The notes under the pieces were generated by a model, which did not search any database, was not told where the DNA came from, and worked only from the letters and a program-made list of their open reading frames with translations. A DNA stretch of 39,846 nt from Octopus bimaculoides (Eukaryota): NCBI RefSeq assembly GCF_001194135.2, contig NC_068983.1, positions 131,864,423 through 131,904,268 on the forward strand, written 5' to 3'. The position numbers were made by a program, and so were the translations under genes. Of the stretch, positions 1-39,846 are shown one piece after another (within the stretch, counting starts at the first letter, position 1; every line of letters starts with the position of its first letter).

Positions 1-323
1 TCAAAATACAAAGACCTGGAAATAGAGATAACTCGAATGTGGAATCAAAAAACAGAAACAATTCCTATCATAGTAGGTGCCTTAGGTATAATAAAAAAAT
101 ATTCAGACAAATACATAACAAAAGCACCAGGACTTACAAATATATATAACATACAGAAAATTGCACTACTGGGTACTGCACACATTCTACGCAAAACACT
201 TTCAATACAGTAAACATGAGAGCACCACAGCAAACCACAGCACATACCCAAGGCGCACAGAGCTGCTCTCGGTAGTGAAGTGAAAGCACGTTATTAAAAT
301 AAAACTACTGAACAATAATAATA
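1..323 (+). mobile_element. 3' end of an R4/Dong-type (RLE-encoding) non-LTR retrotransposon: ORF C-terminus, 3' UTR and (AAT)n flank
   Basis: Frame +1, 1-213, reads SKYKDLEIEITRMWNQKTETIPIIVGALGIIKKYSDKYITKAPGLTNIYNIQKIALLGTAHILRKTLSIQ*. The KYKDL..IPIIVGALG..LLGTAHILR pattern is the RLE C-terminus of R4/Dong elements. The UTR ends aaaactactgaac followed by aataataataat. Confidence 0.85.
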
Positions 324-330
324 ATATTAA

Positions 331-513
331 CAACATCGGGAAAATACCTTAGGAACGAGAACCCAGGTTCGGAATTTCTTCAGGAGACCTGATGAAGGCT
401 GGGGACTACATCAGCCGAAATGTTGTCTTAACAACAAACAAGATAAGGACGAATATCCGTCAAATGTAAATAACGTGAATAATGTACACAATTCCTCATC
501 TCTCAAATATAGA
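331..513 (+). mobile_element. 3' half (hammerhead-containing tail) of the tRNA-head/HHR SINE; head absent
   Basis: Aligns by eye with 14114-14285 (ttaggaa.gagaacccaggttc...cctga.gaaggctgg...tcagccgaaa...aacaacaaacaagat.aggac...attcctcatctct.aaatataga). Confidence 0.8.
384..429 (+). ncRNA. Minimal type-I hammerhead ribozyme motif (copy 1)
   Basis: Helix I gagac(384-388)/gtctt(425-429); core CTGATGA(389-395) plus an extra A; helix II ggctg(397-401)/cagcc(412-416); GAAA(417-420); then t-GTT. There is no helix III loop, so it could fold only as a dimer. Activity untested. Confidence 0.7.
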
Positions 514-680
514 CCGGTATTTCGTCTGTCTTTACGTTCTTAGTTCTAATTCTGCCGCGGTTGATTTTGCGTTTCGTTCTCTCGGGGTCGAAAAATTAAG
601 TACCAGTTGCGTACTGGGTCGATCTAATTGAGTGGCACATCCCCACAAGTTTCGGGCCTTGTGCCTAGAGTAGAAAAGAA
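514..680 (+). mobile_element. 5'-truncated tRNA-derived SINE (same family as 697-914)
   Basis: Colinear with 697-914 (ggtattt.gtctg...tac.ttct.agttc...ggtcga...aagta.cagtt...ggccttgtgcc...agtagaaaagaa). Confidence 0.8.
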
Positions 681-696
681 TATTTATGTAGTTGTA

Positions 697-914
697 AGGC
701 GGCGAGCTGACAGAATCGTTAGCAGACCGGGCGAAATGCTCAGCGGTATTTTGTCTGCAGCTACATTCTGAGTTCAATTTCCGCCGGGGTCGACTTTGCA
801 TTTCATCCTTTCAGGGTCGATGAAATAAGTATCAGTTACGCACTGGAGTCGATATAATCGACTAACTCCCTTCCCCTCAAATTTTCAAGGCCTTGTGCCC
901 CTAGTAGAAAAGAA
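697..914 (+). mobile_element. Full-length tRNA-derived SINE with a 16-bp target-site duplication
   Basis: Starts aggcggcgagctgacagaatcgttagc, has a B-box-like gagttcaatttcc, and is flanked by tatttatgtagttgta at 681-696 and 915-930. Related copies at 514, 5042 (minus), 18975 and 21465. Confidence 0.85.
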
Positions 915-989
915 TATTTATGTAGTTGTATGGCAGTGCTTGGTAGTATATGTAAGAGCGGAAGAGGGAATTGAATAGAGAAAGGAAGG

Positions 990-1810
990 TGAGCGTATGC
1001 GTGAGTGTGTGTACGTTCCCGCGTGTGTGCCTTCTGGCGTGTGTGTGTGGATGCGTGTTTGTGTGGTGCATTTGAGTGCGAGAGGGAGTCGACAAGAGAA
1101 TGTGTATGTACACGTGATAAAGTGTGCGGTCATGCATGCGTGTGCTCTAGCGCCTGAGAGAGAGAGAGTGATAGAGTATGTGTGTGTTTGTATCTATGTG
1201 TATGTGTGCGAGTGTTTGTATATATGCATGAGCATGTGTGGTTGCGTGAGAAAGCGTATTTCTGTGATGTAGCTGGCTATGCGAGTACGTGCATTTTGAG
1301 AGTTGTGCTTACTTGTACGCATGCATGTGTACCTGTGTCTATGAATGCGTATGTATGTTCATATGCACGTGCGTTCATGTGTGTGGGTGATGAAGAGTTC
1401 AATTCTTTGTCTGATTTATCTGTTGGATGTGTTTTTATGACTGAATGGTGTGTGTATAAGTATAGGTTTATAGAATGGTTAGAATCGAATTACGTTCTGG
1501 GAGGCAATGAAGCCAACACAGGTACACACTGTCCTGTCAAAAAGCCAGGACTAATAGGTAAATAATAGAACGAAATAACCATACGGATGCAGCACACATA
1601 GAAACACAACAGACGTAGACATACACACACGCATTCGCTCTAACGCATGTATTCGCAAAATACACCACATAAACATGCATTCACTCTCACACGCACAATC
1701 ATACACATCACACACACTCATGTAAGAATGCACACTTACACACAAACACATGCAGAAACACACTTTCTCTTTTTTTCTCCTTCCCCTTCTCATATACACC
1801 CTCACCCCTC
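990..1810. repeat. Degenerate TG-rich tract followed by a CA-rich tract (cryptic microsatellite)
   Basis: About 990-1460 is dominated by TG/TATG and about 1590-1810 by CA/CATA. The V/C/H/T-rich ORFs here are compositional artefacts. Confidence 0.7.
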
Positions 1811-3361
1811 ATATTTACACAAGAAGCCACACAGACATGAAGCTAATTTGGGAAGAAAGAGTTTTTGTCTCTGAAGAGGTCGCAAATGACGACAAGCGGT
1901 CTTTCAAAAACACATCTAGTTGATTGATTTACTGACTATTAATTTGTATGAAAAATAAAATGTAAATTTCGTCATCAGCATGCAAAACTGCATTAGACTA
2001 GAAAATCTGAAAACAAAGCAGGAAAAAAAAATTAAATACTTCAACTGACTGGAGATTTTTTTTTTTTTTGGAATCCAGTAATATAATCTTAATTCTATTA
2101 CGTCAATCCCTCACACAAAAGATATGAAATAGACACGGCTGGAATTTCCTTAGTTTGTAATTGGTTGGTGGTAGAGGAAAAGAAATTACCGTTAAAAGAG
2201 GGGACCTGGAGAGTAATTAGCACGTTATTGTCAGAAGTATCCCACATGTGCCATAGGAAACTGTTCATAGTGACGAAGATTATGTTCTGTAAATGCTAAT
2301 TTAAACGAAAAATCGAGCTGATCAATCTCATACAACTAGCTGCCAGATAAATGTAGAATGTGGTGGTCTGCATTTGGGGATAAAAGCAGATTCATCTCAA
2401 GTTGATAAAGACATTCTCAGCGAGAAATAGTTGAAACACCAACTCACTGAAAATTTGCAATGATATACTCAATGATAAGCAATGATATACTCAACGATAT
2501 CAATAGTGTACCTCTACAGGCCAAACATCTACAAACTAACAAGTAAGGTTCTGAGTGGTTGCCGAAGCTGTTATAATACACAGACTAATCTCATTCAAAT
2601 TTTATCATGTTAAAAATGAATGTGTATATTGCATAATGTGGATCTCGGTACATAATATGATAATGACAGATGTGATAGTCATTAATGAATTTCTGACTTT
2701 CAACTGTAGTTCCAATCAGTAAGCAATAACAAAAACCACTGACATAACCGTGCAGTGCCGCTCTGGTTTGTCACTATGAAATAAGAAATTCTGTAGGTAT
2801 TAATTAGACGTTGATATATTTGTAATTAGTGCCTCTAAAGCAACGAATGTTTAATTTTCAAATTAAATTATGCTTTCAATAGTATCATTTGTCACAATAT
2901 TTATGCTATAAAAATTTGTTTAATTTATTGCAAAACTAATTACGTATCAAAGCGTTACCTATGTAATAATATTTGAAAGCATGACACCAACGATATTCCG
3001 AAATGATTTTTCCAATAATTTACCGAAACGGTTTAATATCGATACAAAAACAACGTTATTCCGTGGAGATATTCATACATATAAAATGTGTACATAAAAG
3101 CAATTACTGAAAAACAACATTCCGATGTTCAGCCATTCGATTATTAGCACGCTGACCTGGACTTTGCATTAACACACTAAATGTACAGGCGAAAATGTGT
3201 AAATTACACAAAAGTCATTGGAGCACATTTAAGAACCGTTCATAGACACAAAAATCCATAAATACATAGATGCACAAACGCATACAAACACATAAACATA
3301 TATACATACATACACATACACCCACACATAGATTATATAATATATTATATATAACATATAA

Positions 3362-3363
<2 letters not shown>

Positions 3364-3417
<54 letters not shown>

Positions 3418-4338
3418 NNNNNNNNNNNNNNNNNNNNNNNNNNNNNNNNNNNNNNNNNNNNNNNNNNNNNNNNNNNNNNNNNNNNNNNNNNNNNNNNNNN
3501 NNNNNNNNNNNNNNNNNNNNNNNNNNNNNNNNNNNNNNNNNNNNNNNNNNNNNNNNNNNNNNNNNNNNNNNNNNNNNNNNNNNNNNNNNNNNNNNNNNNN
3601 NNNNNNNNNNNNNNNNNNNNNNNNNNNNNNNNNNNNNNNNNNNNNNNNNNNNNNNNNNNNNNNNNNNNNNNNNNNNNNNNNNNNNNNNNNNNNNNNNNNN
3701 NNNNNNNNNNNNNNNNNNNNNNNNNNNNNNNNNNNNNNNNNNNNNNNNNNNNNNNNNNNNNNNNNNNNNNNNNNNNNNNNNNNNNNNNNNNNNNNNNNNN
3801 NNNNNNNNNNNNNNNNNNNNNNNNNNNNNNNNNNNNNNNNNNNNNNNNNNNNNNNNNNNNNNNNNNNNNNNNNNNNNNNNNNNNNNNNNNNNNNNNNNNN
3901 NNNNNNNNNNNNNNNNNNNNNNNNNNNNNNNNNNNNNNNNNNNNNNNNNNNNNNNNNNNNNNNNNNNNNNNNNNNNNNNNNNNNNNNNNNNNNNNNNNNN
4001 NNNNNNNNNNNNNNNNNNNNNNNNNNNNNNNNNNNNNNNNNNNNNNNNNNNNNNNNNNNNNNNNNNNNNNNNNNNNNNNNNNNNNNNNNNNNNNNNNNNN
4101 NNNNNNNNNNNNNNNNNNNNNNNNNNNNNNNNNNNNNNNNNNNNNNNNNNNNNNNNNNNNNNNNNNNNNNNNNNNNNNNNNNNNNNNNNNNNNNNNNNNN
4201 NNNNNNNNNNNNNNNNNNNNNNNNNNNNNNNNNNNNNNNNATATATATATATAAATAGATAAATAGATAAATAGATAGATAGATAGATAGATAGATAAAT
4301 AAATAAATAGATAGATAGATAGATAGATGGATGGATAG

Positions 4339-4369
<31 letters not shown>

Positions 4370-4389
4370 GATAGATGGAGGGATGGATG

Positions 4390-4440
<51 letters not shown>

Positions 4441-4453
4441 GGAGGGATGGATG

Positions 4454-4499
<46 letters not shown>

Positions 4500-4500
4500 T
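3364..4500. repeat. (TA)n, assembly gap (N 3418-4240), then (AGAT)n/(GGAT)n tetranucleotide array
   Basis: Direct reading of the sequence. Confidence 0.95.
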
Positions 4501-4602
4501 AGACATTTTATAGAAAGTTTAGTCCGATTATGATAGTGAACCTGTTCAACCTTGTTCTGTTTTCTTAGATCTATGAGTATTCTTTATTTCGTTATGTTTC
4601 AA

Positions 4603-4750
4603 TAATTTCAGGAAGGTTCTAATACAGGAGAAATAGCTAAAATTCTTAGTGTCAAGAAGCAGTGAATAAAAGAACCTTCAATATGTTTGAAAAATCACAA
4701 TTTGCTTGAAGAACCTAAATCATGACGACCTTCCCATTTGGCTGACGAAA
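4603..4750 (+). mobile_element. Possible decayed Tc1-like transposase N-terminal (HTH) fragment
   Basis: Reads EGSNTGEIAKILSVKKQ*IKEPSICLKNHNLLEEPKS*RPSHLADE, resembling the G.S..EIAK.L.V...P.SGRP pattern. Short and interrupted by stops. Confidence 0.3.
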
Positions 4751-5041
4751 TACTATGAGTATCATTTGCAATGAATAATGCTGTGACAATGGGAGTTTTC
4801 CATGGAATTAGTATTAACATTATGATCATTAACATTAAGATCCTTTTAATTATCTAAAGGATCTAAGATAAATTTCAAGACTTATTCTAGATGTCCGGCG
4901 TACTATTTCAGCAGTTAATAACCAACAGAAGCTGGAGTGAGTCAATTGCTTTATTTATGTACCATCCAAGCACCATTTCATAAACCGGATAAGATTTGAG
5001 ATGAGAAATGGATCACTTAAAGTAATAAATAATTCATTCAT

Positions 5042-5162
5042 ATTTTGGTACAAAGCCAATAATTTTTGGGGAGGGCTTAAGTACATCACATCGCTACCAG
5101 CGCTCAACTGCTACTTGTTTTTTTCGAATCGGAAAGAATTAAAGGCAAAGTAGTCCTGGCAG
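5042..5162 (-). mobile_element. 3' part of a tRNA-derived SINE (697-914 family), reverse strand
   Basis: attttggtacaaagcc...ccagcgctcaactgctactt...aaaggcaaagt is the reverse complement of the SINE 3' region. Confidence 0.65.
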
Positions 5163-5785
5163 TTTTACGGATATATCTAGGTATGTCCGTAAAAAGATAA
5201 CAAGGTAAAAGCTTTTATTTTTCATTCTCTTCGAAATTGCTCTTAAATGTCATTTTGACTGCTCCTTCTAGCGTGTAAAACTACCTGTTAAAGGTAGTTT
5301 TTCTTGTGTTTAAATGTACACTATTTTATATTGAGAATATGTTGTCCATTGACTTTTTATATATGCTAAGCCACTGGTAGTGAATTTTCTAAAAAGACTC
5401 GCTACCCTATATATTTTACGTTTATGATTTTAGCATTTTGAAGATCAGTTCGGCATTTTTATTTGCCGCCGACTGAAACAGCGCTTGCGCTGTGAATTCG
5501 AAAGATTATAACATGAATTGATGAAACATGTGTTAATTGTCTCTAAATTATATGTTAATGTTATGGCGTGGTTACTGATGAGAATTTCGCCTAGCATATT
5601 ATTTTATTTGCTAAATAAAATTCGAAATCTAAGTATATCCGTAAAAATATAACACGGTAAAAGCTTTTATTTTTCATTCCCTTCGACATTGCTCTTAAAT
5701 GTGGTTTTGGTTGTTTTGACTGCTTCTTCTAGCGCCTAAAACTACCCGTTAAAGATAGTTTCTCTTGTGTTTAAATGTACACTAT
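5163..5785 (+). mobile_element. Penelope-pLTR-like non-autonomous element: short 5' inversion plus a partial tandem of a ~452-bp unit containing a hammerhead
   Basis: Direct repeat 5176-5324 / 5628-5785 (offset 452). ttttacggata(5163-5173) is inverted relative to the unit start. An HHR lies at the unit junction (5570-5640). No ORF. Confidence 0.6.
5570..5640 (+). ncRNA. Minimal type-I hammerhead ribozyme motif (second family)
   Basis: ggtta-CTGATGA(5575-5581)-gaattt(5582-5587)...aaattc(5618-5623)-GAAA(5624-5627)-t-ctaa-GTA-tatcc. Helix II is a perfect 6 bp, extended by tagca/tgcta. Helix I ggtta/tatcc has one mismatch. The homologous loop in the upstream partial copy is the palindrome CTAG (5177-5180). 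Confidence 0.7.
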
Positions 5786-5869
5786 GTATGTTTATATATG
5801 TTCGTGTGTATGTGGGCGGGTGTTGGTGTTTGTGTGGGTGGGTGGCTGTGTTATAGTGAGTATCCTATC

Positions 5870-6050
5870 TTATACTTCTTTTAGTCATTGGAATGCTGTC
5901 ATACTGAGGCATGGCTTTGAAGGGTTTAGTCAAACAAATCGTTCCTGGTACTTACTTTTAAAACTCTAGAACATACTTTTTCACTCAGTCTAGTTGTAAC
6001 ATTAACATAAGCAAACTCACAACAGGTGTCAAACAGCGTTGGTTAAGATT
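5870..6050 (-). mobile_element. Degraded SINE-like repeat (different subfamily), reverse strand
   Basis: ttttagtcattggaatgctgtcatactgaggcatggctttgaagggtttagtcaaacaaatcg resembles a recalled octopus SINE tail in reverse. Recognition from memory only. Confidence 0.35.
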
Positions 6051-6109
6051 ACAACATGAACACAAAGACATACGCACAAAACTATGCATCTCTCTCTATA
6101 TATGCATGC

Positions 6110-6856
6110 ATGCATGCATGTATGTATGTATGTATGTATGTATGTATGTATGTATGTGTATATATATATATGTGGGGGTGTGTATGTTTGTGTGTGTATA
6201 TATATAAGGAACTTCCTGGCAGTTTCAATCGAACAAATTCACTGAGGCATTGCTGAGACAGGGTTATTGTAGAGCACATTTACCAAGATTTCTTTTAATC
6301 AGTTCTAGAAAATAATAATTTTAGAGCTGTTTTATTTTTGCATCTTGAGTGGTCTGAATAGTAAACGTACATGAAAGGGGAATTCTTCGACAGCTGGAAT
6401 AATGCTTGAAGAACTGTCATATTTTGAAAGAGGATTCTGGTAGTGATTATTAGCGCATGCACCAAAGGTTTCGAATTCAGTTGCGAAAATGAAGAGTTTG
6501 TGACTGATTCAGCATTGCATGGACGTTTCCTTCACATTTCCAATAATTTGTGTAAGTGCACATATGTATGCATATGCAAGTGCATTTGTGTGTATCTATC
6601 TAAAGATTTCGGTCAAAATTTAAACTAAAATGCATGAAAGATGAAATCTAAGATAGAATTAGAACAAGCATAGTAAGTGCTTACTGTCTCCTGACAAATA
6701 TCTCTAGGTTTATGATTTCCGTGATCTCACAGGTTCCTACTTAGAGACGAAATTTGCAACGTACGGCCATTTTGAAAAAGTGTTAACACTAAGTATACAC
6801 GGGAGCGAAACACGCACACACTCACACATACACACACACACTCTCACACATACATG

Positions 6857-6912
<56 letters not shown>

Positions 6913-7451
6913 TGTATGTATGTATATGTAAGTATATGTATGTATGAATGTCTATAAGGAAGTATGTATATATATATATATATGTATGTATGCCTGTGTA
7001 TACCATACAACATCTTTAAACTTGAACGAATGAGTTGTAAAAAAGCTAAGACACGTAAGTGCAACAATATTTCAGAAATCTAAGACGCAGTCAAGTTTTA
7101 ATCCATTACTTTCCTGACACCTGTCAACCATATTTTGCTTTGAAACATGTAAGAAATTTCGGACTAAGTAACTAACTTCTCCATATAACTGCCGCAGAAA
7201 TATAATTCAAGAAGAAAACTGTTCGAGAGAATTTTAGCGGTTAAAAAATGTCCCAGTAAAGTAAGCAAGTAATTCTACCAGAGTAAAAATATACATTAGG
7301 TTTACCTAATCTATTAATGTGAAAGTATATCACTGCATATTGTTGTAACTGTACGTATATGTGAGAATTAACATTCAATGATTGCTTGTGTAGGTTTCAA
7401 TAACATAAATGCACATAGTTACACATGTATGTATGTATGTATGTATGTATG

Positions 7452-7530
<79 letters not shown>

Positions 7531-7680
7531 TTATATATATATATGCATGTATACATATGTATATATGGGAGAATTTACGAAAAAAAACAACACCACACGA
7601 AGACAGGTATATATAATAATATACATATATATGCATTTATATATATATATACGTATATGTACATACATGTATACGTATAT
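6110..7680. repeat. Cluster of (TATG)n, (TA)n and (CA)n microsatellites (about 6110-6205, 6815-6995, 7425-7680)
   Basis: Direct reading. Explains the YIYI/MYVC ORFs. Confidence 0.9.
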
Positions 7681-7682
7681 AC

Positions 7683-8160
7683 ATATGCATGTGTGGGCAC
7701 AGGGTGTCACAAAATGTAAACAACAAAAAATACGAAATATGAGGATAAGGTATATGAACTTTTTTTGAGAACAAAAGACAGACTATTCTTGTCTGTCTCC
7801 TGTCCAAGCTCGTTTCTTCACGTTCGCCACCACAACCTTTATTAGGCTTAGCAACCCTTCCTGTTTCTTTTCACTGTCCTTTTTTCTGTCACCAATTTTG
7901 ACCCTCTGCAAAATCCCAAATTTCATTTAAATTGCTTTGCAGGAGCAACTGTTTTATAGAAGGCATATCTAGTCGTGAAATGCTCGAAATACGGATTAGA
8001 AAAACAGCCGATAACTGATGACGGATCGTTCCTTGTGTTGTTTGTCTTGTTTTTCATTTGTTTCTTACGCTGTTCGCAAAAATGTTCATATTCCATGTCC
8101 TCGTTCTTCGTATCTTTTGTAGTTTACGTTTTGTGACGTCCCGTGCCCAGATATGCATAT
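7683..8160. mobile_element. ~480-bp non-coding element with ~90-bp imperfect terminal inverted repeats and a decayed hammerhead-like core
   Basis: 7683-7772 is the imperfect reverse complement of 8071-8160. Internal ctgtttt(7949)...gcat/atgc...GAAA(7986-7989) t-acgg-att...aaaacag(8001-8007). The CUGANGA box is missing. Confidence 0.6.
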
Positions 8161-8472
8161 CTATATACCTATACATGTAAATATGTACATATACATATAT
8201 TATATGCATATATATATATATATATATATTATTTTGCTTAAAAGAGTTCCAACACTGTCTGTTTTTTATGTTTTATTTATATTCCTGCAGAACTAATGTG
8301 GGGTATAGAATATGGAATATACAATATATAATATAATATACAATATATAATATAAAATAAAATAAAAATGGATGGCACCATGAAATAAAGTATTGAATGT
8401 AGATGAAATATTGAGTGTTCAATATAAAGGATCAAATATATAAATATATAAATATAAATATATATATATAAA

Positions 8473-9166
8473 NNNNNNNNNNNNNNNNNNNNNNNNNNNN
8501 NNNNNNNNNNNNNNNNNNNNNNNNNNNNNNNNNNNNNNNNNNNNNNNNNNNNNNNNNNNNNNNNNNNNNNNNNNNNNNNNNNNNNNNNNNNNNNNNNNNN
8601 NNNNNNNNNNNNNNNNNNNNNNNNNNNNNNNNNNNNNNNNNNNNNNNNNNNNNNNNNNNNNNNNNNNNNNNNNNNNNNNNNNNNNNNNNNNNNNNNNNNN
8701 NNNNNNNNNNNNNNNNNNNNNNNNNNNNNNNNNNNNNNNNNNNNNNNNNNNNNNNNNNNNNNNNNNNNNNNNNNNNNNNNNNNNNNNNNNNNNNNNNNNN
8801 NNNNNNNNNNNNNNNNNNNNNNNNNNNNNNNNNNNNNNNNNNNNNNNNNNNNNNNNNNNNNNNNNNNNNNNNNNNNNNNNNNNNNNNNNNNNNNNNNNNN
8901 NNNNNNNNNNNNNNNNNNNNNNNNNNNNNNNNNNNNNNNNNNNNNNNNNNNNNNNNNNNNNNNNNNNNNNNNNNNNNNNNNNNNNNNNNNNNNNNNNNNN
9001 NNNNNNNNNNNNNNNNNNNNNNNNNNNNNNNNNNNNNNNNNNNNNNNNNNNNNNNNNNNNNNNNNNNNNNNNNNNNNNNNNNNNNNNNNNNNNNNNNNNN
9101 NNNNNNNNNNNNNNNNNNNNNNNNNNNNNNNNNNNNNNNNNNNNNNNNNNNNNNNNNNNNNNNNNN

Positions 9167-9215
<49 letters not shown>
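8473..9215. other. Assembly gap (N 8473-9166) followed by (CA)n
   Basis: Direct reading. Confidence 0.95.
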
Positions 9216-9221
<6 letters not shown>

Positions 9222-9938
9222 AACAAAACCGAACACATACATTGGGTATGTGTGTTGTTACTTCTTGGGTTGGTTGAGGTTTTACGTCTAAGAGAATATA
9301 TTTTATATGCTCCTGATGTAAAAAGTTACCTGAAACTAAGTCACAATCAAGCGAGACAACTTACATCATGTCTTTTCTCGGAGGGACGGATATGGATATT
9401 TCGTCATTATTTTATCTTATCAATGTCGCATACCAAACAGCAGCCTACCATATCAGTGACTATGTTTATATGCTGTAACACCATATCGCCGACTATTACT
9501 ATTTTCTCTCACAACTAAAAACTGCAGTCGACTCACAAACTGACAGTTCACATACCTCGTGTGTCTGTGTTCGATTTTGAATACCTCAAGCTGATTCAAC
9601 TTCATATTTGAATTTTTTTTTCCGTGGCATGAAATGTTTGGACATGCCTGCAGATAGTGTCTAAACCATTTAGCATATAGTCACATTAAAATCTGTAGAA
9701 GCTATAAAACTTTCCAGAATTTTATCATTGAAACATATATGAGCATGACTAGACATGCAACTGTATGCATGAGAATGCATGCATAAAACAATACAGGCAA
9801 ACTTGCAGATATACATACATATAAAAGTATATTCTGCATGTTTCATTCCAATGAAGGAGTCTTGGATCTCGGTTAGAAACTGACTTTTTTTCCAATGGCA
9901 AAAAATCTTGAAATAAAACTGAATAATCTCACAAACAC

Positions 9939-9940
<2 letters not shown>

Positions 9941-9969
<29 letters not shown>

Positions 9970-10014
9970 TGTATGTATGTATGTATGTATGTATGTATGT
10001 ATGTGTGTGTGTGT
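9941..10014. repeat. (TATG)n then (TG)n microsatellite
   Basis: Direct reading. Confidence 0.95.
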
Positions 10015-12109
10015 ATATATATTGAATTAGTGACATTTTAAAACTCAAATCGAACATTAATTATAGTCATAGTTACAATATACATACATTTGTGTGATCT
10101 GGTTTGAAAAACATCTTCAAAATTTAAGCATTTAAAACCCATACGGTGGAACTTTTGCCAGTAAACATCTGAGACAGAAAAAGTCTAAATGTTTGAAAAA
10201 TGGTGCAGCTACATTAATTTATTAGTAGATTTAGAAGTAATTCCCTAAAATTCTATGGAAACATCAACCATTCAACTTGAGTCTTTTGAGATCTGTCAGA
10301 AAGAAACTCATTGTGCCTGGAAAGAGAATTCGAGGATAACCCAAGGTTAAACAGTGGAATGACCTTAATAACAATCTTAGCAATCTAATGCAGAAAATAC
10401 TTTTAAAAGCTATGATACAACGTATATATCTTACCAAAGATACGAACAAGATTACCCAACTTGGGAGCCAATACATGACCTCTTGACCGACCACAAATAT
10501 GAGACAAATAACCCTCCAATATCAAGTATATACTGAAGTATATAGTAATTGTAGATAAACAATCTTTCCCGATGGTAATCGCTGGAACATCTTTGTGCAC
10601 AAGTTTCCTCGGTGAGTATTAAATTCACTTAGAACCAATGCAAACAATATCAACAGCAAATTTCACTCCGTCGAAATGAATACGTATAAAACTAGTGGTT
10701 TTATTTCACTTTTACCTATATCATATATAGATCTGAATACATATATCGTAAACTCTATTGCAGAGATCACTATCAACAAACGTGACTCCCAGAGTTTTTT
10801 TTTACCCATATTATTATTATTTTTTTAATTAACGAGAGATATTTATTTTTCCTTTGGCTGCTAGAAAGTGTTTAATTTTATTTACTGTCTACAAATTGAA
10901 AATGAGAGATGGTTAGTCTGAAAGTGAATCAAATTGTGTCTCATTTGACATATACCATAAGTGTCTGTTCAGCTTAAAAGTAGTATTTATATATAATGAA
11001 AGAAAAGAAATTGAATTAATCTGAATATTGTGAACACTAAGTCGACAATTGTTAAAATCTCCTATTGTCAAATTAAAGAGATTACACACTTAAAATAGTT
11101 ATAAAGATTTCTTGCGGAATAGAAGTTCCACTATAATAAAATTGAATAATTTTCTTTAAATGAAACAATACTTCTTGCACTACACGTCAATTACATTTTA
11201 ACGTGGTAAAGATACATTTATATACATGTGTACAACTAAATTTCGTATCTACATTTAATTATTAAACAAAGCATGGTACAATATGTATGACAGAACGACA
11301 TCCCAATATCTGTGAACCATCCGCCCTAAACTTTCAAAACGCAATGAATTTATTTGTTCGTAATGATAGGATAAGTGTCATTTCCTGCTAAATTGCTAAA
11401 TTTACTTTAATTATCGTATTAGAGATATACATGGCGGTTTCGAATATAAAAGTAAGTTTTCCTCTTCTGTTCAAAATCACAGATTCATTTTCAGTCAACA
11501 AGGTGCTTGTAACACAATGCATTCTATTCCAGCGCATATAAGCGGAAAGATGCGTATGAAAAAGACTCGTGAACTGTCAGTCAGAAACATCGATTTAAGG
11601 TTATATATTTCTTCTATGAACGAGACAATACTCCTCAGTGAAATATATATTTGCAGAAAGCAAAATTCATACACAGTATTTGTGTCACAAAATCACAATT
11701 TTGCTTTACTTTAAAATTCAGCTCTCGTCTGTCCATCACTATTTAAATTTACTTTTTCTCTCTTTATGTACACGCTTAATTACATGCAGAAATACATATG
11801 TACATACACAATTATAATCATATCATGTATTATTTCATTGTTGAGATCTGAATAAGGATAAAATATTTACCGTTGCCGTAACGATTTTAGCAATAAACAA
11901 GATTTTATCATTTATCATACACTGTTTATTGCTATTTTATTGTGTTGTAAATGAAGACTTAACAAACTGCTGTAAGCCTGATATTATCATTACATAGATT
12001 TATGTCATTTTGAAATCTGAACATATTAGATTTATGTCAGTTTCAAAAATAATGAGTTAAAATATTAAACTACTGCTATTAAACCCTGCTTGCATTTAGC
12101 AAATATTTA

Positions 12110-12360
12110 ATGGCTCATGGTTTATTCTTCATTTTTCTAGCTCCGCCTTTCTTCAATTTGTTTCTACTCGTTCTGGTTCGCAGTCTGCTTAATCCGTTTT
12201 ACTTGTTTAGAGGCAGTGATTTCAGGTTATTCATCTAATTCAGGGTTAATGCCAAGTTCCGTTGCGAATTTATAACCTTCTTTGACAATAGAAAGTGATT
12301 TTTAGTTAAGTATAGGCTCATTTGTCTTGAAGCCACGCAGTTTGGTGTATACTATTTTGT
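12110..12360 (-). mobile_element. Possible decayed R4/Dong post-RT fragment
   Basis: Minus strand reads ...LSIVKEGYKFATELGINPELDE*PEITASKQVKRIKQTA..., similar to the SI.KEA.K...EL spacer between RT and CCHC. Heavily decayed. Confidence 0.3.
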
Positions 12361-13124
12361 TCTTCTAAGGAAAAAGAAAAAAGGAAAAATGAACACGAAC
12401 ACAGCATGGGTTTTGAAAATCAAAATAATTCTAATTTTATGGACTAAGAGAATAGAAACACTTCCGTTATCTTAGATCTAAGCTTTCATTTAAGTAAGAA
12501 TAATTTTTATTTGCAGCCTTTTAATATGGGTAAAACGCATGTTAATTATCTTCTAAAGGTAACTTAGTGCATGGCTTCTTTCATGCGTAATATTCTAGTC
12601 AGAAGATACATGATGATGTTATAACACTGAACCTAGCGGCCAGAGAGAATGGTCCTGTATTCTAAAATAAAAAAAATCTCCAATAAATTGAGTGGATTAC
12701 TAATTGAGTTTGGATACATAGTGAGTCTGTATCCAAAAGCAGTGAGTGTGTATCTTAACGAGAAAGGAAGGCATACAGTCTGAGATCAAATTCTGTGTTT
12801 TAAAACTTGAGATTTATTTCTCTCCATTTTAAAGAGAAATTCTAATATCTACTCTTTGTTAGATCGTCGAAGATAAATATCTAAATATTATTAGAAATTT
12901 GGTTGTAACAGTCCCCAACTTGGTTAACTTTGTACACGCTTTGTCCACTACTTTTTTATTTGTCAGACTCTCATATATTTATACTTTATAATTTTACGTC
13001 TGCCACAGTAATTCTGATAGAAATGGTATTGTTTGTGGGTGCGTCCACGCGCGCGTAGTGTGTGTGCTTAAGTATAATAGCAGATTTGGTAAGCTACAGT
13101 TCGGTGTGGGGACACTTCAGGGTG

Positions 13125-13945
13125 TGTATTGGAATATACCAGAACATTATTGCTTTGTCATTTTCAGAGACTTTTTCTGAGGTGTGCCTGTAACATCTTT
13201 TTTCTATTGTCATTCCATAGTGCTGGCATAGCTTCCAGTGTATATGGGTCCCAAGTCTTTCATGTCTTTGGGTATATTTCTTCTTAGCCAAGATTCGGCA
13301 ATCACAGACAATATGGTTTATTGTTTCTTCATCTCCAGATATTCTGCAGTTACTTGTGTCTTCTTCATCATGCGTTTTATATGATCTCTGGTTGGGAGGT
13401 TTTGATCTTGTACTGCAATTAAAAATCCTTCTGTTTCTGTTTTCAGTCCTGAGTTTCTCAGCCATTGTTACGATTTTACTTTGTCTATTTCTTTCCTGTT
13501 TAGCTTATCCCAATTTTTACCATGGCTCTGCTAGTATCTCGTTCAATTTCTTGACCAGCGTCTTATGTATTCCTGCTAGATATTTTAGTCAGGAATTAGG
13601 GATATTGTGCCTGGGTGCCTTCCAGTTGCTCAGCTTTTGCAGTGCCTGGGTGACCTCTTCCGATGTTATAGGTTTCCAGAGTTTTTCAGGAGCTGTGTTT
13701 CTTGTTTAATAGATCTTTTCTGGGGTTGTTACTTCGCCGAACATAATTCTTTCCAAAATTCTTCCACGTCTGCTTTTGGTGGTGTATTGATCTCTATTTT
13801 ATTTTTCCAAAGTTCTAGGGGGAATATTTTGGGGTTGGAGTTTGTTTTCTTCAAAGAATCATTGACGTTTCTCATACCGATGGATTCTTTGTGCCTCGGT
13901 GAGGATATATAGCTTTAACTGCGATTTTACCTCAGATATACCGTG
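13125..13945 (-). mobile_element. Internally deleted R4/Dong element: pre-RT region fused to the CCHC region, RT absent, 3' truncated
   Basis: Minus strand gives ...VEEFWK...EEVTQALQKLSNWKAP...KLNEILAEP, joined at about 13521-13525 to ...NCRI..DEETINHIV..C..LAKK.Y..RH...HWKLCQHYG...PIHT (ORF track 13094-13465). Confidence 0.75.
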
Positions 13946-13960
13946 TTCAGTAATTTTGTA

Positions 13961-13993
<33 letters not shown>
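13961..13993. repeat. (TTA)n tract forming the 3' flank of the Dong copy at 13994-16805
   Basis: Followed by (t)tcagtag, the Dong terminus in reverse, as at 39523-39545. Confidence 0.8.
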
Positions 13994-13996
<3 letters not shown>

Positions 13997-13997
13997 T

Positions 13998-14286
13998 AGG
14001 GCATATGGCATAGTGGTTAAGAGCGCGGGCTACTAACCCCAAGATTCCGAGTTCGATTCACGGCAGCGACCTGATTAATAATAGTAATACTAATAATAAT
14101 ATAATAATAGTAACGTCGTTAGGAATGAGAACCCAGGTTCAAAATTTCCCCAAGACACCTGACGAAGGCTGGGGGGTATATCAGCCGAAACGTAGAGTTA
14201 ACAACAAACAAGATGAGGACAAATATCCGTCAAATGTAAATAATATAAATAATGTAAATAATTCCTCATCTCTTAAATATAGAACA
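13998..14286 (+). mobile_element. Full-length composite SINE: tRNA-like head, (TAA)n spacer, hammerhead, terminal hairpin
   Basis: Head 13998-14071 has A box TGGCATAGTGG (14006-14016) and B box GTTCGATTC (14051-14059). TAA-rich spacer 14076-14113. HHR 14154-14199. Inverted repeat agatgagga(14211-14219)/tcctcatct(14263-14271). Confidence 0.8.
14154..14199 (+). ncRNA. Minimal type-I hammerhead ribozyme motif (copy 2)
   Basis: gacac-CTGACGA(14159-14165)-a-ggctg...cagcc-GAAA(14187-14190)-c-GTA-gagtt. Helix I has one A-A mismatch. Cleavage triplet GUA. Confidence 0.72.
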
Positions 14287-14630
14287 GTTTAATTATTATC
14301 ACGTCCTTTGACTGCACAACCGAGCGCAGTTCTGTCTGCCTTGCTTATGTGCTGTGGTTTGTTGTGATGATCTTAATTTTACTGTATTGAAAGTGCTTTA
14401 CGTAGGATGTGTGCGGTGCCTATTAGTATTGTTTTCTGTATGATATATATACATGTAAGTCCTGGTGACTTTTGTTATGTATTTGTCTGAATATTTTTTT
14501 ATCATAACTAATCCGCGTACTATGATAGGAATGGTTTTTTTTTTTTTAGACTCAGCGTTCGAGTTACATCTAATTCCAAATCTTTGTATTGCGAAAGTTT
14601 CTCCGTTTCTTTCAGAGAAACATTATTATC

Positions 14631-15577
14631 GCCCTTATAAATGAAACTTCTCCAATACTAAATAGGAAATATACATAGTAGATATCTTACCCCCATACCC
14701 ACAGTTTACATAGGTAGACAAAAATAGTTAGTGGTCTGTTATGTAGATAGATGTACGTATGTGTGTATGTGTGTGTGTGTGTGTGAGTGCGTGTGTGTGT
14801 GTGTGTGTGTGTCTGTATGTGTGTGTCTGTGTGTGCGTGTGGGTATATGCATATATGAGTATATGTACAAGAATGTAAGCGTATGGATATGAAAATAAAC
14901 AGATAAACATACAGATGGAGAGGAACATAGGTTATATGAACAGACCAGCACATATAATCAAATGGAGACAGAAACACGTGTCCATATATACACACATACT
15001 TTACTTCACTCAAGGACACATATGGAGACACGTGTCCAAGCGTATGGAGATGCACATCCATACATACAAACACGGCACATAGTTGCAAACACGCACACTC
15101 ACTCAGACATGCACACAAGTGGACAGATGTGTATGCATATACAAACACATGCACACACACTCATACATAAAAACACAAACACAGACACGCAAACACTTGA
15201 ATATGCAGAATACATGCATACAGATGCACATGCATACGTACATATATACATATACATACACACGCATATATACATACACACATGCATGCATACATACATA
15301 CGTGCATGCATAGGACACACACACACTGACCCACACACATGCGCACAAAACAAGCGAAAAGGAACGCAGTGTAAATAACGGACAGACTCAAGACTATTGA
15401 AAAAGTTGCAAGACGCAACGAAAATTTTAGAAAAATAAAAATAAGAAATAAGTGGAAATTTTAGCGGTGAGAAGTTAAATTATAAAGCACAAAAAGAAAA
15501 TGACACTCCCAGACACAACAGAATATGCTTCAACGCATTAACTCCCATAAAGAATGTTGCAAGCCAAATCCATGATC
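14631..15577. repeat. ~950-bp TG-rich/CA-rich insert bounded by an imperfect 12-14-bp direct repeat
   Basis: gaaacattattatc (14617-14630) and gaaattatcatc (15578-15589) flank it. The Dong reading frame is continuous across it. Confidence 0.6.
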
Positions 15578-16822
15578 GAAATTATCATCTGTTGGTATTA
15601 GTGTATCAATTAGAAAGCATTTTTTTCTTAATAATCTCTGATAACTATATCCGGCCTATTGGCCTTAATATTTCATCTGTGTATATTGGCATATCCCAGA
15701 GTATGGTTGCTTTCTCATTTTCTGTGACCTTTCTGGCATGTGCCTATACCATCATTTTTCTCTTGTTATTCCATAGTGTTGGCATAGCTTCCAGTGTATA
15801 TAGATCCCAACACTGTCGTGTCTGTGAATATATTCCTTCTTATCCAGGACTAGGCAGCCAGACACAATATGACTCATTGTTTCTTCTCCATCTCCACATA
15901 TTCTGCAGTTACTTGTATTTCTTTTCTTTGCATATTTTTGGTAATTTCTGGTGGGAAGGCTTTGATCTTGTGCTGCAATTAAAAGTCCTTCAGTCCGTGC
16001 TCCGAGCCCTAAGCTTCTCAGCCATTGTTGGGATTTTGCTTTGTCTATTTCTTTTCTGCTTAGTTTAACCCAGTGATTGCCATAATGGGGCTTTTCTTGT
16101 GTTCCTGTTCCAGTTTTAGTTTGGATTTCAGTTGTTTTACATCTGTCGTTGTTTCCCCTTCTTCTTCATAGATGTTAGCTACTATGAGTTGTTTGTATTT
16201 GTCAGCTTCCTAAAAAACTGAAAACTGTTTTGTTTGTGTATTACTTTTCCTTGCTTCTGAAGTAAATATTCCTGTAGCCCTATGGTAGTTATCTTGTTAT
16301 AGTGTTCTTGCTGTATAAGGCGTCTACCACTTTTCATACGTTGTATATATTGCCGATTTTGGTTGGTGCATCCTAAATCCTGTCATTATTTTTCTTGTTT
16401 TCATCTCTATTTTGATTAGTTCATTTAGAGTCCAATTGAAATATTGTAGCTATAACTTATAACTGGGATGGCTTGAGTGATGATAACTATTATCTTGTTT
16501 TTTCGTATTGAGCTCTATTTTCAGTATTAATCTGACTCATCTATAATGTTCTTTTATTATCTTCTCTTTCGTTTGTGTGTGTTGTATCATATCTAGTTCA
16601 TTGATTGCTACGTATTTGTATGTCTGTTTGTGGTCTAATTCTCTTATTTCATTTGATTTATCTAATGTGATGTTGCTACTCTTAAGTAGTGTTCCTGTTT
16701 TTAAGGTTGCTTTGGCAGATTTTTCGGAGTCAGATTTCTTGTTTAATTCTTTGGTATATCCATATAGTGCCTGTAGTAATGTTTCCAGCTGTTTATCATT
16801 AATAATTATAAATATATTTATG

Positions 16823-16825
<3 letters not shown>

Positions 16826-16890
<65 letters not shown>

Positions 16891-17137
16891 NNNNNNNNNN
16901 NNNNNNNNNNNNNNNNNNNNNNNNNNNNNNNNNNNNNNNNNNNNNNNNNNNNNNNNNNNNNNNNNNNNNNNNNNNNNNNNNNNNNNNNNNNNNNNNNNNN
17001 NNNNNNNNNNNNNNNNNNNNNNNNNNNNNNNNNNNNNNNNNNNNNNNNNNNNNNNNNNNNNNNNNNNNNNNNNNNNNNNNNNNNNNNNNNNNNNNNNNNN
17101 NNNNNNNNNNNNNNNNNNNNNNNNNNNNNNNNNNNNN

Positions 17138-17196
<59 letters not shown>

Positions 17197-17197
17197 G
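16826..17197. other. (CA)n, gap (N 16891-17137), (TG)n
   Basis: Direct reading. Confidence 0.95.
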
Positions 17198-17789
17198 GAT
17201 AGAGTTTCCGACAGCTAGACCGGAGATTTTCTTATGTCCAATGAATTAACATATGAAGTCGTTGTCTGAAAATTCCTGTACTAAACTGAACTAAGAAATG
17301 TATGCACTTGTTGAGAATGTCAAGCATTAAAAACTAAAATTAAAGTTAACGTTCTGTTTATTCTGTTTATTATTCCTGTAAGCTGCATCTTGACAGCTTA
17401 AGCGGCAACAATGATAAGTGATGAAAAACAACTGTCACAACTTAACGTCAATGGTAAGTGTCAGTGATAGTTGTTGAACAAGAACAACTGCTATGGCAAC
17501 AGCAGAAACAATTTCAATTACCAGATTGGTGTAAAAATACAAGTATAATAACAAAAGCAATAAATACATCATTCATAATTAATGAGCAATAAGCAGAACT
17601 ACGTCAACACCTGCAGCAGTAACAAAAGTTCCCAATCCTCATTCACCGCACATTGACTTCTTCCCATATACTGGCTTTCCATCGTTTATTGTACCATTCT
17701 ACCTGTAAATCTATTAGTACTAACATGAACACTATCACATCTGCCACTATAATTGCCACCACCGCCAATACCCCCTCCACCGCCACCAT

Positions 17790-17792
<3 letters not shown>

Positions 17793-17838
<46 letters not shown>
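17793..17838. repeat. (CTA)n trinucleotide microsatellite
   Basis: Direct reading. Source of the poly-T and poly-L ORFs. Confidence 0.95.
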
Positions 17839-17839
<1 letters not shown>

Positions 17840-18974
17840 AGGCTTTGTAATAGATTTTATTTTCCTGTCACTGCTTTTATATTCCTTCTGTCGAGTGTAA
17901 AACATCCCCATTCCACCTGTTTTCACAATAGGCGTACAACGCTGCTCGGCTTTTTGCCACTCTCTGTCTCTTGGCTCATTTACCGACCGTTTCACTATTC
18001 TAGGCATGTGGGCATTTCCTTAACCTTTTATACATTACCACTCTCTGCAATTCACTATGACGCCAAAAAAAAAAAAAAATGATAATGAAAATAGTAAAAG
18101 ATTCAAATCCTCTGATCAGCTCTCATTCTTTTGAATGATCCACTGACATTTTTTTCAAATTTCACATGCAATTATCTTTTTTCTCTGTGATGCAAATCCC
18201 TCAATGCGTCTTGAATCCTCTCTATGATATTTCTATCCCCATTTTACTGACATTTGATTCTCTTGTGCAGCTCTTTTCGTAACAATATCACTCACAACTC
18301 CAGCCCACTGGTTTTCTGCTTTTAGTCACCCTTGTTGCATCTAACCCTTTCAAACCCCACATTCAACTGTACACTCAGTCTTTTCTTTCAAGATGTCACT
18401 TGTTGGGAATCTTATCCTTGCTTTTGTCTTTACTGTTCATATCTTCTCCTTGCTAATATCTTTGGAGCTTCCTAGTCTCGGAGAATATTAGAACGTATGG
18501 TTTCTTTCTATTCCTCCATATTGTTCAGTATTTAAAAAAGAAATTATTAAATGAACCACATGGCAGATATGGCGTCATGCTACTACGTAGATCATTGATC
18601 TACGAATCACCTTTTCTGCACCAGTATGAAGCGTTAAAGTACAATTGCGATTTCCAATATTATCTAGGAAGTTTACCTCAGAACATTGCCCATCGAGGTC
18701 CCTGAAGTTGTGAATTGTCAGTCGTCTTTGTACTCAACATCGCCAAGTCATTTCATAACAGCTATGTGACAATAGTTGCCTTGAACTAATCTAGTGGCTC
18801 TTATGATATGAGGATTACTAATGCCCGTGATATACCTAGTTACTAGGACCTTCTGGGTTGGGTTTTAGAATGTTTAAATATGATGGTCACACCACTCATA
18901 CAACCACATTCATACTTACATGTATGCATTTGTTTATGAGATACCTAGCTACTTGCATTGTTTTTAACTATACA

Positions 18975-19180
18975 CTGCGTAGTATTAGTAGCACGCCGGA
19001 AAACATTCTTTGTTGCATTTTCTTCACCGTACGTTCTGAGATAAACTGCTGCCGTGGTCGACCTTCCCCGTTTATCTCAACAGTACGATAAAATATGTAA
19101 CAAATAAGCATTGGGGCCGACATAATTGTCCCATCGTTAAAAATTTCATGCCTTGTGCTTACAGCAGATACGAATAAATA
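18975..19180 (+). mobile_element. Old, diverged copy of the 697-914 SINE family
   Basis: tagcacgccgg...tacgttctgag...ccgtggtcgacctt...cattggggccgac...atgccttgtgc is colinear with 697-914. Confidence 0.6.
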
Positions 19181-20438
19181 TTTGGGGACATTTTACTGAA
19201 GAATGAACTATATTGGCTTGTCCCTATTAAGGAATGCTCCTGGGAAAAATGCATGTCTTGTGTTATGTTTAAGTTACGAATTGTTGTATTTATGAAAAAA
19301 AATTTAGGGAGGAAGGAAGTATAGCAAACTTTGTGCAGGAGTGTGTGATTAGATGCTAGAAGCTGTCCACTTTAATAGTCAAACTGCCGATTGTAATATT
19401 TAGACTTAATCTAGGAAAAGACCACGTTTGATAAATCGTCTGTTAACTGACTAAAATTGTACGTGCTAGAATAGAAAAAGCCTACACATTAATTTAAACT
19501 AATAACTGGGTCTTGTTTTGCTTAAATCTATGAATATTCAATAAATGAGGTTCAGTAATCTTTTTATATTAGAATGTCCTTGTGACAGAAACTCTAAGAA
19601 CTTGTTATCATTCTTATTAATACATTGTCTTCTCATACTCAACACTTATAATCAATATTAAATTTTATCCATACATTTGATAATTATCTTTGAAATAAAA
19701 GGACAGTGAATCTTTATGTAAGATTCCATATTTCATTTCGAAAGTGGTAAATGATATATAATGGCTGTTGGACAATAGGAAGCAATTGAATATCTTGAAT
19801 TATTGAATTAGCTGACATCATTTGACAGTCTTCTTGTCTATATTAGTGTCTAATGAAATTTTAACCCAAAGCCTTCATTGAAATTTATTTATGGATTAAT
19901 GAAGCCCTTATATTGTGGGAAGTATAACATACTTAAGATAATCGAGCATTGTGATAATTGTAACTTCAAGAACTTAATCAATATGCTTGCCAATCCTAAA
20001 GGCTAAGTTATGTTAGATTTTGATTTGAAAAGAATTTACATTATATCTATTGATAACAAGATATACATACCAATCAGTAAGTCTTACGGCAATAAATATC
20101 AACATTTTTAAAACGTCATCAATATACAAAACAATTTTATAGGGTATAAAGTGACTTCTATATTACAACATAAGACTTTCGAAAACATATAATAGTTGTT
20201 ATATACGGACTTCCAAGGCTACCTCTCGTATGACGAGTGTCAAAGCATACTTTGCAACCAGATATGCACCTCACAATAATATAGACTATCAAATTTTTCT
20301 TGATGCTTATACAAGGTAATGAAAAAGGCAATATTTTTCAAGAAAAAATTATTTATTACTTAGTAATGATATCTAATAAAATATATTTCTTATATATTTG
20401 GGTTAGATATATATCATCATTTTTCTAAATTTTATCAT

Positions 20439-20600
20439 AGGCGCAGGAGTGGCTGTGTGGTAAGTAGCTTGTTTACCAACCACATGGTTCAGGGTTCATT
20501 CCCACTGAGTGGCACCTTCGGCATACTACTATAGCTTCGGGCCGACCAAAACCTTGGACGGAAACTGAAAAGAAGCCCGTCGTTTTATATGCATATATAA
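20439..20600 (+). mobile_element. tRNA-derived SINE of a further family
   Basis: aggcgcaggagtggctgtgtggtaag (A-box-like) ... gggttcattccc (B-box-like) ... ggcaccttcggca ... gacggaaactgaaaagaagcccgtcg, then a TA-rich tail. Resembles a recalled octopus SINE. Confidence 0.7.
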
Positions 20601-20647
20601 ATGTGAACATTTGCAAACAACACCTCGCAAATCTTCGAGATGCCCCA

Positions 20648-20968
20648 TTATGGTGTCGGATTGTAACTGGGGATGAAAAATGGATCTATTTTCGTAATTC
20701 TAAATTGAGAAATCAGTGGCTTTCTTCCAGCCTGACCTCAGAACCTGTTGTCAAATAAGGGCGGTTTGCGCAGTAGGTCATCCAGTGCATTGGGTGTAAT
20801 TTCGAGAGTGTGTAAGCAATTTGAACTTGTCTGAGATGGTTAAGCTGTGAACACTATTCTGTATGCTCAACAACTGCAAGAATTATATCATGGTTTGAAA
20901 GCCCGCTAAGCTGCATTGCTCAATCAAAGAGGAGCACTGCTACAGCATAACATTTCCACAGTGCACAG
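20648..20968 (+). mobile_element. Decayed mariner transposase catalytic-domain fragment
   Basis: Reads LWCRIVTGDEKWIYFRNSKLRNQW...FELV..G..VNTILYAQQLQ.L...LLNQRGALLQHN, i.e. the IVTGDEKW first-Asp motif through the decayed LQHDNA motif. Confidence 0.85.
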
Positions 20969-21464
20969 TGTTTAATACAATTATTTATCATTCAACCACG
21001 GTTGTGTCTGAACTTATTTTTAAGTCCACCATTTCATCAACCGCAGTTCGCAGTAGCTTTCAAGATTCACCACTAATTCATTTCTCAACTAAATTGCAAA
21101 CTGTTAATAGTTTTGAAGAGGACTCCTGCTCAGCTACACTTTAACATAAATAGTTTGAGATGTAGCTCAGTAGAAAAAAGTTACATCAAAATATCTGCAA
21201 CCCCAAAGGGGGCAGTAAGGCAGATATTCATCTTCAATTAACATAAAGTTTTAAATTTTAAATTAAGAGTATAACTTTCTAAGACTTAAAATGATAAAAA
21301 CATGCATGAGGAATTCAGCATCGATAGTCGCATTGAACAAAAGCTAATAGGAAAAGAGTTATGAGGTAAAATGTTACTAAATTTCCATGTAAGTAAGGAA
21401 GTAAAGAAGTAACGCTTAAGCAATAAAAATAAGAATATATTTCTAAAATGAATGCTTTATTTCT

Positions 21465-21563
21465 AAGGCGGCGAGCTGGCAGAAACGTTAGCGTGTCATG
21501 CTTAACGATATTTCGTCTGTCTTTACGTTTTTGAGTTCAAACTTAGCCGAGGTCGATTTTGAC
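21465..21563 (+). mobile_element. 5' part of a tRNA-derived SINE (697-914 family), 3' truncated
   Basis: aaggcggcgagctggcagaaacgttagc...tttcgtctgtctttacgtt...gagttcaaa...gccgaggtcgattttg. Confidence 0.8.
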
Positions 21564-21689
21564 ATAATGATTATTTAATTAAGATTTTTTAACTAAACAC
21601 TTTCAAACTTCCGATACTTTTAGTATATGTCACATAGAACAGGCTTATTCTTATCATTTTTGATGAAATTTTGTATTCTGGAACGGTAT

Positions 21690-23100
21690 TCCGTTCGTTC
21701 TTCTAGCCTTTTTCCTACAACCTTTCTAGTATTTAGGCAGTAGATTCTGGCTGTCAAAGTGCTCGGAAATGATTTTTGGAAGCATTCTTTTTAACAGCTT
21801 CCACACTAATGGTAAGCAAGTGACTGCTCTATAATTGCTACCTCTATTATCCTTGCATTTGTATTTCATAAGCAGTATTGTTCTCCCTCTAGTCATCCAA
21901 TCTGGCATTATTCGCACGTTAAGGCAATCCTGAATTTGTACCTTCAACCTCTCATGTAAGCTACTAAATTTCATTAACCAGTACCTTTGGACTAAATCTG
22001 GTCCTGAGCCATTCCAATTAAGTATTTTGCCTTATATGTTACTTATTAATGCACTAATTAGTTTTAGATCTCGTTGCTTTTCACTCACTACTTTTTCCTT
22101 CACTTTCTTTAAGCATACTCAGTCTCCATTATAACTGACTGGCTAATTACTCCAGAATATTTTAACTTTTGTATTAGATTTCTTATCTTCAGTACTTTCT
22201 TCTCCACAATTTATTTGGTTATGAAATTTCCTTTAGTCTGTCAAAGATAATCTAGTCCGTTGATACTGATCTATTCTTTACAGATATCTGGAAAGCTTAA
22301 TTGCTACTGCAATGGTGCGCGGTTTCAGCTCTTCTATGACTGTCTCAAATCCTTTCTCTTTGATTAAGCATCTTTTCTCAAAAGAAGATTTAAATCTTGT
22401 GTTTCCTAACTTGTTCAGTTTCCAGGGTTCTATTCTACTCAGATATTGTCTTAAAGTCTTCAGTTTAATTTTCCATATTTGTATTTTTGTATTTTTTCTA
22501 ATCTTTCCTCGTGGCATATTTAATTTTCTAGTAACTCTCTTGAATAGATCAGAACGTTAGTGTAACCTATATTTTTATTATCTACCGTACTGATAACAGA
22601 ATCTACTTTCCTAGTCATATCGAGAATCTTCCTTCTGACGGTACCTTTTAATGCTGGCAATCTTTTTCTTTCTTTACTCATTGCTTACTGCAACTCATTT
22701 AAAATCTTCTGAACCTCATCACTTAAGTTGCTTAAATCGCTGGTGCCAATTGTCCCATCTTGACTGGTATTTATTTCTATTATTATTTTTTCCTTTAGGT
22801 TCTTCTTTGGTTTGAACTCTATCTCTTATATTGTTGCTTGTCTTTTCTATCACCTAGTTGTTCATTTCCAGTTCTCTTGTAATCTCTCCCACCACCAATT
22901 CTACCATCCACTTTCTTCTAATAACACTAGCTTGGTCTACTAATCTCTGCTCAGTCGCTTTAAACATACACTTTAATACCCAAAGTGTTAACCGCTGTTT
23001 TCTCTAACCTCTTTCTTTTAGGTTCACTTTCTAGGTAGAACTGAACAACTATCCTGTTTTCTTGCTGTTTCACTTCCTCATTTTTACTCTATTATTTGGC
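21690..23100 (-). mobile_element. Decayed 5' half of an R4/Dong-type ORF (N-terminal domain to start of RT), different subfamily
   Basis: Frameshifted pieces: ...ATEQRLVDQA.VIRR..., KEKGFETVIEELK.R..A.A.K.SRY, NW..SGPDLVQ.YWLMKFSSLHERLK.Q.QDCL...PDWMTRGRT.LL.K...NYRAVTCLPLVWKLL...NLLP...KGCRK (ORF track 21726-21974, 22278-22517). Confidence 0.8.
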
Positions 23101-24163
23101 GATGCTGTCTTAGGTTAACAGATGTGGTCAGTCTTCATTTCTTCTGGACCACTGCCGAGCAAGAGGCCTTCCCTTAAAGGTTCAACCTCATTTTCACTGT
23201 TACCTCAGAGTTTCTACGAAAATTCTTGTCTCTCATAAACTGATGTAAAGCAATGTTTGTCGCCATCGTCATCACCTCTATTACTATTCGACATCTGATA
23301 GTTTCAAGTAACTGTCTATTGCAAAACTTAGTGGACTTTCGTGTAGCTTGCGTTGCATTCTTATTCTTCCGTTTGTGGAATATTACATTAATATGTATTG
23401 TTATGGAGATTTGTTTGAATCTTCTGTTGTATTAGTGTTTGTATTGTGTATTGTTTGTGCACTGCTGGTTGTGTTCTTCTGTTGGATATCGGACTCCTAT
23501 GGCACACGTTGTGGGATTTGTTCATTTTATTGGGCATATACTGTTTGAGTTTATTCCTGTGTGTTTTTGGAGGAGTGTTGCATTATAGTGTGCTTAAATC
23601 ACTTTATTGTATTCATGATTATCTGTCCATCGCTCTGTTGTGGTGTTGGTATTCGCTTGGGTAGTGACATGAAGAGATAGGTCCGTCTTTACAGCGTTTA
23701 TCTTTTGACAAAACACCGCCCCTGGACTTTGTTGAAGTGCCTTCTTTTCGAATACCGATTGCTGAAGACTCACTGGACGACGTTTAATACTATTACCTTC
23801 ACCTTTATTCACATTTTATTGATTTTTTTCACCGAATACCGATCATAGTTAAAAGGCATGAGGTTTGTCGCCTTTTGATTAAATACATTTAAAAACCGTG
23901 CGTTTGTGTATATTATGTATGCGTTCGTGTGTGGATTGTATAAACTTTATAACTATTATTGGTGTATAAGCGGGAAACTGAGAAACAACAGTGTGCGTAT
24001 GTATGTGTGTAGAGACATTTAGTTGATATGGAGTATATGTGATTAAAATTATACTCACAGTGTAGCAGTTTTGATATAAAAGTATTTCAGTCCACGTGTT
24101 TACATTTTAATGCACGCTTTCGTGTGCCGGTGCATCTGAGGGCAGATATGTATATATATGTAT

Positions 24164-24660
24164 NNNNNNNNNNNNNNNNNNNNNNNNNNNNNNNNNNNNN
24201 NNNNNNNNNNNNNNNNNNNNNNNNNNNNNNNNNNNNNNNNNNNNNNNNNNNNNNNNNNNNNNNNNNNNNNNNNNNNNNNNNNNNNNNNNNNNNNNNNNNN
24301 NNNNNNNNNNNNNNNNNNNNNNNNNNNNNNNNNNNNNNNNNNNNNNNNNNNNNNNNNNNNNNNNNNNNNNNNNNNNNNNNNNNNNNNNNNNNNNNNNNNN
24401 NNNNNNNNNNNNNNNNNNNNNNNNNNNNNNNNNNNNNNNNNNNNNNNNNNNNNNNNNNNNNNNNNNNNNNNNNNNNNNNNNNNNNNNNNNNNNNNNNNNN
24501 NNNNNNNNNNNNNNNNNNNNNNNNNNNNNNNNNNNNNNATGTATGTATGTATGTATGTATGTATGTATGTATATATATATGTATATATATGTATGTGTAT
24601 ATGTATGCATGTATGTATGTATGTATGTATGTATGTATGTATGCATGTATGTATATACAC
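24164..24660. other. Assembly gap (N 24164-24538) followed by (TATG)n
   Basis: Direct reading. Confidence 0.95.
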
Positions 24661-24787
24661 TATATAACAAAACTCTTTCGGTTTCCCGAGATGGCATACA
24701 GTAAAACATTTCATTGTTTTTGCGTATTCTTAATTCCTACTTCGTGATGGTTTCAGATTTGATCGAGCTGTTTGCTATTCCCTGCAG

Positions 24788-24797
24788 TTATTATTAA

Positions 24798-24880
<83 letters not shown>
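24788..24880. repeat. (TTA)n microsatellite with no recognisable LINE end beside it
   Basis: Direct reading. Confidence 0.95.
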
Positions 24881-24881
<1 letters not shown>

Positions 24882-26094
24882 CATTGACACTAGCTGGCAA
24901 AATCTTTATCACCGATCTAGATTGTTTTAAGGCTCTAAATTTTTTCTTAAGAAGATCCCATTCTTTTGTACTTGGGGGTGACTGGAGCACCATCTCGATG
25001 ACCAATGAGATTGTGTGCAGTGAGTGGATAAGGAAGAGAGAGAGAAAGAAACTTTCAAAAGTCCTTAAAACTACTCAGGCGTTTCCGATTGTTTGATAAA
25101 AACAATTAAATTTCTTAAATGTCCGAATATTGACATTGATGGCTCCAAATCGTGTATGACTACAGAATGGTGTAGAACAGGAGATAGAGACAGCGCAGAT
25201 TGCCCAAGCTAGAGCAGGTTTCCAAGGAAAAGCCGAGTGCTAGGAAAGCCACTTATTTTTGTATTTCTACGGTAAACCAAAATAGATGGAGTCTAGTTAC
25301 AGAAAACTGAACGAGATTTTCTTCGCGAGCAAAGGTATAGCGACTGGATTAGCAAATTCGATAAGGTCTGTGAACCGTATAGTATTATCGAGAAAGAACC
25401 TATTAAAATAACTTAAGGCCCATAACTCTGATAAGCACTGGTTTCAAAATTTTGACAAAGGTGTTTGCGAGGAGGCTGGAACCTGTTGTCTGGTCTATGA
25501 TGTACAAATATGTGCCATTTGGAGAGACCTATTCACAATCAGCGTGTGATATATTATAGGTGGAAGTGTTAGGGGACAAATCTGGGTGGTACCAGTATCA
25601 AAGTATATCAATCGAAAGATTTCAATAACCTTGACCAATGAAATTTGGTGGTCCACTGCGAAGAATCCAGTTTCAGCGTCGACTACCTTGACACGATTGG
25701 CATAATCGAAACCGAAATCTACTTGGTGGTTAGAGTCAAAATCATCTTGTCTGTTCTATATGTACCAATGTTTGATCATTACTACTTAATGTATTAACAT
25801 GAAGTGCATCCCACACTAAATAAATGATTTGAATATCTTTGTCGGCTTATGGTGAACATGTTTCCTTATCGCGGAAATCGGCACCAATGTAATTAATTAT
25901 GAGGTTACGATGGGGAGAAAAATTATCTGAAAAAGGCAGAGGGTCTACAGTTCTTTGATTAGACCTGGAAATTTTCTGGAAAATCCATCTACTTCAACCA
26001 TACCTTTGGTTTCATCTATTCTTCCATGAAACAAAAAAACAGGACAGCCCTCCTTTAAATTCTTTTTCTTGCTGATCAGATGTCTCACTGATTG

Positions 26095-27090
26095 CTATTG
26101 TTTTTGCGATCTTTTAAGTTTATTATGATCTATAACCAAGGATGAATCCCCTTGACTGATGAGGCTTGCATCTATCCAAGCGGCAGTTAGAATTTCAGCA
26201 GTCTCACGAAGTCTGGTATGGTGATGAATATTAGCTAATGCAATGTTTGAAATGTCTCTTGTATTGTATTTTCTTCTCTTTGGTATGGTTTCAGATGATT
26301 CTTTAGAATTTTCATCTGACATTACTTCCTTTTCTTCAGAAGAACTACCAAATAACTGATAAACATCATGACAGTGCTGTTCTTCTCTGCATGATTTCAC
26401 TTTTCATTCTCTTCTTTCTTCCCTATCTCTGAAAAGGCTTTTCCTTTTTCCAGGAGAAATCTCTCTTACTTTCTTTATAATCAGTTGAGACCATTTGCAT
26501 ACTGCCCTGGCCTCTTGCTTTATCCTCTGTAAGCTTATGAAATCTAGTTCTAGAAAAGGTATCTTCTTTTCACGAGGCAACAACAGTCAATGTGAGAATG
26601 ATATCTTCTGTTACCAGTAGGAGAACAATCCTCTTTTGAATACTAAACTAAGGAATACTTGCAACTCAAAATAAATATCGAACAGTGTATCACGTGAGTG
26701 TAGAAAAGTATTTTTCATTGCTAAGTTACCTTTGATAAATGATGTGTGTACTACTTTCTGCCACAATCCCATTAGTTTTAGCTTAATCATTTGACAGTGA
26801 ATGATCACTGGTGGTTTCAATTCTGCATTAGCTTTTGTCCACTGGCGCAGATGGGGTATTATATTATGTATGAGTTCCTTATCCGTATAGTTTCTTCTGT
26901 CCTCGGAATTTTGTTCCCGAAGTAGTAACCGAAGTCTAAAAATGACTCCCACTGTTGGAAGCTCTAATACAGGAAGCGCTTCCCCTGTACCAATTGACAG
27001 GCGGAAGTGAGATAACATCTGGCCTCTAGCCTTCAGTGTTGACATCTTGTGAATATGTGAAAATAGTAAATGTACATTTAACCAATGCAT
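26095..27090 (-). mobile_element. Frameshifted N-terminal part of a hATm-like DNA transposase
   Basis: Pieces: IGTGEALPVLELPT...RQWTKANAELKPPVI...KL..LW...DTLFDI; CC.REKKIP.LELDFI..QR; ISNIALA...TAAWIDA.LI...DSSLVIDHNKLKR. These match motifs I associate with invertebrate hATm transposases. The catalytic core and TIRs were not found. Confidence 0.55.
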
Positions 27091-27451
27091 TTAACCAATT
27101 AAAAGATAACAAAATATTCATTTAATGAATTAAAGGTAAGAGTGATATTTTGAATCTAATCAGTCTTTCATATAAATTTTCAGATATTGTTTCAAAACAA
27201 CACCAGCTTTAAAAGTTAAGCTAGAATTAATGTAGGTTAGAGTCATTTTAATCAATTTTGGCATATGTATCACGAGTCTGTGAGTAAAAAGGCACAATAA
27301 TTTCATTACCAAATTAGATTTTCAGCAAGTTATTGAAATTTATACATCCGAATACACACACACACACACACACACCCACACACACTGACACATAATATAT
27401 ATATATATATTCACACACATACATAAACACACACACGCATACATCCATATA

Positions 27452-28203
27452 TACGAGGGCTGATCAATAAGTATCCGGACTGTTGCTATAGTAACGAAGC
27501 TAAAGTACGTTGAGTAAAACCGCTTGGCACATTGACCTTGTACTTTTCCGTATATGCGCACTAAACGTTAACGTTCAAGTTTATTTGCCATGTCTATAGC
27601 AGTGCTGGGAGGGACGTATGTAGCGTGTGATCGTCACATTGATTATGACAGGGAAAGCTAAGTAGAGAATCTAACCCGAGTGTGTTTTTGGTTAGCTGAA
27701 AGCAGTTTTGACCCGAAAGTGGCAGACACACGTCTCATACCCAAATCTTCAGTGGTAATGGAGTGAACTGAACTGTAACTAATGTGCATATCCTCTGATA
27801 ACTCACTGATGGTGATTCGACGATTTCCCCTCACAGCTTGGACGCTCATCTGCGATGTTTTTCTCAGTTCTGCTGTTTGCGGATCTCCCAAAGCGTTTGT
27901 CAATAACAAAATCTTTTCGGCTATCTTGGAAACGTCTGAACCACTTGTGCATGTGTGTGAAGTTCATACACTTAGACACGCGAGTCCCTACAACACTATA
28001 TCACACAAATGCCACTTTTGCTCCGAGTAGTCACTCTCGATAAAGGAGCGCATTATAAATTTGTCTTATGCTATTTTACGTAGATGTCTGAATAGGTATC
28101 GCCATGACAACTTTTTCTGTCGTGTTCAATGCATCGAACACACGCTACACACCTTCATTCCAAACAGTGCCGTAAACAGCGGAAGTGAGCTAGAACGTTA
28201 AAG
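27452..28203. mobile_element. Rearranged mariner: 5' end on + (TIR, leader, start of ORF) fused to an inverted second 5' portion on -
   Basis: TA-cgagggctgatcaataagtatccggac (TIR) at 27452. ATG at 27645. From about 27672 the minus strand encodes VRGNRRITISELSEDMHIS..SVHSI.TEDLGMRRVSA.F..KLLS.NQK (ORF 27658-27909). 28108-28203 is an inverted copy of 27565-27660. Confidence 0.75.
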
Positions 28204-28987
28204 TAATCTTTTCATCCAACTTGACGTGGATATACAGACTTACTAACGAAATCAAATCTCACTGCTTGTGATATATATCTGCAGCTACCGTGCATCTGCC
28301 ACTGAAGAGACGGTAACTTCAAAATTATGTTATCTTGTCACTTCAGCGCCAGTAGAAGACATTCCTAAGATCAATATAGTAAATATTTCCAGAAAGTACT
28401 GCCAACATGCTTCCGTTTCATTACATCTCCCTACAAAAATATTGAGTTCACTGTACTTAGTAGAACTATACTATGAAAGAATTATTAAGGCGATGTACGA
28501 TATCGTACATTCATTGCATGGCGTTATCCAAGCAAATGCATATATCATCCATTTGTGTTTTGGTTTTTTATGTATAACACACACACACACACACACACAC
28601 ATACACACACACATGTATAGTGTAAGATGAGAGCCATGATGCTTTTCAGTTTATTTTTTAACCTTTATATTGTAAAAGTGAAAATTGAAATATTTCCTAC
28701 AGTGAGCGTGAGTTTCATCTCTCGAAATTGGGTATAGCAATGACTTCGTAGTAGAGTTGAAAATAATAATTTCTCTATAGACACTAATGTCATGTTTATG
28801 TTTAGACAAACAACATGTTTGTATTTAGATAATAATATAGCAGCATTGAAAATAGACACACGCCATTATATTTGCTTTACTTTAGTTTCATTTTCTCTCT
28901 GTATTTTATCCGCTCAAATGTCAAATTATTTCTGGAATATCAATAAAAAACGAAATAAAGTGTTAATATAACGGTATACATACACAA

Positions 28988-29041
<54 letters not shown>

Positions 29042-29389
29042 TTTCATTCATGATTATTTCCCGCTTTAATCGTTTGTTCGTTTCTATTTCAACTGCGAAA
29101 TTCAAATCAAATTACATGTTAAGCAATTATACATCCTAAACAGAAAATAACTTAAATACGTTTTAGTAGAACCTGAACTCAGTTAAGTGGTAAAATATTT
29201 TCTAAAATATCAGCAAACCTATCAGATATTCGTAATTTATCGATCATATACATTTATCTTCGAAGGTTAGTGTGATGTAGGCTCAGCGATTGCTTTTGTG
29301 AAGATTTCGACTTGTTATTGACCGTGGGATCAATTCTTATAGTATGTTAAGCAGGGTATAAAGGATCAGGTTTAATATCCAGTATCGCA

Positions 29390-29740
29390 TACAATTACTA
29401 CATGATACGTCCATCAAAGACTCTATTCAGCATGACAGGTTCCTCCATTCCGCTAAACCTGACACGCTGAAGAACTATAAAACTCACAAGATTCTTCAGA
29501 GGAATTTCATCTATGTCATTCGGAGTATTTTTAGTGGCTGTGATACAAAATCTTATTTCCATACCCGAAAGTAGCTTCCGCATTACAAATAGGTTTTATG
29601 TAGCAATCTTAGCAGTGGTTATTTCATTACATATTCTATTGCAATTTCTTAACGCACGACATGCTTCAGTAAACCACTGCTAAATATCCTCTGCATTCTT
29701 TATAATTTGATTTCCAATGTCATACATCAATCTTGCTGAA
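29390..29740 (-). mobile_element. Decayed RTE-type LINE 3' ORF fragment
   Basis: EITTAKIAT*NLFVMRKLLSGME.IRF...LQRVRFSGMEEPVMLNRVFDG resembles the RTE post-RT KI..Y...V...LLYG.E...R.RF.GH pattern. Confidence 0.4.
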
Positions 29741-29947
29741 TTCGAATGCATACAAATATTAAACCCAAATATACGTCAGAACATAAACCTATGAATATAA
29801 GCAAACATATAAATATGTATGTTTCTATCTATGCAAATATTCTCCTCTTCCTCTCAACTTCTCTGTCCCCCTCTCTCTTTCTCTCTCTGAATATGCATTT
29901 AATCCCCTCTTCCTCTGAACTTTTTTCTCACTCACGTCCTTTCTCAG

Positions 29948-30370
29948 TCTCTCTCTCTCTCTCTCTCTGTATATATATATATATATATATATATNNNNNN
30001 NNNNNNNNNNNNNNNNNNNNNNNNNNNNNNNNNNNNNNNNNNNNNNNNNNNNNNNNNNNNNNNNNNNNNNNNNNNNNNNNNNNNNNNNNNNNNNNNNNNN
30101 NNNNNNNNNNNNNNNNNNNNNNNNNNNNNNNNNNNNNNNNNNNNNNNNNNNNNNNNNNNNNNNNNNNNNNNNNNNNNNNNNNNNNNNNNNNNNNNNNNNN
30201 NNNNNNNNNNNNNNNNNNNNNNNNNNNNNNNNNNNNNNNNNNNNNNNNNNNNNNNNNNNNNNNNNNNNNNNNNNNNNNNNNNNNNNNNNNNNNNNNNNNN
30301 NNNNNNNNNNNNNNNNNNNNNNNNNNNNNNNNNNNNNNNNNNNNNNNNNNNNNNNNNNNNNNNNATATAT
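29948..30370. other. (CT)n/(TA)n with assembly gap (N 29995-30364)
   Basis: Direct reading. Confidence 0.95.
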
Positions 30371-30699
30371 AAAGCGGCTCCATTTAATATTGAACAATGC
30401 AATCATTACATCAATTTAAACGCAGGGATGTCCGCAACTGCATAAATAAAGAGAATTTTTAATCAGTTGGACACAGTAATATAATTTTACTCAAATTCTC
30501 TCATAGAGCGAGAAGAGGGAAAAAGTCCATGTTGCTACTAATGTAGCTCAAAATATACTACACTTCTAAGAACTGAATGAAATTTGTTAGGCTCATAGCT
30601 TGTAAAGGTTTGTGGTTCCTTTTTAATTTATTAATCTTTTTAACCTACCTCCAAATCTAAGGCTGGTGGACAGTGTCTGGTTAGAACGGATAGACGGAG

Positions 30700-30900
30700 T
30701 TTGTTGGCAGATTATAGTTGGGTATGGTCACAAATATTGTCAGGATTGTAGGAAATGCTTAAGTAATTTTCTGTAAAGGAGGCTGGGTCGGGGAAGACCG
30801 TAAATCAATATGTTAATTACCAGTTAAAGGGGCGAGACGCTTATAAAACCTATGATGTTAATACAGAGGAAATTATCATGGGGTACAATGGATGATTCTA
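30700..30900 (+). mobile_element. Possible RTE LINE C-terminal remnant
   Basis: Frameshifted RL..GYGH...and LGRGRP motifs (30784-30800). Confidence 0.3.
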
Positions 30901-31869
30901 TATAAACAATATTGTTATGTTGCATGAAGATAAAATTTAAGATTACTAAAGATGTTATAACCAAAATAGATAAACTGTATATAGATATCAATTTTAAACG
31001 TTGGGAAGATTACACAGAATTAGTTTAATATTCATACCTGTGCTTAATTATGTATATATATAGTTTTAGGGAAAAGAACCAAGGTTCATGATTTCATCGA
31101 TGAAAATCCACTATCACATATAGAAAAATTAATAAGTAAAAGCACAATAAATAAGTATGATATAATACAAAGTGACTATCATAAGATAATGTTAATATGC
31201 AAATCGTGTCCGCTGCACATGTTCCCATCACTCACATACAGTCATACAATATCTATTTTCAATGATTATGCATTCTCGTGCATGTTGATTAAACTGACCA
31301 AATCATGCTTTGCAGCTGAAATCGTTTGCTCAGAGTTGTAGCATTCTAGTCAGCAGATATCTAACTTTCAAAATTGCTTTTTAATTGGGATTAGCGGAAG
31401 TAAAACAACGAAATATTTTAAGATTATACAGTTCAGCACATGTCCTTTTGATCGATTACAATGAATTGAACATAATTTGCTATTCTGTGGCAATGTTGGA
31501 CATCAATATTATTCGAAAGATATGAGGCTCAATGTTTTACTACAAGTGTTTTAACATAGCAATACAAATGTATTGATTATTGCCGCAGCGATTATAAATG
31601 CGATCGACAGAACACCGAGAAATCGAATTTCCTTCATATATTAAATGCCCTTCCTGACTTCATATATTAGGAAAGGGCATATATAGTACCGGAACTATAC
31701 ACATTCCCAAAAGACAGGAATTCCTTGGATGGAATGCAACTGATATCGGCAATATGTGTAGTTCGTTTTTGAAGACGGAATGATTCCAAAGTTCAACACA
31801 ATGGAGACTTTTGTTCATGGAAAAGAATTTCTCACAAAACAAAAATTAAAATAAGCGTATTGTCTTAAA

Positions 31870-32360
31870 TCAGATCTGATGACATCTTATATTGCTGTGG
31901 ATTGTTGTAAAACTATTGCAGTTAGTAAAGTATGACGAAGAAAAACTTCTGAATATGTCTAATATATTTGGAAGAGATCTCATTAAGTATGCAAAAAGAC
32001 AAAAATGCATTGAAAGGAAACCGAACAGAGAGAAATTATCCATTGACGCATTTGACATGGGACCAACGTTGTTTATCTAAGGGTGGTAATGTTATCTACT
32101 GAAGGATGCAAAAACTAGAACAAGTTAATAAATACTTGCTAACCGAAAGAAAGAGTTTCAATCAGTGTTGTACTTATATCGGAGGAAGGACGGTTGGAAT
32201 GACGATTCTCTGCAAATGCCAAAAATGCATTTTATTGCTGATAGATATTTAAGCAATTGACGTGGTACAAGCACACCGTCATAACCTGGGCTGAAAAATC
32301 TTCTGCGTTTGAGGCTCATGAGTAAGCAATGAGGCATATTCTATACTGAATCGATAACCA
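31870..32360 (+). mobile_element. Highly decayed RTE-type RT C-terminal fragment
   Basis: In order across frameshifts: DDI (31879), KKTKM, then TWAEKSSAFE..*AMRHIL, matching the RTE sequence ADD...KKTK.M...ETW...AFE...RRIL. Confidence 0.4.
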
Positions 32361-32681
32361 CCATAATAACCATCATTATGCCGAGTTCGCCACGTTGTAC
32401 TTTATACATACGAACAGACACACATATAGTGCTGGTATCATAAGAACTTATGAACTTTCTAGCGATTGTCATGGAATTAATTTTTCTAACAATGAATATC
32501 GAAGCATATAAAATGATTATGAATGACGGTTAAAATCTGATCATAAAGAAAAAATGTATTGGAAAGTTAAAAGGAATACGTAAAAAAAACAACAATCATA
32601 ACGAAAAGAAAAAAAAATACGATGCTGTTTTACATGCACGTGAACTCACAGCTCCTACAGATATATATGCCTATAGCAGAA

Positions 32682-33094
32682 NNNNNNNNNNNNNNNNNNN
32701 NNNNNNNNNNNNNNNNNNNNNNNNNNNNNNNNNNNNNNNNNNNNNNNNNNNNNNNNNNNNNNNNNNNNNNNNNNNNNNNNNNNNNNNNNNNNNNNNNNNN
32801 NNNNNNNNNNNNNNNNNNNNNNNNNNNNNNNNNNNNNNNNNNNNNNNNNNNNNNNNNNNNNNNNNNNNNNNNNNNNNNNNNNNNNNNNNNNNNNNNNNNN
32901 NNNNNNNNNNNNNNNNNNNNNNNNNNNNNNNNNNNNNNNNNNNNNNNNNNNNNNNNNNNNNNNNNNNNNNNNNNNNNNNNNNNNNNNNNNNNNNNNNNNN
33001 NNNNNNNNNNNNNNNNNNNNNNNNNNNNNNNNNNNNNNNNNNNNNNNNNNNNNNNNNNNNNNNNNNNNNNNNNNNNNNNNNNNNNNNNNNNNNN
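32682..33094. other. Assembly gap
   Basis: N run. Confidence 0.99.
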
Positions 33095-33600
33095 AAAAAA
33101 AATACGCGTATCTAATTAAATACTCCATATCAACACTTTCTACAAACTTGATATGGGACTTGATACGTAGATTCTATATTATCACAAACGATTTCCTATT
33201 CTACTCACATTTAACGATATTGCTATTGCTGCTAATATTGCAGCATTCATGTTAAACAGCACGAAATCTTTTTTTTACCTATCATTAATTTTTCCGATTT
33301 TTTTTCCCCGATCAGATTTTTAATCGGTATTCCTTGTCGAATGCTTGGGGCCTTAACAGATTTACCTGAACATATATGCCTAACTTTTAATGATGTGTTC
33401 GTAAAGATGTAATATGACAAAGTAAATCATGCTGTGTTCGTGATAAATTTTTCAAAGATCTGTTTGAATTAAAGTTAGAACAAGTATATAAGAGAGAAAA
33501 AAATACTAGGAAAATCCGAAGGGGATTTATATTTGTAAGTATATTCTCACTACTTTTATCATTTTTAATATTTTTGTTTTGTTATTGTCGTTGTCGTCAA

Positions 33601-33601
<1 letters not shown>

Positions 33602-33691
<90 letters not shown>

Positions 33692-33698
33692 TTATTAT
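33602..33698. repeat. (TTA)n microsatellite
   Basis: Direct reading. Confidence 0.95.
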
Positions 33699-34196
33699 CA
33701 CAAAATCGTCACTAATTTGACATCCGCTATTACCTTCTAATCATCAGTATTCACAACATCATGATACTACAAGACATGCCTCAATGTTATGGGGAAATCA
33801 AAAGTGGAACTAGTAATATCAGCATTAGCAGTAGCAACATAATAGTTAAAGCACCATGGGAATAACGCATCGATTTCCCGTCTTGAAATTTTAATAAATA
33901 TGTCATTTACACACGTAGCACGGAACTGTTACATCCAGGATTATCAAGTATTTTGTAAACCTCTTTCCCTAGAATTTATATATATGTATATATATATTGC
34001 TTCTTCGATGCAAATGCAAAAGTAGACGGTAACCAGAAAAAAGAAGAAAAGAACAAAACTGTAATCTAATGTTGGAAGTCTTCTGGGGTTTTTAGTATTA
34101 CATATTGAAATTTGTAACATTTACTGTTGCCTCAAATGTAAATATTCTCTCTCGATATCACAGTATGAAAACATTGAAAATAAGAATCGAGTAACG

Positions 34197-34259
<63 letters not shown>

Positions 34260-37200
34260 TATTATTATTTTTTTCATCAGCATCGTTCAGTTCTATTTTC
34301 ATTTCTTATTGAGTTTCTTCCTGACACCTAGAGCAGAGAAACGTACTGTATACTTTCGTAGGCCATTAAAACAAGAACACAACATTGATCCTTTACAGAG
34401 TCATGTAATAGAGAAAAAGGGGAAGACAGAGAGAAAAAAGAAAAATAAAAATAATAGAAAAGTAAACAAATAAAATAAAGGGAGAAAAAGGAAAGAGAAT
34501 TCACAGCGACAATGCTCTTCTGAATACGTGTGATGTACCAGTTACGACAATCTTTTGCACATGGATGGTAAGCCAGGGATCATTCTCAGATGATTTTCAT
34601 TTCATTTTTTTCATCATTCCAAGGGATCCTACAATCACTGGTATTGTAAATGTCTTGAGATGCTACATCTTTTTGACTTCGATCTTTATATTTTCACAAC
34701 AATATCTGGTTTATTTCCCTTGATGGTCCAATCAGTACATACTGGGAAGTCCCAAATAATAGTTACATTTTCTCCTTCAGTTACAGAGTGGTGCTTGTAT
34801 CATTTGTCAGCAGTTTTGATTTTATAATGCCGACCCATGTAGATATTGATCAACTTTGCCATGTGTTGATTCGTACCCTGCAGGTGCTAAAACCTTACAT
34901 CCAGAGATTAGGTGGTTCACTGTTTCTATCCAATCGTTGCAGTATCGGCAGTTTCGGTCTATACCATTTTTCATCACATCGGCTTGATAGTTCCGGGTCA
35001 ATAAGCTCGATAGTTCCGGGTCTCTGCCTTTCGCCCTGAGCTCAGTAGCCACTGATAGGTGTGCTTCTGGTCTACATCAACTTATTTGCTACGAGCCACA
35101 TATTTGCCACGCAGAGCATTGTGTTCCCACCTATCAACCAATTGTTCAAACACATTTTGCTTTGCTATTGATTTCAACTTCTTTGCAACTACAGCTGCTG
35201 CTCTTCCCTCATAATATTCAACCTGGGGATTATGCATAAACACACTTGGACATCTTTTGCTCTCCTTCATAACAGAATGAAGCTTCTCACTTCTTTAATG
35301 GTTTTCAACGAGCTTTAGCATCCAGTCCTTAAATGTTTCAAGATGTTTTGCCAGTCCAAATGTGGTGATTTTGTAGGAGATTTCAAGTTGGATGAAGCCT
35401 CGACCTCCTTGAGCTCTGGGTAGGTATAGACGATCTGCGTCTGTCTTTGGCTGGTGCATCTTATTGCAAGTCAGCAGTTTACAGATTTTCCTGTCAGTCT
35501 TCCGTATTTCGCTCCTATTCCAGTTCAACACATTTTAACTCTAAATAACAAGAACTGCTGAGAAATTTATAACCAACACCTTGTTACGTGCATTTAACTT
35601 GGATTTTTGAGCTGCTTGAACTCTCCTGTAACACTCCTTCATGATCTTCTCTTTCATACTTGCATGTTGAATGCCGGAGCTCTCATTTATTCCGAGGTAT
35701 TTGTAAGTTTGTTCCTGCTCGAGTTTTTTATGACTGCTTCAACATTCAACACCACTGAATGTGAGGTCTGCAGTCCCCCATTCTGGAAAGTGGCCTTTGC
35801 ACATTTACAATGACCTAATTCCATCCCAATGATATCATGAATGCTTTCACAGTACGTAATAGTCCTTTAAGCTCGTTATCTTCTTTACCATACAGTTTTA
35901 TGACATCCATACAAAATATTTGACTTATTCTCTTGTCGCAAATTTTATATCCATACCCTGTTCTGTTAAGTTCACTTGTAAGGGGTATTAAGGCTATGCA
36001 GAAAATTAAAGGTGAAAGTGAGTCACCTTGGAAAATGCCGCAGTTGATATTGATATTTTTTGAGGTCAGTACTCCATTAGAGTGGTATAATTGGTGTTTC
36101 GTATTTCACATTGACATGTTGTGCTTCAAGAAGGTTGAAATCATAGGAGAAATATCCAGCGTTTCAAGATTCATGCAGAATTGAGATTTCTGCGTTTGAT
36201 ATAATAGTTCTCAAGGATCATGTTATTGGTTAAGAGTTGGTTTTTGCATCCATACGGGCCTCGTCGGCACCCTTTTTGTTCAGTGTGGAAAATACCGTAC
36301 TGTTCCATAATTTTGTATGCTTTCTCCACGAGGATGGGTGTGAACAAAATGCATACGAGTTAGAGAGATATGTTATTGGCCGAGAGCTTTGGGAAAATGT
36401 GTTCTATTATTCTTCGGGAGTAGGTAAGTAATACCTCTTGCTAACCAGTCAAGTGTTTATGTAGGATCTCTCATAATTATATTGATTACCTGGACTGACT
36501 ATTCGTGTGCGCACGTGAGCTAGGCAACCCAGACATTTGGCACTCTGTAATTATCAGGAGACTTCCACTTATACGCCTTCATGTGTGTCATCCTTAAGTC
36601 TGCTATTGTGATGTCTTCCCATGCTTGTTCTGGTAAGTTTTGTTAGGATCCTTCTGTGTGTCTAATCCAGTCTGCATTTTTATTGTAAATCTTTTCATTG
36701 CTCCAGATATTTTTCCATAAGTTTTTAACTCGTCCATGGCAGCATGGAGTGGGGTCTTCAATGGTTATTTTCTCCTTCCTTATTTTTCTGTAAAATGTTT
36801 TTGTATCGGATGTGAACAGCTTATTTTATTTGTAAAATTTGTTTCCCTTCTCAAATATTCGTATTCTTTGAGATTCTGTTTGAAATTTTTGTTACACTGT
36901 TTCTTTCGCTGAAGGCAGGTCTTCTGTAGGTGAGAATCTGTTTTCTCTTCATCTGTCTTCTTTTTTTTTTTTTTTGGTGTTTACATTGTTTCCACAGATT
37001 AGTTCATTCAATATTGATATTTCAACTCTCATTATGTCAATCTCTTTTCTCACTTTTACTTTTCCATTTTGTTAATCTTCTAAGGTTTCTATTTCTTTGT
37101 TTTTTTTTTCAGAGGAATACAGCTGGTTTCAGTTGTCTTAGCAACTGCGTAAGTAATTTAATTTAATTCAATGAGATCTGGTTTTAGTTCTTGTAGAATT

Positions 37201-37780
37201 TCCTTTGTTACACAGTTTCCAATTTTAATTTGATTTGTATTTTGGATTGTATTTCAGAACTTATGAAGTGGTTCTCTATCATGCATATTACTGTGTCTTA
37301 CAACTGCAAGCTTTTTCAGGATTTTCTTCTTTAGTTCTATCATACCCTCTCTGTGTACAATCGGTAAATTTTTAGTTTTCAAATATTGTTTCTTCACCAC
37401 ATTCTTCGCTAACTATATCAGGTTCATTACAATATATTTCTCCAGACGTTTGCGTGCCCTGGTCAGATGGTATCCTTTCAACTGAGACTCGTAAAAAGTG
37501 GCTCTCTTCGTTTGATTATTCATTTCTTTGTTATCTTATATATAATTCATTTTCCGCTGCGTTCTTGGTCGCAGTTATTTCACTATTTCCGGGTCTTTTA
37601 TTTCCTTACCTTTGCTAACTTGTTTTCGTCCAAATATAGTCTGCTGTCTAGATTTCGTGTTCTCCGTATTTGATAAGAGTGTTCGGTGTGTTTCTCTTCC
37701 AATGGCCTGCCTAATGCTTAGTTGTAGGTATATATTACTTCTGTCTGCACTTCTGGGACCCATTTGATTCTATTACATAT
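34197..37780 (-). mobile_element. Near-full-length but decayed R4/Dong non-LTR retrotransposon ending in (TAA)n
   Basis: Ordered on minus: WKSP; DWLARGITYLLPK; EQKGCRRGPYGCKNQLL; CGIFQGDSLSPLIFCIAL (about 36003-36043); CMDVIKLYGK (decayed YMDD, about 35900); DRLYLPRAQGGRG; CRYCNDWIETVNHLISGC (CCHC); LWDFP...KPDIVVK; IPVIVGSLG; stop about 34501; 3' UTR; (TTA)n 34197-34268. The 5' boundary is approximate. Confidence 0.85.
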
Positions 37781-38534
37781 TTATTTCTGTGGTGTGTGTG
37801 CTGGTGGACTTGGAGAGGTCGAGTTGGGGTAGTTTCTATTCAATCGACCATCCAGTTTCGTTTCCAGAGAAGAGTTTGTGCCAGCGGATGACTTTTACAC
37901 ATTAGGCTAGTTCTCTTCTAGCGTATGCGCTTCCAGATTAACCATAGGATAAGCGATTTGGTATACTGTTGTAGTTTTCCTTTGTGTTTCGTTACACATA
38001 CTGAAAACTATTAGTATTGAGACCTGTATTGTGGCAGATGTAGAGACGGTTGTTGTCTCTGCCATTATTGTCGACTCTGTCATTAATAACGTTAAGTTAA
38101 TTTAACCTTGCGATTAAAGCATTGCTCATCGTTAGTTACCACCAACAGTGCCTTGATCTGCATAGTTGTGGCTAGCCTTTGTAGCCATGGTGACAGTATA
38201 CCCATTATTTAATTACACCTGCCACCTTTGCAACTACTGTGTGGTGTTGCTAAATGTTGTTTAGTTTCAAATTTTGTCTTGTACTTGAAGTAAACATAAA
38301 TATGTGAGGATTAAAGGAAATAGTAGCAGGGGTAAAAGCAGTTCGTTGGATATACCAAATTCCGCAGTTCTGTACATGAATTCAGAAGATGGTGAAGAGA
38401 TCAGCAACGGGCATTCCTTGGGGTCAGCAAACGTCAAATGTGTTTACTACTACTAGCGATCAATGAGATCGCTGACCTTGGCCTTAAAAAGAGTCAATTC
38501 ATCTTGGTCTATTTTTAATTGCTGAGAGAAGAAA

Positions 38535-38567
38535 TAATAATAATAATAATAATAATAACAATAATAC

Positions 38568-38602
<35 letters not shown>

Positions 38603-39106
38603 NNNNNNNNNNNNNNNNNNNNNNNNNNNNNNNNNNNNNNNNNNNNNNNNNNNNNNNNNNNNNNNNNNNNNNNNNNNNNNNNNNNNNNNNNNNNNNNNNN
38701 NNNNNNNNNNNNNNNNNNNNNNNNNNNNNNNNNNNNNNNNNNNNNNNNNNNNNNNNNNNNNNNNNNNNNNNNNNNNNNNNNNNNNNNNNNNNNNNNNNNN
38801 NNNNNNNNNNNNNNNNNNNNNNNNNNNNNNNNNNNNNNNNNNNNNNNNNNNNNNNNNNNNNNNNNNNNNNNNNNNNNNNNNNNNNNNNNNNNNNNNNNNN
38901 NNNNNNNNNNNNNNNNNNNNNNNNNNNNNNNNNNNNNNNNNNNNNNNNNNNNNNNNNNNNNNNNNNNNNNNNNNNNNNNNNNNNNNNNNNNNNNNNNNNN
39001 NNNNNNNNNNNNNNNNNNNNNNNNNNNNNNNNNNNNNNNNNNNNNNNNNNNNNNNNNNNNNNNNNNNNNNNNNNNNNNNNNNNNNNNNNNNNNNNNNNNN
39101 NNNNNN
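38535..39106. other. (AAT)n/(TA)n then assembly gap (N 38603-39106)
   Basis: Direct reading. Confidence 0.95.
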
Positions 39107-39522
39107 AAAAAATGAGGGCAAAAGTTTCATAAACAATTATAGATATTAAAGTTTTAAAATACACTAAATATGATCTTTTGTTTGTCCAAAGAGATAAAAC
39201 TGTAGTGTTCTTAGAATGAAAAGGATGCTTACATTTTTGAAAATTTAACGAGAAAGGAAAGGACAGGTATTCAGAGAAGTTGTAGATATTAAAGTTTTTA
39301 ATGCTGATCCTTTGTGTGTTCGAAAGCTGTAGATATGTAAGTTTCTTAATTTATTTTGAGGGAAATTTAAAATACTGACAGGAAATTTTAGATATTCCAG
39401 TCTTTGAGAGTTAGTTTTCAGTTGTCCTGCTGGGTTGTATTAATGTCTCTGTGTTTTCGGCTGCCTACTGATCAGAGCAGCGAAGAATACGTCCGGCCAG
39501 TGCCAAGGGTGTCGATCTCTCC

Positions 39523-39846
39523 TTATTATTATTATTGTTCAGTAGTTTTATTTTTATAACGTGCTTTCACTTCACTACCGAGCGCAGCTCTGTGCGCCTT
39601 GGGTATGTGCTATGGTTTGCTGTGGGGCTCTTATGTTTACTGTATTGAAAGTGTTTTGCGTAGAATGTGTGCAGTACCCAGTAGTGCAATTTTCTGTATG
39701 TTATATATATTTGTAAGTCCTGGTGTTTTTGTTATGTATTTGTCTGAATATTTTTTATTATACCTAAGGCACCTATTATGATAGGAATTGTTTCTGTTTT
39801 TAGATTCCACATTCGAGTTATCTCTATTTCCAGGTCTTTGTATTTT
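39523..39846 (-). mobile_element. 3' end of an R4/Dong element, near-identical inverted copy of 1-323
   Basis: (TTA)n-gttcagtagtttt.... Reverse complement of 1-323 with about nine differences counted by eye. ORF stop at 39637-39639. Confidence 0.9.

Follow-up and report, generated by a model that had tools for sequence, protein, structure and literature searches.

A candidate octopus retroposon joining a tRNA-like head to a Penelope-type minimal hammerhead motif

SINEs depend on LINEs by definition, and a degenerate tRNA-likeness is usual among their heads. In the short interspersed retroposon Sm-alpha, Pol III promoter boxes are combined with a type-I hammerhead. This hammerhead is canonical: its helix III is short but real, and its loops make contact with each other. 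Sm-alpha and Sj-alpha, both from Schistosoma, are referred to in PMC4209133 as SINE-like retroposons that carry a hammerhead. In octopus, the tRNA-derived SINEs OR1, OR2 and OK and the CORE-SINEs go back to Ohshima & Okada 1994, as cited in PMC4758252 and PMC4824008. Papers on octopus repeats report abundant tRNA-Core and tRNA-Deu SINEs as well as active Penelope-like elements (PLEs), and ribozymes go unmentioned in them. Neither PLE-dependent SINEs nor a SINE that combines a tRNA head with a PLE-type hammerhead was found described in the searchable literature.

The minimal hammerhead (min-HHR) is found in metazoan PLEs and is recognized by several hallmarks (Cervera & de la Pena 2014, PMC4209133). 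There is an unpaired base between A9 and G10.1, the G10.1-C11.1 pair is conserved, helix II is long, and helix I has 4-5 bp. Positions 15.2/16.2 are palindromic, and helix III is therefore built by two RNAs together. The published motifs are mostly solo, with dispersed single motifs being the rule in metazoans, and their cleavage in vitro is poor (PMC4209133). In an anole PLE studied by Frangieh et al. (2024), the AUG of the ORF lies inside the CUGAUGA box and the hammerhead cuts at +26. Reverse transcription begins internally, between +111 and +118, which is 85-92 nt past the cut, and the endonuclease prefers AT-rich DNA with 5'-ATT-3'. The hammerhead activity of this element is protein-assisted and is dispensable for insertion in vitro (PMC11167929).

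The sequence analysed here, referred to as the window, is the whole stretch of 39,846 nucleotides from contig NC_068983.1 of Octopus bimaculoides. It is a gapped scaffold with a G+C content of ~33%, rich in microsatellites and in remnants of transposons. A first-pass annotation of the letters had described a composite repeat made of an A/B-box head, a TAA spacer, a hammerhead and a terminal hairpin, and all of these parts are present at the coordinates in Table 1.

Table 1. Coordinates of the composite element, its parts and its neighbours in the window
Feature	Coordinates	Strand	Basis and details
Composite element (tRNA-like head, (TAA)n spacer, hammerhead module)	14000..14287	+	288 bp; paralogous empty site
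tRNA-derived Pol III head	14000..14072	+	Rfam tRNA alignment; A/B-box regex
Degenerate (TAA)n spacer: CTGATT, TAA-like repeats, GTAACGTCG	~14073..14118	+	Sequence
Hammerhead module, copy 2	14119..14287	+	blastn and MAFFT against 349-517; ~167 nt common, 85.6% identity
Minimal type-I hammerhead, copy 2	14154..14199	+	Descriptor match, one helix-I mismatch allowed; predicted cut A14194/G14195
9-bp inverted repeat, 43-nt loop	14211-14219 / 14263-14271	+	In minimum-energy fold of copy 2 only
Hammerhead module, copy 1	349..517	+	blastn, MAFFT; headless within window
Minimal type-I hammerhead, copy 1	384..429	+	Strict descriptor match; 5-bp helix I; predicted cut U424/G425
Young LINE 3' end	1..326	+	ORF2 C-terminus 1-210, stop 211-213, 3' UTR, (AAT)4 tail 314-326
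Split older LINE, left half: (ATT)10 tail and terminal CAGTAG	13964..13999	-	Empty-site alignment
Split older LINE, right half: 3' UTR and ORF2 C-terminus	14288..14640	-	81% identity to intact LINE end
Intact LINE 3' end, empty-site reference	39524..39846	-	Alignment
CORE-type SINE, typical, other family	20440..20600		

The composite element interrupts an older LINE. Excision of 14000-14287 leaves flanks that align without a gap to the intact LINE 3' end (39524-39846). The junction scores best when the left flank ends at 13999 and the right flank starts at 14288, and other end points score lower. By this paralogous empty-site comparison, the insert has neither a target-site duplication nor any loss of bases. 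Its first base is tRNA position +2 in the Rfam tRNA alignment, its last bases are ...AAAUAUAGAACAG, and no TAA repeats are left over 5' of the head. Because 14000-14287 is a scar-free insert in an older LINE, its three parts (head, spacer and module) most probably came in together as a single RNA-derived unit, with the insertion evidence coming from one locus and the head carried by one of the two DNA copies of the module. The first-pass annotation had drawn the unit at 13998-14286, and the empty site gives nearly the same ends. On the reverse strand, an element could be read that ends in CTACTG(AAT)n. This reading was rejected because the split LINE has that sequence as its tail.

Two features used to recognize SINEs are found here. 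The insert is a discrete unit with a filled and an empty site, and it opens with a 5' tRNA-related head that carries Pol III boxes and starts next to the tRNA 5' end (at +2). A target-site duplication together with a 3' tail common to a partner LINE, which is also used to recognize SINEs, is absent when judged against the LINEs of the window.

The A box of the head, TGGCATAGTGG (14006-14016), is an exact match to the consensus, and the B-box-like AGTTCGATTCA (14050-14060) matches it at 9/11 positions. Positions 8-63 of the Rfam tRNA model align to 14006-14063 with 14.1 bits, which is below the gathering score of 29, and ARAGORN finds no tRNA in the head. The head is therefore a degenerate one of the SINE type. 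It presumably resembles the heads of the MIR/CORE type (GCATAGTGGTTAAGAGC), and TTCCTCATCTCTTAAAT may resemble the 3' end of the MIR/CORE domain. TAA-like sequence in front of copy 1 can be aligned to the spacer, although this alignment is of low complexity and ambiguous. The CTGATT(AAT)n that follows the head resembles the LINE terminus CTGAAC(AAT)n. Because of this resemblance, the head and spacer could once have been a separate, LINE-dependent SINE.

Copy 1 of the module lies in a different setting. Upstream of it is a TAA-like junction of 22 nt (327-348), preceded by the (AAT)4 tail of a young LINE that ends at 326. Two histories are possible. In one, the LINE inserted into the spacer of a composite copy, the head of which would then be located to the left of position 1. 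In the other, a copy truncated at its 5' end went into the tail of the LINE. The young LINE end shares 97% identity with the minus-strand sequence of 39524-39846, which places inverted copies of the LINE at both ends of the window. Its ORF2 C-terminus ends ...ALLGTAHILRKTLSIQ* and its 3' terminus is ...CTACTGAAC(AAT)4. Further ORF2 pieces of the older LINE reach up to ~16887, as ORF fragments. Pfam gives only weak zf-RVT and RVT_1 matches on the LINE fragments; Dong/R4 was considered as a possible clade from the (AAT)n tail and a CCHC motif. Relatives of the LINE C-terminus occur in octopus and many invertebrates, with 87% identity to an O. bimaculoides entry. A search for DNA homologues of the C-terminus gave one octopus-like contig of 743 bp, without flank, and two unrelated 20-kb loci. 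The window holds only three 3' ends of this LINE family and each module copy abuts one, so that an attraction to (AAT)n/(ATT)n tracts common to both copies is evident.

The hammerhead of copy 2 reads GACAC-CUGACGA-A-GGCUGG-(8 nt)-UCAGCC-GAAA-CG-U-A-GAGUU. The 5' strand of helix I (14154-14158) is followed by CUGACGA (14159-14165) and the unpaired A14166. Helix II is GGCUGG/UCAGCC (14167-14172/14181-14186). GAAA (14187-14190), C-G (14191-14192), U14193 and A17 (14194) lead to the 3' strand of helix I (14195-14199). Copy 1 reads GAGAC-CUGAUGA-A-GGCUGG-(8 nt)-UCAGCC-GAAA-UG-U-U-GUCUU, with CUGAUGA at 389-395. It had been proposed that this second site keeps the same core, and the layout of the two copies does match, with identical core and helix II. 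Both contain the type-I core C3 U4 G5 A6 N7 G8 A9...G12 A13 A14 A15.1...U16.1 H17. Neither has a helix III hairpin, and only ACGU (copy 2) or AUGU (copy 1) is found in its place.

The hallmarks in PMC4209133 are present in both copies, as expected if the motif is the minimal, dimer-type hammerhead proposed from the first reading. The unpaired base before G10.1 is A14166 in copy 2 and A396 in copy 1. This extra A after A9 had been regarded as a tolerated oddity; it is there, but it is a diagnostic hallmark of the min-HHR (PMC4209133). The G10.1-C11.1 pair and the long helix II are the same in both copies, with 6 bp including one G.U. The self-complementarity of 15.2/16.2 is perfect in ACGU and runs via G.U pairs only in AUGU. 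The short helix I has 5 contiguous pairs in copy 1 and 4/5 in copy 2, where pair 2 is A.A. Residence in the pseudo-LTR of a PLE that encodes a reverse transcriptase and a GIY-YIG endonuclease is not seen within the window. By all of the sequence criteria examined, except recognizable PLE residence, the octopus motif is a PLE-type min-HHR.

The Rfam hammerhead models (RF00163 and related ones), proposed as a check on the motif, gave no match at the gathering score or even at E<=10, in the two regions or in the whole window. This is expected because the helix III hairpin is absent. The other Rfam matches were one weak tRNA and false microRNA matches driven by microsatellites.

A min-HHR descriptor was written from the published minimal hammerhead, and both strands of the window were scanned with it. 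It matches at two sites only, 384-429 and 14154-14199. The window was also simulated 1500 times with a first-order Markov model, and no strict match arose. With one helix-I mismatch allowed, the simulations gave 0.0013 matches per window as an upper chance expectation. Extrapolated to a genome of 2-3 Gb, the simulated rate amounts to tens of chance matches, and for this reason evidence beyond the descriptor is needed.

One line of such evidence is the distribution of differences between the copies. The module copies differ at 24 sites over 167 nt. Nine of these differences are in the 46-nt motif, and all nine are at positions without a constraint from the ribozyme. They affect N7, 15.2 and H17, three bases of loop 2 and three of helix I. 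Differences thus occur at 0/23 core and helix-II positions against 9/23 free positions (Fisher one-sided p=0.0007). Compared with the rest of the 167-nt unit, the constrained positions of the hammerhead give a one-sided Fisher p=0.02. Excess core conservation had been named in advance as a check, and in these two copies it is found. Such a pattern would be expected of copies that derive from separate source genes in which the fold was maintained; because there are two sequences, it is suggestive and not proof. The motif had also been called covarying. In helix I, the third pair is G-C in copy 1 (G386-C427) but C-G in copy 2 (C14156-G14197), and this swap is real. It is one event in two sequences, however, and pair 2, A387-U426 in copy 1, is broken by the A14157.A14196 mismatch in copy 2.

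The predicted folding energies are not decisive. The hammerhead-like fold of copy 1 is 0.7 kcal/mol above its minimum-energy fold. In copy 2, it is 3.7 kcal/mol above the minimum, and the minimum-energy fold differs from the hammerhead. Among dimers, the best predicted structure is favoured over the symmetric active one by ~10 kcal/mol for both copies. As modelled, thermodynamic folding speaks neither for nor against the active fold.

An independent control was provided by metagenome contigs, which were scanned with a pattern of the core and helix II only. The 20 loci found, none of them from octopus, comprise 2 canonical hammerheads with a helix III hairpin and 18 minimal forms. One family accounts for 13 of the 18 minimal loci and consists of solo units of ~250 nt on coral-like contigs without long ORFs. 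In 11/13 copies of this family, and in one further locus (L012), there is a self-complementary 15.2/16.2, a U-H and a helix I of 5-6 bp, all of which lie outside the query. The remaining six minimal loci have a helix I of 0-3 bp. Because most of the minimal loci show hallmarks that were not queried, the core and helix II pattern marks real hammerhead lineages. No further copies of the octopus module were found by DNA pattern in two viral-contig scans or in a metagenome scan with a non-core 20-mer.

A third copy of the repeat is known from a protein translation alone. Translation across the element matches one database protein only, A0A0L8FV75 of Octopus bimaculoides, an "uncharacterized protein" with 76% identity. 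Judged by this match, the gene model is a translation of a third repeat copy. It keeps P-D-D-G-W, which corresponds to CUGAYGA-N-GGCUGG. By implication, G10.1 and U11.1 form a wobble pair in this copy, its 15.2/16.2 is not palindromic, and 3 nt are deleted from the 5' arm of its terminal hairpin. A protein search with a chimeric query from the other frames of both copies gave no further translated copies. The terminal hairpin, which the first-pass annotation had counted as part of the element, is perfect in copy 2, carries an A.C mismatch in copy 1 (441-449/493-501) and is disrupted in the third copy. Because it is perfect in copy 2 only, it is given no weight here.

In both copies, the module ends 93 nt past the predicted cut, and both copies are located at (ATT)n/(AAT)n LINE tails. 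By blastn, the module resembles none of the LINE 3' ends of the window, a comparison that had been suggested as a check on LINE mobilization. The module looks like the 3' or pseudo-LTR part of a PLE. A search of the window for GIY-YIG and YxDD motifs, together with ORF inspection, found no Penelope gene. Mobilization by Penelope rather than LINE machinery had been proposed at the outset, and the evidence for it is circumstantial: Penelope machinery is favoured because there is no target duplication, the targets are ATT-rich, LINE 3' similarity is absent and the end lies 93 nt past the cut. The element is best explained, with moderate confidence, as a non-autonomous retroposon that consists of a degenerate tRNA-derived head with Pol III boxes, an old (TAA)n tract and a PLE-like min-HHR module.

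The life cycle of such an element can be sketched. Pol III would start at the head and read through the spacer and the module without meeting a T4 terminator before 14377; no TTTT is present within 14000-14287, and in copy 1 the first T4 is not before 565. The reverse transcriptase and endonuclease of a PLE, acting in trans, would recognize the hammerhead-proximal module and cut ATT-rich DNA. Synthesis of cDNA would start internally, 93 nt downstream of the hammerhead site. New copies would then extend from tRNA position +2 to ...ATAGAACAG, tailless and without target duplication. Because the hammerhead has no helix III of its own, cleavage would be confined to dimers or to protein help, and the predicted cut after A14194 or U424 would occur only if two RNAs pair via ACGU/AUGU or if a protein assists. 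The hammerhead would perhaps be needed in source copies and not for each insertion. A wider proposal is more tentative, and it is offered as a possibility: octopus genomes may hold a Pol III-driven, tRNA-headed SINE family that is partnered with PLEs and whose min-HHR is selected in source copies.

The same anatomy could have arisen from nested elements. A very short tRNA-SINE with a (TAA)n tail, mobilized by the (AAT)n-tailed LINE family of the window, would have been joined by a solo PLE-derived min-HHR unit, from a truncated or non-autonomous PLE, that inserted at the TAA/ATT tract. The likeness between the CTGATT(AAT)n after the head and the LINE 3' terminus agrees with such a history, and in copy 1 a LINE tail lies upstream of the module, in the position that the head and spacer hold in copy 2. 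Headless solo min-HHR units of ~250 nt do form a family in the coral-like contigs, dispersed single motifs are the metazoan rule (PMC4209133), and the ATT preference of a PLE endonuclease (PMC11167929) would steer insertions to such tails. TAA/ATT target preferences make two scar-free insertions less unlikely. The flanks nevertheless rejoin as an uninterrupted LINE end, so that nesting would require two events without a scar, the second of them precisely at a boundary of the first, and the 5' side of the head has no leftover TAA repeats. Nesting is rather unlikely on this evidence, and arrival as one unit is the reading carried forward.

The hammerhead-like motif might also be a non-functional relic, or a chance match, in an ordinary LINE-mobilized SINE. 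Besides the missing Rfam match and the tens of descriptor matches expected per 2-3 Gb genome, this explanation can draw on a helix I that is weak and is broken in copy 2, on the degraded motif of the third copy, and on an anole PLE insertion assay that is independent of hammerhead activity (PMC11167929). It has to account for hallmarks that were not required, namely the G10.1-C11.1 pair and a helix II that recurs unchanged in independent min-HHR families, for differences between the copies that avoid all 23 constrained positions, and for an element with no target duplication and no LINE-like tail. A relic or chance match is improbable. Less probable still is a non-LTR retrozyme, in which a tandem hammerhead repeat is cut at two sites and circularized; neither the retrozyme label nor the circular RNAs of the first-pass annotation are supported. 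With retrozymes (PMC7229834) the element has in common a type-I hammerhead, a helix III that is vestigial and self-complementary, and a unit that is AT-rich and some hundreds of bases long. Tandem head-to-tail repeats are not found in the window, where the copies are 13.7 kb apart with a single hammerhead each, and the retrozymes described so far carry canonical hammerheads and no tRNA head.

If the non-autonomous retroposon reading is true, SINE dependence would be extended to a third retroelement class, by way of a tRNA-headed element with a PLE-type end and a ribozyme. This would be the first SINE-PLE partnership, and the motif would be a natural Pol III-expressed hammerhead outside flatworms. 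Dispersed min-HHRs, retrozymes and Sm-alpha-type SINEs, which have so far been treated separately, would become linked. The element would also offer a compact Pol III-expressed substrate for the role of PLE hammerheads, whether this is dimeric or protein-assisted cleavage or protein binding. SINEs make up about one tenth of octopus genomes, and a hammerhead-bearing family could therefore also have consequences for the annotation of octopus transcriptomes. In UniProt, at least one entry named a "protein" is simply this repeat translated. Dfam/Repbase may already list the family as a SINE, with its hammerhead unnoted.

The min-HHRs of metazoan PLEs (PMC4209133) share with the octopus motif the same boxes, the extra base, helices II and I, the 15.2/16.2 positions and solo dispersal. 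The octopus motif differs in lying downstream of a tRNA-like Pol III head, in one 288-bp insert, and in having no PLE ORF or pseudo-LTR pair nearby. The Poseidon-type PLE of Anolis carolinensis (PMC11167929) has a comparable layout, with a hammerhead followed by ~90 nt to the end of the copy and with ATT/AT-rich targets. The AUG of its CUGAUGA is also found in octopus copy 1, but there the frame stops after 26 codons, and an AC-rich stem-loop is not evident at the octopus 3' end.

Animal non-LTR retrozymes (PMC7229834; bioRxiv 10.64898/2026.07.22.740005) are likewise non-autonomous and hammerhead-bearing, and they are likewise proposed to depend on PLEs. They are tandem repeats with canonical hammerheads and circular RNAs, whereas the octopus element is monomeric and dispersed and begins with a Pol III head. 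With the octopus tRNA-SINEs, the element shares a tRNA-derived head with A and B boxes. Unlike these SINEs, it has a hammerhead body, no recognized CORE domain, and no LINE-like tail or target duplication. Like Sm-alpha, it joins Pol III boxes to a type-I hammerhead, but its ribozyme is of the PLE-type minimal form, it has no sequence similarity to Sm-alpha, and its host is a mollusc, a member of another phylum. The octopus element is probably a new variant of these known kinds.

The LINE whose 3' ends lie in inverted orientation at the two edges of the window is young, and both copies continue past the window, at its left and right ends, respectively. Relatives of the C-terminal peptide of this LINE occur in shrimp and beetles as well as in many ENA assemblies. 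Sequences similar to the LINE terminus are also found near and within the composite element. Immediately left of the (ATT)10 tail, GTTCAGTAATTTTGTAATT (13944-13962, + strand) is similar to the LINE terminus GTTCAGTAGTTTTATTTTT. Part of the LINE 3' end may have been duplicated here. Within the composite element, the end of the tRNA head leads into CTGATT(AAT)n (14066-14080), and this junction is similar to the LINE terminus CTGAAC(AAT)n (305-320). The likeness of the two junctions suggests that the head and spacer originated as a short SINE dependent on the LINE of the window and were later fused with the hammerhead module.

The window contains other transposable elements, including a second tRNA-derived SINE that belongs to a different family from the composite element. 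The GGCACCTTCGGCA segment of this SINE appears CORE-like. Minus-strand fragments represent at least one further non-LTR retrotransposon, whose tail is possibly the (ATT)n tract spanning 34196-34270.

Transposable element features and assembly gaps in the window
Feature	Position	Strand	Remarks
LINE 3' end	1-326	+	ORF2 C-terminus, 3' UTR, CTACTGAAC(AAT)4 tail; 97% identical to 39524-39846
LINE 3' end, inverted copy, same family	39524-39846	-	Same three parts; 97% identical to 1-326
Second tRNA-derived SINE	20440-20600	+	A/B boxes, then GGCACCTTCGGCA segment
Mariner-like transposase remnant	20600-20755		...IVTGDEKWIYF...; SINE directly upstream
Fragments of at least one further non-LTR retrotransposon	34825-36359, 21729-22031	-	Weak RVT_1 and zf-RVT matches; CCHC motif CRYCNDWIETVNHLISGC
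Mariner/Tc1-type transposase remnant	27661-27963	-	N-terminal (helix-turn-helix) region
Assembly gaps (seven)	3418-4240, 8473-9166, 16891-17137, 24164-24538, 29995-30364, 32682-33094, 38603-39106		N runs

The gaps total 3426 N bases, and most are flanked by microsatellites. Very long "repeats" reported at the gap positions by a repeat search of the window were rejected as artefacts of the N runs. In E-value mode, Rfam returned many sub-threshold matches across the window to mir-297, mir-466, mir-1277, and similar families. These sit on (TATG)n/(TA)n/(CA)n tracts (3263-3333, 6098-6162, 7425-7495, 15211-15279, 24539-24609, and others) and were dismissed as low-complexity artefacts of the microsatellites.

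A single reading frame is open across the entire hammerhead module in both copies (14126-14290 and 331-540, both + strand). The 51-aa UniProt entry A0A0L8FV75_OCTBM is the translation of a further copy of the module, so the gene model behind it is very likely spurious and stems from the repeat.

Among the metagenome loci retrieved with the hammerhead core and helix II pattern, solo minimal hammerhead units of ~250 nt from coral-like contigs (L002-L004, L007, L010, L011, L013-L019) form one family. Their neighbourhoods contain neither a tRNA head nor an ORF of at least 200 aa. Canonical hammerheads are present at two other loci, L001 and L006, and have a helix II identical to that of this family. 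The coral-like units have a UGUAC/GUACA helix I, a bulged A, and a UA palindrome, and their helix II, GGCUGG/UCAGCC, is identical to that of the octopus motif.
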